This document shows positions 1 through 64,000 of a stretch of 64,000 nucleotides of DNA, piece after piece. The translations under genes and the position numbers were made by a program. Position 1 is the stretch's first letter. Every line of letters starts with the position of its first letter. Under the pieces are notes generated by a model, which was not told where the DNA came from, searched no databases, and saw nothing but the letters and a program-made list of their open reading frames with translations. Source of the DNA: an uncultured Acidobacteriaceae bacterium (GTDB lineage Bacteria; Acidobacteriota; Terriglobia; Terriglobales; Acidobacteriaceae); assembly GCA_964252445.1 (NCBI GenBank), contig CAXUND010000002.1, forward strand, positions 20,803-84,802, in the 5' to 3' direction.

Positions 1-29
1 CTCGGCATAAGGAAGTTCCTCCGCAACGA

Positions 30-944
30 TTAGATCAGAAGCACAAGGGGCTGCCCAGCGAGGACTTTCATCCCCCCCGGAATCGGGGTGCGCTCGCGGC
101 TCAGGATCGTGACTCCGGCAGCATCGGCCCTGGCGACCACCGCCTCGCGATCAAAGATCAGCGTTCGCCCGGCCTCAATCGCAAGGCACGTCGCTCCCGC
201 GCGAGCCATCGTCTCGATGGTTGCCAGTCCAATCACGGGCACATCGAAGCGCAGGTCCTGCTTCGGCTTGGCAACCTTCACCACCGTGAGCGTTCTGTCC
301 AGAGTGGACGCTGCGCCCTCCAGACCGCGCAGCAACGCGCCGGCGCGCTCGATGGCGGCGTCGGTACCCTCCATGGCCTCGACCGCCACGCAGGCCTGGC
401 TCGCGATCACCACTGTCTGCCCGATGTCGAACCCGGCGATGGCCTCGGCCACGGTTCGCCCATACGCAACGTCGGCAAGCTCATGCTCGCTGGGCGCACG
501 CGCCGTCAACACCCCGGACGGCGCCAGCAGCGGCTGCAGATAGGCGGTCGAGGAGACGAGCTCGATCCCTTCATCGCCCAGCACCTTGGCGACAGCGCCC
601 AGCAGCATGTCTGTGTTCTTTGCCCGCAGCGACAGCAGCAGTTTGGCCAGCCGCCAGTCCGGGCGGATGCTCGAAAAGATCTGCTTGTGCCGCACCTGCC
701 CGGCCATTACCGCCCGCTTGACGCCCTCAGCGTGAAAGGTCTCGATCAGCCGCGACAACTCGCCCAGCGACATCCAGTGAACCCGGAGCCCGGGGTCATC
801 GGCCGCGCGCGCGTCCATCTCCGGGTCGGTTTCTTCGCGGATTGCCGCCACTACCACTTCAAACCCGTGTGCGCGTGCGGCGTCGAGCAGCAGAAAGGGA
901 AAGCGGCCGTTCCCGGCGATGAGCCCGAGCTTGCCGGAAATCAC
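30..944 (-). CDS. lpxI: UDP-2,3-diacylglucosamine pyrophosphatase LpxI (DUF1009 family)
   Basis: 304-aa ORF with an N-terminal LGLIAGNGRFP motif and LpxI/DUF1009-like sequence. It lies 9 nt downstream of lpxA on the same strand. GGAGGAA plus ATG at position 8 (minus strand) suggests the next operon gene runs off the window. Confidence 0.8.
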   Translation of the reverse strand: MISGKLGLIAGNGRFPFLLLDAARAHGFEVVVAAIREETDPEMDARAADDPGLRVHWMSLGELSRLIETFHAEGVKRAVMAGQVRHKQIFSSIRPDWRLAKLLLSLRAKNTDMLLGAVAKVLGDEGIELVSSTAYLQPLLAPSGVLTARAPSEHELADVAYGRTVAEAIAGFDIGQTVVIASQACVAVEAMEGTDAAIERAGALLRGLEGAASTLDRTLTVVKVAKPKQDLRFDVPVIGLATIETMARAGATCLAIEAGRTLIFDREAVVARADAAGVTILSRERTPIPGGMKVLAGQPLVLLI

Positions 945-952
945 TTAAGCGC

Positions 953-1747
953 TCACTTCAGTATTCCGCGCGCGGAGCTTTCGATGAACGCCGCGAGGTA
1001 CGCGAGATCCTCACCAAGCTCGCCCTCGGCCCGCAGTCGCTCGAGCGCCTGCGTGGTGTTGCGCTTGCCCGCCAGGAGCATGCGAAAGGCATGGTGCAGG
1101 GCCTGCATGCGTTCCTTGGAAAAGCCGCGCCGCTCAAGACCCACTTTATTGATGCCGTAGGCATGGGTCTCGCGCTTTGCCGAGGTTAGCGAAAACGGAA
1201 GCACATCCTGCGTAATTGTGGTGCCTCCGCCTACGTAAGCATGGCGGCCTATGCGGCAGTGCTGATGCACGGGGCACAATGCGCCGACGGTGGCATAGTC
1301 CTCGACATAGACATGGCCGGCCAGCGCAGCGCCGTTCGCGATGATGCAGTGGTTGCCGATCTGGCTGTCATGACCGATATGCGCGTACGCCATGATCAGG
1401 CAATGGCTGCCGAGCACGGTGGTGCCGCCACCGCCGAAGGTCCCGCGCGAGATGGTTGCGCACTCACGAATGATGTTGTCGTCGCCCAGCGTTACGCCGG
1501 TCGGCTCACCCTTGTACTTGAGGTCCTGAGGCTCGATACCGACCGCGGCAAACGAAAAAAAACGATTGCGCACGCCGGCGGTAAGGTGTCCATCGAGCAC
1601 GACGTGCGAGACCAGCTCGCACTCTTCACCCAGGACGACATCCGGGCCGATGGTGCAGAAGGGACCAACAGAGCAGGAGTCAGGCACGACCGCAGAGGGA
1701 GCGATCATCGAGGTGGGATGGATCAAGCTCTCACTTCCAGCCTTCAC
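953..1747 (-). CDS. lpxA: acyl-ACP--UDP-N-acetylglucosamine O-acyltransferase
   Basis: 264 aa with left-handed beta-helix hexapeptide repeats and a typical LpxA C-terminal helical domain. Located between fabZ and lpxI. Confidence 0.93.
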   Translation of the reverse strand: MKAGSESLIHPTSMIAPSAVVPDSCSVGPFCTIGPDVVLGEECELVSHVVLDGHLTAGVRNRFFSFAAVGIEPQDLKYKGEPTGVTLGDDNIIRECATISRGTFGGGGTTVLGSHCLIMAYAHIGHDSQIGNHCIIANGAALAGHVYVEDYATVGALCPVHQHCRIGRHAYVGGGTTITQDVLPFSLTSAKRETHAYGINKVGLERRGFSKERMQALHHAFRMLLAGKRNTTQALERLRAEGELGEDLAYLAAFIESSARGILK

Positions 1748-1769
1748 TTCCTGCTCCCACTCAAAGCCT

Positions 1770-2324
1770 TCACTCTACGTCCGCCGTCACCAGTTCCGGC
1801 ACCAGCTCATCGAGGGCCGGAGCCTCGACCGCGACAGAGGTCAACTCGTGCGAGGGCTGAGCGCGGTCTTTGAGGCCGCACGATATCGTCGCTTCACATG
1901 CCAGCAGTCCGTTGATGGTGACCCTGCCCTCGATGCGGACCGCGCGCGAACGCCACTGGAGCACCGTGCAATCGATACGAAGCTGGTCGCCGGGCACCGC
2001 CGGGCGGCGAAATTTGGCGCGCTCAATGCCGGTAAACACCATCAGCTTCTCATTGCGGTTCGCAACATCGAGTAGCACCAGCACGCCGCCGGCCTGCGCG
2101 ATCGCTTCGACGACCATGACTCCCGGCATGATTGGATAATCAGGGAAGTGGCCCTGGAAGTAAGGCTCATTCATGGTGATGTTCTTGACCGCGACGATGC
2201 GGGTTCTGCGCTCCAGCTGCAGCACCCGGTCCAGCATCAGGAAGGGATAGCGGTGCGGCAGAATCGCCATGATGTCGGTGACTTCCATCACCGGCTTGTC
2301 CAAGGGTGCGTCCACAGTTTCCAT
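1770..2324 (-). CDS. fabZ: 3-hydroxyacyl-ACP dehydratase FabZ
   Basis: ILPHRYPFLMLDRV and GHFPDYPIMPGV hot-dog motifs. The start could be the internal Met at 2288. Confidence 0.92.
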   Translation of the reverse strand: METVDAPLDKPVMEVTDIMAILPHRYPFLMLDRVLQLERRTRIVAVKNITMNEPYFQGHFPDYPIMPGVMVVEAIAQAGGVLVLLDVANRNEKLMVFTGIERAKFRRPAVPGDQLRIDCTVLQWRSRAVRIEGRVTINGLLACEATISCGLKDRAQPSHELTSVAVEAPALDELVPELVTADVE

Positions 2325-2358
2325 AGGCGTAAGCAGCGATTATAAAGCCGCACAGTGG

Positions 2359-3573
2359 TCACCGCGACTGGGCGTCCCGAGCCTTGCAGCAGGTGGAGGC
2401 AAAGCACTCGGCGTAGTCGGCGCGCGCGGCGGCGGTCGGATGCGTGTAGGTCCACCAGACAACAAAGCTGTTGGGCGACGGATCGTCAAGCCACACGCGT
2501 CCTAGCCGGTTCTCGACGCGCACGGCAGTGTCGCCGGCATTCGGCATCAGGCCGTTGGTCACGTGGAGCCCGTAGACATCCGCCTCATGCTCGAGCGCAC
2601 GCGAAAAGGCGTTGGCTGGGGGCTCGGAGAGAAAGCTGAGCGCGGTAAACAGGAGCAGCAGCAAGCCGAGCGAAGACCAGTCTTCCGGGTGCGCGATGTG
2701 CCAGGCATCGCCGCGCGAGCGTACCAGCAAGCGCAGCAGCCACGCGCCCAACGCATACCCGATGAACAACATCACGGCACCCGCGGCCATTCCCTTCCAG
2801 ATGTGATTCAGGACATAGTGACCCTGCTCGTGCCCGTAGATGCTGACGATCTCATCGGTCGGTGCCTGGGCGATGGTGGTGTCCCACACCACGATGCGCT
2901 TGGATGGGCCGAAGCCGGTCACGTAGGCGTTGAGCCCGTTGGTGCGCGTGCTCGCGTCCATCACAAACATGCGGTCCGGAGGGATGGCGAGGCCGGAGCG
3001 CGCCACCACCCGCTCGAGTTGCGCGACCAGCGCGGAGTCCTTCCGCTCGAGCGGCGTGAATTGGTTGAAGATGGGATCGATCACCACTGGCTCCACGTAG
3101 ACGGCGAAGACCATGCAGGGAAGCGAGAGCAGCCAGAACCATACCCACCAGGCGCGTCCGCGGTGGCGCAAGAGGGCGTAGAGAGTGCTCAGCGCGGCTG
3201 TGCCTACAGAAATGGTGAGCGCGAGTGCCTGCGCCCAGTCCGTCCACCAGCGCGACCACGCTTCGGTCGAGATGCCGTAGGCCAGGGAGACGTGGTGGCC
3301 TGCGAGCTCAACCGGCAGCGCGATCAGCGCCAGAACCAGGAGCCACAATGGGGCGACGACCAATCCCTGCAGCCAGTGTTTCGTAAACACGCTGGAGGCG
3401 AGCCCGGCGATCCGCTCGCCGAGGCGCGCCCGGGTGAGCAGGAACAGCAGAAGCAGCGTCCAGGCGACGCCGCCAAAGTGCAGAGCCGTTCGAAGGTGTT
3501 CAAGCGCCTGCGCCTTCCGAAGCAGATCAGGTGGGAGCGAGTACGCGCTGGCTGTGAACAGAAGAGCGCTCAT
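2359..3573 (-). CDS. M48 family (Ste24-like) membrane zinc metallopeptidase
   Basis: 404 aa with multiple N-terminal TM segments and the HEQGH (HExxH) zinc motif in YGHEQGHYVLNH. Confidence 0.8.
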   Translation of the reverse strand: MSALLFTASAYSLPPDLLRKAQALEHLRTALHFGGVAWTLLLLFLLTRARLGERIAGLASSVFTKHWLQGLVVAPLWLLVLALIALPVELAGHHVSLAYGISTEAWSRWWTDWAQALALTISVGTAALSTLYALLRHRGRAWWVWFWLLSLPCMVFAVYVEPVVIDPIFNQFTPLERKDSALVAQLERVVARSGLAIPPDRMFVMDASTRTNGLNAYVTGFGPSKRIVVWDTTIAQAPTDEIVSIYGHEQGHYVLNHIWKGMAAGAVMLFIGYALGAWLLRLLVRSRGDAWHIAHPEDWSSLGLLLLLFTALSFLSEPPANAFSRALEHEADVYGLHVTNGLMPNAGDTAVRVENRLGRVWLDDPSPNSFVVWWTYTHPTAAARADYAECFASTCCKARDAQSR

Positions 3574-3610
3574 CCATCCTCAGGGTACATGCCGTGGGCC
3601 GGCCGGAAAG

Positions 3611-4426
3611 CTAATCGATCCGCGTCAGGTAGGCGTGTCCCTCCTCGGGCTCCACGTCCCGCGCGATCTCGATCGCTTTCGCCTTGTCGTCCTGCGCTGG
3701 ACGAATGCGCACCCAGTGGCCCGTAGGTCCGGTGAATTCGATCACGTTCGCCGTCTGGTATCTGCGCTGCAGTCGCTCTTCAAGCTTCAGCGCCTTGGCT
3801 TCATGCGCGAAGGCGCCGATCTGCACGCACCAGCGGCCGCCCTCATCGATCGGCCGCGGCGCCTCGAAGACCTCGATCCGGACCTGCGCTGTGCCCGGGC
3901 GCCATACCCCGATCGCCTTCGACGCGGCGACCGATAAATCGAGCACGCGGCCCGGCACGAAAGGCCCACGGTCGGTCACCCGCAGCACCGCAGCCTGGCC
4001 CGTGGCTATATTGGTCACCCGCAGCAGGGAACCCATGGGTAGTGTGCGGTGCGCTGCCGAAAGCATGTTCTCATCGAAGATCTCGCCATTGGCTCCCCGC
4101 CGCCGGTTATAGGGTGGGCCGTACCAGCTGGCGACGCCAACCTCTGTATAGATCGCCGCATGACCGGCGACGTAACGCTCGTCTTCCGGAGAAGCAGACG
4201 CAACCGGTGCGGCCTGCATCGGCGAGGTGGCTGGTGAAGGCGCGTGCGGAGCCTCCGCCCGGGGAGCCGGTGCCGTAGACTGCGCGATGACGGGCGGTGC
4301 GATAGGCGGCGGTGGAGCATACGCGACCTGGGCGTGCTGCGTGCAGCCGGCCAGCAGGACCAGCGGTGCGGAGAACAGTGCTCCCGCCCGCTGCCACCAT
4401 CTTCGAGGTGCAAACGGCTTCCACAT
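3611..4426 (-). CDS. rlpA: septal ring lytic transglycosylase RlpA family lipoprotein with C-terminal SPOR domain
   Basis: DPBB core (ASWYGPPYNRRRGANGEIFDENMLSAAHRTLPMGS..VTDRGPF) and a SPOR-like C-terminus. The start is reassigned to the ATG at 4426, preceded by AGGGAGG. This gives the lipoprotein signal MWKPF..LLAGC. The 407-aa ORF extension to 4834 is rejected. Confidence 0.8.
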   Translation of the reverse strand: MWKPFAPRRWWQRAGALFSAPLVLLAGCTQHAQVAYAPPPPIAPPVIAQSTAPAPRAEAPHAPSPATSPMQAAPVASASPEDERYVAGHAAIYTEVGVASWYGPPYNRRRGANGEIFDENMLSAAHRTLPMGSLLRVTNIATGQAAVLRVTDRGPFVPGRVLDLSVAASKAIGVWRPGTAQVRIEVFEAPRPIDEGGRWCVQIGAFAHEAKALKLEERLQRRYQTANVIEFTGPTGHWVRIRPAQDDKAKAIEIARDVEPEEGHAYLTRID

Positions 4427-4621
4427 GACCGGTCCTCCCTTAGCTTCAGACAAGCTCCAGCGCCTCGCACACTTATGCAGTAGACGGCGGTGCGAAGGAA
4501 GAATCAACGCGGGGGCCGAACAATAACCAGGAAAGGTGCCGAGGGCATTACCATCGCTACTCTGCCGATTCGGCATCGTCGTTCTTCCTGCTGCATCCTT
4601 AGAATGACCGCCGGTTCGAGG

Positions 4622-5389
4622 ATGACCGCAGGTTTGGAGGAGGGCCGTTTGACGAGGAGATTCTCGCTGCTGCGCAACACTCCGACAGTTCTCCTGCTTG
4701 CCGGCCTGGCTGTCAGCCCTGCTCCTGTACGCGGCCAGCAGCCGTTGCCCGATGCGCCAAGCATCAACGCACCGGCCACCGTTCCTGTACCCGCCACGCG
4801 ACCGAATACCCCGGAAGGCGTGGCGCGCCGCCAATGGTCAGGGATCGTCGAGCCCGGTGAGATCATTCCTCCGCTCGACGCCGAAGACAAGCTGCTTTTC
4901 CCCCTGCATGAAGAAGTTCGACCGATCGCCATCGTGCCCATCCTGATCTCCGGCTTCGACGGCGCCTGGCGCAACACTGATCCGCGCTACGGAACCAATA
5001 CCGCCGGCATCGGCGAGCGCATGGGGGCTGCCGCCCTGCGCCAGGCCAGTATCCGGGTCTTGTCAGATGGCCTGCTTCCGGCTGTCTTCCGTGAGGATCC
5101 CCGATATTACCGGAGGGGCATCGGGTCGGTCAGCGCGCGCTCGCTGTACGCCGTCAGCCGTGTGTTTGTGACCCAGCGCGACTCCGGGAAACGGGGTTTC
5201 GATTTCTCCAACAGCCTGGGACGCGGCATGGCGGCAGCCCTCACCCAGACCTACTATCCTGAGACCAGCATGACCAAGCGAGTGGTCTTCCAGACCTGGA
5301 GCATCTCACTCGGCGGCCTTGGCGGCATTTACGTGTTCGACGAATTTCTTCCGGACCTGAAGCAGAGTCTCCTTCACCACCCGAAGTAG
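4622..5389 (+). CDS. secreted hypothetical protein (paralog A of tandem pair, EDPRYYRRG motif)
   Basis: ORF 4490..5389 with a signal-peptide-like segment RRFSLLRNTPTVLLLAGLAVSPAPVRG. The start is ambiguous: ATG 4604, ATG 4622, or TTG 4649 preceded by GGAGGAGGG. Homologous to the next gene. Confidence 0.55.
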   Translation: MTAGLEEGRLTRRFSLLRNTPTVLLLAGLAVSPAPVRGQQPLPDAPSINAPATVPVPATRPNTPEGVARRQWSGIVEPGEIIPPLDAEDKLLFPLHEEVRPIAIVPILISGFDGAWRNTDPRYGTNTAGIGERMGAAALRQASIRVLSDGLLPAVFREDPRYYRRGIGSVSARSLYAVSRVFVTQRDSGKRGFDFSNSLGRGMAAALTQTYYPETSMTKRVVFQTWSISLGGLGGIYVFDEFLPDLKQSLLHHPK

Positions 5390-5508
5390 AGCAGGCCCTG
5401 TGTGACTGCGGATGGCCCGGCCGCAACCAGGCACTCACTTCGCGCGTCTTCTGAGGAGCGGCGTTCCGCATCCCGAGGAGCCACTCGATTCAATCCTCTA
5501 GACCACTT

Positions 5509-6480
5509 GTGGTGACTGCGGTCACAGTCGCGCTCGCGTGTGCCGCCTCGGCGGCTTCGGCCCAGCAAACTCCGCCCGCAGCTGAGGCAGAGCCGTCTTC
5601 TTTCCCCGTCTCTGAGCTGCCCGAGGCCCCCTTGCCGCAACAGCCTGCCGGCTCGTCGCCGTGTGTGTTGCTCGCGTTGCTGGTACCACCGGCCGGCCTC
5701 TTTTCCGATCTGCAGAACACCTTCCCGCCGGCAGCCCCTCCGGCGACTGCTCCCGCCGCCCGGCGCGACCTGTCCTCGGCCGAGCGCGCCTCCACATTCA
5801 CTGCAGCGCAGCCTGTCTGTGGCAGCGAGCAGTGCACCCCGGCCGAGGCAGACATGAGCTGCACTCCCTACACGAATTTGTTCCTGGAGACGCTGCACGC
5901 CCAGGTGCACCCGCCGCTCACCGCCGGAGACAAGGCTCGTCTGGCCGTGCGTGGTGTCCTCGATCCCTTCAACCTGCTGACTATCGCCGGCACCTCAGCG
6001 ATCTCGATCGCCTCCAACGCGGACAGCGCCTATGGCCCCGGCCTGATGGGCTGGGGCAAGCTCACCGGTATCACACTCACTGAAGACATCACAGGTGAGT
6101 TCTTCGGGACCTTTCTGATTCCGTCGATCGCGCACCAGGACCCGCACTATCACCGTATGCCCAATGTACCGCTGAAGCGGCGCATCGAGCACTGCATCTA
6201 CCAGGTGGTCTGGTCCCAGGGTGACAACGGACGAGGCATCTTCAACTACGCGACCGTGGTCGGGACCGCCGCGTCCGAATCGATCAACAACCTGTACGTG
6301 CCCTATCGACAGCGCAACCTGGCTGCCGGCGCCGAGCGCTACTGGACCGCGCTCGCGACGGACCCGATCGGCAACTTCATCACCGAATTCGTGCCTGATC
6401 TCGCGCAGCGCTTCAATGTGCGCATCGTGCTGCTGCAGCGCATCGTAAACCGCGTCGCCCTCGAGGAAGGCGGCGGCTAA
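5509..6480 (+). CDS. secreted hypothetical protein (paralog B of tandem pair, QDPHYHRMP motif)
   Basis: 323 aa with a GTG start and an N-terminal hydrophobic segment ending ASAQQ. Its C-terminal half aligns by eye with paralog A. Confidence 0.6.
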   Translation: MVTAVTVALACAASAASAQQTPPAAEAEPSSFPVSELPEAPLPQQPAGSSPCVLLALLVPPAGLFSDLQNTFPPAAPPATAPAARRDLSSAERASTFTAAQPVCGSEQCTPAEADMSCTPYTNLFLETLHAQVHPPLTAGDKARLAVRGVLDPFNLLTIAGTSAISIASNADSAYGPGLMGWGKLTGITLTEDITGEFFGTFLIPSIAHQDPHYHRMPNVPLKRRIEHCIYQVVWSQGDNGRGIFNYATVVGTAASESINNLYVPYRQRNLAAGAERYWTALATDPIGNFITEFVPDLAQRFNVRIVLLQRIVNRVALEEGGG

Positions 6481-6863
6481 GCCGATGCGGTTTCGACCGC
6501 TCGGGCCGGAAGTTCGCTGACGCTCGTGTAGACAGCAAGCCCGCGCTCTCGCGCCAGACGCACATCCTGGTCCGCTCCCTTGGACGCGCCCTCGATCCGG
6601 AGCACCGCATCGCAGCGCTCGAGTAGACGGCTCGCTACCGGGTAAAGGTACTGGGCCGCGATCGGGTCATGGAGCGAGGTAGAGCCGGCCTGGCGCATGA
6701 GCGGCAGCGCCACCCACTCACCGATCATCGGGATGTGCCCGGCGCCGTACACCGCCTGGGCGCAGGCCTCGAGGCGGTCGAGATTCTTCTGGATGAGTTC
6801 GGGATCGTCGTTGGTGCCGGAGCGGTAGGGACCGGCAACCAGTACGAGCAGTGGCTTTGTCAT
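6477..6863 (-). CDS. DUF4406 / nucleoside 2-deoxyribosyltransferase-like small protein (tentative)
   Basis: The start is reassigned to the ATG at 6863 (MTKPLLVLVAGPYRSG..). The Rossmann-like VLVAGPY N-terminus and overall size resemble the DUF4406 family. The family call is tentative. Confidence 0.45.
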   Translation of the reverse strand: MTKPLLVLVAGPYRSGTNDDPELIQKNLDRLEACAQAVYGAGHIPMIGEWVALPLMRQAGSTSLHDPIAAQYLYPVASRLLERCDAVLRIEGASKGADQDVRLARERGLAVYTSVSELPARAVETASA

Positions 6864-6888
6864 GGTGATAACTCCAGCCCTGAACATA

Positions 6889-6901
6889 GCACGATTCGTG
6901 C
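6889..6901. promoter_or_regulatory. palindrome GCACGA-T-TCGTGC in the DeoR/DUF4406 divergent intergenic region
   Basis: Perfect 6-bp arms, plus an overlapping CACGAT-N9-ATCGTG (6890-6910). An operator role is only a guess. Confidence 0.25.
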
Positions 6902-6958
6902 AGTATCGTGTAAAAAAATGCAGGCTCACGCATGATTCGAACCTGCGATGATGAACGG

Positions 6959-7717
6959 ATGCTCACCCGTCAACGCAAGCAGCTGATCCAGGAGCAGCTC
7001 AGAAAGAGCGGCGAGATCGTCGCGAAGGACCTGAGCCGGCAGCTCGGCGTCTCTGAGGACACCATTCGACGCGACCTGCGTGAGTTGGCCGCCGAAGGCC
7101 TGCTGCAGCGTGTGCACGGCGGGGCGCTCCCGGCTTCGCCTGCAGTCGGCAACTTTGACGCAAGGCTACTTGTGGCGACGGCGGAGAAGGTCGCGATCGG
7201 CCGCGCTGCCGCGGCGATGATTGAGGACAGGCAGGTGGTCATCCTGGATGGGGGCACAACCGCAGTACAGATCGCGGGGCATCTTCCGGCGGCGCTGCGG
7301 GCGACCGTGGTGACGCACAGCCCGACGGTCGCGCTTGAGCTCGTTAACCACGCGACGGTCGAGGTGATCCTGATCGGCGGCCGCATCTTCAAGCACTCTG
7401 TCGTCGCGGTAGGCGCTCCAGCTATTGAGGCGATCGGCAGGGTGCGGGCAGACACGTACTTTATGGGCGTCACCGGGATCCACGTGCAGACCGGGCTGAC
7501 GACCGGAGACTTCGAAGAGGCGCATGTGAAGCGGGCGCTGAGCGCGGCCGCGGCGGAGACGGTTGTCCTAGGATCACCCGAGAAGCTGAATGCGGCCTCG
7601 TCCTACGTGATTGCGCCGCTGAGCGAGGCGAGTGGTCTGATTGTTGCGGACAGCACGCCGGAGGATGTGGTCGCTGCGTTTACTGCGGCCGGACTCGTTG
7701 TGACCCGGGCGCGCTGA
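6959..7717 (+). CDS. DeoR/GlpR family transcriptional regulator
   Basis: N-terminal HTH (LSRQLGVSEDTIRRDLRELAAEGLLQRVHGGA) followed by a DeoR C-terminal sugar-binding-like domain. The start is taken at MLTRQRK. Confidence 0.85.
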   Translation: MLTRQRKQLIQEQLRKSGEIVAKDLSRQLGVSEDTIRRDLRELAAEGLLQRVHGGALPASPAVGNFDARLLVATAEKVAIGRAAAAMIEDRQVVILDGGTTAVQIAGHLPAALRATVVTHSPTVALELVNHATVEVILIGGRIFKHSVVAVGAPAIEAIGRVRADTYFMGVTGIHVQTGLTTGDFEEAHVKRALSAAAAETVVLGSPEKLNAASSYVIAPLSEASGLIVADSTPEDVVAAFTAAGLVVTRAR

Positions 7718-7759
7718 CCCGGCCCCGTGAAGCTATGTGGAGCCCGTTAGAATGGGCAG

Positions 7760-8587
7760 ATGTCTCCGGCAGCATTCGCGAACGCCGGCTTGTGGATGCC
7801 CACGCTTGACCTCGGCCCGGGAACGCTGCTGCTCTGTTTCGCGTCGCTCGTGGCCGGCCTCTTGAACGCCGTTGCCGGCGGAGGATCGTTTCTCTCGTTC
7901 CCGGCGCTGCTGGGTCTTGGGGTGCTGCCCATCCAGGCTAACGCCACCAATACGGTCGCGCTGTGGCCCGGGCAGTTCACGTCCATCGCCGCCTACTGGC
8001 AGGACCTGAAGCACAATCAGCACCTGGTGCTGCCGCTCGCGATCGCGGCCCTGATCGGCGGCGCAGCAGGCGGGCTGGTTCTGCTGCACACGCCGCAAGG
8101 AGCATTCCTCAGCCTGGTGCCGTGGCTCCTGCTGGGAGCGGCAACCATGTTTCTTGCGAGCGGTCCTGTCTCCAGGTGGCTGCAGGCGCGTACCCGCGGA
8201 CATAAGGCCTCCGAGAGCCGTCCATCTCTGCTGCCGCTCTGTATCAGCGTCCTGGTGGTCACCATATACATCGGCTACTTCGGCGCAGGAGCAGGCTTCC
8301 TGATCATCTCTGTGCTGGCGCTGTTCGGGGTCGAGAACATTAACCAGATCAACGCGCTCAAAGTGGTGACCACCACTTGCGCGAACGGCATCGCGGTGCT
8401 GGTGTTTATCGCCAACCGGCAGGTGCTGTGGCAGCACTGCCTGCTGATGATGGTCACCGGGGCCTGCGGCGGCTATCTCGGCGGCCGCTACGCACGCCTG
8501 ATCGACGCGCGCCTGATGCGCGCCGCGGTCGTGGCTCTGGGCTACGGTATGGCGGCCTACTTCTTCTGGCGGAACGCTCGCTCCTGA
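7760..8587 (+). CDS. sulfite exporter TauE/SafE family membrane protein
   Basis: 275 aa polytopic membrane protein with LLNAVAGGGSFLSFPALL and an internal duplicated repeat typical of DUF81/TauE. Confidence 0.85.
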   Translation: MSPAAFANAGLWMPTLDLGPGTLLLCFASLVAGLLNAVAGGGSFLSFPALLGLGVLPIQANATNTVALWPGQFTSIAAYWQDLKHNQHLVLPLAIAALIGGAAGGLVLLHTPQGAFLSLVPWLLLGAATMFLASGPVSRWLQARTRGHKASESRPSLLPLCISVLVVTIYIGYFGAGAGFLIISVLALFGVENINQINALKVVTTTCANGIAVLVFIANRQVLWQHCLLMMVTGACGGYLGGRYARLIDARLMRAAVVALGYGMAAYFFWRNARS

Positions 8588-8643
8588 GCACCCATAAAAC
8601 GTTTCGAGCGGACCGCTGTTACCCTTTTCAGAAGGAGTGGGTG

Positions 8644-9096
8644 ATGAGTCACGAAGGCATCCGGTTCCTCGACGAGACGCAGCTGGCCGAAGAAGCCCGG
8701 CGAGCCCGACGCGCGGCGCGGGTGCTGCCGCCGGGAGCCACCCAGCCGGCGAAAGTGCGTGTCGATAAGACTGCGGGTGCCGGCATGGAGATCGACTGGA
8801 AAGATGGGCACCGCAGCGCCTGGACCTTCGGCTGGCTGCGGCTCGCCTGCCCCTGCGCCACCTGCCACGAGGAGCGCGACGCGGATGGCCGCGAGCCGGG
8901 AGTAGCGAAACCCGCATCGGCGAACCTGCTGCCGCTCTACAAGGCGCCACCGCGCCCGACCGCCGTGGTTCCCACGGGCAATTATGCCGTTCGCTTTGAC
9001 TGGAATGATGGTCACACCAGCGGCATCTACTCCTGGGACTATCTGCGCAGGCACTGCGAGTGTGCGGAGTGCATTGAAACCGGGTTAGAGCGATGA
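8644..9096 (+). CDS. DUF971 domain protein (gamma-butyrobetaine hydroxylase N-terminal-like, Cys-rich)
   Basis: ATG at 8644 preceded by AAGGAG. Two DUF971-like halves are present (IDWKDGHRSAWTFGWLRLACPCATC and FDWNDGHTSGIYSWDYLRRHCECAEC). Confidence 0.75.
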   Translation: MSHEGIRFLDETQLAEEARRARRAARVLPPGATQPAKVRVDKTAGAGMEIDWKDGHRSAWTFGWLRLACPCATCHEERDADGREPGVAKPASANLLPLYKAPPRPTAVVPTGNYAVRFDWNDGHTSGIYSWDYLRRHCECAECIETGLER

Positions 9097-11213
9097 ACTC
9101 ACGGTGCGTTCTCGCGGCACTAATGTTCCGGCGTGCTCTCCTGGTACTGAGGCGTTCTGCGGAGGGGATGATTGCCGTCGCCTGCCTGGCGGCTTGCGGC
9201 TGCGCCGCCGATGCCCAGCACGGACCGCCCGCAGTGCCGCTGGTGACGCACAATCCCTACTTCAGCGTGTGGTCCTTCAACGACCGGCTGACAGATGGTC
9301 CCACGCGCCACTGGACCGGTGCGGCCCAGCCCATGACTTCGCTCGTGCGTATCGACGGTCATGCCTATCGCATCATGGGCTCGGAGCCGGCGAACGTGCC
9401 GGCGCTCCCACAGCGAAGCGTGACGGTCGCGGCTACCCATTCGGACTACGTGTTTGAAGGCGCGGGAGTGCGAGTGGAACTTGCCTTCTTCACCCCGGCG
9501 TTTCCTCAGCAGCCGGACCTGCTTTCGCGCCCGGTCACCTACCTTACCTGGACGGTGCGCGCCATCGACGGGAAGACTCATCCGGTCGACCTGATGCTTG
9601 ATGTCAACCCCGTGATCGCCGTCGACAAGGACACGCAGGCGGTGATGTGGGGCCGCTCGAAGGCCGGCGCGCTCAGTGTTCTGAGTGTGGGCTCCCGGGA
9701 TCAGAAGGTGCTCGGCCGCTCCGGCGATAACCTGCGCATTGACTGGGGCTACTTTCACCTGGCCGCGCCTTCCTCCGGCTCAGCGACGATGATCAACAGT
9801 GCCGGCGCACTCGCGTCCTTCACCGCGAACGGAGGGCTGCCTGCCGCGGATGATCCCGAGCGGGCAGCGACTCCGGGTGGGGACGCGGCTCACCTGGCAG
9901 TCGCCTTCAGCCTGGGCCAGGCGGCCACGGAGCCGCTTTCCCGTCATGTTCTGGTCGCCTATACGGAGGGCTATGCGATCGATTATTTAGGCGAGCGCCT
10001 GAAGCCGTACTGGCAGCGAGATGGAGAACAGGACGGCGCCATGCTGCAGGCCGCCGAGGAGCAATACAGCGCGCTCGACACCCGCGGCCGAAGCTATGAC
10101 GCCGCCCTCAAGCTGGAGCTTGAGCATGCAGGAGGCGCCAGCTATGCGCGCGTCGCCGTGCTCGCCTACCGCCAGACGCTCGCCGCTCATGTACTGGTCG
10201 CCGATGCCGACGGAAAGCCCCTGTTTTTTGAGAAAGAGAACTTCTCGAATGGCTGCACGGGCACCGTCGATGTGATCTACCCCGCGGCGCCCTACGCGCT
10301 CTTCTTCAACCCGGCCCTGCTGGAGGCGGAACTCGAGCCCGTGCTGCGCTACGCGTCGCTGCCCCGCTGGCCATTCCCGTTTGCGCCGCATGATCTGGGA
10401 CGGTATCCGCTAGCCGACGGGCAGGTCTACGGCGGCGGTGAGAAGAGCTCGGTCGACCAGATGCCGGTTGAAGAGAGCGGCGATCTCATCATCCTGGCCG
10501 ATGCCCTCGCGCATGCTGCAGGCAACACGCGCCAGGCGGAGAAGTACTGGCCGCTCTACACCAAATGGGCCCTCTACCTGCGCACCAAAGGACTGGATCC
10601 CGAGAACCAGCTCAGCACCGACGATTTCGCCGGACACCTGGCGCACAACGCGAACCTTTCGATTAAGGCGATTGAAGCCTTGGGCGCCTACGCGGACCTT
10701 GCCGCCCAACTCGGACACCAGGATGTAGCCCATGATTATCGCGCGGCCGCGGAGCAGATGGCGGCGCAGTGGACGCGACTTGCGGCGAGCGGCGACCATA
10801 CCACGCTCGCCTTTGACGCTCCCCACACCTGGAGCCAGAAGTACAACCTGGCGTGGGATACTCTGCTCGGCCTGAAGCTGTTTCCGCCGTCTCTGGCGCA
10901 AAGTGAGATGAAGTTCTATCTCAAGCACGAGAAGAAATACGGATTGCCGCTCGATAGCCGCAAGACCTACACCAAGCTTGACTGGCAGGTGTGGACGGCC
11001 ACGCTGACTGGCTCCCAGCAGGATTTCGAGAAGATGATGGTGCCGCTGGGCAAGTGGCTGGACCAAGGTCCTTCGCGGGTGCCGCTCACCGACTGGTACG
11101 ACACAAAAACGGGCGCCAAGCAGGGCTTTCAGGCGCGGTCGGTGGTCGGCGGCGTGTACATCAAGCTGCTCGGGAACGAGGCCACGGCAAAGAAGTGGCA
11201 GGCAATGCAGTAA
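9093..11213 (+). CDS. glutaminase A-like protein (DUF4964/DUF5127/DUF4965/DUF1793 architecture)
   Basis: 706 aa with an N-terminal signal-like segment. The motif region FFEKENFSNGCTGTVDVIYPAAPYALFFNP is typical of the GtaA-like glutaminase family. An ATGA overlap joins it to the upstream DUF971 gene. Confidence 0.72.
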   Translation: MNSRCVLAALMFRRALLVLRRSAEGMIAVACLAACGCAADAQHGPPAVPLVTHNPYFSVWSFNDRLTDGPTRHWTGAAQPMTSLVRIDGHAYRIMGSEPANVPALPQRSVTVAATHSDYVFEGAGVRVELAFFTPAFPQQPDLLSRPVTYLTWTVRAIDGKTHPVDLMLDVNPVIAVDKDTQAVMWGRSKAGALSVLSVGSRDQKVLGRSGDNLRIDWGYFHLAAPSSGSATMINSAGALASFTANGGLPAADDPERAATPGGDAAHLAVAFSLGQAATEPLSRHVLVAYTEGYAIDYLGERLKPYWQRDGEQDGAMLQAAEEQYSALDTRGRSYDAALKLELEHAGGASYARVAVLAYRQTLAAHVLVADADGKPLFFEKENFSNGCTGTVDVIYPAAPYALFFNPALLEAELEPVLRYASLPRWPFPFAPHDLGRYPLADGQVYGGGEKSSVDQMPVEESGDLIILADALAHAAGNTRQAEKYWPLYTKWALYLRTKGLDPENQLSTDDFAGHLAHNANLSIKAIEALGAYADLAAQLGHQDVAHDYRAAAEQMAAQWTRLAASGDHTTLAFDAPHTWSQKYNLAWDTLLGLKLFPPSLAQSEMKFYLKHEKKYGLPLDSRKTYTKLDWQVWTATLTGSQQDFEKMMVPLGKWLDQGPSRVPLTDWYDTKTGAKQGFQARSVVGGVYIKLLGNEATAKKWQAMQ

Positions 11214-11214
11214 G

Positions 11215-11739
11215 TCAACTCCTGCGCTTGCCGGCGGCGATCATCTCGACTGCTTTTTGCGCGCGACTCTGGCGGGTCTCCGGCTTTTTCCCGCCGGCCA
11301 CCCAGTCCGCATATTCCTTGCGGTGAGAATAAGCGAACTTTTCGAATGCCGCATCTGCCCGGGGATCGGACTGAAGGGCGGAGGCCAACTCAGGGGGAGG
11401 CTCGATGGTGCGCTCAGCCGTATCAAGCTCCAGCACCAGGTGCACAGTGTCACCTGAAACAGCCTTGGCGCCGGCAAGCATGGTCTTGTTGGCAGCCAGG
11501 TAGTGCCGTCCTTCAGCCTCAGGCATGAGCGAGCTGCGGAACGCGTACCCATTGATGGTCCCCGAAACCGGGATCAGACCGCGGCGGCCGAAGACTTCCT
11601 CGGCGTTGAAGGGGATGAGAATATGCGTCCACGCGCCCTTTGGTCCGCGCCCGGTCAGCTTGACGTCGAATTCCACGTTCGCTCCTCCGTCACACCTCTT
11701 TACCAGCTCAAGCATTAAGTAACGGGCTTTCACAAACAA
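11215..11739 (-). CDS. DUF1905 / YdeI-OmpD-associated family protein
   Basis: DUF1905-like core (GAWTHILIPFNAEEVFGRRGLIPVSGTINGYAFRSSLMP) and a YdeI-like C-terminus (SHRKEYADWVAGGKKPETRQSRAQKAV). The start may be an internal Met. Confidence 0.72.
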   Translation of the reverse strand: MFVKARYLMLELVKRCDGGANVEFDVKLTGRGPKGAWTHILIPFNAEEVFGRRGLIPVSGTINGYAFRSSLMPEAEGRHYLAANKTMLAGAKAVSGDTVHLVLELDTAERTIEPPPELASALQSDPRADAAFEKFAYSHRKEYADWVAGGKKPETRQSRAQKAVEMIAAGKRRS

Positions 11740-11748
11740 AGGATCGCC

Positions 11749-12723
11749 CTAGGCCTCCAGCATCTGTTCCAGTCGGTCGACCTCAACCCGGCTGCCCACA
11801 ATCAGCGGTGTTCGCTGGTGAATGCCTTCCGGCTGCACGCTCAACACCCGGCCCGACCCGGTAATCGCGCGCCCGCCGGCCTGCTCCGCGATGAACGCCA
11901 GCGGATTTGCTTCATAGAGGAGCCGCAATTTGCCCCCGCTCTGCTTAGCCGTCGGTGGATAGAGAAAAACGCCGCCCTTCAGCAGTGTGCGATGGAAATC
12001 AGCCACCAGCGAGCCTATGTAGCGCGAACTGTATGTGCGCCCCAACTTGCCCGTACGCAGCTCGCTCAGATACTGCTGATACACGGGCGGAAAGGTGTCA
12101 TAGTTCGCCTCGTTCACCGAGTAGTAGCTACCCTGCTCGGGCATGCGCATGTTGTCAAAGCTCAGGACGTATGCACCCACCGCGGGATCGAGCGTGAAGC
12201 CGTACACACCCTTGCCTGCGGTGTAGACAAAGATCGTCGACGGCCCGTAGACCACGTACCCGGCCGCGACCTGCTCCAAACCTGATTGCAGCAGTGCCGC
12301 CTCCAGGCTCGCGCCCTTTGGCCGCCGGAAGATCGAGAAGATCGTTCCCGTGTTCACGTTCACGTCAATGTTCGACGAGCCATCGAGCGGATCAAAGACG
12401 ATGATGTACTTGCCGGTTTCGGGATTGTGGTCGTAGAAGACCGGCTCGTCATTTTCTTCCGAGATCAGCGCCGCCACGCTGCCGCGCGAGCCCAGGCAGC
12501 TCAGCATGGCATCATTTGCGAACACATCCAGCTTCTGCTGCGCTTCGCCCTGCACATTCTCCGAGCCCGCCGCGCCCAGCACATCGGTGAGCCCGGCTCG
12601 GCGAATCTGCGCGCCGATCATTTTGGTCGCAAGCGTGATACCCGAAAGCATCCACGAAAAGGTTCCGGAGGCATCGGACTGACGCTGTTGTTCGAGGATG
12701 TGCTGCTGAACGGTGGGAGTCAT
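11749..12723 (-). CDS. fbp: class 1 fructose-1,6-bisphosphatase
   Basis: 324 aa with FDPLDGSSNIDVNVNTGTIFSI and GKLRLLYEANPLAFIAEQAGG motifs. Confidence 0.93.
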   Translation of the reverse strand: MTPTVQQHILEQQRQSDASGTFSWMLSGITLATKMIGAQIRRAGLTDVLGAAGSENVQGEAQQKLDVFANDAMLSCLGSRGSVAALISEENDEPVFYDHNPETGKYIIVFDPLDGSSNIDVNVNTGTIFSIFRRPKGASLEAALLQSGLEQVAAGYVVYGPSTIFVYTAGKGVYGFTLDPAVGAYVLSFDNMRMPEQGSYYSVNEANYDTFPPVYQQYLSELRTGKLGRTYSSRYIGSLVADFHRTLLKGGVFLYPPTAKQSGGKLRLLYEANPLAFIAEQAGGRAITGSGRVLSVQPEGIHQRTPLIVGSRVEVDRLEQMLEA

Positions 12724-12810
12724 GACCAGAGCAGGATAGCAGTCGCTGCTCCAGACGGGCTTGCTGTGAACCTTTCTCCACGCAGGTCCGATATATCATC
12801 CTCCTTGGAT

Positions 12811-14127
<1,317 letters not shown>

Positions 14128-14154
14128 TCTGGACAGGAATCAGGGAGATCGCCC

Positions 14155-14442
14155 ATGGTCAGCATGATAGTGCGGCTGCGCTTCACCAGCGAGGATCACC
14201 ACGAGATGACGGAAGTGCTGGAGCACCTGGCGACCGCCTCGCGCCTGGAGCCGGGCTGTGTCAGCTATGTGCCGCACTGGTCTGACGACGACTCAAACAC
14301 CGTGGTCATCTACGAGCAGTACAAGGACTCGGCCGCGCTCGAGGCTCATCGGCAGACTCCGCACTTCAAGAAGTACGCGATCAGCGGGCTCTACCAGAGG
14401 ATGCGCGAGCGCAATATTGAGAGTCTGTCTGCGGTGGTTTAG
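14155..14442 (+). CDS. antibiotic biosynthesis monooxygenase (ABM) domain protein / putative quinol monooxygenase
   Basis: 95 aa with ferredoxin-like ABM signatures (VIYEQYKDSAALEAHRQTPHFKKY). Confidence 0.75.
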   Translation: MVSMIVRLRFTSEDHHEMTEVLEHLATASRLEPGCVSYVPHWSDDDSNTVVIYEQYKDSAALEAHRQTPHFKKYAISGLYQRMRERNIESLSAVV

Positions 14443-14509
14443 AGCCTGCGCCCGGCCGCAGGATGTCTTTGACGGGGCGCCGGGCCGGGGTCTACCATCC
14501 GTTTATCCC

Positions 14510-15019
14510 ATGCGAGCTGCCGTTCTTGCCGGAAGACAGTACGCCATCCTCGGAGGATTCGGGCTGCTGTTGGTTGCCCTGCCCGCATCGATTGCGAGGG
14601 CAAACGGCAACCTGCCCCGGCCCGACCACGGCGAGAAGGGAGTCCACCGGACCATTGAACTGCTCGAAGAACAGTGGCGCACGGCAAGTCTGTCAAGCGA
14701 TGTCGCAGCCATAGATCGAATGCTGGCTGACGATTACGTGGGCATCGGCCCGGACGGGACCATCGCCTCCAAGGCGGACGAGATGACTGCACGGCGCGAC
14801 GGCCAGCGCAAGCTGACCCAGATCGACGTGCTCGAAAGCAAGGTCCGCATCTACGGCACTACGGCGGTAGTCACTTCGCGCGCGATCGTCGCCGGCGTCT
14901 ATGACACCATGCTACTCAAAGGGGAGTTCCGCTACACCCGCGTCTACAATTCAAGCCACGGTCAGTGGCGTATCGTCAGCTTCGAGGCGAGCCCGGTTAC
15001 CGGCAGCCATGTGCATTGA
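14510..15019 (+). CDS. NTF2-like (DUF4440/SnoaL-like) secreted protein
   Basis: ATG at 14510 gives a signal peptide, then the DUF4440-like LEEQWRTASLSSDVAAIDRMLADDYVGIGPDG and a C-terminal GQWRIVSFEAS. Confidence 0.65.
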   Translation: MRAAVLAGRQYAILGGFGLLLVALPASIARANGNLPRPDHGEKGVHRTIELLEEQWRTASLSSDVAAIDRMLADDYVGIGPDGTIASKADEMTARRDGQRKLTQIDVLESKVRIYGTTAVVTSRAIVAGVYDTMLLKGEFRYTRVYNSSHGQWRIVSFEASPVTGSHVH

Positions 15020-15042
15020 AATGAGCGAAATAGATAATTTCT

Positions 15043-15079
15043 GATGCACGGGACTGTTCGCGGACCGCTTCCGTGCATC
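15043..15079 (+). terminator. putative terminator hairpin after the NTF2-like gene
   Basis: GATGCACGG (15043-15051) pairs with CCGTGCATC (15071-15079), giving a 9-bp stem and a 19-nt loop, followed by a T-rich CTTCTCATT. Confidence 0.4.
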
Positions 15080-15161
15080 CTTCTCATTACGTCTCTGCGC
15101 AGAACCCGCACCGGGCCGCGCAAACGATCGGAAATCTTTTTGAGTACAGGAGAAAATCGGA

Positions 15162-15857
15162 ATGAAGGTATATGCAGGACTCTTAGCCATCGCCAGCTTG
15201 CTCCCCGCCGGCGCGTACGCGGCAGACACCGCCGCAAAGGTGGATGACCGGGTAGCAGCAGCGACCGCTGTACTACACCAGCTGGCAGCCGTGCCGGACA
15301 AGGGCATTCCCGACAAGATTGCTCACAAGGCGCACTGCGTGCTGGTAATCCCGGGCTTCAAGAAGGGCGCCTTCATCGGCGGGGCCCAGTACGGACAGGG
15401 CCTGGCCACATGCTATGTCTCGCATAAAGGCTGGAGCGCCCCTGCCTTCGTCCAGATGGCGGGCGTAAGTTTTGGCCTGCAGGCGGGCGGCCAGTCAACC
15501 GACCTGGTGCTGGTCGGGGTGACCAAAGAGAGCGGTGACGATCTACTCAAGGCCAAGCTCAAGCTGGGTGGCGATGCGGCCGTGGCCGCCGGTCCGGTCG
15601 GCCGGGACTCGCAGGCGGATACAACCGAGATTGCAAACGCAACTTTCTTGACCTACTCCCGCAACAAGGGCATCTTTGCGGGTATCGATCTTTCGGGCGA
15701 CGAGGTAAACCAGAACAGCAAGGCCACCAGCGAGCTCTACGGCAAGGATGTTGACTACAAGGTCCTGCTGAACGGCGGCGTCCCGGTACCCGCAGGCGCA
15801 CAGTCCTTCATCCGCGAAGTCACGCGCGTGTTCGGCGGAGTCAAGGTGCACCAGTAG
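15162..15857 (+). CDS. SYLF (Ysc84/DUF500) lipid-binding domain protein, secreted
   Basis: Signal peptide plus the SYLF core CVLVIPGFKKGAFIGGAQYGQGL..GVSFGLQAGGQSTDLVLV. Confidence 0.75.
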   Translation: MKVYAGLLAIASLLPAGAYAADTAAKVDDRVAAATAVLHQLAAVPDKGIPDKIAHKAHCVLVIPGFKKGAFIGGAQYGQGLATCYVSHKGWSAPAFVQMAGVSFGLQAGGQSTDLVLVGVTKESGDDLLKAKLKLGGDAAVAAGPVGRDSQADTTEIANATFLTYSRNKGIFAGIDLSGDEVNQNSKATSELYGKDVDYKVLLNGGVPVPAGAQSFIREVTRVFGGVKVHQ

Positions 15858-15876
15858 ACGGCTGGCCACCGCGCAC

Positions 15877-17772
15877 TCAAGGCTTGGTGCGAAGAATGGC
15901 GCCTGTCAGCAGGTCTGAACCATTGTTGCGCAGGAGCACGGCGTACCGTTCGCCGCTGTGATAATCAACCCTGTAGACCGCTGTTTCCTCATCACGCAGA
16001 GCGGTAAGCGTGATGGGGGCAGCGGTCTTTTTTGCTTCGCGTATGGCCGTGGTGAGCGCGTCAGGCGTATAAGGCTTCCCGTTCACCAGGGTCAGCTTGT
16101 CGCCCGGTCCGAGCCCGGCGGCGTAGGCCGGGCTGCCAATCCACACGTCCAACAGGGTTCCATCCGGAAGCACGAAGATTCCGATCGAGTGCAGGTGTTC
16201 CGCAAGGTGGCCCCCGTTGATAACGTCGGCTTCGTTTTTGCTCATGGTTTCGCCGTCCGTGTAGGTGTAGCCGGCGCCCTCCAAACCCGCGGTGGGCGGC
16301 TTGTCGGTAAGAGCCTGCAAGCGGGTCGTCCAGAACTCCTGCCAGTCGTAGGCCGCCGTTTGGTTCATCGCCCGCGTGAGGTCGGTGAAGGTGTAGGGAG
16401 AGACGCCCGGGCCGGTTTCGGCATCGCCGAAGAACAAAGCTGCAAAATCGTCGAGCGACTTGTGGCCTCCAGAGAGTTGACGGATCTTTACATCTGCTTC
16501 AAGCCAGAGCAGCGCGCCCTCGTGGTAATAGTTCTGCCCCAAGCGCCAGCTTGCCCAGGCGGAGTCATTGCCGCGCAGGATGGACGAGGCGTCCGCGGTG
16601 TCCTGCACAGGCCGCCAGCGACGGCCGGGCTGATCGACATCGTAGGCAGCATAGTTAAAGGCGGCGACCGCCTCCTCTGGCGTGCGCAGACCGGAGCGCG
16701 CAGCAAGCACGTCGCCGTAGTACTCGGTCAGGCCCTCATAAACCCAGAGCAGATCGTTCTGCATGGGTGTGTTGAAGTCGGGAATGGCATCGCCTACGGG
16801 CCGCCTGTATTTGCCGCACCATGAGTGCGTGAACTCGTGCGGCAGCAGGTAGCCGAGAAACTGCGCGTAGCTGGGGTCGGAGAGCTTCAGCGTCTTGACG
16901 ACGTAGTCAGCAGATTCCGTGTGCTCTGCACTGTCACCGGTAAGATGGGGTGAGTCGGCGATAAGAAAGTCGTAGTGAGCGTAGTGATGGCCGCGAAAGA
17001 GCGCAGTTGCCTGGCGTACCAGTGTGCTCATATGGGCGAGCAGTTCCGGTTGCAGGTTGAGCTCGTCGGGCTTTTCGGCGCAGACATCCAGGGTGTGTGC
17101 CGGGTGGATCTCTGGAGCGAGCGGGTACTGCCGGCAGTGGTCGCCGGCAAGGATCGGCGAGTCGACAAACTGCTCCAGTGAGACAGTTCGGAAGGTGGCA
17201 TCCGGCGGGTTGAGCGCGGGTGCATCGCCGGCAGCAGAACGCAGCGCCGTGGCCGCGACCCAGCCCGACGGCAGGTGGATGGTGGCGGAGACCGGGATAG
17301 TTCGCGCCGGCACACCGGACGGGTAGAGCACGATGTCGCTCGGCTCAAGCATCACCACGTGGGAGCTAGTGCGGTTAGTGCCGATGGTGTTGAAGCGGCT
17401 TGGCACCTCCAGGATGACGTAGGCGGCCGCGATGGTGGTGGCGCCGGAGGGGACGTCCACGTGGAAGGCGTGCAGGTCGACGAGATCGCGGCGCCAGCGC
17501 AGGGCGGGGCCGTGCGCGTCTCCAGCCCGGAAGACCAGCCCGGTAAGATTGTCGATCGGCCCACCCGGCAGCTCCTGGCTGGGGATCCACTCCGGATACG
17601 AGAAGCTGTTCTGACCCGGGTGCACCGGCAACAACTCGGTGACGTGTAAAAGGTGGCGCGGTGCGTCGGTGAGGTCGACGCGCAGCCGGATTGGTTCCTG
17701 CGCACCGGCTGCGAGAGTGCAGCCAAGCAGGGCAAGCGAAAGCAAGCGGAGCACGGACATGGAGGCTCTCAT
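15877..17772 (-). CDS. M61 family glycyl aminopeptidase-like metallopeptidase with C-terminal PDZ domain
   Basis: 631 aa with a signal peptide, the HEFTH zinc motif (LLPHEFTHSWCGKYRRP), and a PDZ-like C-terminus (GLGPGDKLTLVNGKP). Confidence 0.8.
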   Translation of the reverse strand: MRASMSVLRLLSLALLGCTLAAGAQEPIRLRVDLTDAPRHLLHVTELLPVHPGQNSFSYPEWIPSQELPGGPIDNLTGLVFRAGDAHGPALRWRRDLVDLHAFHVDVPSGATTIAAAYVILEVPSRFNTIGTNRTSSHVVMLEPSDIVLYPSGVPARTIPVSATIHLPSGWVAATALRSAAGDAPALNPPDATFRTVSLEQFVDSPILAGDHCRQYPLAPEIHPAHTLDVCAEKPDELNLQPELLAHMSTLVRQATALFRGHHYAHYDFLIADSPHLTGDSAEHTESADYVVKTLKLSDPSYAQFLGYLLPHEFTHSWCGKYRRPVGDAIPDFNTPMQNDLLWVYEGLTEYYGDVLAARSGLRTPEEAVAAFNYAAYDVDQPGRRWRPVQDTADASSILRGNDSAWASWRLGQNYYHEGALLWLEADVKIRQLSGGHKSLDDFAALFFGDAETGPGVSPYTFTDLTRAMNQTAAYDWQEFWTTRLQALTDKPPTAGLEGAGYTYTDGETMSKNEADVINGGHLAEHLHSIGIFVLPDGTLLDVWIGSPAYAAGLGPGDKLTLVNGKPYTPDALTTAIREAKKTAAPITLTALRDEETAVYRVDYHSGERYAVLLRNNGSDLLTGAILRTKP

Positions 17773-17819
17773 TCAGAAGGATTCGGGTGCGCTCCATTCT
17801 ACGTTGGGGGCAATGATCC

Positions 17820-18533
17820 TCAGCTCTGCTCAGCGGGCGGTAGAGGCTCCGCGCTGTACAACTCGGCCGTATGTCGCGCGGTTGTGAGCAGGGCCATCCC
17901 GAACATGCCGAGAGTGGCGAGGGTTCCCCCGAGGTCAAAGAGCAGGAATCGACGGCCGAGCAGGATGGCGTACCGGCTATGCAGGAGCGCCACGTTTCCC
18001 AGAATCAGCAGCAGGCGCAGTTCGGTCGGGCCGAAGATCCCTTGCGAAGTCTGGAAACAAGAGAGAGTGTAGGTCGCGAGATAGCTTTCGCTTGCCAGGA
18101 GCAGGAACGCGATCAGCATTGCAACTGCAGTCTGCCAGTGCAGAAAACCTGAACAGCCCAGGCCGCACATCAGGGCTACGGATCCGAAGACGTCGACCAT
18201 GTGGTCGACGTAGAAGCCGTAGCGCGGCCGCTCGCGGTGCCGCTCGCGCGCGAGCGTTCCATCCATGCTGTCGCCAAACCAGTTCAACACCAGACACACG
18301 CTCACCAGCAGCAGTGCGTATGGTTGATGACGCGCCCAGGCATAGCTCAGGGCGGCGCAGAGCTGCGCAACCAGGCTGAGTACGGTCATCTGGTCCGAGG
18401 TGACCCACTCCGGTGCACGCGCCGCCATCCAGGCAAGGACGCGCTTCTCGGTCGAAGCAGTCAACGAGCGGTTCAGACGCGGCGCTGTCCGGAAGGCTGC
18501 GCGAGCTTCAGTGCCAGGCAACTTGGTCTTCAT
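17820..18533 (-). CDS. CDP-alcohol phosphatidyltransferase family protein
   Basis: The start is reassigned to the ATG at 18533, preceded by AAGGAGA. The signature D-x2-DG-x2-AR...G-x3-D-x3-D is present in DSMDGTLARERHRERPRYGFYVDHMVD. Confidence 0.8.
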   Translation of the reverse strand: MKTKLPGTEARAAFRTAPRLNRSLTASTEKRVLAWMAARAPEWVTSDQMTVLSLVAQLCAALSYAWARHQPYALLLVSVCLVLNWFGDSMDGTLARERHRERPRYGFYVDHMVDVFGSVALMCGLGCSGFLHWQTAVAMLIAFLLLASESYLATYTLSCFQTSQGIFGPTELRLLLILGNVALLHSRYAILLGRRFLLFDLGGTLATLGMFGMALLTTARHTAELYSAEPLPPAEQS

Positions 18534-18559
18534 GGCGCTTTCTCCTTTGATATGGGTCG

Positions 18560-19348
18560 CTATTTCCGAAGTGCATTGCAGGTGGCGCGCAGGGTGAACT
18601 CGATCGACTCTCTCGGGACGCTGTCGACGAAGGGTCGTACGGCCCACGCGAGCCCGGGCGGAACGGAGCGGGTCAGCGACACCGACTCGACCTGGAGGTA
18701 GAGTCCGCCGTCGCGCTCCTCGTAGCTCCAGTAGGTATTGATTCGCCACAGAAAGCCGTGCTCCTCACGGGTGCTTAGCACGCGCTCGGAACTGGTGCCG
18801 GGTGAGTCCACCTCGGAGATCTGTGTGCTGCGTGACAGGCTGTAGCCGTGATGAGGATCGAGGCGGGCGAAGGTAACGTCGTAAGTGGTGTCCAGGACTA
18901 CGGTGAGGACGTGCTTTTGCCGCACCCGCAACTTCGCCTGATAATGATCTCCCTGTCCTGCGACGACTTGTGCCCGAATCACCTGGGGGGCGAAGTGTTG
19001 CGGATAGGCGTTCACATCCTTCATCAGGCGCTCGAAATCCGCGTTGCGCGCACCTCGGGCAAAAGCGCTGCCGCGCCAGTGGTGGAGCATGGCTCCTGGG
19101 CTGTCTCCGCTCGATGCAGGAGTAAGTGGCTGGATGATCAGTTGTCCTGCTCTCAGGCGAGCTTCATCCTGGGGGCCGGCCAGGAAAGTCCCGGGCGATG
19201 CGTGTTGGGCACTAAGCCGCGCCTCGACCCGGCTCACGTAGGCATTGAACGCTGTGCCTGCGCGCGCGGGTTGCTCGGCGCGGCAGCCGGGCACATGCGC
19301 GAAGAGGAACACCAGTGAAACGAAGAAGACGTCTCGAAGTCGCGTCAT
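18560..19348 (-). CDS. secreted hypothetical protein (possibly START/SRPBCC-like fold)
   Basis: ATG at 19348 gives the signal peptide MTRLRDVFFVSLVFLFAHVPGCRA. No motif was recognised. It lies 27 nt upstream of the CDP-alcohol phosphatidyltransferase on the same strand. Confidence 0.5.
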   Translation of the reverse strand: MTRLRDVFFVSLVFLFAHVPGCRAEQPARAGTAFNAYVSRVEARLSAQHASPGTFLAGPQDEARLRAGQLIIQPLTPASSGDSPGAMLHHWRGSAFARGARNADFERLMKDVNAYPQHFAPQVIRAQVVAGQGDHYQAKLRVRQKHVLTVVLDTTYDVTFARLDPHHGYSLSRSTQISEVDSPGTSSERVLSTREEHGFLWRINTYWSYEERDGGLYLQVESVSLTRSVPPGLAWAVRPFVDSVPRESIEFTLRATCNALRK

Positions 19349-19466
19349 GACCCCTACCTTGCGCCTGTTCGCGCCGAAGAACAATGCTGCCCGCCTCATC
19401 GTGATCGCACATGTTCCTCACCGGCTAAGCCGCTGCAGGTCATCAACTTCCAGCGAGTTCTCTCTT

Positions 19467-20372
19467 ATGGAAGGCGCTGAAGAGAATGGCACATTCAGTA
19501 CACTGGCGGTCAGGGTGACCGATCCGAATCCAGCGCGGCGCTACCGCTTCGGGGCCTTTGAAGCCGATGCTTCCACGGGTGAACTCCGTCGACGGGGTAT
19601 CCGGATCAAGCTCAATGCGCAGCCGTTTCAGGTGCTCTCGATGCTGCTCGAACGCGCCGGCGAGGTGCTGACACGGGAGGAGATCTCCAAAGAACTGTGG
19701 CCTGAAGGCACATTTGTGGACTACGACCATGGCGTGAGCTCGGCTGTGAACCGCATCCGCGAAGCGCTAGGAGATTCGGCCAACAACCCACGATTTGTCG
19801 AGACACTCGCGCGTCGAGGCTATCGCTTCGTGGCGCCGGTGGAGCGGATCGTCGAAGACGGAGGTACGGCAGCGTCGGTGCTCCTCCAAGAACAGCCGTC
19901 GGAGCCTGATCAGGTCTCCCCGCCGGTCATCCTATCGCGTAGCCGCATCCTCGCTTCCGCCGAGGACCTGCCCAGCACTGCAAGCCACGTGGTGCGGAGG
20001 CTCTTCATCCTGTTTCAGCTGATGTATTTGGGTTTCTACGTCGGCGCGTTGGCGAATCTTGCAGAGATTGAAGACCTGCTTTCGGTGCTGCCACGAGCGG
20101 CCGCCGTGTACATGCTGCTGGTCGTCTCGGCTGCGATCCTGATCCCGGTGCGCGCCTTCGTGCTTTGCGCCGTGCTCTTCCACGCGCCCCGCGTCCGCGA
20201 GAAGCTCATGCGCATCTGGCCTTTGCTGCTTCCGCTTGATGAGCTGTGGTCGCTCGCGCCCTTCCTGCTGCTGCACCACATCGACTTCGGGCTGGCGCTG
20301 GCATGCACGGCACTGCTGGTCTACTCGCCGTTTGCGCAGCGATCGCTGATCCTGATGGGTGCTGGTACTTAA
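19467..20372 (+). CDS. membrane-anchored winged-helix (OmpR/PhoB-type, CadC-like) transcriptional regulator
   Basis: ATG at 19467. The trans_reg_C-like domain (RYRFGAFEADASTGELRRRGIRIKLNAQPFQVLSMLLERAGEVLTREEI..FVETLARRGYRF) is followed by about 4 TM segments. Confidence 0.7.
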   Translation: MEGAEENGTFSTLAVRVTDPNPARRYRFGAFEADASTGELRRRGIRIKLNAQPFQVLSMLLERAGEVLTREEISKELWPEGTFVDYDHGVSSAVNRIREALGDSANNPRFVETLARRGYRFVAPVERIVEDGGTAASVLLQEQPSEPDQVSPPVILSRSRILASAEDLPSTASHVVRRLFILFQLMYLGFYVGALANLAEIEDLLSVLPRAAAVYMLLVVSAAILIPVRAFVLCAVLFHAPRVREKLMRIWPLLLPLDELWSLAPFLLLHHIDFGLALACTALLVYSPFAQRSLILMGAGT

Positions 20373-21679
20373 CGGCTGTACTCGTCCCGCAGCTTGGTTT
20401 GCCGGGTCTCCATGGGAATGGCCTGGCCGGCGATGTAGACCTGCTTGACGCTGGTGCGCACGTCGAGCGGATCGCCATTGGCGATGACCACGTTCGCGGT
20501 CTTACCTACGTCGAGCGAGCCCAGCGTGTCGGCCAGGCCCCAAATTTCGGCGGGGTTGAGCGTGATGGCTTTCAGCGCCTCATCGTAGGGCATGCCGTAG
20601 GCTACGGCAAATCCCGCAGTGTAGGGCAGGTTGCGGTTGAACTCAACGCCGTAGGTGGCGAACGCAACCTTGACGCCGCGCTTCTGCAGCTCGGCCGGCA
20701 GCGTGTACACGGCGTCGTAGCGCTGGTCGGCAGTGGGGTTCTGGTAAATCGACCCGAAGACCACCGGGACCTTGTACGCGGCGATCTCATCGAGAATGTC
20801 GCCGGAGCGGGTAAGGCCTTCGAGCACCACCTTGAGGTGGAAGTCATTGGCGAAGCGCATCGCTGTTTCGACGTCGCGAGCCTCGGATACGTCGATGACT
20901 ACCGGCTTTTCACCGCGCAGGTAGGGCAGCAGTGCTTCGAGCTTGAGGTCGCGCTTCTTCGTCTCCGGAGGATCTTTCTTCCGGTCGGACTTCTCCCAGT
21001 CGGCCAGCTTGCGCGTGTAATCTTCCTGGCGGCGCTGGTAGTCCTGGGCATCGAGCAGGGCCTGGCGCAACTCGGAGATCATGCCCATGCGCGTCGAGGG
21101 GAACCTGGACGAACCCGCTTCGGGCCGCTGCCGGTTACCCCGTTTCTGCTCATCGCTGAAGTGCATGGCCAGCGCCAGGTCGCGCTTCAGGATCATCTCC
21201 TCACGCGTGCGCCCGGCAAGCTGGATGAAGATGTCTTCGCCGGCGAAGGTGTCCGCGGAGCCGGGTGCGACGATGGCGTTGGTGATGCCGTTGTAGCGGT
21301 CGACCGGGATGCGCGCCGACTCGGCATGGAAGGCGTCGGCCACATGCATGTGCGGCATGATCTCGTCCGAGGGCTCGGAGAGGTCGCGCGACATGGCGTC
21401 GGACTCGACCTCGACCAGGCCGAGGTTGGTTTCTGAGTCGATCAGGCCGGGGTAGACCGTCATGCCGCGCGCATCAACGACCTGCGCGCCGGAGGGCACC
21501 TTGACCGCGCCGGCCGAGCCGACCGCGGCGATCTTGCCGCCCGCGAGCACGATCGTTCCGTTCTCGATGGTGCCGTGGGTGATGGTGAGCAGCTTGCCGC
21601 CGGTGATGGCGATGGTCGGCGTTTGCGCCAGGGCCGCGGTGGCCGCCACAAGAAAGATACAGACACAGTTACGATTCAC
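20369..21679 (-). CDS. secreted amidohydrolase family protein
   Basis: 436 aa with a signal peptide and metal-dependent hydrolase-like N-terminal beta-sandwich and TIM-barrel motifs. Paralogous to the upstream gene. Confidence 0.78.
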   Translation of the reverse strand: MNRNCVCIFLVAATAALAQTPTIAITGGKLLTITHGTIENGTIVLAGGKIAAVGSAGAVKVPSGAQVVDARGMTVYPGLIDSETNLGLVEVESDAMSRDLSEPSDEIMPHMHVADAFHAESARIPVDRYNGITNAIVAPGSADTFAGEDIFIQLAGRTREEMILKRDLALAMHFSDEQKRGNRQRPEAGSSRFPSTRMGMISELRQALLDAQDYQRRQEDYTRKLADWEKSDRKKDPPETKKRDLKLEALLPYLRGEKPVVIDVSEARDVETAMRFANDFHLKVVLEGLTRSGDILDEIAAYKVPVVFGSIYQNPTADQRYDAVYTLPAELQKRGVKVAFATYGVEFNRNLPYTAGFAVAYGMPYDEALKAITLNPAEIWGLADTLGSLDVGKTANVVIANGDPLDVRTSVKQVYIAGQAIPMETRQTKLRDEYSR

Positions 21680-22989
21680 TGTCCACCGCCGTCGCCGTCA
21701 TCAGCGCCTTCAAATCCCGACCCGTGCATGACCCCGCTGAAGTGCGTGGTACCCCAGCCCGGCAGCGAGCTGTCAAAGAACAGGTCGCCGTCGATGTAGA
21801 CCTTCTCGGCGCGCGCGTAGGTCGACAGCGGATCCATGTTCCAGATGACCAGATCAGCGTCCTTGCCCACATCGATCGAGCCGGTCTTGTCCTCCACGCC
21901 GATGATCCACGCCGGGTTGATGGTGACCATGGCGATGGCCTCGTCCTCGGTCGCGCCGCCGTAGTGGACCATCTTGCCCGCCTCCTGGTTCAGCCGGCGT
22001 ACGTTGTCATTCGAGTCGCTCTTGAGTGCGACCCGCACGCCCTCGCGCATCGACATCACCGCGTTCCAGGGGATCGCGTCCCAGGCCTCGTCCTTGAAGC
22101 CCCACCAGTCGGCGAAGGTCGCGATGGCGGTGCCGGTGGGCGCGATCTGGCCGCCGACCTTGTACATCTCAAGCGCGTGGTGGAAGGCTCGAATCTTGTA
22201 ACCGTACTCGTGCGCAATCGCCTCCTCCGTGAGGAACTCGTCCGCACGGTAGCAGTGGATCTGCACCAGCAGCTTGCCCTTCAGCACGTCTGAGAGCGCT
22301 TCGAGCTTGAGGTCGCGCTTGGGCGGCATGGCGTCTTTGTCGCCGCGCGCCACCTTGGCGTTGTAGGCGTCCCATCCGGCCTGGTAGGCCTTTGCGTCCT
22401 CAAAGGCCTGGCGCATCACTTCAAAGTTGCCCATGCGCGTTGACGGCAGCTCGTTGCGTGAGCCGTAAACCCGCTTCGGGTTTTCGCCGCTCGCGAACTT
22501 GATCGACTGTGGCGCCCCGGGGAAGAGCATGGCATCGCGCGAGAGGCCGAACTTGTTCTTGATCACCACCGCCTGCCCGCCGATCATGTTCGCCGAACCG
22601 TGCAACAGCAGCTCGGTTGTAACGCCGCCGGCGAGCGCCTGGTAAAGCGCCTTATCGCGGTTGTCGAAGGCGTCGATCATCATCATGCTCGGAGTCACCG
22701 GGCTGGTGGCCTCGTTGATGTCGTCGCCGAGCGCGGAGTGCGAGTGCGGGTCAATGATGCCCGGCGTCAGGTACTTGCCCGATGCGTCGATAACGGTGGC
22801 GCCGGCGGGCGCATTCACCGTGAGGCCCACCCCGGCAATCTTGCCGTTGTGCACCCACACCGCGCCGTTCTTGATCGTCCCGTGGGTCGCGGTCATCACC
22901 ACGGCGTTGCGGATGACCAGGTCAGGGGCGCTCTGTGCCAGTGCTGGAAAGGTGAGCAGCAGGGTCGCGCAGGCGAGTGTACGCTTCAT
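21676..22989 (-). CDS. secreted amidohydrolase family protein
   Basis: ATG at 22989 preceded by GAGGAAG. It has a signal peptide and the IIDPHSHS metal-binding motif. A 4-nt overlap joins it to the downstream paralog. Confidence 0.8.
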   Translation of the reverse strand: MKRTLACATLLLTFPALAQSAPDLVIRNAVVMTATHGTIKNGAVWVHNGKIAGVGLTVNAPAGATVIDASGKYLTPGIIDPHSHSALGDDINEATSPVTPSMMMIDAFDNRDKALYQALAGGVTTELLLHGSANMIGGQAVVIKNKFGLSRDAMLFPGAPQSIKFASGENPKRVYGSRNELPSTRMGNFEVMRQAFEDAKAYQAGWDAYNAKVARGDKDAMPPKRDLKLEALSDVLKGKLLVQIHCYRADEFLTEEAIAHEYGYKIRAFHHALEMYKVGGQIAPTGTAIATFADWWGFKDEAWDAIPWNAVMSMREGVRVALKSDSNDNVRRLNQEAGKMVHYGGATEDEAIAMVTINPAWIIGVEDKTGSIDVGKDADLVIWNMDPLSTYARAEKVYIDGDLFFDSSLPGWGTTHFSGVMHGSGFEGADDGDGGGQ

Positions 22990-23026
22990 CCATCTTCCTC
23001 GCGGGACAAGAATCTTTTTGGGGATG

Positions 23027-23923
23027 CTAGCACGAACGCGCGCGCAGGATGGCATCGGCGATTGCGACCGCTTCCACTGCCGGCCGCACGCTATGCACGC
23101 GGACGATGCTCGCGCCGTTGAGTACGGCGGCGACGGTAGCGGCGATGGTGGCGACCTCCCGCCGGTCTACCTGAGCGTCGGCGCCGTCGCACAAAGGCGC
23201 GAGCGTGTGACCGAGGAACGACTTGCGCGATACGCCCGCCAGCAGCGGATGGCCAAGCGCGAGCAGGTTGTCCTGTGCGGCGAGCAGAGGGTAGTTCGCG
23301 TCGAAGGCTTTGCCAAAGCCGTAGCCGGGATCGAGCACGATGCGCTCGGGGGTGATACCCGCGGCGAGCGCTGAGGCGCGCCGTTCGGCAAGCTCACCGA
23401 AGACCAGCGGAGTGACGGCCTCGTCCCGAAGCGCGGGCAAGGTCTTCCACTCCGACGGGCGGCCGCGGGTGTGCATCAGCACCACACCGCAGGCGAGCTC
23501 GGCGCAGGTCGCGGCCATAGAGGGGTCCCAGAGAAGGCCGCTGACGTCGTTGACGATTTCGGCGCCGGCGTGGACCGCGGCGCGTGCGGTAGCGGCGCGA
23601 TAGGTATCGATCGAGAGGATGCTATCCGGCCGCTCGACGAGCACGGCTTCAAGCACCGGCAGAACGCGGTCCTGCTCCTGCTGGTGGGAGATTTCCCCAT
23701 GTGCGCCCGGCCGCGTCGACTCGCCCCCGAGATCAAGGATGGCTGCGCCCTGGTCCAGCATGCCGAGCGACTGCTCCACTGCGCGCTCGCGATCGAGCAC
23801 TCCGTCGCCGGAGAAGGAGTCCGGGGTGACGTTCACAATGCCCATCACCAAGGTGCGCTCGCCGACGGGCAGGGCGCGCGAGCGGAGCTGCCAGCGGGAG
23901 CGCGGGCGAGAGACGAAGGGCAT
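23027..23923 (-). CDS. folP: dihydropteroate synthase
   Basis: MGIVNVTPDSFSGDG and LDLGGESTRPGA motifs. The start is placed at ATG 23923, with ATG 23950 as an alternative. Confidence 0.9.
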   Translation of the reverse strand: MPFVSRPRSRWQLRSRALPVGERTLVMGIVNVTPDSFSGDGVLDRERAVEQSLGMLDQGAAILDLGGESTRPGAHGEISHQQEQDRVLPVLEAVLVERPDSILSIDTYRAATARAAVHAGAEIVNDVSGLLWDPSMAATCAELACGVVLMHTRGRPSEWKTLPALRDEAVTPLVFGELAERRASALAAGITPERIVLDPGYGFGKAFDANYPLLAAQDNLLALGHPLLAGVSRKSFLGHTLAPLCDGADAQVDRREVATIAATVAAVLNGASIVRVHSVRPAVEAVAIADAILRARSC

Positions 23924-23948
23924 GCGGGTCAATGCTACACTCCGGCCC

Positions 23949-25553
23949 ATGCTCTCGATCACGACGCGCGTTCGCCTGCTCCCTCCATTGATGCTGGCAC
24001 TCTCGATTGCTGCCGGAGCGCAGACTCCGCTGGCTTCGACCATCGATGCGCTCCTGTCGGCACCCGCGGTTTCGCGCGCGCACTGGGGCATCTCCGTCGT
24101 AGACGCGGCGACTGGAGCGGCGCTTTACTCGAAGAACGAGGCACAGCTGTTTGAGCCCGCCTCGAACGCGAAGTTGTTTACGACGGCCGCGGCGCTCGCG
24201 ATCCTGGGGCCGGACGCGACGCTCAAGACCACGGTCACCGCCGAAGGGGAAATTACCGCGGACGGCCACCTGCACGGAGTTCTCAGGCTGAACGGCGGCG
24301 GCGATCCGACAATGTCCGGCCGCGTTTATCCCTACTCCGGGAAGACCGAGCGGACTGCCGCGCCGCTCCAGGCGTTGGATGACCTGGCCGCCCAGGTCGC
24401 TGCGAGCGGCATCCACGCGGTCGACGGAGCTGTGATTGGTGACGACACGCTCTTTCCTTTCGAGCGTTACGGCTCGGGCTGGGCATGGGATGACCTGCAG
24501 TGGGACTACGGTGCGCCGGTCTCCGCACTCAGCGTGAACGACAATGTGCGCTTTTTGAGCATCACGCCCGGGTCGGCCGCCGGGGCGCCGGTCACGCTCG
24601 AATGGAATCCAGACATTGCCAAAGTCGTCGATGCAAATGGGAGCTTGAATGTGGGAGAAACGGGGAACTTGGGCGACACCGGTGCGGGCAGCCTGCTCAA
24701 CGCGGCCACCACCTCCGCCGTGGGTACGCCGCAACATCTCGGACTAAGCCGCGAAGTCGACAGCCCCGCCCTGCGCGTCTACGGCACAGTCCCTGCAGGA
24801 TCAAAGCCAGCCAATATCGCCATCAGCCTGCGCGACCCGGCGGAGTTTGCCGCGGCCGCGTTCCGCTCAGCCCTGCTCGCGCATGGGGTGGCTGTTTCCG
24901 GCCCCAGCCAGGCCGCGCATCGGGTGGCTGTTGATACGGCTGACTTCACCGCCGAAACTCATGAGCCGCTCAACCCGGGCCTCCGTGCACTCGCAATCGC
25001 CCTCGGGGGTCGTATTGTGGCCACGCACCAATCGCCTGCGCTAAAAGACATCGTCACGGTCACAAATAAGGTTTCGCAGAACCTCCACGCCGAGCTGCTG
25101 CTGCGTCTGCTGGGGCGGGCAGCGGGCGACGACGGCTCCACCGCGCAGGGTGTGCGCGTGGTGCGCAGCTTTCTGGTCGGCGCCGGCATCGATCCCGACG
25201 ACTTCACCTTTCGCGATGGCTCCGGTTTGTCGCCGGACGACCTGGTGACTCCGCGCGCCGTCACCACGCTGCTGGTTTACGCAAGCCGACAGCCCTGGGG
25301 CGGGATCTATCGGGCGTCGCTGCCGGTCGGCGGTGTGGACGGATCGTTATCTGGGCGTTTTGTCGCGCCCGCGCTCAAGGGCAGGCTCCAGGCCAAGACC
25401 GGCACCCTGGGCGAGGTGAATGCCTTGAGCGGTTACCTGGCTGCCGAGAGCGGCCGCCAGCTGGTCTTCTCTGTGATCGCGAACGATCGCGTCGGCGACG
25501 AAGCACGGGTGGCGCTGGATAAGGTGGTCACAGCCATTGCGGCAGCGTACTAA
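23949..25553 (+). CDS. dacB: D-alanyl-D-alanine carboxypeptidase/endopeptidase (PBP4, S13 family)
   Basis: ATG at 23949 gives a signal peptide. The protein has the SNAK active-site motif (PASNAKLFT) and a PBP4-like length of 534 aa. Confidence 0.85.
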   Translation: MLSITTRVRLLPPLMLALSIAAGAQTPLASTIDALLSAPAVSRAHWGISVVDAATGAALYSKNEAQLFEPASNAKLFTTAAALAILGPDATLKTTVTAEGEITADGHLHGVLRLNGGGDPTMSGRVYPYSGKTERTAAPLQALDDLAAQVAASGIHAVDGAVIGDDTLFPFERYGSGWAWDDLQWDYGAPVSALSVNDNVRFLSITPGSAAGAPVTLEWNPDIAKVVDANGSLNVGETGNLGDTGAGSLLNAATTSAVGTPQHLGLSREVDSPALRVYGTVPAGSKPANIAISLRDPAEFAAAAFRSALLAHGVAVSGPSQAAHRVAVDTADFTAETHEPLNPGLRALAIALGGRIVATHQSPALKDIVTVTNKVSQNLHAELLLRLLGRAAGDDGSTAQGVRVVRSFLVGAGIDPDDFTFRDGSGLSPDDLVTPRAVTTLLVYASRQPWGGIYRASLPVGGVDGSLSGRFVAPALKGRLQAKTGTLGEVNALSGYLAAESGRQLVFSVIANDRVGDEARVALDKVVTAIAAAY

Positions 25554-25588
25554 AATGCCGCTTCGACGGGCTGAAAGCGCCACTCGCT

Positions 25589-25954
25589 ATGATGAGAGCA
25601 GCCGTGACGCGCGCATTTCGATCCTTGACTATCGCTCCCATACTGCTCTTTGCGGGCTGCAAGTCCATGCCACCATCGAAGCCGCTCAACGCGCTCACCC
25701 CAACCGAGCAGGAGGGCCGCGAGGTCTACGTCAACTACTGCGGCGGCTGCCACTATCCCAATTCCTCTGCACCGCTTCACGGTCCGGGGCTTTTCGCGGT
25801 GTTGCGCAACCAGTATCTGCCGAGCGGCGCGCCGGCCAATGACGATCGAGTGACCGAGGTGATCCTCCAGGGCCGCAACATGATGCCGCGCTTCGCATCC
25901 ACCCTCGACGAGCAGCAGCTGCAGAGCCTCTTGGCCTACCTGCACACCTTATGA
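25589..25954 (+). CDS. c-type cytochrome lipoprotein
   Basis: 121 aa with a lipobox LLFAGC and a single CxxCH heme motif (CGGCH). Confidence 0.75.
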   Translation: MMRAAVTRAFRSLTIAPILLFAGCKSMPPSKPLNALTPTEQEGREVYVNYCGGCHYPNSSAPLHGPGLFAVLRNQYLPSGAPANDDRVTEVILQGRNMMPRFASTLDEQQLQSLLAYLHTL

Positions 25955-26298
25955 GCGCGCCGGCAGAAACAACCGGCACAGGACTACTCCCCGGCATCGC
26001 CGTCATCGCCCTGTGGATGCTCCTGCTCTGCGGCATCGGCCTCTTCGGCGTCATCACCCATAACTATCCGCCAGTGGTGATTGTCTTTTGCGCATTGTTC
26101 GCTGCCTCCGCGCAGGGACTGCTCAAGCTGCGTCGCTGGGGCTGGGCCCTGGCGCTGGCCGCGGCCTTCCTGTCGACCAGCTATGGCGTCTGGGTGCTGG
26201 TCCGCTTCCAGCAGAGCCCGGCCATCATCCTGGTCATGGTCAACCTGGTCTTCTTCCTCTACCTGGTCCGCCCGGCGGTGATCGAGCGGATGAAGTAG
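25951..26298 (+). CDS. small integral membrane protein, unknown function
   Basis: 115 aa with 3-4 TM helices and a 4-nt overlap with the cytochrome c gene. Confidence 0.5.
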   Translation: MSAPAETTGTGLLPGIAVIALWMLLLCGIGLFGVITHNYPPVVIVFCALFAASAQGLLKLRRWGWALALAAAFLSTSYGVWVLVRFQQSPAIILVMVNLVFFLYLVRPAVIERMK

Positions 26299-26352
26299 AC
26301 CCCTGCGCGGAAGGCGGCCACTTCGTGGCGTGTAGACTGCGCCTGCGGCGCC

Positions 26353-26395
26353 CAACAGCGTTCATCCCCAGAAGTATCGGGGATGAATGCTGTTG
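26353..26395 (+). other. 17-bp stem hairpin (one G-U pair on the plus-strand RNA)
   Basis: CAACAGCGTTCATCCCC (26353-26369), loop AGAAGTATC, then GGGGATGAATGCTGTTG (26379-26395). There is no U tract after it. It lies between the membrane protein gene and lipA. Confidence 0.6.
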
Positions 26396-26469
26396 CCCGG
26401 AGGGCGTTCCACCCCCACCGAAGGTGGCGCCTCCCGCGTAGGGGGTCTTGCCTTCGCTAGAATGGACAG

Positions 26470-27372
26470 ATGGAGCTGATCCAGATAGAGCTTGTGCCGC
26501 GGGGGCCGGCGGCCAAGCCCGAGTGGTTGAAGGCGCGGGCGCCTTCGGGCGAGAACTACCACGACCTGAAGAAGCTGGCGCGCTCGCTCAACCTGCACAC
26601 CGTATGCGAGAGCGCGCACTGCCCCAACATCGGGGAGTGCTGGTCGCATCGCACGGCGACCTTCATGATGCTGGGCAACCTGTGCACGCGGCGGTGCGGA
26701 TTTTGCGCGGTGCCCAAGGGGCGTCCTGAGCCTATCGATCTCGACGAACCGCGGCGGGTCGCCGAGGCGGTGGCGCAGCTCGGACTCAAGTTTGCGGTCA
26801 TTACCAGCGTGAACCGCGATGACGATATCCTGCGCGGCGCGCAGATGTTTGCGGAGGTGATTCGCGAGATACGCGAGCAGGCGCCGGGCTGCCAGGTCGA
26901 GGTGCTGATCCCCGACTTTCAGGGCCGCGAGGAGGCGATCAAGATCGTCACCGACGCGCGGCCGGAGATCCTGAACCACAACACCGAGTCTGTGCCGCGG
27001 CTGTACAAGGCGGTACGTTCGGGCGCGCGCTACGAGCGCACCCTGCGGCTGCTTGAGTACGCCAGGGCGCAGCAGCCGGCCATGGTGACCAAGTCCGGCG
27101 TGATGGTGGGTCTGGGTGAGGAGATGCAGGAGTTGCTGGAGGTCTACCGCGACCTGGCTTCGGTCGGCGTCAACGTGCTGACCATTGGGCAGTACCTGCG
27201 GCCGTCAAAGGACCACCTGCCGATGACGCGCTTCTACACGCCGGAGGAGTTCGCCTACATGAAGGACGAGGCGCTTAGGATGGGCTTCCGGCACGTGGAG
27301 TCGGGGCCGCTGGTACGCTCGAGCTACCACGCGCATGAGCAGGCCGGCTCCGCGCAAGCGGCTCTCGTTTAA
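26470..27372 (+). CDS. lipA: lipoyl synthase
   Basis: 300 aa with CESAHCPNIGEC and the radical-SAM motif CTRRCGFC. Confidence 0.95.
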   Translation: MELIQIELVPRGPAAKPEWLKARAPSGENYHDLKKLARSLNLHTVCESAHCPNIGECWSHRTATFMMLGNLCTRRCGFCAVPKGRPEPIDLDEPRRVAEAVAQLGLKFAVITSVNRDDDILRGAQMFAEVIREIREQAPGCQVEVLIPDFQGREEAIKIVTDARPEILNHNTESVPRLYKAVRSGARYERTLRLLEYARAQQPAMVTKSGVMVGLGEEMQELLEVYRDLASVGVNVLTIGQYLRPSKDHLPMTRFYTPEEFAYMKDEALRMGFRHVESGPLVRSSYHAHEQAGSAQAALV

Positions 27373-27403
27373 CTCATCCACTGCGGTACGGTACGCGTCT
27401 AAT

Positions 27404-28090
27404 ATGCAGAGGTTCCACATGATCGCTACCGCACGCCGCGTCCTGCTTGCCCTGCTCTTCTCCACGCCTGCGCTGACCGCCTGCGCCGCCCCCGTGGTCC
27501 CTGCAGCCAAGATCGACGCAGCACTGGCCACCAGTCCGGCGAAGCAGACAGCGGTCTTCGCCGGGGGGTGTTTCTGGGGCACTCAGTCCGTGTTTGAGCG
27601 CGTCAAAGGTGTCCTCAAGACCACCGCAGGCTACTCCGGCGGATCCGCTTCAACCGCTACCTACGACCAGGTGACGACTGAAACTACCGGCCACGCTGAA
27701 TCGGTCGAGGTCGTCTATGATCCGGCAAAGATCACCTACGGACAGCTGCTGCGCGTTTTCTTCTCGGTCGCGCACGATCCCACCGAGCTCAACCGGCAGG
27801 GCCCGGATGTAGGCACGTCCTACCGCTCGGCCATCTTCTTCACCAGTGACGAGCAGAAGCGCATCGCGGGCGCGTACATCCAGCAGCTGGATGCGGCGCA
27901 TGTTTTCCCGCGGCCGATCGTGACCCAGGTGGTGCCGCTGAAGGGCTTTTATCGCGCGGAGGACTACCACCAGGACTACGCGCTGAATAATCCTGACAAT
28001 CCGTACATCCAGGTCTGCGATGTGCCCAAGATCGCCGCCCTGAAGCAGCAGTTCCCCGAGCTGTTCGTAGATTACAAGGGCAGGCGCTGA
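27404..28090 (+). CDS. msrA: peptide-methionine (S)-S-oxide reductase, secreted form
   Basis: GGCFWG active-site motif and an N-terminal signal-like segment. Start at ATG 27404, with 27419 as an alternative. Confidence 0.92.
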   Translation: MQRFHMIATARRVLLALLFSTPALTACAAPVVPAAKIDAALATSPAKQTAVFAGGCFWGTQSVFERVKGVLKTTAGYSGGSASTATYDQVTTETTGHAESVEVVYDPAKITYGQLLRVFFSVAHDPTELNRQGPDVGTSYRSAIFFTSDEQKRIAGAYIQQLDAAHVFPRPIVTQVVPLKGFYRAEDYHQDYALNNPDNPYIQVCDVPKIAALKQQFPELFVDYKGRR

Positions 28091-28091
28091 G

Positions 28092-28434
28092 CATGGCGAC
28101 TTTTGCCTGGAACAAGTGGCGCAGCTGCTGCAAGGAGCGCTTCGGGCGGGCGTGGACACGGCCGCCCGCTACGGCGGCGAGGAGTTTGTCGCCATCCTGC
28201 CCGATGTGAGAGGAGGTCCTGGCGATCGGCGAGCGCGTGCGTGCGTCGATCGAGGCGGCTGGCCTGACTTCTGCAAACGGTGGCGCCATGACAGTCAGCG
28301 CCGGTGCGGTTGCCATCCGCGGCGGCAAAACGCGGCTGGCACTGGAAAAGTTTATGGCGGCTGCGGACGAGGCCTTGTACCAGGCGAAGCGCTCCGGCCG
28401 TAACCGCGTCATCCGTTCCGCTGTTTGCGTATGA
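28092..28434 (+). pseudogene. GGDEF (diguanylate cyclase) domain remnant, 5'-truncated and frameshifted
   Basis: Frame 1 reads HGDFCLEQVAQLLQGALRAGVDTAARYGGEEFVAILPDV and begins 2 nt after the msrA stop. Frame 2 continues EEVLAIGERVRASIEAAGL..ADEALYQAKRSGRNRV. The frames join if 1 nt near 28206-28210 is removed. The N-terminal third of the domain and any sensor region are absent. Confidence 0.7.
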
Positions 28435-28470
28435 TGACCCTGCACAAATTCAGTGAGCAGGAGCACCCCA

Positions 28471-29709
28471 GTGCGCGTAGGACTGATGACACGAGAGTAC
28501 CCGCCGAATGTCTATGGCGGGGCAGGCGTTCATGTTGAATACCTGAGCAAGGAGCTCGCGAAGCTGATTGAGGTTGAGGTCCACTGCTGGGGTACGCAGC
28601 ACCTGGACGAGGGCAACCTGCATGTGCGTGGCGGCGAGCCGTGGAAGCAGATCACCGACGGTCCGACGGAGAAGTTCAAGACGGCGCTTGAGACGCTCTC
28701 GTTGAACATCGGCCAGATGCAGGCGATCGCCGGAACGGCGGATGCAAAGGCCAGCATCGACATCGTCCACACCCATACCTGGTACGTCTCGATGGCCGGC
28801 TTCCTGGCCAAGAAGCTCTTCAACATCCCCTTTGTGCTGACCACCCACTCGCTTGAGCCGCTGCGGGCGTGGAAGGCGGAGCAGCTGGGCTCGGGCTACG
28901 CGATGAGCTCGTGGATGGAACGCACCGCGGTGCTCGACGCGGACGCGGTGATCGCGGTATCGCAGGGCACGCGGGCTGACATCCTGCGCGCGTACCCGGA
29001 GATCGATCCGGCGAAGATCCACGTGATCTACAACGGCATCGACCTGGCTGAGTACCAGAAGACTATGGCGACGGACGCGCTGGTCAAGTACGGCGTCGAC
29101 CCGGCTGCGCCCTACGTGCTGTTTGTCGGGCGGATCACGCGGCAGAAGGGTGTGACGCACCTGGTCGAAGCCATCGCGCACCTGCCCGCGGACACGCAGG
29201 TGGTGCTCTGCGCGGGCGCGCCCGATACACCGGAGATCGCCTCCGAGATGCGCGAGAAGGTCGAGGCCGCGCGCGCCACGCACCCCAACGTCGTCTGGAT
29301 TGAAAAGATGGTCACCAAGCCCGAGGCTATCGAGCTCTACAGCAACTGCGCCGTCTTCTGCTGCCCTTCAGTCTATGAGCCGTTCGGCATCATCAACCTG
29401 GAGGCGATGGCCTGCCGCGCGCCGGTGGTGGCGAGTGCGACGGGGGGGATTCTTGAAGTAGTGGTCGATGGAGAGACGGGATACCTGGTTCCGTTCGAGC
29501 AGGATCCGGTTACGACGTTCCCGTCGGACCCGGCGCAGTTCGCTCGCGACCTAGCCGCGAAGATCGCCGCGCTGCTGGATGAGCCCGATAAGGCCAAGCG
29601 CTTCGGCGAGGCCGGGCGCAGGCGCGTCGAGGAGACGTTTGCCTGGTCGGCCATTGCGCAGCAGACGCTCGATCTGTACAGGACTTTAATCGCTGGCGGA
29701 CAGTCGTAA
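28471..29709 (+). CDS. GT4 glycosyltransferase, Corynebacterium-type glycogen synthase / maltose-1-phosphate synthase-like
   Basis: VRVGLMTREYPPNVYGGAGVHVEYLSKEL N-terminus and a GT4 C-terminal EPFGIINLEAMA motif. GTG 28471 follows AGGAG. The ORF track starts at GTG 28453. Confidence 0.8.
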   Translation: MRVGLMTREYPPNVYGGAGVHVEYLSKELAKLIEVEVHCWGTQHLDEGNLHVRGGEPWKQITDGPTEKFKTALETLSLNIGQMQAIAGTADAKASIDIVHTHTWYVSMAGFLAKKLFNIPFVLTTHSLEPLRAWKAEQLGSGYAMSSWMERTAVLDADAVIAVSQGTRADILRAYPEIDPAKIHVIYNGIDLAEYQKTMATDALVKYGVDPAAPYVLFVGRITRQKGVTHLVEAIAHLPADTQVVLCAGAPDTPEIASEMREKVEAARATHPNVVWIEKMVTKPEAIELYSNCAVFCCPSVYEPFGIINLEAMACRAPVVASATGGILEVVVDGETGYLVPFEQDPVTTFPSDPAQFARDLAAKIAALLDEPDKAKRFGEAGRRRVEETFAWSAIAQQTLDLYRTLIAGGQS

Positions 29710-29832
29710 CCGCAGTGTCATCCTGAACGATCGTGCTGTCATTGTGAAGGCTTTTCATCCTCAATCAAGTCAAGTCAGCATTGCCGCACCTTCCAGCACC
29801 ACTCGCCCATCGAATCGAGCGAGAGGATATAC

Positions 29833-30825
29833 ATGTCCAAAGCAGTTGTTTTCCACGAGCTCGGCGGTCCTGAGGTCCTAAAGCTTGAAGAAGCGCCTAC
29901 CCGCGAACCAGGCCCGAATGAAGTGAAGCTGCGCGTGCAGGCCGTGGGCCTGAACCGCGCGGAGCTGATGTATGTTGGCGGCCACTACTTTGAGCAGCCG
30001 TCCCTGCCCTCGCGGCTCGGCTACGAGGCTGCGGGCGTGGTCGAAGCGGTCGGCCCGGGCGTTGACCAAAGTTGGGTGGGCAAGCAGGTGGCAACCATGC
30101 CCGGCTACTCCATGAACAAGTACGGCGCACTGGCCGAGGAAGCGATTGTGCCCCTGAGCTCGATCAGTGAGTATCCGGCGAAGCTCTCGCCCATCGAAGG
30201 CGCGGCCATCTGGATGAAGTACGGCACCGCTTATGGCGCGCTGGTGATGCATGCAAAGCTCGGCCCTGGGGACTACGTTCTCATCACCGCCGCCTCAAGC
30301 AGCGTGGGCCTTGCCGCTATCCAGATCGCGAAGGCCGAAGGTGCGAAGTCGATTGCGACTACCCGTACTTCAACCAAGCGCGATGAACTGCTGGCGCTCG
30401 GCGCAGACTTCGTCATCGCGAGCGAGGAAGAAGACCTGCCTGCGCGGGTGGCGGAGATCACAGCAGGCAAGGGCGCGCGGGTGATCTTTGACCCGATCGG
30501 CGGTCCGTTCATCGAGACCCTGGCTGCGGCGGCCGCTCCAGGTGGGCTTATCTTCGAGTATGGGGCGCTTGCCATGCAGCCGACGCCGTTTCCAGTGCGC
30601 GCAGCCATGGGCAAGGGACTGAGCGTTATAGGCTACACGCTGATGGAAGTCGCCACTGATCCGGAGAAGCTCAAGTCCTGCCTCGACTACATCAGCAGGA
30701 GGCTGGAAGATGGCCGCTTTCGCCCGCATATCGCCAAGACGTTCCCATTTGCGCAGAGCGTGGAGGCTTACCAGTACCTGGCCTCGAATGCGCAGGTGGG
30801 CAAGGTAGTCATCACGGTGCCGTAA
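29833..30825 (+). CDS. MDR-superfamily NADPH:quinone oxidoreductase / zinc-type alcohol dehydrogenase-like
   Basis: 330 aa with a GroES-like N-terminus and a Rossmann motif ITAASSSVGLAAIQIAK. Confidence 0.85.
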   Translation: MSKAVVFHELGGPEVLKLEEAPTREPGPNEVKLRVQAVGLNRAELMYVGGHYFEQPSLPSRLGYEAAGVVEAVGPGVDQSWVGKQVATMPGYSMNKYGALAEEAIVPLSSISEYPAKLSPIEGAAIWMKYGTAYGALVMHAKLGPGDYVLITAASSSVGLAAIQIAKAEGAKSIATTRTSTKRDELLALGADFVIASEEEDLPARVAEITAGKGARVIFDPIGGPFIETLAAAAAPGGLIFEYGALAMQPTPFPVRAAMGKGLSVIGYTLMEVATDPEKLKSCLDYISRRLEDGRFRPHIAKTFPFAQSVEAYQYLASNAQVGKVVITVP

Positions 30826-30899
30826 GCCTCGACTAACTGCTGCGGCGTTCCACAAAACATGGGGAAGAAGCTCCCCGGCGGCGGTGCTAGCCTCTATCC

Positions 30900-31349
30900 A
30901 TGACGGCTGAGCAGCAGCGCATGCTTGCCATCGCGCTGGAGCAGGCGCGCATCGGGCTCGCGGAGGGCGGAGTTCCCGTTGGGGGCGCCATCTTTCGCGT
31001 GGACGGAACCCTTCTCGGCGCCGGGCGCAACCGCCTGGTGCAGGAGGGTAACTGCTCCCTGCATGGAGAGACGGACGCTTTTCGCGCCGCCGGCCGAAGA
31101 CCACACTGGCAGGACACGATCCTGGTCACGACGCTTGCGCCCTGCCTGTATTGCACCGGACTCATCCACCAGTTCCGCTTCCGACAGGTGCTGGTCGGCG
31201 ACTGCGTGAATGCTCAGGGCGGCGTCTCCTGGTTGCGGGCGCAAGGCTTCGACATCGTTGACCTGCATTCGGCGCCGTGCATTGAACTGATAGCAGCGTT
31301 CCAGCGCGAGCATCCGGAGCTCTGGAAGGAGTGCATCGGTGAACCGTAA
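30900..31349 (+). CDS. CMP/dCMP-type zinc deaminase (FCY1-like cytosine/nucleoside deaminase)
   Basis: 149 aa with the H-x-E (LHGETDAF) and PC-x2-C (APCLYCTG) zinc motifs. Confidence 0.8.
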   Translation: MTAEQQRMLAIALEQARIGLAEGGVPVGGAIFRVDGTLLGAGRNRLVQEGNCSLHGETDAFRAAGRRPHWQDTILVTTLAPCLYCTGLIHQFRFRQVLVGDCVNAQGGVSWLRAQGFDIVDLHSAPCIELIAAFQREHPELWKECIGEP

Positions 31350-31625
31350 GACGGTTTGCCGCCGCGCTCATCTTCCTTCATCGCGCTCCGCCCAGGCTTG
31401 TGATATGCCCGACTCTTTCGGCATAGAGGCGCAGCAGCACACCCCCGCCACCCCCCGGGTCGATCGTCTGCCGCATCGTGGCACAGGCACCTTGGTGGCG
31501 CTGCAATCGCCGATGTTCGAGCTTGACGAGGGTGGCACGTAAACGTCACCAAGCGCATACGGCTGTTCTTGATGGTTAGCGCATACGAACGGTAAGTCTC
31601 AATGCACGCATGTGTTTGTCACCCA

Positions 31626-32639
31626 TCAGTCGGCAAGAATGCCGATGGACCTGAACCAGGCTTCGACTAACTGAGGCCACGCCGTTGCCGGAAGACTGGT
31701 TCGCCGGAGGCCGAATGCATGGCCGCCCTCGGCATACAAGTGCATCTCGACAGCAACGCCCGCGTTCTTCAGCGCTATGTAGTAGGCGAGCGAGTCGTTG
31801 ACGCTGTCCACGTGGTCGTCTTCGTTTTGCAGCAGAAAAGTGGGCGGCGTCTGGCGGGTGACGGGAACAGCGGGATTGAGCGTCAGCTGACGGTCGGCTG
31901 TCGGCGCGTGCGGCACCGTGAAGTGTCCCGACCCTTGCCGAGCATCCCACTCGGCTGCGGCGAGTGAGAGGTGGCCTGGGTAGATGGCAATGGCAAAATC
32001 CGGGCGGCAGCTTTGCCCGTCCGCGGCGTCGACCGCCGGGTAAAGCCGACGATCGAAATGTGTGCTGATCGCGGCCACCATGTGCCCGCCGGCTGAAAAT
32101 CCGATGACCCCGATCTTACGCGGGTCAACGTGCCACTCCGCGGCGTGAGCGCGCACCAGGCCAAGCGTCCTCTGAGCATCCTCAAGCGCGATCGGCGACT
32201 CCGGATACGGGCCTGACTTGGGGTAGGCTGACTTCGGATAGCGTTCCTCACCCGGCACGCGGTACTTCAGCAGTACGCAGGTTATGCCGCGGGAGACAAG
32301 CCAGTCGCATACTTCTGTGCCTTCCAGATCGATGGCCAGGACTTCGTAGCCGCCGCCGGGAAAGATCACTACTGCCGCGCCCGTGTTCTTTCCTGCAGGC
32401 GAGTAGACGGTCATTGTGGGCTGGGAGACCCTCTCTACCGACACCCATGGTCTGCCCGCAACCATGTCACTGTTGCCTGCAGTGACCGCGAACTCCGGGC
32501 CTGCAACCGGCTGCGGATCCGGAGCCTGCCCAGGCCAGATCGGTATTTGTGCATGACCAGGCGAGGGCTGCCAGGATTTCTGGGCATTGCCGTGCCCGGA
32601 TTCGAGAACAAGAAGCAGGGCAAGTATCAGGATTTTCAT
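31626..32639 (-). CDS. secreted alpha/beta hydrolase (esterase/lipase-like)
   Basis: ATG at 32639 gives the signal peptide MKILILALLLVL. The GxSxG nucleophile elbow is GFSAGGH, and VIFPGGGY is an oxyanion-type motif. Confidence 0.75.
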   Translation of the reverse strand: MKILILALLLVLESGHGNAQKSWQPSPGHAQIPIWPGQAPDPQPVAGPEFAVTAGNSDMVAGRPWVSVERVSQPTMTVYSPAGKNTGAAVVIFPGGGYEVLAIDLEGTEVCDWLVSRGITCVLLKYRVPGEERYPKSAYPKSGPYPESPIALEDAQRTLGLVRAHAAEWHVDPRKIGVIGFSAGGHMVAAISTHFDRRLYPAVDAADGQSCRPDFAIAIYPGHLSLAAAEWDARQGSGHFTVPHAPTADRQLTLNPAVPVTRQTPPTFLLQNEDDHVDSVNDSLAYYIALKNAGVAVEMHLYAEGGHAFGLRRTSLPATAWPQLVEAWFRSIGILAD

Positions 32640-32787
32640 GGCTGTCTTCGGAGTGTTCCATAGCCGGCTTCGCACTGGTGCGCGGGGATCAAACCTCGAG
32701 AGCGAAGAGAATCGTCTCGATCAACAGGGCAGCCGCCGCGCCGAGCCAGGCCGACAGAGCGAACAGCCCCGTGTGTTCAAATAGAGG

Positions 32788-33816
32788 GTGATGTCCTCTG
32801 CACGCAAACTCTCGCCGCGCCAGCGTATGAAGGCAGTGACGCGCAAACTGCGCGAGCTCTCCGCCGTCGGACGGGCGCTCGCGTTTACCGGTCACCCGGT
32901 GATGGCGCAGATTGTCCCCGCGCGCTTCTGCAATCTGTCCTGCGCCTATTGCAACGAGTATGACAAGGTCTCGCCGCCGGTGCCGATCGAGGAGATGCTG
33001 CGGCGTATCGACCATCTGGGGCGCCTGGGCACGTCCATCATCACCGTCTCGGGTGGCGAGCCGCTGACGCATCCTGATCTCGACCAGGTGATCGGGCGCA
33101 TCCGCAAGCACGGGGCCATCGCCGGCATGATCACCAATGGCTATCTGCTGATGCCGGAACGGATCAAGCGGCTGAACCAGGCCGGGCTGGATCACATGCA
33201 GATTTCGATCGACAATGTGAATCCCGACGAGACCTCGAAGAAGAGCCTGAAGGTTCTAGACAAGAAGCTCCAGATGCTGGCGGAACATGCCGAGTTCCAC
33301 GTGAACATCAATTCAGTGGTCGGTGGTGGCATCAAGAATCCTCAGGATGCGATCACCGTGGGCCGGCGCGCGCTCGAGCTCGGTTTTACCTCGACCATCG
33401 GCATCATCCATGACGACGATGGACAGTTGAAGCCGCTTGGCGGCGAGGAGCGTCGTGTATGGGCGGAGATGCGCGGCTGGAAGAAGAAGAACTACTCTCA
33501 GTTCAACGCCTTTCAGGAAGCGATAGCCAATGCGCAGCCCAATGACTGGCGGTGTCGGGCCGGCTCCCGCTACCTATACATCTGCGAGAACGGCCTGGTG
33601 CACTATTGCTCGCAGCAGCGCGGCTTTCCGGGGGTTCCGCTGGCTGAGTACACCAAGGCCGATCTGGCGCGCGAGTACCTGACCGAAAAAACCTGTGCGC
33701 CCAACTGCACCATCAGCTGCGTGCACCAGATTTCGCACATAGATCACTGGCGTTCGCCGCAGACCTCGCGCACCTCGCCCGGAGCGCCCGAAGGACTGGT
33801 CAAGATTCAGCTATAG
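32788..33816 (+). CDS. radical SAM protein with C-terminal Cys cluster (subfamily unknown)
   Basis: CNLSCAYC (Cx3Cx2C) near the N-terminus, the GGEPL motif, and C-terminal cysteines (CRAGSRYLYICENGLVHYC ... CAPNCTISC). The start is GTG 32788 or ATG 32791. Confidence 0.8.
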   Translation: MMSSARKLSPRQRMKAVTRKLRELSAVGRALAFTGHPVMAQIVPARFCNLSCAYCNEYDKVSPPVPIEEMLRRIDHLGRLGTSIITVSGGEPLTHPDLDQVIGRIRKHGAIAGMITNGYLLMPERIKRLNQAGLDHMQISIDNVNPDETSKKSLKVLDKKLQMLAEHAEFHVNINSVVGGGIKNPQDAITVGRRALELGFTSTIGIIHDDDGQLKPLGGEERRVWAEMRGWKKKNYSQFNAFQEAIANAQPNDWRCRAGSRYLYICENGLVHYCSQQRGFPGVPLAEYTKADLAREYLTEKTCAPNCTISCVHQISHIDHWRSPQTSRTSPGAPEGLVKIQL

Positions 33817-34039
33817 CGATGCGCGCGCCCGAAGTCCCGGATCTCGCCGCGGCCACGAAGCCTCTGGACATCACTGAACTTACAGCTAAATGCAGGTGCG
33901 GAGCACCCTGATTTGGCGTGATAAGACGATCCGAGTTGGTGGACCGAGAGGGCCGCGGTATACGCAGAAACTGTTTCCTGCCGGCCGCCGTGGTCCACCA
34001 CGAAAACCGGGAAGCTCTAGTTGCCAGTGTGGAGGGGAA

Positions 34040-34426
34040 TCACTCCCCGCCACCCTCATCCTCCTTCTTCTCCGGCTGCTTTTCCTGCTTGGTCTTCCAG
34101 AAGGATTGCTGCATTCGCGCCTGGTCGACGGCCTCCCAACTCATCAGTCGCTGCCGTGCCTCCGCGTGCGTAATCTCCTCTACCCCGGTAGTCTCAAGCA
34201 GTCGCACCTGGTGCCAGGGATAGAGGCGCGGACCTCTCAGCAGGAACCCTGACTGGGCCCAGCCCTCGACCAGCTCCGAGACCTTCGCCTTCACATCCTG
34301 CTCGTCGACAAACGGGTATAGTTCGAAGCCGTCGCCAGTGAGAAGGTGCACCGTCACGTGCGCGATCAGGATTGTCTTTGGTCCTTCGTTCGTCTGCGCG
34401 CCAGATTCCTTGTCCTCGTCTGCCAT
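34040..34426 (-). CDS. hypothetical protein with acidic and Lys-rich termini
   Basis: 128-aa ORF with an SD-like AAGGGGA upstream. It is last in the co-directional otsB-otsA-FUSC run. No recognisable motif. Confidence 0.45.
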   Translation of the reverse strand: MADEDKESGAQTNEGPKTILIAHVTVHLLTGDGFELYPFVDEQDVKAKVSELVEGWAQSGFLLRGPRLYPWHQVRLLETTGVEEITHAEARQRLMSWEAVDQARMQQSFWKTKQEKQPEKKEDEGGGE

Positions 34427-34479
34427 CGTATGTCTTTCCCCTTTGTGGTCTCAGATGCACGTGAGGGCGGCTGGTCGCA

Positions 34480-35766
34480 TCATCCTTTCGCCAGAGCCTG
34501 CGTACTCTTGCGGGCTACGGCTAGGCGGTGATGGATCACGACCAGCCGCACCGCCAGCGCCAGCCCGCCGCCGAGCACCGTACAGATGGCCCGCCGCCGC
34601 GCGATGTCCGACCCGGGCACGTTGTTGAGCGACAGCAGCATAACGATGTAGCTAGTTAGGCACAGACTGAACAGGGCATAGTTCACGTTCACCGTGCTAT
34701 AGGCCAGCCAGGCAAAGATCACGGTGAACAAGGCGAGGGCAACCGGCGCCGGATGCGTGTAAGCCAGAAACATGCTTGCCAGCACCGCTCCGGCGAGCGT
34801 GCCTACTGTACGCGCGATAGCGCGGTTAGCGGTATCGGAAAGGCCGGGCCGCAGCACCAGCAGGGCGGTCATCGGGATCCAGTAGCCGCTGGCGAAATGA
34901 GTCAGCCTGTAGACCTCGGTACTGAGACCCAGCACCACCGCCAGCCGCAGGGCATAGGGCACGGGCGAGTCCTTCAGGCTGCCTTGACGAAGGGTCATCA
35001 TCGCGATGCGGTAGGTCTCGCGTAGCGCTTCTTCCTCTTCACGCAGGTACCGGGCAAAGGCGAGGATGTTCCTCGACAACTCATGGAAGAGCCGCAGCAG
35101 CGCCGCGGAAACCAGCACTTGCACCATGGCTCCGGCCAAGATGAGGCTCGCCCGCACGGCTGCATCTCTGGGTGCGAAAGGAAACGCCGAGGCGACCAGC
35201 ATCATGACCGTGCACTGCTGGCCCACCCAGCTGAACCCGGCCGCCCGTGCTGACAGCATGCCGTAGCCGAAGCCGAAGCCGGCGGCGATCAGCACCAGTC
35301 CGAAGCCTTGATGCCCGGCCACCATGCCGATGAAGGTGGAGAAGGAGATGCCGATCGCGCACAGCATCATGGGCAGCAGGCGCGACTTATCGATGATGTG
35401 CTTCGCGCCGAAGCCGGTGGTCATTGCTCCGCTGGCGGCAATCATCCCGGCTGCCGCGTGGCCGGCAAGCAGCCCCACGCTCAGGCACAGCGCAATGGCT
35501 GCGACGAACAGAATGTCCGTCTTGAAGGTTCCCTCATCCCAGCGAAAGACGTAACTGTCACTGAGCAGGCGCGCGGTAATAGCCTTCTGCTGCGCTGTGG
35601 GCTGCGGGTCTGTCGCCCCTACCGCGGCTGCATGCGCCTGCCGGATTGTCTTCGCCGCCTCGCGCCCGCGTTCGATCGTGCTCACCGCACTGTCGGCGGC
35701 GTCCCGCTTAATCAGCACTCGCGCCTGTCCTCTCCGGCTCCCGCGTTTCGTCGCTTGCACCCACAA
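34480..35766 (-). CDS. FUSC family (fusaric-acid-resistance-like / aromatic acid exporter-like) membrane protein
   Basis: Polytopic membrane protein with a duplicated TM bundle. The start is uncertain: the ORF-track TTG at 35766 overlaps the otsA 3' end by 59 nt. Confidence 0.65.
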   Translation of the reverse strand: MWVQATKRGSRRGQARVLIKRDAADSAVSTIERGREAAKTIRQAHAAAVGATDPQPTAQQKAITARLLSDSYVFRWDEGTFKTDILFVAAIALCLSVGLLAGHAAAGMIAASGAMTTGFGAKHIIDKSRLLPMMLCAIGISFSTFIGMVAGHQGFGLVLIAAGFGFGYGMLSARAAGFSWVGQQCTVMMLVASAFPFAPRDAAVRASLILAGAMVQVLVSAALLRLFHELSRNILAFARYLREEEEALRETYRIAMMTLRQGSLKDSPVPYALRLAVVLGLSTEVYRLTHFASGYWIPMTALLVLRPGLSDTANRAIARTVGTLAGAVLASMFLAYTHPAPVALALFTVIFAWLAYSTVNVNYALFSLCLTSYIVMLLSLNNVPGSDIARRRAICTVLGGGLALAVRLVVIHHRLAVARKSTQALAKG

Positions 35767-37153
35767 AAGCCTGGAGCCAGGCGCCCAGGTGCGCCCGGCG
35801 CACCTGCGAACGGAGCTTCAGCATTCGCCGCCGTTGCTCCGGCTGATCCATTGCGAGCGACTTTGCCAGCACGTCGGCAACTTCCTGGTGGTCGTAGGGA
35901 TTGACCAGCAGCGCGCCCACCTTCAGCTCCGGTGCCGCCCCCGCAAATTCGCTCAGCACCAGGATGCCGTCATTCTCCTGGCGGCAGGCACAGTACTCCT
36001 TGGCCACCAGGTTCATGCCGTCCTTCAGGGGAGTGATTAGGGCCACGTTGGACGTTCGATAGAGCGCCAGCAGCTCCGTTCGTGGAAGCGCGCGGTGGAT
36101 GTAATTGATCGGCACCCAGCCCGGCTCTGCATACTCGCCGTTGACCTGAGTGACCAGCCGCTCGATCTCGGCCTTCAAGACCTGGTAGCCGGGGATGTTC
36201 TCGCGGCTCGGGACTGCAACCTGCACCAGGCAGGTCCTTCGGTGAAACTCGGGATGCTGCTTAAGGAACAGCCCGAAGGCTTTCAGCCGCTCCGGAATAC
36301 CTTTGGTGTAGTCGAGCCGATCAATGCCGAGGATGATCTTCACGTCGCGGAAATGCTGCTTCAACTCGGTGACCCGGCGGCGCACCTCGTCTGCGTCGGA
36401 AGCCTTGCGGAAATCCTCATAGTCGATGCTGATCGGGAACGCACCGACTACTGTCCGATGACGCCCGTGAACCACGGTTCGGCGGTCGCCCTCACGCTCC
36501 ACGGATAGATTGGGAATGAACGCCCGCAGGCAGGCGATGAAGTTTCTCTGGTCGCGCTGCGTCTGCAGCCCTACCAGATCATGCGCAAGCAGTCCTTCAA
36601 GCACCGCCTGCCGCCAGGGAAGCTTTTCGAAGATGTCGGGCGGCGGAAACGGGATGTGTAGAAAAAAGGCCAGCTTGGCTTTCGGTATTTTTCTGCGCAG
36701 GATCGGGGCGACCTGCATCAGCTGGTAATCGTTGATCCAGATGAGCGAATTCTTGTTGGCGATGCGAACGGCGGAGGCCGCAAACTTGGCGTTGACCTTG
36801 AGGTAAAACTCCCAGTAGCCGGGATCGAAGTTGCAGCGCGACTGCAGGTCATGGAAGAGCGGCCAGACGATCTCGTTCGAGAAGCCCTCGTAAAATTTAG
36901 CCTGCTCCTCGGGAGTTAGAAAGAGCGGCTCGTAGCGGTAGTGGTGTTCTTTCGAAAGTTTCGACAGCTCATCGGCGATGCGTGGATCTTCGTCGGTGCC
37001 GGCGGCGCCTACCCAGACGCCGCCATGCTCCTGCAGCAAGGGTTCGAGCGCGGTGACCAGTCCTCCGCTGGAGGCTTTAACGTGCAGCTGGTCGCCCTGC
37101 TTTTCAAACGACAAGGGCAGCCGGTTTGAGATGATCACCAGTTCGCGATTCAT
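35708..37153 (-). CDS. otsA: alpha,alpha-trehalose-phosphate synthase (GT20)
   Basis: The ATG at 37153 forms an ATGA overlap with the otsB stop. N-terminus [22 protein letters not shown], with GT20-wide similarity. Confidence 0.9.
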
Positions 37154-37998
37154 CCTCGACCCTCCTCGATAGCGTCCAGCCACTCGTCCAGGAAGCGGAG
37201 CAACTCTGTGGGCGGTCGCAGCCACGCATTTGCGCTCGTTGGCCGCGGCTCACCTCGGACCAGCAGAGACAGGCCGCGCCCTGCGAGTGCGCGAAAGGCA
37301 TCTTCGTCGGTGGTGTCGTCCCCAAGGTAGGCGACGGCTGTAGTCGCCGGTTCTGACGCGAGCACCGCGTCCACTGCGTGCGCCTTGGTGCGGTCTGCCA
37401 CTCGCAGCTCCATTCCGGACTCAAAGGGCATGACGGCAAAAGCTGCATGGCCGGCATGCGCGGTGAAAATCTCGCGGGCGATATGTTCAAAGGCGCGCGC
37501 CGCAATGGCATTGAGATTGCGCCAGTGCACGGCCACGCTGGCCGTCTTACGCTCTACCTCCTTCAGGTATCCGGCTGCATGGAGGGCTGCCGCGACGCGA
37601 TCGAGCGCGGCCACCGCTTCGTCATCGGCCTTGAACAGCTCGTAGGAGCCGTCAGCGGCGCGATGTTCCCGGCCGTGCGAGCCCCAGACCTCGATCTCCG
37701 AGGCGAGCGGCATCAGCGTCAGAAGCTCCCGCAGCGGGCGGCCGGAAACCAGCGCCAGGCTCGTCTTCCCGGCATGCATGCGCTCCAGTCGCTCAGATAC
37801 GCCCGGATACGGCAGCGCTTGCATTTTGTCTGCCATAAACGGGGCGAGCGTCCCATCGTAGTCACAGATCAGGAGCGGCCGCCGGGCTGCCCGCAGGCTG
37901 TCCAGGAACTGACCGCGTGCTGACATACACTCTGTAAACCACGCCGGCGGCGTCTCGGCATCGGTCATCGCTTCAGTCAACATGGTCGCTTGAATCAT
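37150..37998 (-). CDS. otsB: trehalose-phosphatase (HAD-IIB)
   Basis: The DYDGTL HAD motif I (LLICDYDGTLAPF) and LGDDTTDEDAF motif IV. Translationally coupled to otsA. Confidence 0.85.
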   Translation of the reverse strand: MIQATMLTEAMTDAETPPAWFTECMSARGQFLDSLRAARRPLLICDYDGTLAPFMADKMQALPYPGVSERLERMHAGKTSLALVSGRPLRELLTLMPLASEIEVWGSHGREHRAADGSYELFKADDEAVAALDRVAAALHAAGYLKEVERKTASVAVHWRNLNAIAARAFEHIAREIFTAHAGHAAFAVMPFESGMELRVADRTKAHAVDAVLASEPATTAVAYLGDDTTDEDAFRALAGRGLSLLVRGEPRPTSANAWLRPPTELLRFLDEWLDAIEEGRG

Positions 37999-38082
37999 CT
38001 GTATCGCTTGCGGTCCCCTTGGACGTAGATGCTGCTTTCTCCCCGCATGAACTACCCACCGGATTACGGAAGGGTCCTGCGG

Positions 38083-38541
38083 TCACCCGCGCAGCCTGGA
38101 ATCGTAGAGCGGCGTCTCCGCGGAGATGACTCGGATGCGCGCCGCGTCCCGGTGGCGCGGGTTCAGCAGCCAGTTCCAGGTCTCCGGCGTGAGCACGGAA
38201 GGCACTCGCAGCAGGGCTGTCCGCCCCTGTTCGAGCCACTCGTCTCCTATCGCGCGAGTGGCCGCCTCGTCGGACTTCCACGCGGCCGGAAGATCGCGGA
38301 TCTCGATCCCTTCCACATCGATCGCCGGTGCCACTTCGATCTTCAGCATCTGGTAGGATCGCGGACGGTCTTCCTCGTCGAGCTCCAGATGAACCAGGTT
38401 CTCGAGCAGTGCGGAAGAGGGGTTCTCTGCCAGGTAGACCACCGGACGCCCCGCTGTGTGCCAACGCGCCGAGGCTACCATGCCGCCTGTGCCTGTCAGA
38501 TCAGGATAGTTGCTGACCCTCCACAAAAGCGCCGGGGTCAA
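38083..38541 (-). CDS. RES domain toxin (NAD+-degrading type II TA toxin family)
   Basis: 152 aa with ARWHTAGRPVVYLAENPSSALLE and LRVPSV, carrying the R, E and S residues of the RES domain. A 4-nt overlap joins it to the upstream antitoxin gene. Confidence 0.85.
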   Translation of the reverse strand: MTPALLWRVSNYPDLTGTGGMVASARWHTAGRPVVYLAENPSSALLENLVHLELDEEDRPRSYQMLKIEVAPAIDVEGIEIRDLPAAWKSDEAATRAIGDEWLEQGRTALLRVPSVLTPETWNWLLNPRHRDAARIRVISAETPLYDSRLRG

Positions 38542-38969
38542 GCCACCATGCCTTCGTCTATCTGCACCAGCATCTGCTCGACCAGGCGCGCGCCCGCCTC
38601 GGTGCCAAGCATCTGCATCGGCGTCTCGCCATCAAAGCGCTGTTTCGGCTTCCTCATCCAGGAGAAGGCCTTTTCGCGGCTGGCAAACACTCGCTCCGCG
38701 AGCGCCAGCACCCGCGCGGCACGCAGGGCCTTGTCTGACTCGTCGGCCGACAGGTGGTGTGCCGAGCCTTTAGCAGCGCGCGCCCGGCGGTGCTTCAGCG
38801 TTCGCGGCGAGATAACAATCGAGTGGAACTCTTCGCGAGTCAGTCCGTGCGCGAGCAGCGCCGCCTGCACCCCCAGCGGCAGCCCACGGCGAACCACTCG
38901 CGCCAGATCAATATCCGAGGAAAACTCCTCGCCCAGCACCCTGCCGATAGTCTCCGGTACTCCAGCCAT
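38538..38969 (-). CDS. Xre-like antitoxin with DUF2384 (MbcA/ParS-type toxin-binding) domain
   Basis: The C-terminal FDGETPMQMLGTEAGARLVEQMLVQIDEGM is typical of DUF2384 antitoxins. The start is taken at ATG 38969. Confidence 0.8.
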   Translation of the reverse strand: MAGVPETIGRVLGEEFSSDIDLARVVRRGLPLGVQAALLAHGLTREEFHSIVISPRTLKHRRARAAKGSAHHLSADESDKALRAARVLALAERVFASREKAFSWMRKPKQRFDGETPMQMLGTEAGARLVEQMLVQIDEGMVA

Positions 38970-39093
38970 ACGCGTACCCCGTAGTGGACAGTATGCCACA
39001 AAAGGTGAGGCAAACTGTCCTCATGCCTCCAGTGAGATGCCTGATCACTGTCGCCCGTATGATATTGCTCGATACTTCGAAGGATGCCGCCAT

Positions 39094-41577
39094 ATGAAGC
39101 AGACTGCACTTGCCGCCGGACTACTCCTGCTCGCTGCCGCCGGGTCGACCGGCGTCCTCGGACAAAAGATCACACACGGGGATTCCGGGATCGTCGCGGT
39201 CCAAGGGGATGTGTCTGTAGAAGTAGTGGCGCTGACCGACCACGTTCTCCGGGTGCGCATGTGGCGCGGTGGAACTCCTCCGGAGGATGCCTCCTGGTCC
39301 GTGCTTCCCGCGGCGCGCACCAGCCGGGTGCATGTCACTCCAGCCAACGCCGGCTTCGCGACCGGGTCGATGCGCGTGAGCCTCGATGACCGCCTGATGC
39401 TGACGGTTTCGGATCTTGCCGGCAACGTGCTCCAAAAGGATGCCGCGCCAGTGAGCTGGGAGGGCCGGCGCTTCACCATCAGCAAGCAGCAGACCAAGGA
39501 GGACCACTACTTCGGCCTTGGAGACAAGCCCGGTCCGCTCGACCGCTCAGGCGAAGTCTTCACCCTGTGGAACACAGACTCGTTCGGATGGCAGGAGTCG
39601 ACGGATCCCATCTACAAGAGCATTCCGTACTTCCTCGATGTGAACCGCGGCCGTGCGCTGGGAGTCTTTCTCGATAACACCTGGCGCACCAGCTTCGACT
39701 TCGGGCGTACGGATCCGGACAGCACCACGATCGGTGCGATGGGCGGTCCGGTCGATTACTACCTGCTCTACGGGCCGGAACCGAAAGCCGTGGTCTCCGA
39801 GTGGGCGTGGCTGACCGGGACTACCCCGCTGCCGCCCGTGTGGGCGCTCGGGTTCCAGCAGTCGCGCTACAGCTACTATCCCGAATCGCAGCTGCGGGAA
39901 ATCGCAGCCACCCTGCGCCGGGACCGCATCCCGTCCGACGTCCTGTGGCTCGATATCGATTTTCAATACAAGAACCGGCCGTTTACGGTGAACGAAGCGG
40001 CGTACCCGGATTTCGGCGGCATGGTGAAGGACCTGGCCCGCGAGCAGTTCAAGCTGGTGGTGATCACCGACCTGCATGTGGCGCGGCAGCCAAACATCGG
40101 CTACGCGCCCTATGATTCCGGGACCGCGGGTGATCGCTTCGTCAAGAGAGCGGACGGCTCCGTCTATGTGGGTGAGGTATGGCCCGGGCCTTCCGTGTTT
40201 CCCGACTTTACCCAGGCGAGCACCCGTGAGTGGTGGGGAACACTGTTCAAGACCTTCATCGACCAGGGGGTGGCGGGCTTTTGGAACGATATGAACGAGC
40301 CGGCGGTCTTCGACGGTCCGGGCAAGACCATGCCGGACGATGTGCAGCACCGCATCGACGAGCCCGGCTTTAAGCAGCGCACGGCGACGCATCTTGAGAT
40401 CCACAACATCTACGGGACCGAAAATGCCCGCGGGACCTACGAGGGCCAGCTGAGACTGCGGCCGAACGAACGGCCCTTCACCATGACGCGTGCCAGCGGG
40501 GCCGGCGGCCATCGCTACGCCACCACCTGGACAGGCGACAACAGCTCCACGTGGAATCACCTGCGCATGACCATTCCGCAGCTGGTGAACCTGGGATTGA
40601 GCGGCTTTTCGCTTGCCGGAGCAGATGTGGGCGGCTTTGCCGGTTCACCCTCGCCCGAGCTGCTGACCAAGTGGATCGAGATTGCCGCCTTCCAGCCGAT
40701 CGATCGCGACCACTCTGCCAAGGGCACCCGCATGCACGAGGTGTGGGTGGACGGCCCGGAGCAGGAGGCCATCCGCCGGCGCTTCATTGAAGAGCGTTAC
40801 CGGCTGCTGCCGTACCTGTACACGGTGGCGGAAGAAGGCTCGCGAGACGGGTTGCCGATCAACCGTCCGCTCTTCCTGGAGTTCCCGCATGCAACCGAAG
40901 ACGGGCGTCCATTCGACCTTGAAAGCGGCAGTGAGTTCATGGTTGGCAGCCGTCTCTTGGTCGCGCCCAACCCCTCGCCCGACGAGATCGCCCCGTACAC
41001 CGTGCACCTGCCGCCCGGCACCTGGTACGACTACTGGACCGGGGAGCAGTACACGCGAACGCAGGCGACAGGCGCACTCGATCTCGAACAGCGCGACAAG
41101 GTGATCGCCCAGAAGCCCCTCATGATGGAGCCGAAGCTGGCCGAACTGCCGGTGTACGTGCGCGGCGGGACGATTTTGCCGGTCGCGCCGCTTACCCAGA
41201 GCACGGCGGAGGTTCCGCAGGGTCCGCTGACGTTGCGGGTGTACCCGCCTGCCCCCGGCTCAGGCGCGGGTGAAGCGTGCACGGGCGAGGTCTACACCGA
41301 TGACGGGCACAGCTTTGACTTCCGCAAGGGTCAGTACGCCCGCGTCGGCTTCAGCTGCTCGGTTGCCGCAGACGGCGCGCTGACGGTCGACATTGCGAAG
41401 CAGGAGGGTAGCTGGAGGCCCTGGTGGCGGTCGTACAGAATTGAGGTCGTGGGCTCGACGGCGACACGTGCCGCGGTCAACGGCAGGCAAGTGGAGGCTG
41501 ACCAGGCGGGAGGCCGTCCCGGGTTGACGATCCCTGCCGAGAGCGGCGGCTCGCACATCGTGCTGCGAAGGGATTAA
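39094..41577 (+). CDS. secreted GH31 alpha-glucosidase
   Basis: ATG at 39094 gives the signal peptide MKQTALAAGLLLLAAAG. GFWNDMNEP is the catalytic nucleophile motif. The ORF-track extension to 38029 is antisense to the RES/Xre genes and is rejected. Confidence 0.88.
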   Translation: MKQTALAAGLLLLAAAGSTGVLGQKITHGDSGIVAVQGDVSVEVVALTDHVLRVRMWRGGTPPEDASWSVLPAARTSRVHVTPANAGFATGSMRVSLDDRLMLTVSDLAGNVLQKDAAPVSWEGRRFTISKQQTKEDHYFGLGDKPGPLDRSGEVFTLWNTDSFGWQESTDPIYKSIPYFLDVNRGRALGVFLDNTWRTSFDFGRTDPDSTTIGAMGGPVDYYLLYGPEPKAVVSEWAWLTGTTPLPPVWALGFQQSRYSYYPESQLREIAATLRRDRIPSDVLWLDIDFQYKNRPFTVNEAAYPDFGGMVKDLAREQFKLVVITDLHVARQPNIGYAPYDSGTAGDRFVKRADGSVYVGEVWPGPSVFPDFTQASTREWWGTLFKTFIDQGVAGFWNDMNEPAVFDGPGKTMPDDVQHRIDEPGFKQRTATHLEIHNIYGTENARGTYEGQLRLRPNERPFTMTRASGAGGHRYATTWTGDNSSTWNHLRMTIPQLVNLGLSGFSLAGADVGGFAGSPSPELLTKWIEIAAFQPIDRDHSAKGTRMHEVWVDGPEQEAIRRRFIEERYRLLPYLYTVAEEGSRDGLPINRPLFLEFPHATEDGRPFDLESGSEFMVGSRLLVAPNPSPDEIAPYTVHLPPGTWYDYWTGEQYTRTQATGALDLEQRDKVIAQKPLMMEPKLAELPVYVRGGTILPVAPLTQSTAEVPQGPLTLRVYPPAPGSGAGEACTGEVYTDDGHSFDFRKGQYARVGFSCSVAADGALTVDIAKQEGSWRPWWRSYRIEVVGSTATRAAVNGRQVEADQAGGRPGLTIPAESGGSHIVLRRD

Positions 41578-41620
41578 GGTTGGTGTCTGCGATGCCTCAA
41601 TAAGCGACTCCAGGAGCACG

Positions 41621-44299
41621 ATGCGACCCCTTGCTGCGGTTTTCCTTCTATTGATTGCGCCTTCTGTTTTTGCGAAGGCGCAGGTGGTTCCGGCGGATAA
41701 GGCCGATGAAGCGCGTATCGACCGCCTGCTGGGGCAGATGTCGGTCGAAGAGAAGATGAGTTTGATCCGCGGCGACGCCGAGCCGGAGGCGACCAACCAG
41801 GGGCAGGCCGGCTACCTGCCCGGCGTGCCGCGGCTGGGAGTCCCCTATCTGCGCATGGCTGATGGTCCCCCAGGCGTGCTGACGCGGGTTGCCGGCCAGG
41901 CGCAGACCGCGACCATGGGCGTCGCGGCAACCTGGAGCCTTAAGGACGCAGAGCAGAATGGAGTGGCCATCGGCCGCGAGGCGCGCTCACTCGGCATCGA
42001 TGTCGTGCTGCAGCCGTTTATCAACATCGACCGCGACCTCACCTTTTCGCGCAGCTACAACACGCTGGGTGAAGACCCTTTTCTCAACGGGATGATGGGC
42101 GCGGCGGAGATTCGGGGAGAACAGGCACAGGGAGTCATGTCCATGGCCAAGCACTACGTGGCCTATGACTCCGAATCCTTCAACGTCGTCGTCGATCAGC
42201 AGGCGCTGCATGAGGTTTACGTTGCGCCGTTTGACCTGGCGATCAAGGCTGGTGTGGCCTCGATCATGTGCTCCTACAACAAGATCAACGGGCGCTTTGC
42301 CTGCGGGAATGCGGACACGCTCAAGACCATCCTTCGTGATGAGCTTGGGTTCAAGGGTTTCCTCACGTCGGACTGGGGTGGGGTGCACAACGTGCACTTC
42401 ATCAACGAGGGATTAACCATGGAGATGCCGGGCGAGGTCTCCGAGGACAGCCCCTTCGCCGGCATGATGCACACCTACTTCCGCACGCGGCCTGAGAACT
42501 CCGGCCCGCCCACCAAGCCGAACCTGGGCGCGCTTGCGGGCATGCTCGGGGGCACCATTCCGGAGGAGACCAAGGGCGGCGGCATGGATATGTCGGCCTT
42601 TCCTATGGAGGCCGATCCCAAGACCATGCGCGATGCTCTGGCGGACGGGTCGGTCACGGAAGCAACCGTGAACGAAGCGGCGCGACGCGTGCTGTACGAG
42701 ATGGATCGCTTCGGCTATCTCGACGGCAAGCAGAAGCATGAGGTCACGCCCCAGGATCTCGAGGGTAACGGGGCGATTATCGAAAAGACCGCGGAGGATG
42801 CGGCGGTGCTGCTCAAGAATGAAGGCGGCATCCTGCCTTTGAAAGCTCACGACAGCATCGCCATGATCGGGCCGACTGCTGGACAGGTGGCTTCAATTGG
42901 GACCTTCGGTGAGCGGTCGCCCGGCATCCCGGAGCGCCAGGTAGGTCCGCTGAACGCACTCAAGAAGCTGGCGCCCGGCACGTCGGTGACCTTTGCCGTG
43001 GCGGACGACATGACCGGCACGCCGATCGGCCCGGGACTGTTCTCGCACGATGGCAAGCCCGGCCTGCTGCTCACGGATACCACCGGCAGCACGACTGTCG
43101 ATGACGCGATTAATTTCACCAAAGCCAACGGCAATGCGCTACCGCCAAACACAGTCGCGACGTGGAAGGGCGAGGTCACTGTTCCTGCTGACGGATCCTA
43201 CTGGTTCTACCTGCAGGCTCTGGGCACGCGCGCCATGTTTAGCCTTGACGGCAAGGAGGTGGGCCGGACCGGCGCGGTTAAGGGCACCGTCCACGGCGAC
43301 GTGCAGCACGCCACGCAGGACAACGGACTGCCCACGACCGACGGACTGGACAACGTGCGCCGCGCGGTCGAGCTGACGCGGGGCGCGCACAAGATCGAGG
43401 TCTCGACGTCGGTCGATACGTCCAATGCGCCTGTCCAGGTTCGGCTGAACTGGATGACACCCGAAGCACGCGAGCGCGCCCACGCTGCGGCGATCGACGC
43501 GGCACGCCGAGCGAAAACGGCAGTGGTGTTTGTGTGGACGCGGGATAAGCCGCACTTTGAGCTTCCGGGCGAGCAGGACAAGCTGGTCGAGGAGATTGCT
43601 GCCGTCAACCCGAACACGGTGGTCGTGCTGAACACCAGCCAGCCGGTGGCGATGCCCTGGATCGACAAGGTTAAGGGCGTACTCGAGATGTGGTGGCCGG
43701 GCGACGAGGGCGGCCTCGCGACCGCGAGGACGCTGTTGGGGCAGAGCAATCCCGGAGGACGCCTGCCCATGACCTGGGCGAAGGCGCTGACAGATTATCC
43801 GGCGACTTCACCCGCTCACCCAGAGCGCTCGGCGAAGGGCGTCGAGGGCAAGACTACCTTCTCGGAGGGCGTGCTGGTGGGGTATCGCTGGTTCGACGAC
43901 CAGAAGATCGAGCCGCTCTATCCGTTTGGTTACGGGCTGTCCTACACGAATTTCGCGATGTCCGATCTAAGAGTCACACCCGGCCCGGGCGGCGGGGCGC
44001 ATGTGTCTGTGCGGGTCAGGAATAATGGGAGCGTCGCCGGGGACGAGGTGCCGGAGATCTATCTGGACGCCCCCGCGAACAAGCCGCAGGGTGTGCAGTT
44101 CGCACCCAAGACGCTGGTGGCCTTCGACAGAGTGACACTAGCGCCTGGTGAGGAGCGCGAGGTGACGCTCGAGATTGCGCCACGGGCATTTGAGTACTGG
44201 TCTGTCGAGAAGAAGGCTTGGGTGAAGCCAGCCGGAAGTCGTACGCTACGGGCCGGGTCCTCTTCGCACGACCTGCCATTGACGGCTGCGGTTGAATAG
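41621..44299 (+). CDS. secreted GH3 beta-glucosidase with PA14 insertion and Fn3-like C-terminus
   Basis: 892 aa with a signal peptide, KHYVAYD and the SDWGG nucleophile motif, a PA14-like segment (WKGEVTVPADGSYWFYLQALG) and a C-terminal Fn3-like domain. Confidence 0.9.
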   Translation: MRPLAAVFLLLIAPSVFAKAQVVPADKADEARIDRLLGQMSVEEKMSLIRGDAEPEATNQGQAGYLPGVPRLGVPYLRMADGPPGVLTRVAGQAQTATMGVAATWSLKDAEQNGVAIGREARSLGIDVVLQPFINIDRDLTFSRSYNTLGEDPFLNGMMGAAEIRGEQAQGVMSMAKHYVAYDSESFNVVVDQQALHEVYVAPFDLAIKAGVASIMCSYNKINGRFACGNADTLKTILRDELGFKGFLTSDWGGVHNVHFINEGLTMEMPGEVSEDSPFAGMMHTYFRTRPENSGPPTKPNLGALAGMLGGTIPEETKGGGMDMSAFPMEADPKTMRDALADGSVTEATVNEAARRVLYEMDRFGYLDGKQKHEVTPQDLEGNGAIIEKTAEDAAVLLKNEGGILPLKAHDSIAMIGPTAGQVASIGTFGERSPGIPERQVGPLNALKKLAPGTSVTFAVADDMTGTPIGPGLFSHDGKPGLLLTDTTGSTTVDDAINFTKANGNALPPNTVATWKGEVTVPADGSYWFYLQALGTRAMFSLDGKEVGRTGAVKGTVHGDVQHATQDNGLPTTDGLDNVRRAVELTRGAHKIEVSTSVDTSNAPVQVRLNWMTPEARERAHAAAIDAARRAKTAVVFVWTRDKPHFELPGEQDKLVEEIAAVNPNTVVVLNTSQPVAMPWIDKVKGVLEMWWPGDEGGLATARTLLGQSNPGGRLPMTWAKALTDYPATSPAHPERSAKGVEGKTTFSEGVLVGYRWFDDQKIEPLYPFGYGLSYTNFAMSDLRVTPGPGGGAHVSVRVRNNGSVAGDEVPEIYLDAPANKPQGVQFAPKTLVAFDRVTLAPGEEREVTLEIAPRAFEYWSVEKKAWVKPAGSRTLRAGSSSHDLPLTAAVE

Positions 44300-44319
44300 A
44301 ACGCGAGACCTGGTTGAAA

Positions 44320-44341
44320 AGACCGGCTTTACTGCCGGTCT
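44320..44341 (-). terminator. terminator hairpin for the tRNA-Gly/tRNA-Cys transcript (possibly bidirectional with GH3)
   Basis: AGACCGGC (44320-44327) pairs with GCCGGTCT (44334-44341). On the minus strand the hairpin is followed by TTTTCAACC. Confidence 0.5.
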
Positions 44342-44359
44342 GAGTTATCTCGAAAGCTT

Positions 44360-44434
44360 TGGAGGCGCGGGCCGGGATCGAACCGGCGCATAAAGGTTTT
44401 GCAGACCTCTCCCTTACCACTTGGGTACCGCGCC
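44360..44434 (-). tRNA. tRNA-Cys (GCA)
   Basis: Hand-folded. 7-bp acceptor stem GGCGCGG/CCGCGCC, anticodon loop CUGCAAA, T arm GCCGG-TTCGATC-CCGGC, discriminator U, and encoded CCA. Confidence 0.92.
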
Positions 44435-44492
44435 ACACGGAAAAACCAACTGCCGCTACCTCGTGGGGCTCAGGTCGGGAGGGAGAGCCGAC

Positions 44493-44567
44493 TGGAGCGG
44501 GAGACGGGACTTGAACCCGCGACCCTCGCCTTGGCAAGGCGATGCTCTACCACTGAGCTACTCCCGC
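44493..44567 (-). tRNA. tRNA-Gly (GCC)
   Basis: Hand-folded. Acceptor GCGGGAG/CTCCCGC, D arm GCTC-AGTGGTA-GAGC, anticodon loop UUGCCAA, T loop TTCAAGT, and encoded CCA. Confidence 0.95.
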
Positions 44568-44580
44568 TTGGTACTCACTG

Positions 44581-44609
44581 AGTCTACTGAACGGGTTCGC
44601 CGGGGTCAA
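44581..44609 (-). promoter_or_regulatory. sigma70-like promoter for the tRNA-Gly/tRNA-Cys operon
   Basis: On the minus strand: TTGACC (44609-44604), a 17-nt spacer, then TAGACT (44586-44581), ending 13 nt upstream of the tRNA-Gly 5' end. Confidence 0.45.
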
Positions 44610-44636
44610 CTTGCCCACCCGACCACCATCCCCTGG

Positions 44637-47142
44637 TTACCGAGCCGTGGCCAGGGCGCCATCCGGCTGCATTGCCGAGTCTTTTGCCGCCTTGGCCAGC
44701 TCCTGGAGCTTTGCCCGCGCCCGCTCCACGTAGTCGCTCAGCGCGACGTCCTCGTTATTGTCAAAGCGGGCAATGGTCTGCTCGGACAGCCTCGCCGCCA
44801 GCTCCGTCTGCCCCGTGCTCTCGTAGATGCGCGCACCGCTCAGCAGTGCTTTGGCGACCTGTTCGCGAATCGCAGCCTCCGGCGAGTTCCCGAATCGCTC
44901 CACAAGGTCGGCATAGATCGGGATCGCCTCCTCCGGTTTGCCCATCTCGGTCATGGTCGCGCCGCGATTGAAGATCGTCCTGGCCACCTGCTTCTGCAGC
45001 AGCGGCTCGGTTGCCTGATCAAAGCGCCGCAGCAGCTCGGCGTATACCTCCATCTCCTCTTCACTGCGGCTCATGGTGCCCAGCGTATACCCCTTGCTCA
45101 GCAGCGCCTTGGCTACTTGTTCGCGCAATCCCAGTTCCTCGGCCGTGCCAAACTGCGCGACCACCTGGTCATACATGTCGATCGCGCCCTGCGGGTCGCC
45201 CGGAGAGGCCAGGGTTGCTCCCTTCAGGGTCATGCCTTTGGCTACCTGCTCCCGCAATCCCGGCTCGGGCGAATCCTTGAAGCGACGCACAAGCTCGTCA
45301 TAGTCGGCCATCTCTTCGACCCTTTCGCCCAGTGAGTTGCGGGCAATGCCGCGGTTCAGCAGCGCCTTGGCCACCTGTTCCCGCAGCGCGGGCTCGGGCG
45401 CAGCCGAATACCGCTCGATCAAATCTGTATATTGCAGCAACCCCTTCGGCATAGCGCTTCAACACCACCAGCGACCAGCCCTTGTTGTACATCGCAGTGG
45501 CAAGGTTCTCTACGATCACCGCGTCCGAGTCGTGATCGAAACGGGTCAGCAGCTCGGCGTACGGGCGCAGCGACTCCTCATTCCGATCCATCTGGTTCAA
45601 GAGCAAGCCCTTGTTGAACAGCGCCTTGGCCACCTGCTGCCGGATCTCGGGCTCCGTGGCCTGAGCGAAACGCTGCGCCAGCGAGCCGTAGGTGGCAATG
45701 GCCTCCTGCCGCCGGTTTAGGGCCTTCAAGGTCATCGCCCACCAGAACATGGCATCGGAGACCTGGATCCGGGTGGCTGAGTCTTGCTGATCCTGCTCGG
45801 AGAGCAGATCGGCGAGCTTCACTACGTCCTCATACCCTTCGAGCTCCTCGGCGCTGTTGTCATAGAGCCCGCGAGCCGCCTCCATCAAGGCGAACAGCGC
45901 CTCGCGCCGATCACCCATCGGCAGCGAATAGAAGTCTACGCGGCGTGCCTCCTGGATGGCCTTCCGGTGCTCACCCTTCGCCATCGCGGCGCGGAAAGGT
46001 ACCAGGCTGTCCGGGCCCACCCTTTTTTCTGAGTCACGTGCTGCCTTGACACGCTTAATGACTTCCTTGAAATTGTAGTCATCCGACGCCGTGATCCAGC
46101 GTTCCGCCGTGTCCAGCGCCTTCAGGCGCTCATAGAAAAAGTCGAGCGGATTTCGCATGAGCGGCGGCACCGGCAGTTCCAGCTGTTCGATAATCTCCGC
46201 AAAAACAACATCAGCTGGCAGCAGTTCGGGAACGCTCGACCCGGGCGTCGTCCGTGCAGATTGCTTGGCGCTCTCCCAGTTCGCCGGAGCGCTCTGAGCT
46301 CCCACTTCCGAAGCTCCGGCCTGTTTGAGGTCCTGCGGCATCTGGCCCCCGGATGGCACCTGCTCATCCGGCACGACGAAGTTGACGTCATCGCTCTCCT
46401 TCAGCCAGAGCGGCAGCTCGTCGATATCACCTCTGCGGTAGCAGAACCAGTAGATGGGCGTTCCCAGCGCTCCCACGGCCAAACGCTCCTTGAACGAGGT
46501 CATCAGGATGTCACCCTCCCAACCGCTGTAGCCCACCACCAGCGGCGAGTAGTTGGCCAGAGCCTGCGAAAGGGTGCGCAACATGGGCGCATTGCCGGAG
46601 CGCGCGGCGATCTCATTCTGCAGATTGCAGCAGTCATAGAACCAGAAGGACCCGTGCACATGGATGATCTGCAGGTTTTCCGACTCGATGTTCATCCTGC
46701 TTACGGTTTGCGGATGATCGCAGATCAGCGGCCGCTCTCCATAAAGCTCCAGAGCCTTGCTGAGCATCTCGTCGAAGTTCGTGGTGAAAACGGTTCGTGC
46801 CACACGGTCGGCCACAAGGATGCGCGCAAGTTTGTCATTGGCGCGCGAGATACTTACCTTCGACATGATGCTATCCAGGTATTTGCGCCGGGTGCGAGCC
46901 GAGGTGTACCCGCGCTGAAACCAGTGCGAATACCTTTCCATCATGGAGCGCCCGGTCGGCAGATCAGGGGTCTCGTAGTATTTCTTCGCGCGCTCGCGAC
47001 AATGCTTCTCGATGTCACCGGCGAGCGGAACCTCAGGCGCCGAGACCCCCGCACCCACAATGAAAAAGAACGGCGATCGCTCCTCCTGATCGACGATCTG
47101 ATGGATCTCGGAGACCGCTTTCTTCAAGCACATCTGGTTCAT
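44637..47142 (-). pseudogene. SIR2-like (SIR2_2/NADase-type) protein with C-terminal 43-residue repeat array, interrupted by a +1 nt frameshift
   Basis: ORF 45298..47142 (614 aa) carries the SIR2_2-type motifs FFFIVGAGVS, TTNFDEML, IIHVHGS and LVVGYSGWEGD, then helical repeats. ORF 44637..45452 (271 aa, other frame) continues the same repeats. Removing one G from the GGGG run (plus-strand CCCC 45441-45444) fuses them into an ORF of about 835 aa (..LKRYAEG/LLQYTDLIERY..). Confidence 0.65.
44680..45702 (-). repeat. array of at least 8 tandem 43-residue (129-nt) coding repeats
   Basis: Consensus Y-x2-L-x2-RF-x4-EP-x-[LI]-REQVAKAL-x-NKG-x2-L-x4-R-x-EE. Examples are YDELVRRFKDSPEPGLREQVAKGM, YAELLRRFDQATEPLLQKQVARTI and YADLVERFGNSPEAAIREQVAKAL. 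More degenerate copies probably extend to about 45850. Confidence 0.75.
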
Positions 47143-47175
47143 ACGCGCGACTCCAGCTGAACTGCGGACCGGAAA

Positions 47176-47203
47176 AGTATAAGAGAGTTCGTCCCGTTTT
47201 CAG
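47176..47203 (-). promoter_or_regulatory. weak candidate promoter upstream of the SIR2-like gene
   Basis: On the minus strand: CTGAAA, 16 nt, then TATACT, about 30 nt upstream of the ATG at 47142. The -35 match is poor. Confidence 0.2.
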
Positions 47204-47312
47204 ACAGTATTCAGCAGGCCATTGATCAGACTGGTGGTGGCTCAGGTTTTTGCGCCTGATCCATCCGGAACCAGGGTCATTTCACCTGAGACCCGCGGCG
47301 CAAGTGAGCATG

Positions 47313-48026
<714 letters not shown>

Positions 48027-48190
48027 GTTGTTCATTCGCCGACTCGCGGCCTGTTCCCCGACCAATTCTACGTCGGAGGCTCTACGCTTTTCCGGCGAGA
48101 ATCGCCACCCCGGAGACTTCGGTCACCATGCGGCCTAGTGGCGCGACTGTCTGCTATGAACTCAGGACGTTGATCTCCCATCGCGGAGCT

Positions 48191-48658
48191 TTACGACGCG
48201 CGAACCTGCGCGGGGTGCGCGCCGGCCTCCTCCTTGGGGCCAAGCTGTGCAGCTGAGTCAAATGGATCCCGCGCCAGGCTCTGCTTCTTGGGCCCGCGCT
48301 TGCGCGCGAGCAGCATGCGGATGCGCTCCAGCAACTCCAACGGCGCGCCCGCTCCCTTGGGCAGGAAAGCATCTGCGGCATCCGCACGCTCAAACGCTTT
48401 GACCGTCCCGCTGACGATCATCATCGGTAATTCGGGAGCGACCAGCTTCATGCGGCGCACTAACTCATTGCCGTCCATCTGCGGCATCAGCAGGTCACAG
48501 AGCACCAGGTCGATGCCGCCGCCTTCGAGGATCTCAAGCGCCGCGGCAGCTGTGGCGGCTGAGATGACCCGGTAGCCGCGCGTCTCCAGCATGAACTTGC
48601 GAACCGAGAGTACCTGTTCGTTGTCGTCCACCGAGAGGATCACTTTTCTTGGGCGCAT
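48191..48658 (-). CDS. stand-alone response regulator receiver (CheY-like) protein
   Basis: ATG at 48658 preceded by GGAAGGAAA. The REC motifs are ILSVDDNE, DLVLCDLLMPQMDG and a conserved K in LPKG. There is no output domain. Confidence 0.8.
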   Translation of the reverse strand: MRPRKVILSVDDNEQVLSVRKFMLETRGYRVISAATAAAALEILEGGGIDLVLCDLLMPQMDGNELVRRMKLVAPELPMMIVSGTVKAFERADAADAFLPKGAGAPLELLERIRMLLARKRGPKKQSLARDPFDSAAQLGPKEEAGAHPAQVRAS

Positions 48659-48747
48659 GCTTTCCTTCCGCTCCGGCTTGCGGCCGGTGGCCGGTCTGCT
48701 CCGGACACACGACAAGCGTGTGCTCCCCGGATGGGGTTCCGTCGGCC

Positions 48748-48778
48748 GCATCCTGACCGTGCCAGACGGTCAGGATGC
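48748..48778. promoter_or_regulatory. perfect 13-bp inverted repeat (5-nt spacer) 90 nt upstream of the response regulator start
   Basis: GCATCCTGACCGT-GCCAG-ACGGTCAGGATGC. There is no flanking T or A tract, so an operator or structured leader is more likely than a terminator. Confidence 0.5.
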
Positions 48779-48970
48779 GAGAGCAAGGGTTGCCGGCTGA
48801 GGCGTGACTCGAATGCCTCGCCCCTAAAAAGGAAGGAGGGTCCTTGCGTCACATCAGCGATCTTGCTCAGCTTGGGTGTGCTTTGGTTCCTAAAATGATG
48901 CGCGATCCCTGGTCGTGGACTGACGGGTTGATCAACGCCTGCTCAGATTACGGCTGGCGGAGAGATGCTG

Positions 48971-49163
48971 CAATGGCGAAGCTGAAGCGAAATCCCCTCC
49001 ATTTTCCGGATGATTTTCTTAATAAAGGTGCTTCAGCGCTGCCATGCTGCATGGAACCGCGATCCCGTTTGTTGAAAGCATGTGCATCCCTGAAGGAAAA
49101 GGCGTCGCCATGCCGCGGGAACGGTGCTCCCAGGCGCATCCCAGGACAACAATGGCGAAGCTG
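48971..49163 (+). repeat. exact 14-nt direct repeat CAATGGCGAAGCTG (48971-48984 and 49150-49163)
   Basis: Read directly from the sequence. Each copy contains an ATG that opens a small Cys-rich ORF beginning MAKL. Confidence 0.8.
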
Positions 49164-49406
49164 CCATTGACAGGCGACGCTGCCACTCCTATCCTGCCCT
49201 TAGCGATGACGCCCTCCGCCCAGATCGCGCCCGTCGACGCAACTTGCTGTTGCTGTCGGGCGATCTGTATGGTGCGGGCGAGTCTCTAGCAGCTTTCCTG
49301 GAACTCTACCCCGCTCCCCATCGCTGTCTCTCCCGTGAGCCAACTCCGGAAACTCTCCCGCGCTCTACGCATCTCTCTAAGTGACAGAATCATTCGAGGA
49401 CACCTG

Positions 49407-50084
49407 ATGAGCATCGGCACAGAAACGACCCGTTTTCCCCGCATCAACGATCTGGCTCCTGACTTCCAGGCGAAAAGCACCCACGGCGTGATCAAGCTCT
49501 CCGACTACACAAGCAAGGGCAAGTACGTGATGCTCTTCTCGCATCCTTCGGACTTTACCCCGGTATGCACCACTGAGTTCATCGAGTTCGCCAAGCGCCA
49601 GGCAGACTGGGACCGGCTCAATGTGCAGCTCATCGGCGTTTCAATCGACAGCCTGAACTCTCATATCGCCTGGGTGCGCGACATCGAGGAGCATGCCAGG
49701 GTAACCATCGGCTTTCCGGTGATTGCGGATCTTGATCAGAAAGTCGCCGCCGCCTACGGCATGGTTCACGAAGCGGTTTCCGACACCGCCACGGTGCGCG
49801 CCGTCTTCATCATCGATCCCAAGCAGTTGATCCGGGCGATCATCTACTACCCGATGCAGCTGGGGCGGAGCGTGGACGAGCTGGTGCGCGTCTTTGAGGC
49901 GATCCAGGTGGGCGATGCAAATAAGGTCTCCTTGCCGGCGAACTGGCAGCCTGGCGACCAGGTGATTGTGCCTGCTCCGGCGACCACCGAGGACGCGGCC
50001 AAGCGCCTGAACGGCGGCGGAGCGGGCCTGCAGGTGGACACCTGGTACCTGTCGAAGAAGCTGCTGGATCCGGCGGCCAAGTAG
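49407..50084 (+). CDS. peroxiredoxin (1-Cys Prx / Prx6-like)
   Basis: ATG at 49407 preceded by GAGGA. The FSHPSDFTPVCTTE peroxidatic-Cys motif is present. 225 aa. Confidence 0.9.
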   Translation: MSIGTETTRFPRINDLAPDFQAKSTHGVIKLSDYTSKGKYVMLFSHPSDFTPVCTTEFIEFAKRQADWDRLNVQLIGVSIDSLNSHIAWVRDIEEHARVTIGFPVIADLDQKVAAAYGMVHEAVSDTATVRAVFIIDPKQLIRAIIYYPMQLGRSVDELVRVFEAIQVGDANKVSLPANWQPGDQVIVPAPATTEDAAKRLNGGGAGLQVDTWYLSKKLLDPAAK

Positions 50085-50114
50085 AGTCTTTAGTCCGTAC
50101 GCGGTAAAAGCAAC

Positions 50115-50148
50115 GCCCCGCTTACTCCCGGCGGGGCTTTTCTCTTGC
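50115..50148 (+). terminator. rho-independent terminator after the peroxiredoxin gene
   Basis: GCCCCGC (50115-50121) pairs with GCGGGGC (50131-50137), followed by TTTTCTCTT. Confidence 0.6.
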
Positions 50149-50283
50149 AGCCAGGCGGCTCAGGCTTTCCAATACAAGTCTCACCAGGAGACTCCAATCG
50201 CCCACGCCGCCGCCGCCCCGCTCACCGCGCGTCGTCCCCTGCGCCGCCTCGGGCTGCTGCCGCTGGTCGCTGCCACCTACTTC

Positions 50284-51549
50284 ATGGTTTCCGGCGGCCC
50301 TTACGGGATTGAGGACATTCTCGGCGGCGCGGGTTACCTCAAGGCGCTGATCATCCTGCTGGTGCTGCCGTTTATCTGGACGCTGCCCACGACGCTGATG
50401 ATCGGGGAGCTTGCGAGTGCGATTCCTGCTGAGGGCGGCTTCTACGTCTGGGTGCAGCGTGCGCTGGGACCGTTCTGGGGTTACCAGGAGGCGTGGCTCT
50501 CGCTCACGGCTAGTGTCTTTGACATGGCCATCTACCCGACCTTGTTTGTGCTTTACCTGGCGCGGCTGTTCCCGGCGTGGACAACCGGCTGGCGCGGTAC
50601 GGGGTGGGAGCTGGCGCTGGTGGCAGGCTGCTGCCTATGGAACCTGCGCGGCGCCCCCGCGGTTGGCCGCGGAGCCATGGTCATGTTCGTGGCTCTGCTG
50701 TCGCCGTTCGCCATCCTCTCCGGCGTTGCCATCGGCCACGGATGGCTGCACCCGGCTCCGCACGGCCTCTGGACTGCGCCGCCGGCCGGAGGCACCAGCC
50801 TGTCAACCGCCGTCCTGGTCGCAATGTGGAATTACATGGGTTGGGACAACGCCTCAACAGTCGCTGCGGAGGTCGAGAACCCGCCGGTCAACTATCCTCG
50901 CGCGATGCTGATCGCGTCGGCAATCGTGGCGCTTGCCTACATCGTCCCGCTTGCTGCTGTGGCCTACGTCGGCATGCCGCTTGACCAATTTACGACCGGC
51001 GCCTGGGTGGTCGCGGCTGCCGCCATCGTCGGTCCATGGCTGGGCGTGGCCATCGTTGTCGGCGGCATGCTGAACGGGTTGGGCATGTTCAACGCGCTCA
51101 CGCTCTCCTACACGCGCCTGCCGGTGGCGCTCGCCAGGGACGGCATGCTTCCGCCCTGGCTGGCGCTGCGCAACCGGCGCGGAGTGCCTTGGGTCGCGAT
51201 CCTTGCCTGCGGCGCCGCGTGGGCGATGGCGCTGGGCTTCAGCTATGAACGGCTTATCTCGATCGACCTGATGCTCTACGGTTCAAGCCTGGTGCTTGAA
51301 TTCATCGCGCTGATCGTTCTGCGCGTCCGTGAACCGGGCATGGCGCGGCCCTTTCGCATGGGATCGCTGGGGACCGCGAGCTTGCTCTCGGCCATGCCGG
51401 TGATGCTGGTCGGCTACGCGCTGTGGTCAGCGCGCGATGAGCGGCTCGCAGGCATGCCGGCGCTGGTCTTCGGTCTGTTGATCGCCGCACTGGGGCCGGC
51501 CTGCTACTGGATCTCGAGAAGGTACTGGACGCGATCTGACCAGGTCTAG
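50284..51549 (+). CDS. APC superfamily amino acid/polyamine permease (N-terminus probably extends upstream, see findings)
   Basis: About 12 TM segments and an FMVSGGPYGIEDILG TM1-type motif. The first canonical start (ATG 50284) falls inside the predicted TM1. The in-frame upstream sequence reads RRPLRRLGLLPLVAATYF. Confidence 0.8.
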   Translation: MVSGGPYGIEDILGGAGYLKALIILLVLPFIWTLPTTLMIGELASAIPAEGGFYVWVQRALGPFWGYQEAWLSLTASVFDMAIYPTLFVLYLARLFPAWTTGWRGTGWELALVAGCCLWNLRGAPAVGRGAMVMFVALLSPFAILSGVAIGHGWLHPAPHGLWTAPPAGGTSLSTAVLVAMWNYMGWDNASTVAAEVENPPVNYPRAMLIASAIVALAYIVPLAAVAYVGMPLDQFTTGAWVVAAAAIVGPWLGVAIVVGGMLNGLGMFNALTLSYTRLPVALARDGMLPPWLALRNRRGVPWVAILACGAAWAMALGFSYERLISIDLMLYGSSLVLEFIALIVLRVREPGMARPFRMGSLGTASLLSAMPVMLVGYALWSARDERLAGMPALVFGLLIAALGPACYWISRRYWTRSDQV

Positions 51550-52073
51550 CTCTTTCCGGCGCTGAATGCATTCACCGCGGCGACGATCCGCTCGCGCGCA
51601 AATGCCGCATCATGCCAGCCGTGTACTTCGACGCGCTTGCCTTCAAGGTCCTTGTAGATCGAGAAGAAATGCGTGATCTCGCGCAGGATGTGAGCGTAAA
51701 TCTGACGGTAGTCCGTGATCTCGGTGAAGCGCGGGTTCCCCACGTTCACCGCGAGAACTTTCTCATCAAGCGTGCCCTGGTCCAGCATCTCAAGCACCCC
51801 TATGGGCCGCACCTGCGTCAGGCAGCCGACGAAGGTCGGCTCGTCCACCAGCACCAGCACGTCTAGCGGGTCGCCGTCTTCGCTCAGCGTCGAAGGGATA
51901 AAGCCGTAGTCGCCGGGATAGTGCACAGGAGAGTGCAGGTTGCGGTCGAGCCGAAAAACATGCAGCTTCTTGTCATACTCGTACTTGTTGACGCCGTCGC
52001 CCGGGATTTCAATGACCGCGTTGACCACTTCCGGTGACTTATCGCCGACGGGCAATTCCAGGTAGTTGACCAT
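51546..52073 (-). CDS. ppa: inorganic pyrophosphatase (family I)
   Basis: ATG at 52073 preceded by AGGAAG. Motifs NKYEYDK and YPGDYGFIPSTLSEDGDPLDVLVL. Confidence 0.92.
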   Translation of the reverse strand: MVNYLELPVGDKSPEVVNAVIEIPGDGVNKYEYDKKLHVFRLDRNLHSPVHYPGDYGFIPSTLSEDGDPLDVLVLVDEPTFVGCLTQVRPIGVLEMLDQGTLDEKVLAVNVGNPRFTEITDYRQIYAHILREITHFFSIYKDLEGKRVEVHGWHDAAFARERIVAAVNAFSAGKS

Positions 52074-52140
52074 GGATACTTCCTGTTCTGGGGTGAAGGT
52101 GGAGTTGAGATCACCCATACACGGTTTATAATCGGCCACG

Positions 52141-52392
52141 ATGAAGGCCCATGTCTATGTGGTGTCAAAACGCACGGTGCTGGATCCGCAGGGACAGGCG
52201 ATTCACGGCGCGCTCAGGAAGATGCAATATCGCGGCGTCGCGGACGTGCGCCAAGGGAAGTACTTCGTGCTGACCCTTGATGACACACTTGACCCCAAGG
52301 CCGCGGATGCCGAAGTAGAGCGCATTGCGCGCGAAGTGTTGACCAACCCCGTGATCGAGGAGTTCACCTACTCGCTCGAATCCTCCAAGTAG
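52141..52392 (+). CDS. purS: phosphoribosylformylglycinamidine synthase subunit PurS
   Basis: 83 aa with the VLDPQGQAI motif typical of PurS. Confidence 0.9.
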   Translation: MKAHVYVVSKRTVLDPQGQAIHGALRKMQYRGVADVRQGKYFVLTLDDTLDPKAADAEVERIAREVLTNPVIEEFTYSLESSK

Positions 52393-52413
52393 CCTCGCCG
52401 TTACAATCGGGGT

Positions 52414-54276
52414 ATGTGCGGCATTGTTGGCTATGTAGGTCCTGAAGACGTTGTCTCTGTCATCCTTGAAGGTTTGCGCCGGCTGGAATACCGCGGCTAT
52501 GATTCTGCCGGCATTGCTGTCGGCGGTACCGGGCAGGGGCTTGAACTGCGGCGCGCGTCTGGCAAGCTGCGCCATCTTGAACAGTTCGTGCGTGAGCATC
52601 CGATGCACGGGAGCTACGGCATCGGGCACACGCGCTGGGCGACGCACGGGCGGCCTACAGAGGAGAACGCCCACCCCCATCGAGACTGCTCCGGCAAAAT
52701 CGTTGTCGTCCACAACGGCATTATCGAGAACTATCTGAAGCTCAAGCATGAGCTGCAGGCGAAGGGCCACCAGTTTGTCACAGAGACGGATACAGAAGTG
52801 GTGGCGCACCTGATCGAAGAAGAACTGCATGGTGGCGGGCTGCTGGTCGAGGCGGTGCGCCGCTCGGTGAAGCAGCTTACCGGCGCCTTTGCTATCAGCA
52901 CCATCTTCGAGGACGAGCCGAATACCATTGTGGTCGCAAGGATGGGGCCGCCCGCGGTGATCGGCATCGGTGACGGCGAGTATTTTGTCGCGTCCGATGT
53001 CCCGGGAATCCTTCACCACACTCGCAATTTCTACTTTCTCGAAGATGGGGACATCGCCGTGCTGACCCCTGCTGGAGTGGCGCTATCTGACTTCGACGCC
53101 CATCCGGTCACGCGCAAGGTCACGCGCATCGCCTGGGACCCGATCCAGGCGGAAAAGGGCGGTTACAAGCACTTCATGCTCAAGGAAATCTTTGAGCAGC
53201 CGCGCGCGATCCGGGACACCACGCTGGGACGTGTCTCGATGAACACCGGCCGGATATTTCTCAGCGAGATGCAGATCACGGCTGAAGAGTTCAAGGCCGC
53301 CACGCGGCTTAACATAGCCGCCTGCGGAACCAGCTGGCACGCGGCGATCGTGGGCAAATTCATGATTGAGCGCCTGGCGCGACTGCCGGTTGAAGTTGAT
53401 TACGCGAGCGAGTTTCGCTACCGCGATCCTATTCCTAACGCGACCGCACTGGGGCTTCTGGTCACGCAGTCCGGAGAGACGGCGGACACGCTGGCCGCGC
53501 AGCGGGAGATGATCGCCAAAGGGTCGAAGACCATCGCCATCTGCAACGTCGTCGGCGCGGCGGTCGCGCGCGAGGCGCAGGGCGTGGTCTACACCCATGC
53601 GGGGCCGGAGATCGGGGTCGCGTCCACCAAGGCGTTTACCGCGCAGCTGACCGCGATGTTCCTGCTCGCGATGCACCTGGCCCAGGTGCGCGACTCGATC
53701 ACGGACGAGCAGAGCAGGGCGCTGGTGGGCGAGTTGACCTTGCTGCCGGGAAAGATCGAGGAAATCCTGCGCGCCCTTGACTCGCAGTGCGAGGCGCTCG
53801 CGAGGACTTACTGCAATGCGAAGGATTTTCTGTTTCTCGGCCGGGGCATTCACTATCCCATCGCGCTGGAAGGAGCGCTCAAGCTCAAGGAAATCTCCTA
53901 CATCCACGCGGAGGGCTACCCGGCAGGCGAAATGAAGCATGGACCCAACGCGCTGATCGACGAGACGCTGCCCATCGTCGCGCTCGCAACACGGGACAGG
54001 AACGACGCCGGCTCTTCGGTGCGCTACGAGAAGTCGCTGTCGAACATACAGGAAGTGACCGCGCGCTCGGGCAAGGTGATCGCCGTGGCGACGATCGGCG
54101 ATGAAGAGATACGGCAGCTGGTCGATCACGTCCTGCACATCCCGGAAGCTCCGGAACTACTGACGCCGATCCTCGAAGTGGTGCCGCTGCAATTGCTGGC
54201 CTACCATATCGCCGTGCGCCGCGGATGCGACGTCGACCAGCCCCGGAACCTGGCCAAGTCCGTCACGGTCGAGTAA
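52414..54276 (+). CDS. glmS: glutamine--fructose-6-phosphate aminotransferase
   Basis: MCGIVGY N-terminal nucleophile, two SIS domains and a C-terminal KSVTVE. Confidence 0.96.
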
Positions 54277-54289
54277 GGGTCGCTCTGCC

Positions 54290-55396
54290 ATGCCGCTGCC
54301 CGGCCTGCCCTCTGAACCGAGTCGCGGCCGCATACCTTCGCTCGATGGCCTGCGGGCGGTTGCGATCCTGCTGGTGATCGGCGTTCACCTCGGGCAGCGG
54401 TATCTCACACTTGCGCAAGCCCGCATCGCAGGCTTGTTTGTCGCCGACGGTGTCGGCATCTTTTTTGTGCTCAGCGGATTCCTGATCACCACGCTGCTGC
54501 TGCGGGAGCATGAGCGCACCGGCGGTATTGCTTTGGGGGCCTTCTATCTCCGCCGCACTCTGCGCATCCTGCCGCCCCTCTACGTGTATCTCGCCGTGGT
54601 GATGCTGCTTTCCGCCGTCCTCCAGTTGCACCAGCGAGGCATCGCCGCCAGCGTGTTCTTCTACCGCAACATGGTAGACCCGCCCCAATCTGCGCTCACC
54701 GAGCATGTCTGGTCGCTCTCGCTTGAGGAGCAGTTCTATCTGCTCTGGCCCTTCGTCTTCGTGCTCGCGCTCAAACGTGGAGGCAGGGGGGCAGCCGCTG
54801 GTCTTGCTGCCGGCCTTATCCTCGCGGCGCCTGTAGTTCGAGTCGGCGTCTGGGCCACCCACCTGCCCATCTTTGCGCATCGCGAAGGCTACTTCCTCTT
54901 TGCCCGCATGGATGCGCTGATGTCCGGCTGCTTGATGGCCATGCTTGTTGGAACACCCCGTTTCGAGCGCCTGTTCACACGCGTTTCGCAGCTATGGTGG
55001 CTGCTGCCTCTCTACTTCTTTCTTCTCTCCGGGCTGTTGAACGCGGCGCTCGGCAACGCCTGGCATCTGACCTTGGGTTTGACGCTCGACAGCCTCACCG
55101 CGGCCTTGTTCATCCTCTGGTGCGCGCGCCACGCTGCCCATCCGGTGGGACGTCTGCTGAATGCACCTCCTATGGTGATGCTCGGCGTGCTCTCCTACAG
55201 TGCGTATCTATGGCAGACACTGTTCACCCATGCCGAGCCGCGGTTAGGCTTCGTCAACGAGCTACCGTGGAGCCTGGGCATGATGCCGCTGGCCGCGTGG
55301 CTCTCCTACACGTTGATTGAACGCCCATCGTTCGCTCTGCGCGGGCGGATAGTAAAACGGCTGTCGCGTGCAGCATGCGCCCGGGAAGTATGCTGA
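54290..55396 (+). CDS. acyltransferase family 3 (OafA-like) membrane protein
   Basis: 368 aa with LDGLRAVAILLVIGVHL and about 10 TM segments. Confidence 0.8.
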   Translation: MPLPGLPSEPSRGRIPSLDGLRAVAILLVIGVHLGQRYLTLAQARIAGLFVADGVGIFFVLSGFLITTLLLREHERTGGIALGAFYLRRTLRILPPLYVYLAVVMLLSAVLQLHQRGIAASVFFYRNMVDPPQSALTEHVWSLSLEEQFYLLWPFVFVLALKRGGRGAAAGLAAGLILAAPVVRVGVWATHLPIFAHREGYFLFARMDALMSGCLMAMLVGTPRFERLFTRVSQLWWLLPLYFFLLSGLLNAALGNAWHLTLGLTLDSLTAALFILWCARHAAHPVGRLLNAPPMVMLGVLSYSAYLWQTLFTHAEPRLGFVNELPWSLGMMPLAAWLSYTLIERPSFALRGRIVKRLSRAACAREVC

Positions 55397-55753
55397 GTGG
55401 ATCGCATCCCAGGCGGCGCGCCTCTGCCTGGCAGAGGTCAAAGCGGCGCCCGTCGGCTATGTGGTCCTACTGTTCCCGATTTACCCGTAGAAGTTGATTC
55501 GAGCGATATGGAAGTTAAACGCATCTACCTGCTGCATCGCTTTCAAGGTACCGGAGTAGGCCGTGCGCTGATGCAGTGGGCGGTCGAGACTGCACGCGCG
55601 ATGGATAAGACACGTCTGCTGCTGGCCGTCTATGCGGGCAATGCCAAAGCTATCGCGTTCTATCAAAGGTATGGATTCAATGAGGTAGGAACGCGTGAGT
55701 TCCGAGTAGGCAATGGTACTTATCACGACCTGGTTCTCGGACTGGAGATATAG
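55356..55753 (+). pseudogene. GNAT N-acetyltransferase remnant, N-terminally truncated and frameshifted
   Basis: One frame reads ..KYAEWIASQAARLCLAEVKAAPVGYVVLLFPIYP then a stop at 55488-55490. The -1 frame continues PVEVDSSDMEVKRIYLLHRFQGTGVGRALM..AIAFYQRYGFNEVG (GNAT motifs A and B). About 60-70 N-terminal residues of a normal GNAT are missing, and the remnant abuts or overlaps the acyltransferase 3' end. Confidence 0.6.
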
Positions 55754-55755
55754 CC

Positions 55756-56187
55756 ATGCGAACACTTTGGATTGCTGCTGTTGCTACCTTCCTCTTTTGC
55801 GCGAAAGCCCAAGCCGGCGGAGTTACAGGCGACTGGATTACACCCGGAACGGCAGCGGTGCGCATTTATCCTTGCGGGACGAACATCTGCCTGCGGCTTA
55901 TCCGGCTCGATCCAAAGCTCCCGGCGACCAGGGATATATACAACCCCGACACCACTTTGCGCAGCCGTCACCTGTGCGGACTGGATATCGGCTTTAATTT
56001 TCGCTCAGGTGCCGGAGACTCCGCATCCGGTGGTAAGTTATATGACCCGCAATCCGGTAAGACTTACAGCGGCAAGATGGTCGCGCAGGGAAATCTTCTT
56101 AAATTGCGAGGATATTATTTGATTCCGCTATTTGGCCGAACCGAGATATGGCATCGCTCGCCGCAGCCAGTCCAGCCCTGCGGCTAA
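55756..56187 (+). CDS. DUF2147 domain secreted protein
   Basis: Signal peptide plus GDWITP..GKLYDPQSGKTYSGKM..LKLRGY, typical of DUF2147. Confidence 0.75.
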   Translation: MRTLWIAAVATFLFCAKAQAGGVTGDWITPGTAAVRIYPCGTNICLRLIRLDPKLPATRDIYNPDTTLRSRHLCGLDIGFNFRSGAGDSASGGKLYDPQSGKTYSGKMVAQGNLLKLRGYYLIPLFGRTEIWHRSPQPVQPCG

Positions 56188-58460
56188 ACTTTTTGTGAAC
56201 GCTGAACATCCTGGACTCCATGGACGCGACGCAACCCCAGTACCATGCGGTCTAAGTGCCGCACATCTTCTGCCTCGACTGTAAGCTCGACAATCGCTGT
56301 ATCGTTCGGTCCGGAGCGAGTGTCAATCGACCGAATGTTAGTGTTTTCTTCGCTGATGATGGCCGTCATTTCCTTGAGCATGCCGGGACGATCATCGCAG
56401 AAGACGGTCAGCCGAACCGGGTAGGTACGGCGGCCGGCACTGGCAACCGTATCGCCGGCGGTTTTTCCCCACTCAACCGAGATGCGGCGATCGGACTCAT
56501 AGAGCAGGTTCTGCACGTTCGGGCACGATCGCCCGTGTACCGCTACGCCTTTGCCGCGCGTGACGTAGCCGATGATCTCCTCGCCCCGGATCGGGTTGCA
56601 ACATCGCGCCCGGTAGACCAGCATCTCGTCGTGCCCTTCCACCTGCAACGAGTCCGCGCCCGCAGACCCCGAGTGCAGTGTCAGCCGCTTGCCGGCTTCT
56701 GGGTCGAGCAGCGACTCGGTCTCCGGGGCCGGATGGTTCGACAAGATGCCCGGCGCCAGGCGATTGAGCACCTGCCGTGCAGAGTACTTGCCGAACCCGA
56801 TCGCCGCCATCAGATCGGCCGGCGTTGACAGGCTGTACTCAGCTGCAAGCCGCGCGTAATCGGACTCCTGAAATTTCGACAAAGCCACCTTGTACTTGCG
56901 CGCCTCGCGGTCCAGCAGCTTCCGGCCGATCTCGATTGCTCGCTCACGCTGGTGCTCGTTCAGCCAGTGCTTGATCTTGTTGCGCGCTCGTGAGCTCTTG
57001 ACGATTGAAAGCCAGTCGCGGCTAGGAGTGTGGCCGGACTGCGTGATGACCTCGACGATGTCCCCGTTACGCAGCTTCGCCCGCAGCGGGACGATACGCC
57101 CGTTCACCCGGGCGCCGGTACAGGCGTGGCCCACCTCCGTGTGCACCGAATAGGCAAAATCAAGCGGACTGGCATCCTTCGGCAGCACCACGACCTTCCC
57201 CTTCGGGGTGAAGGTGTACACCTCCTCCGGGTAGAGGTCGATCTTGAGCGTCGAGAGAAATTCGTTCGGGTCGGTCATCTCCCGCTGCCAGTCGACCAGC
57301 TGCCGCACCCAGGCCAGCCTCTGCTCATCGCGTGCCGAAATGGGCGAGCCTCCGGCCTTGTACTTCCAGTGCGCGGCGATGCCTTCTTCCGCGATGCGGT
57401 GCATCTCCTCGGTTCGAATCTGCACTTCGAACTGGTGCCCGTTCTCGCCCATCACGGTTGTGTGCAGCGACTGGTACAGATTGGGCCGCGGCATGGCGAT
57501 GAAGTCCTTGATGCGCCCCGGCACCGGCCTCCAGATCGAGTGGATCAAGCCGAAGACTGCGTAACAATCCGCAACCGTGTTGACGATCACACGCAGCGCG
57601 AGCAGGTCATACAGCTGGTCGACATTGGTGTCCGGACCTTTGATCTTCTGGTTGATCGAATAGAGCCGCTTCATCCGCCACTCGACCCGACCTTCGATCG
57701 AGTGCTCCCGCAGCTTGTCGGTGAGCATCTCGCCCACGCCCTCGAGGAACTGCTCGCCCTCATCGCGGCGCGACTCCACCTCATCATGAACGTACTGCCA
57801 GGCCGTAGGGTCGGTATAGCGGAAGGCGAGATCCTCAAGCTCGCCGCGCAGCTTACCCATGCCCAGCCGGTGCGCCAGGGGCGCGTAGATGTCGAGCGTC
57901 TCCTGCGCGATGGCTTGCTGGCGATCCGGCTTGAGGTGCTCGAGCGTGCGCATGTTGTGCAGCCGGTCCGCCAGCTTGATCAGCACGACGCGCACATCCG
58001 TGACCATGGCCAGCAGCATCTTGCGCACACTCTCCGCCTGGCGATCCACCCGGTTCGCAAACTGGATCTTGTCGAGCTTGGTGACGCCTTCGACAATGTG
58101 GGCGACCTGGTCACCGAAGCGCGCGCTGATGTCTTCGGTGGTCACCGGAGTGTCCTCCACCGCGTCGTGCAGCAGCCCGGCGGCGATTGCCGTGGAGTCG
58201 AGCTTCAACTCGGCGAGGACAAGTGAGACCTCCAGCGGATGAAGCACGTACGGCTCGCCCGAGGCGCGGAGCTGCCCCGCATGGTGCTCCAGGCAAAACG
58301 CCCACGCTCGGCGGATGATGTCGACGTCATCTCCGGGCCGGTTGGCACGGACCATCTTCAGCAGAAGTTCAAAGCGAGGGGCGAGGGCGTCCGGAGTGGA
58401 CACGAGGCCGGGCGCAAGCGGCGAAAGAGGATTTTCGGGTGGACGATGGGCCGTCGCCAT
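56184..58460 (-). CDS. rel: bifunctional (p)ppGpp synthetase/hydrolase (RelA/SpoT homolog)
   Basis: 758 aa with an HD hydrolase domain (HPLEV..LHDAVEDT), a RelA_SpoT synthetase domain, and TGS and C-terminal ACT regions. Confidence 0.93.
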   Translation of the reverse strand: MATAHRPPENPLSPLAPGLVSTPDALAPRFELLLKMVRANRPGDDVDIIRRAWAFCLEHHAGQLRASGEPYVLHPLEVSLVLAELKLDSTAIAAGLLHDAVEDTPVTTEDISARFGDQVAHIVEGVTKLDKIQFANRVDRQAESVRKMLLAMVTDVRVVLIKLADRLHNMRTLEHLKPDRQQAIAQETLDIYAPLAHRLGMGKLRGELEDLAFRYTDPTAWQYVHDEVESRRDEGEQFLEGVGEMLTDKLREHSIEGRVEWRMKRLYSINQKIKGPDTNVDQLYDLLALRVIVNTVADCYAVFGLIHSIWRPVPGRIKDFIAMPRPNLYQSLHTTVMGENGHQFEVQIRTEEMHRIAEEGIAAHWKYKAGGSPISARDEQRLAWVRQLVDWQREMTDPNEFLSTLKIDLYPEEVYTFTPKGKVVVLPKDASPLDFAYSVHTEVGHACTGARVNGRIVPLRAKLRNGDIVEVITQSGHTPSRDWLSIVKSSRARNKIKHWLNEHQRERAIEIGRKLLDREARKYKVALSKFQESDYARLAAEYSLSTPADLMAAIGFGKYSARQVLNRLAPGILSNHPAPETESLLDPEAGKRLTLHSGSAGADSLQVEGHDEMLVYRARCCNPIRGEEIIGYVTRGKGVAVHGRSCPNVQNLLYESDRRISVEWGKTAGDTVASAGRRTYPVRLTVFCDDRPGMLKEMTAIISEENTNIRSIDTRSGPNDTAIVELTVEAEDVRHLDRMVLGLRRVHGVQDVQRSQKV

Positions 58461-58562
58461 ATCTGATTATAGGCATCTGCGGCTAGAAACTCTGCCTTTC
58501 AGACCTTCGTGCAGCTTCAGTCCGGTCCGGAGAGATGTTCAGACTGATGTGCAGCGCTTCGC

Positions 58563-58970
58563 TTAACCCCAGCTAAACTCGATAGGTGTCTCGATGTCCG
58601 GATGCAGGCTCTTGTGCACGGGGCAGGTGTGCGCTGCGCGCTCCAGCTTATGCTGGTTCTCGATGCTAAGCGAGTGAGGAACGTGAATCTTCACCGCCAG
58701 CCTCCGGATTCGCCGCGGCGGGGCGCTGGTCATCTCCTTTTCGACTGTCGCCGTGCTTCCCGCAATATCGATCTCCAGGGTGCGAGCCATGATGCCCATC
58801 ACTGTCAGCATGCAGGTTCCGAGCGCCGTCGCCACCAGGTCGGTCGGTGAAAAGCTCTCGCCGCGGCCTTGATTATCCTTCGGCGCGTCTGTGTTTATTG
58901 AGCTTCCGGATGGACCGTGGATGGCCCTGCAATGTAAGTCTCCCTGGTATTCGAGCTGGATGGTGACCAT
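58563..58970 (-). CDS. OsmC/Ohr family protein
   Basis: 135 aa with two conserved Cys (LGTCM and HTCPVH) in OsmC-type positions. Confidence 0.85.
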   Translation of the reverse strand: MVTIQLEYQGDLHCRAIHGPSGSSINTDAPKDNQGRGESFSPTDLVATALGTCMLTVMGIMARTLEIDIAGSTATVEKEMTSAPPRRIRRLAVKIHVPHSLSIENQHKLERAAHTCPVHKSLHPDIETPIEFSWG

Positions 58971-59020
58971 GGCTGTCCTTTTGCGTCTTTTAGTTCAAAG
59001 CGAGGCCCCGACAGCGACGG

Positions 59021-61828
59021 CTACTTAGTCTGCGCCTGTAGTTTGTTCAGTGCATCCTTGAGTGCCTCAAGCTTCTGCCCGGCTTCGGAGAGCTTCCCCG
59101 CAGCCGTCAGTTGCTGATACTCCTGGAAGTCCCTGCTCGCCTCACCGATCAGTGAAGGAACGTTGGTACTCGCTTGCGCGGAACCTGAGGCAGAAGCGGC
59201 CGTCGGCGCTGTTGCCGGCGCTCCATTCAAAGACGACGCTTCGCCACCAAAGAGCGATCCGAGTGCGGCCTCAAAGGTCGTGCCATAGGCAAGCTTGTCT
59301 TGCAATGCGAGCACCACCAGCCGCAGTTCGGGCATGGGGCTCTGCTGCGCCTGCAGATAAATAGGCTCTGCATACAGGAGCGCGCGTCCGGTAGGAATCA
59401 CCAGCAGGCTTCCCCGCACAACGTGCGATCCCTGCTGATTCCACAAGGTCAGCTGACCGGAAAGCTGTGCGTTCTGATCGATGCGGGCTTCTATTTGTTG
59501 GGGCCCGTCGATGAGTCGCGTCTTCGGGAAATCATAAACTTCTGCCGTGCCGTAGTTCTCGCCGTCGCTGCGTCCAGCAATCCATCCTATAAGATTGTTT
59601 CGATTTGCCGGAGTAAATGGGAGTATCTGCACAAATTCTTCGGTTGTTTGCCCTGGCAACTTCATCAAGACATAGTTGGGCTGCATCTGCTGAGCGCTTT
59701 GCTGACCGTTTGAGTCGGTGCCGGTTTCGGTAGCGACAGTCCATAAGTCCTCACGATTGAAGAAAACCTCCGGATTGGTCATATGGTAGAGGCCATACAC
59801 CGAGGCCTGCAGATCGAGCAGAGCTTCGGGGTAGCGCACATGAACGCGCAGGTCTCTCGGCATTTCTCCGGCATCTTTGAAAAGGTCGGGAAAGATGCGT
59901 CGGTAAGCGCCCAGGATCGGGTCCTCGTTGTCGAAGACAAAGAAGGTAGTGGTTCCGTTGTAAGCATCGATTACCACCTTCACGCTGTTGCGCATGTAAT
60001 TTACAGGGCTGTCGCCCAGCTGATAGTGCGTCGAGTAAGGATAGTTGTTCGAGATAGTAAAATCATCGATGATCCAGGAGAGGCGGCCGTCATCGCCTAC
60101 AACCACATAGGGATCGCGATCGAGGACCAGGAACGGCGCGAGCCTAGCGACTCTCTCGCGAATGTTGCGGTACATCAGAAGGCGGCTTTCCGGATTGACA
60201 TCATCGCTGAAAGGCAGCGTTCCCAGATCACCGCGATCGGCAGCGATCACGACCCGACGCGCAAAGCTGCCGAGTGCGATTCCGCCTGTACCCTGGTACG
60301 ACGTAAGACTATTACTCTGCCCCTGCGGGTAGTCGAACTCCTGCTGCCTCGTTTTCACGTAGACGTCAGTGTCGGTAAGTTCGCCGAAGTAAATTTCAGG
60401 CCTGGTCACCTTCAAGCCGGGAATCGTGCTCTGCACAGGCATATTGCCGAGCAGCAGAGTCGGTAACCCCTCGGCGGTAAACCCGTTTACGGGATTCATG
60501 GTCACGCCGTAGCCATGAGTGTAAACAAGCTTCTCGTTTATCCAGTTCCGGCTGCTCACAGGCAGCTTCGCTACATTCAACTCGCGCTGCGCCAGCATCA
60601 CTTCGCGCATGGTTCCATTCAGGTTGTAACGGTCAATATCGATGTCGGGGAAATCATAGTAAGTGCGGATCTCCTGCACCTGGCGCAGGGTGTCCTGGAG
60701 CGCTCGCCAGTCCCACAGCCGAATATTGTCAAGCGTCTTCTGATTATGAGCTGGATCTGCTGCGTCGATCGTGGTCTCGGCCGGAAATTCCTTTTGTTCG
60801 AAGCGATCGAGCCCGTACGCTTTCCGGGTGAACTCAATGTTGTGCGCTATAAAAGGCCCTTCGCGAACAAGCTCATTCGGTTTCACGATAAAGGTGCCGA
60901 CATACCAGCTCACCACCGCCAGGCCGATGTAGCAGAGTACGGCCGGCCCGACGGAGGCGATCATGGTGATGAACCCGCCACCCCTGACGGCATTCGTTCC
61001 CGCCACGATGGCACCAATCAGCAGCGCGCCTGAAAGGATCAGCAGCCCAAAGATCGTCACATGCGCGTCGGTATAGTTGATGCCGTCGAACAGCGTGTGA
61101 TGATCGAACAGCTGCTCGAAGCGGCTGATGTAGACGTTGGCCGCCATCACTAGCAGCAGGAACGCGCCTGCGAGGGAGAGCCCGCGCCAGGGAGACGGTG
61201 CGATGCTGAAGCGGCGTGACTCAAGGCTTCGGGAGCCGCTGGTGATCACGAGGAACAGGACTGCCGCAGCACAGCCGGCGATCGCAAGAGCGAGCAGCCA
61301 GCCGTTGATCAGCTGCCATGCGGGCAAAGTAAACAGGAAGAAATCAAGAGGCTTGCCGAAGATGGGGTCCGACACCGTAGACACGCGGCGGGGCGCATAC
61401 CAGAACAGGGCCAGCGTCGGCCAGTCTGCCATCATGACCAGACCGGCCAGGATCGCGATCCCGGTAGACGCGACCCAGGAGATGAAACGCAGAGCCGGCG
61501 CGACCGGAAAATGGACCTCGCGGCCGGCTATGACCAGCGCGCGGGAGCCCGGCAGGTCGGCCCGATGGAAGTGCCGCAGGCCAGAGAAAACACCGTAGAC
61601 GAGCAGGAAGGTGATGGCGGCGAAGATCGCGAAGACTCCTGCCTCCAGTCCGAAGGTTCTCCAGAAGATGGCTCCGTAACCGAGCGACTCAAACCACAGC
61701 AGCTCGACCCAGGCCGACAAGCCGATCCGCGCCGCGATGAAAACAACGAAAAAAAGCCCCGCGACGATGAGGAGCCGGCGGCGCTTTCGCCCAGGTTGCA
61801 CATGCTCCGAGCGAATGTATGTAGGCAA
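59021..61828 (-). CDS. UPF0182 family large membrane protein
   Basis: 935 aa with about 7 N-terminal TM helices and a large soluble domain carrying YTHGYGVTMNP and YPYSTHY segments characteristic of UPF0182. Confidence 0.78.
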   Translation of the reverse strand: MPTYIRSEHVQPGRKRRRLLIVAGLFFVVFIAARIGLSAWVELLWFESLGYGAIFWRTFGLEAGVFAIFAAITFLLVYGVFSGLRHFHRADLPGSRALVIAGREVHFPVAPALRFISWVASTGIAILAGLVMMADWPTLALFWYAPRRVSTVSDPIFGKPLDFFLFTLPAWQLINGWLLALAIAGCAAAVLFLVITSGSRSLESRRFSIAPSPWRGLSLAGAFLLLVMAANVYISRFEQLFDHHTLFDGINYTDAHVTIFGLLILSGALLIGAIVAGTNAVRGGGFITMIASVGPAVLCYIGLAVVSWYVGTFIVKPNELVREGPFIAHNIEFTRKAYGLDRFEQKEFPAETTIDAADPAHNQKTLDNIRLWDWRALQDTLRQVQEIRTYYDFPDIDIDRYNLNGTMREVMLAQRELNVAKLPVSSRNWINEKLVYTHGYGVTMNPVNGFTAEGLPTLLLGNMPVQSTIPGLKVTRPEIYFGELTDTDVYVKTRQQEFDYPQGQSNSLTSYQGTGGIALGSFARRVVIAADRGDLGTLPFSDDVNPESRLLMYRNIRERVARLAPFLVLDRDPYVVVGDDGRLSWIIDDFTISNNYPYSTHYQLGDSPVNYMRNSVKVVIDAYNGTTTFFVFDNEDPILGAYRRIFPDLFKDAGEMPRDLRVHVRYPEALLDLQASVYGLYHMTNPEVFFNREDLWTVATETGTDSNGQQSAQQMQPNYVLMKLPGQTTEEFVQILPFTPANRNNLIGWIAGRSDGENYGTAEVYDFPKTRLIDGPQQIEARIDQNAQLSGQLTLWNQQGSHVVRGSLLVIPTGRALLYAEPIYLQAQQSPMPELRLVVLALQDKLAYGTTFEAALGSLFGGEASSLNGAPATAPTAASASGSAQASTNVPSLIGEASRDFQEYQQLTAAGKLSEAGQKLEALKDALNKLQAQTK

Positions 61829-61900
61829 CGTTCCTCCGTGCCTCTCGATGGTGTGAAGATCACATCGATTCTACAAGGTGCTGCCGGTTACACTGGTCGC

Positions 61901-62287
61901 ATGCGCTTCCGCGTCACTACATGCTTGCTGCTGTGCCTGCTTCTGGCGGGCGGCTCGCGTGGCCTTGCTTGTGAGCTCGACTGCGGAACGCGGTCCTGCG
62001 TGGCTCAGCCTTGTACGGAACACACCCGCTCCATGGATCCATGTGCCGGCAACGCGTTCGATCATGTGTCGAACAATTGCGCAGACGGCGCATGCATCCA
62101 TCCGGATCCGGCGCTGACTGCCCGTTCGCTGGACGGACCCGCTGCAGAAGGGTCCGCTCCTGTGGTTTTGGTGCCGGTGTTACCGACTCCTGCACTCACA
62201 GGGGCAGCCCTGTCGTTGCTGCAGCAGGGTTCGTCTTCGCCGCCGGGAGCCTTCGCCCACCGGCGCCCCGTCTCGCTACGCATCTAG
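61901..62287 (+). CDS. small secreted Cys-rich hypothetical protein
   Basis: ATG at 61901 gives the signal peptide MRFRVTTCLLLCLLLAG. The mature N-terminal region holds 8 Cys in about 50 residues and the C-terminal half is Pro/Ala-rich. Coding status is unproven. Confidence 0.4.
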   Translation: MRFRVTTCLLLCLLLAGGSRGLACELDCGTRSCVAQPCTEHTRSMDPCAGNAFDHVSNNCADGACIHPDPALTARSLDGPAAEGSAPVVLVPVLPTPALTGAALSLLQQGSSSPPGAFAHRRPVSLRI

Positions 62288-62365
62288 GGTCTCCCACGCT
62301 GACGACGTGCCGTGCCCCGCACGCGGGGGCGCGCTCTGTGTCCTCCGCCGTCTGAGGAAAATCCG

Positions 62366-63694
62366 ATGCCGCTACCTTTCGCCTTCCGCGTCCTGATGAC
62401 GCTTTCCTGTGGGATCACCGTCGCCCTGGCGCAGGGTCCCGGGTGCGTTGAGACCATGCCAGGCATGCGGATGGGCCCGCCCGGAACTGCTCCGGCAAGC
62501 GCACTGGCAGACACAGTCCAGCAACATGTTTCCTCAGGCACCAGCGCCGAGCCCGCCGCCACGCCCATGTCGATGCTGATGAGCGAGCGCGCCGGCTGGC
62601 AGCTCATGTTCCACGCCAACGCCTTCCTTGCGGACCTGCAGCAGACCAGCCCGCGCGGCGGGGACAAGCTCTTCTCGACCAACTGGGTGATGCCCATGGC
62701 GGAGCGCCGCCTGGGGCCCGGATCGCTCACCTTGCGAGCCATGCTGAGCCTGGAACCGGCAACGATTACCGATCGCGAATACCCTTTGCTCTTCCAACAG
62801 GGTGAGACCGCGTACGGAAGGCCCATTGTTGATGGACAGCACCCGCACAACTTCTTTATGGAGTTGGCCGCGCTCTACGATCTTCCGCTCAGTGAGAGGA
62901 CGCTGTTTTCGGCCTACTACGCCCCGGTGGGCGACCCGGCGCTCGGTCCCACCGCCTATCCGCATCGGGCGTCGGCGTCGGAAAACCCGGTAGCGCCGCT
63001 CGGGCACCATCAGCAGGACTCGACCCACATCGCGGGCGATGTTGCGACGGTCGCGCTCACGCATGGCATAGTGCGGCTTGAGGCGAGCGGATTCCACGGG
63101 CAGGAGCCGAATGAGCATCGCTGGGAGATTGCACCGGGAGCAATGGACTCCTGGTCCACACGGCTTACGGTAGCGCCGGGCCGCTCCTGGATGGCGCAGT
63201 ATTCGTTCGGGCGCCTGCGCGCGCCGGAGGCGCTGTTTCCCAGCGAAGATCAGCAGAGGATGACCGCCTCGGTGATGCTCGACCGGCCATGGCGCGCCGG
63301 CAACCTGGCTGCTACCGCGCTTTGGGGGCGTACGCGGTCCTTGAGTGACGGGACAAAGGAGAACAGCTACCTATTCGAGGCCACGATCCGCTTTGAGAGA
63401 AGCAACTATGCATGGACGCGCATCGAAAACGCAGGTCGCTCGAATGAGCTGCTGCTCGATGGGCGGGCGCCGGGTCTACCTCCTGCATTTGCAGAGCAGC
63501 CGATCGGCCATGTGCAAGGCTACACCTTCGGCTATGACCGGGAGCTGCGAACGACGCCCTGGATAAACGCGGCAGTGGGTGCGCAGGTAACGACGTATGG
63601 AGTGCCGGGAGTGCTGCGCCCTGCTTACGGAACCGACCCGCTGGGCGTGGCGATGTTCATGCGAATACGGCCGAACGCCAAGGACGGGCACTGA
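62366..63694 (+). CDS. secreted hypothetical protein with Met-rich N-terminal region (possible outer-membrane/metal-associated)
   Basis: ATG at 62366 preceded by GAGGA. It has a signal peptide ending ALAQ and Met clusters (MPGMRMGPP, MSMLMSE). 442 aa. Confidence 0.55.
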   Translation: MPLPFAFRVLMTLSCGITVALAQGPGCVETMPGMRMGPPGTAPASALADTVQQHVSSGTSAEPAATPMSMLMSERAGWQLMFHANAFLADLQQTSPRGGDKLFSTNWVMPMAERRLGPGSLTLRAMLSLEPATITDREYPLLFQQGETAYGRPIVDGQHPHNFFMELAALYDLPLSERTLFSAYYAPVGDPALGPTAYPHRASASENPVAPLGHHQQDSTHIAGDVATVALTHGIVRLEASGFHGQEPNEHRWEIAPGAMDSWSTRLTVAPGRSWMAQYSFGRLRAPEALFPSEDQQRMTASVMLDRPWRAGNLAATALWGRTRSLSDGTKENSYLFEATIRFERSNYAWTRIENAGRSNELLLDGRAPGLPPAFAEQPIGHVQGYTFGYDRELRTTPWINAAVGAQVTTYGVPGVLRPAYGTDPLGVAMFMRIRPNAKDGH

Positions 63695-63705
63695 AAGGAA
63701 GCGGA

Positions 63706-64000
63706 ATGAGCGTTGAGCTGGGCGCGGAGGCGAAAGCAGTCCATCTGGTGATGGATCCGGTCTGCGGCATGAAGATCGATGCCGAGAAAGCGGCAGACCG
63801 CGTTGATTGGGCGGGCTCGACCTATTGGTTCTGCGGCAAGGGATGCGGCGCCAAGTTCCGTGCTGATCCTGAGCGTTATCTTCAGCCCCGTGTCGAAGTG
63901 TATCCAGTCCTAGCTCCCGAACCGCGGACTGCCTCATACCGCGGCCTGCCTCCGCTCTCAGGCGCGCGGTACATCTGTCCCATGGACCCTGAGGTCGAGG
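63706..64000 (+). CDS. heavy-metal (copper-type) P-type ATPase, N-terminal fragment with YHS/TRASH domain (runs off window)
   Basis: ATG at 63706 preceded by AAAGGAAG. DPVCGMKID..YWFCGKGCGAKF is a YHS/TRASH-type motif, followed by the YICPMDPEV heavy-metal-binding motif. Confidence 0.72.
   Translation, partial: MSVELGAEAKAVHLVMDPVCGMKIDAEKAADRVDWAGSTYWFCGKGCGAKFRADPERYLQPRVEVYPVLAPEPRTASYRGLPPLSGARYICPMDPEVE

Follow-up and report, generated by a model that had tools for sequence, protein, structure and literature searches.

A single-gene SIR2-TPR protein inserted beside tRNA-Gly in an uncultured Acidobacteriaceae bacterium is a plausible phage-sensing NADase

The DNA analysed here (the window, 64,000 nucleotides from an uncultured Acidobacteriaceae bacterium) bears a single SIR2-TPR gene on the minus strand at 44637-47142. 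Two overlapping minus-strand open reading frames, 45298-47142 (614 aa) and 44637-45452 (271 aa), make up this one gene with a +1 frameshift between them, and once one surplus A is taken out they encode 834 aa, correcting the 835 aa given in the original, sequence-only prediction. Intact orthologs are 834-842 aa long, with identities of 99%, 85%, 76%, 67% and 66%. The features of the locus are as follows.

44637..47142, minus strand: whole SIR2-TPR gene (ORF translation and allele alignment; orthologs of 66-99% identity)
46363..47142, minus strand: SIR2_2 (SIRim-type) Rossmann domain, residues 1-260 (Pfam, conservation, AF2, Foldseek)
47041-47055, minus strand: predicted NAD+ site, GAGxS (columns at least 90% conserved)
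46777-46779, minus strand: predicted NAD+ site, N122 (invariant column)
46771-46773, minus strand: predicted NAD+ site, D124 (invariant column)
46654-46656, minus strand: predicted NAD+ site, H163 (invariant column)
46231..46362, minus strand: disordered, poorly conserved polar linker, residues 261-304 (pLDDT, column conservation, dN/dS)
45778..46230, minus strand: all-helical middle domain, residues 305-455 (alignment and AF2 model)
44745..45777, minus strand: array of eight TPR-like hairpins of 43 residues each, residues 456-799, period 129 nt (Pfam, spacing, pLDDT)
to 44730, minus strand: modelled continuation of the last helix of the array, residues 800-804
45432..45433, minus strand: frameshift site, one surplus A, in TPR unit 3 (alignment with the L088 and L087 alleles)
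44493..44567, minus strand: tRNA-Gly(GCC), 69 nt downstream of the SIR2-TPR stop codon
44360..44434, minus strand: tRNA-Cys(GCA), downstream of the SIR2-TPR gene on the same strand
47313..48065, minus strand: ABC-transporter ATPase gene (Pfam ABC_tran)
47176..47203, minus strand: putative sigma-70-like promoter, no more than a weak match to the consensus, 34 nt before the ATG

The gene thus lies immediately upstream of a tRNA-Gly/tRNA-Cys pair, as predicted, with both tRNAs directly downstream on the same strand, and the rest of the window is housekeeping in character (OtsA/B, GH31, GH3, ABC, Prx, GlmS, RelA/SpoT). An excess of T-ending codons over the neighbouring genes, which had been judged by eye, was not borne out by counting, which gave T3 values of 0.151 (N-terminal part) and 0.097 (C-terminal part), within the 0.096-0.191 of the neighbours, so codon usage does not support a foreign origin. 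The GC content of the gene is likewise unremarkable, and when we looked around it for direct or inverted repeats of the kind that mark a mobile element, only the internal 129-nt periodicity of the TPR region came up.

Alignment with L088, an intact allele 99% identical to the window gene, places the lesion at one additional A at 45432/45433, so that the window reads AA and the intact allele only one A (GCTGCAATATAC in the window versus GCTGCATATAC in L088). The same alignment rules out an extra G in the GGGG run at 45441-45444 as the lesion; our first full-length alignment and model had used a G-deletion repair and are therefore wrong at residues 567-569, leaving the conclusions unaffected. 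Programmed frameshifting is ruled out by the lack of a slippery motif together with the intact allele at 99% identity. An assembly or sequencing error, with the organism holding an intact, functional 834-aa gene, is very unlikely: such an error would fit a single-base indel, the existence of the intact allele and the fact that both assemblies carrying the additional A appear to be low-coverage metagenome assemblies (the L087 contig is labelled cov 8.6), but the site is a two-base AA and no long homopolymer, and the same A is present in L087 of a second assembly (ENA ERZ5252279), one SNP from the window gene, although the two assemblies may share reads. The frameshift looks real, not artefactual, and the window copy is probably inactive because the frameshift is common to a second assembly while the 99%-identical allele is intact. 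Owing to the inserted A the protein ends after 2.5 TPR units, which makes a recent pseudogene the most likely status of the window copy; close relatives include two independently disrupted alleles. Together, the frameshifted window allele and its 99%-identical intact counterpart offer a natural matched pair for functional tests.

The N-terminal region was confirmed as a SIR2_2 domain by Pfam (PF13289, residues 117-246, E=5.4e-11, 43.2 bits, cut-off 24.5), and it is modelled by AF2 with pLDDT mostly 80-97. The GAGxS motif (residues 30-34), N122, D124 and H163 occupy exactly the positions originally assigned to them; G30, A31, G32 and S34 are at least 90% conserved in an alignment of 69 homologs, and N122, D124 and H163 are invariant in it, so that the proposed Asn/His pair is retained throughout. 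The claim that this catalytic set is the one used by defence NADases also holds, with S34/N122/D124/H163 conserved and corresponding to S51/N133/D135/H171 in DSR2 (PMC11850899). The best sequence match in PADLOC (Aga_SIR2, E=3.5e-25, within about residues 46-239) and the best match in a profile search of the PDB (E=4.5e-8) were both pAgo-associated Sir2 proteins, and ThsA HMM matches were marginal (E=0.006). In a Foldseek search with residues 1-460, the best 50 PDB matches were all defence NADases, including SPARSA Sir2 (E=1e-10), KomC (TM 0.70-0.73), SIR2-only chains of DSR2 (TM 0.66) and ThsA. The N-terminal domain is predicted to hydrolyse NAD+.

A different use of the same fold would be a non-immune regulatory enzyme, namely a SIR2-like deacylase or ADP-ribosyltransferase encoded by a stable chromosomal gene, whose TPR scaffold brings in a substrate from the host, with stress or redox signalling as an example of its role; we consider this unlikely, though deserving of weight. 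Four family-specific cysteines conserved in the alignment (C48, C141, C171 and C234) may cluster into a metal or redox site or control, which would suit such an enzyme. However, no canonical sirtuin family was among the 12 Pfam families listed for the protein, no CxxC zinc module is present, and none of the best 50 structural neighbours of residues 1-460 is a deacetylase.

Beyond the SIR2 domain, residues 261-304 form a linker that had been described as acidic; it is instead polar and disordered, with 3 D/E vs 3 K/R, pLDDT below 50 in the AF2 models (residues 262-304), column conservation of 0.03-0.13 and the highest dN/dS. Residues 305-834 are modelled as entirely helical, with no beta strands. 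The middle domain contains a strongly conserved segment at 308-340, in which P326 and P332 are invariant, and tblastn matches to plasmid and IMG/VR relatives reach residues 379-420, i.e. into this domain. No P-loop, NACHT or NB-ARC match was returned by Pfam for the SIR2-TPR protein.

The C-terminal array comprises eight units of exact period at residues 456-799, in agreement with the at least eight copies of a 43-residue helical repeat that had been counted, and the 43-residue period of the protein appears at the DNA level as a 129-nt spacing (repeat family D1). The supposed novelty of the repeat did not survive comparison with Pfam, since the units match TPR families above their cut-offs (TPR_6, E=3e-14, 53 bits against 26.3; TPR_12, 32 bits against 30.1; TPR_14, 27.3 bits against 23.5) and are ordinary two-helix hairpins. 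In the model, sixteen helices pack as eight hairpins with block pLDDT mostly 95-98, and the fold matches consensus TPR superhelices in Foldseek; NCBIfam gave a sub-threshold YbgF TPR match only, and a search of viral folds (BFVD) found generic TPR, Sel1 and SNAP-like matches only. The repeat is a TPR variant. TPR variants of 42 residues are common, as are long-period TPR_12-type arrays in STAND sensors. Arrays of the kinesin-light-chain/TPR_12 type share the two-helix unit of about 42-43 residues with the SIR2-TPR array but, unlike them, the latter is joined directly to a SIR2 effector.

The family to which this protein belongs comprises about 400 clusters at 50% identity, and we found 102 loci among 185,579 species genomes, some of which hold two copies. 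Members occur in Acidobacteriota, Planctomycetota, Myxococcota, Chloroflexota, Bacteroidota and Bacillota, as well as in one archaeon; the family is small, rare and uncharacterised, patchy across phyla and found mostly in soil Acidobacteria. At 36 related loci the ABC-ATPase gene abuts tRNA-Gly with nothing between them (stop codon 32-157 bp from tRNA-Gly), and because of this arrangement we conclude that the SIR2-TPR gene is an accessory insertion, whose site was ancestrally bordered by the ABC-ATPase gene on the left and by tRNA-Gly on the right. The SIR2-TPR gene is absent at all 80 fetched loci related to the insertion site, three of which hold other inserts between these borders. The ABC-ATPase gene is not part of the system. 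The prediction of a gene working without a visible partner stood up to all-against-all clustering of neighbouring ORFs, in which no partner was conserved across 87 loci, and the only recurrent clusters besides the gene itself were opposite-strand ORFs overlapping it.

Within the closest relatives, the setting is steadier. In orthologs of 66-99% identity the gene has the same neighbours, namely a response regulator, an ABC ATPase and a peroxiredoxin, and its place on the chromosome has not changed in the clade even though the flanking genes have drifted apart to 83-97% identity; uniform core-genome synteny, named in the original prediction as evidence against a defence role, was found only within this closest clade and not across the family. 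The SIR2 domain and the flanking genes have similarly slow rates of evolution, and dN/dS is 0.09-0.16, with the TPR part fastest. The family is under purifying selection, and averaged dN/dS did not point to diversifying selection in the TPR array. Steady synteny and a SIR2 domain as conserved as its housekeeping flanks, with low dN/dS, are what the unlikely regulatory enzyme would lead one to expect; against it, the flanking genes predate the insertion and do not recur elsewhere as conserved partners, and the gene is patchy across phyla, has some relatives on mobile elements and has been repeatedly disrupted.

Enrichment in defence islands, which had been suggested as a check, was not seen: across about 60 loci, about 5-8% of 262 neighbour ORFs had PADLOC matches at E<=1e-8 compared to about 10% of a control of 47 unrelated window ORFs, both being rough counts of matches per family, not per ORF, from a small sample with crude gene calls. 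The lack of an excess among immediate neighbours also favours the regulatory reading; to our knowledge, the defence systems of Acidobacteria are poorly catalogued. Some relatives are mobile, one lying on a Priestia plasmid, others beside phage structural genes, one between int and cI in a P2-like prophage of Vibrio and a further SIR2_2+TPR relative in a Haloferax provirus. Toxin-antitoxin modules flank members in two phyla and are directly adjacent at three loci (L001, L004, L191).

Such neighbours raise the prospect of an NADase toxin outside phage defence, serving plasmid or island addiction or stress-triggered dormancy, in which the TPR array would detect a protein of the host or of a mobile element. 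Besides the three adjacent toxin-antitoxin loci and the plasmid-borne relative, the NADase-class SIR2 fold agrees with it, and repeated inactivation would fit a costly toxin. We nevertheless hold this to be decidedly unlikely, as no antitoxin-like neighbour is conserved and most family members lie on chromosomes, singly among housekeeping genes; mechanistically it overlaps with an immune effector, and the two are inseparable by sequence alone.

By analogy with DSR2, we somewhat favour a TPR-gated NADase immune effector that lacks the NTPase of Avs5. The TPR array would have a protein as its ligand, most likely one from a phage; the SIR2 domains, released or assembled when it binds, would then hydrolyse NAD+, with arrest of the infected cell as the outcome. 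A phage trigger, gating by a ligand and NADase activity are thus proposed parts of a mechanism that we infer, while the domain identity, the conservation of the catalytic residues, a fold that resembles defence NADases alone, the single-gene organisation, the accessory insertion and purifying selection are established. A defence role for the family is plausible, though the support for it is only indirect. On the side of an immune reading, the gene is accessory, patchy, in some relatives linked to mobile elements, and recurrently disrupted; on the other side, defence-island enrichment is missing, the clade holds its position more steadily than many defence genes do, the window is wholly housekeeping and averaged dN/dS shows no diversification of the TPR array. 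The protein is thus plausibly a phage-sensing suicide enzyme, and not a new kind of system. If intact alleles are ligand-gated NADases, they would be a simple and tractable addition to the SIR2 immune repertoire: an effector with a regular TPR sensor alone is useful for asking how a repeat array switches SIR2 on, and the family for finding the phage proteins sensed by soil Acidobacteria, a group for which we know of almost no defence biology.

The original prediction had not recognised this architecture as a described system, which is upheld in that no PADLOC model matched beyond the SIR2 core and that our literature search did not find SIR2-TPR or TPR-SIR2 as a named architecture. The SIR2_2-TPR fusion itself, however, already exists in annotation, with JGI naming relatives 'TPR repeat protein/NAD-dependent SIR2 family protein deacetylase', and a published SIR2_2 tree counts TPR among the fused domains (PMC12700824). 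The gene stands alone with a TPR C-terminus, and the absence of a SLOG, TIR, pAgo or HerA arrangement was correctly foreseen. TIR-related families were not among the PADLOC matches for the 47 other window ORFs; an Argonaute gene was found neither among the window ORFs nor as a recurrent neighbour; and the gene has an ABC ATPase and tRNAs beside it instead of HerA, with no recurrent partner in 87 loci.

The closest SIR2 by both sequence and fold is the SIR2 subunit of SPARSA (SIR2-APAZ, such as Geobacter GsSir2; PDB 8in8, 8jkz, 8y80), but SPARSA has an APAZ region whereas the SIR2-TPR protein has none, and the match is restricted to the SIR2 core. KomC (Kongming) and ThsA (Thoeris; 7uxt among the best 50) have the SIR2_2 fold in common with it; compared to these, the SIR2-TPR protein lacks SLOG and has no TIR or KomA/B partner. 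Avs5/SIR2-STAND (PMC11897194, PMC12931631) likewise joins an N-terminal SIR2 effector to a C-terminal TPR-type sensor in one polypeptide, but contains an NTPase module that the SIR2-TPR protein does not have.

DSR2 of Bacillus subtilis is a close analogue in organisation, being a single gene (PMC11850899; bioRxiv 10.1101/2021.12.14.472415) with the same catalytic Ser/Asn/Asp/His set and the same order of parts: an N-terminal SIR2 NADase is followed by a flexible link and then by a middle domain of helices, and the C-terminus is an alpha-solenoid built from helical hairpins. In Foldseek, the full-length model has DSR2 chains as its best matches, but with a TM of only about 0.25 and sequence identity of 10-13%, and no PADLOC match to DSR1, DSR2 or Avs was obtained at E<=1, the DSR1 and DSR2 models being presumed present in PADLOC-DB 2.0. 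The sensors also differ, irregular HEAT-like repeats in DSR2 against a regular 43-residue TPR array here. The logic we propose has been shown experimentally for DSR2, whose SIR2 domain is coupled to a HEAT-like solenoid with the tail tube protein as its ligand. More tentatively, and with the balance slightly against it, the SIR2-TPR protein may be a minimal, STAND-less pattern-recognition receptor, in which a TPR superhelix of 43-residue period directly gates a SIR2 NADase with no NTPase switch or partner; the cysteines C48, C141, C171 and C234 might then add metal or redox control. If this is true, the family's roughly 400 clusters, concentrated in soil Acidobacteriota, would make up a new anti-phage system encoded by one gene, for which the PADLOC models we searched have no counterpart; it would extend the logic of DSR2 and Avs5 rather than add a new principle.

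The SIR2-TPR gene is split in the window into two overlapping open reading frames:

45298–47142, minus strand: 614-aa ORF, overlapping the 271-aa ORF in another frame
44637–45452, minus strand: 271-aa ORF, continuing the 614-aa ORF

Database searching returned full-length, intact relatives of 834–842 aa (85%, 76%, 67% and 66% identity) as well as public records of the exact 614-aa truncated product, and a cluster look-up retrieved an intact 834-aa allele with 99% identity to the window gene (P0122, locus L088). DNA alignment placed the lesion at one extra A, 45432/45433 (window GCTGCAATATAC, intact L088 GCTGCATATAC), and the corrected reading across it is ...KRYAEGVAAYTDLIERYS...; a repair by removing a G from the nearby GGGG run was ruled out, as it leaves three residues wrong. 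Lesion aside, the two alleles differ by 22 substitutions (dN/dS 0.09). Because the extra A is also present, one SNP apart, in a separate ENA assembly that may share reads with the window (L087, ERZ5252279), the frameshift is most likely a real, recent allele. It cuts the protein off after 2.5 TPR units, so this copy is probably inactive. A second close relative (JGI proteins P0121 and P0124, contigs both 265,217 bp) appears to be split elsewhere in the gene, into a 150-aa product that is out of frame past FDEMLSKAL and a 685-aa product that begins MNIESEKLQ; because this site is a different one, recurrent, independent disruption of the same gene is suggested.

In the frameshift-corrected 834-aa protein, Pfam places SIR2_2 at residues 117–246 (E=5.4e-11, above threshold), and matches to TPR_6, TPR_12 and TPR_14 all exceed threshold. 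An AlphaFold2 model (mean pLDDT 87.7) divides the protein into four parts:

residues 1–260: Rossmann-type SIR2 domain
residues 262–304: disordered linker
residues 305–455: all-helical middle domain, highly conserved at 308–340
residues 456–799: eight two-helix hairpins, then a terminal helix

The original prediction of a novel 43-residue repeat was right about the array, whose eight hairpins have a period of exactly 43 residues (129 nt) and are 14–51% identical pairwise, but not about its novelty, since the TPR Pfam matches and two-helix hairpins make it a long-loop TPR variant and no new repeat type. Among 69–120 homologs, N122, D124, H161, H163, G164, the GYSGW motif, D211, W232 and F233 vary little or not at all, and conservation of the GAGxS motif reaches 90% or more, bearing out the proposed SIR2_2-class N-terminus with its Asn/His pair (N122/H163). 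Counterparts of S34, N122, D124 and H163 in DSR2, a SIR2 defence protein of Bacillus subtilis, are S51, N133, D135 and H171 (PMC11850899), and DSR2 mutated at N133 and H171 neither defends nor depletes NAD+ (PMC11850899; bioRxiv 10.1101/2021.12.14.472415). The enzymatic class of the SIR2 domain is well supported by both sequence and fold. As predicted for SLOG, TIR and pAgo-partner arrangements, neither Pfam nor the AlphaFold2 model revealed NTPase, SLOG, APAZ or TIR modules. Five cysteines within the SIR2_2 domain (C48, C141, C171, C172, C234) are kept in 82–97% of the family and may serve as a metal-binding or redox centre; SIR2_2 domains are reportedly a class without the zinc module of sirtuins.

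Housekeeping genes flank the SIR2-TPR gene on both sides, with trehalose synthesis genes, GH31 and GH3 on one flank, and an ABC ATPase, response regulator, peroxiredoxin, permease, pyrophosphatase, GlmS and RelA/SpoT on the other. OtsA/OtsB (trehalose-6-phosphate synthase/phosphatase) and the full-length RelA/SpoT (35711–37998 and 56187–58460) are ordinary stress-physiology genes with no relation to the SIR2-TPR finding. Orthologs of 99%, 85%, 76% and 67% identity occupy the identical slot, from the ABC-ATPase gene to tRNA-Gly/tRNA-Cys, and the 66% ortholog (L007, examined on the ABC side alone) also lies 3' of the ABC-ATPase gene. The SIR2-TPR gene occurred in none of 80 metagenomic loci with a 69–77% identical ABC ATPase; in 36 of them only 32–157 bp separate the ABC stop codon from tRNA-Gly, and three carry unrelated inserts in this spacer. 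Since related sites are empty or otherwise filled, the gene is an accessory insertion, gained and retained by one sub-lineage, and no core gene; the uniform core-genome synteny that would have spoken against the original prediction is seen within the closest clade only and does not extend across the family. One insert (3.6 kb, L112:1684–5317) holds a winged-helix (Trans_reg_C)+TPR regulator gene and ORFs without a Pfam match, the others (L137, L159) measure 374 bp and 615 bp, and the spacer (window 44567–47313) appears to be a repeated target of insertion in Acidobacteriaceae. The tRNA pair may retain its own promoter despite the insertion, because a sigma-70-like match, by consensus only, lies at 44581–44609 (minus strand) within the 69-nt gap between stop codon and tRNA-Gly.

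Since acquisition, the gene has been under purifying selection, with a dN/dS of 0.09–0.16 overall, 0.03–0.10 for SIR2 and 0.13–0.26 for TPR. The TPR array diverges fastest, being 60% identical in comparison locus L005 against 83–88% for flanking genes.

In an exhaustive phmmer search of 1.84 billion cluster representatives with residues 1–460, the family came to 406 clusters at E<=1e-30, rising to 640 when the cut-off was E<=1e-10; the matches listed are mostly 650–1100 aa long. Scanning a single genome from each of 185,579 species gave 102 loci, the majority in Acidobacteriota and others in Planctomycetota, Myxococcota, Chloroflexota, Nitrospirales, Bacteroidota, Deinococcota, a Cohnella and a Methanococcoides, with two copies in some genomes. 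Clustering of all neighbouring ORFs at 87 loci revealed no recurrent partner gene, in line with what the window had suggested. The architecture had been called undescribed, which holds insofar as we found neither a PADLOC model nor, in a literature search, a paper naming the family; the SIR2/TPR combination, however, is already visible in public annotation, where JGI labels relatives 'TPR repeat protein/NAD-dependent SIR2 family protein deacetylase'. TPR is also listed among the fused domains in a SIR2_2 phylogeny (PMC12700824), and an immune role has been proposed for the whole SIR2_2/'SIRim' clade (bioRxiv 10.1101/2024.09.18.613514).

Several settings argue for defence. A Priestia megaterium plasmid carries an 837-aa relative (34% identity over residues 4–420), a SIR2_2+TPR protein gene in a Haloferax pleolipovirus provirus is flanked by integrase and Dcm methylase, a SIR2_2 protein in a Vibrio P2-like prophage is flanked by int and cI, and an 861-aa relative on an IMG/VR contig (L089) adjoins portal, capsid/capsid-protease and tail-tube genes. 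This last relative (34% identical over SIR2 and middle domain, no TPR Pfam match) may lie on the margin of a prophage or of a gene-transfer-agent-like cluster; relative and neighbouring genes together take up L089:1823–4408 and 5133–8298. Toxin-antitoxin modules, also counted for defence, directly adjoin members in two phyla, with BrnT/BrnA, an HI1420-type antidote and SocA/Panacea flanking Acidobacteria members, and two RHH-ParE pairs (RelB-ParE), HicB and HigB flanking an Acaryochloris member:

L001: 9067–9899 and 13003–13972
L004: 9214–9540
L191: 9441–9994 and 12338–13437

A NADase toxin serving another kind of conflict is a possible reading.

Against defence, the 262 ORFs lying directly beside the gene at about 60 loci gave few PADLOC matches (E<=1e-8), at a rate not above that of 47 unrelated window ORFs, and a defence-island setting of homologs was not borne out. 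Many of these matches are generic (likely DprA, sigma-54 activators, subtilases) and only a handful look specific (type IV restriction enzyme, TIR protein, LeoA/BC); two more loci on long contigs have plain housekeeping surroundings. The control ORFs gave single matches to mad3 (E=1.7e-33), pVip (radical-SAM-like, 4e-16), PDC-S33 and mad8, probably generic housekeeping homologs. A non-immune regulatory sirtuin-like enzyme is likewise possible. The gene product is most simply read as a ligand-gated NADase of DSR2 type, made as one polypeptide, in which the TPR array would be the sensor; its trigger and immune role are what we infer.

Among known systems, pAgo-associated SIR2 models were the best PADLOC matches (E=3.5e-25, residues 46–237 only), PDC-S65 and ThsA matched weakly, and DSR1, DSR2 and Avs gave zero PADLOC matches. 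The only match in a profile search of PDB sequences was the Sir2 subunit of SPARSA (SIR2-APAZ with short pAgo; E=4.5e-8). For a model of residues 1–460 (pLDDT 85.2), the best 50 Foldseek matches were defence NADases only, ThsA among them; Foldseek gave E=1e-10 for SPARSA Sir2, TM 0.70–0.73 for KomC and TM ~0.66 for DSR2 SIR2-only chains. DSR2 chains were the best matches to the full-length model, but at a low TM of ~0.25; the two proteins have their order of parts in common and no rigid shape. The protein is also comparable to Avs5 (SIR2-STAND-TPR), minus the NTPase switch.
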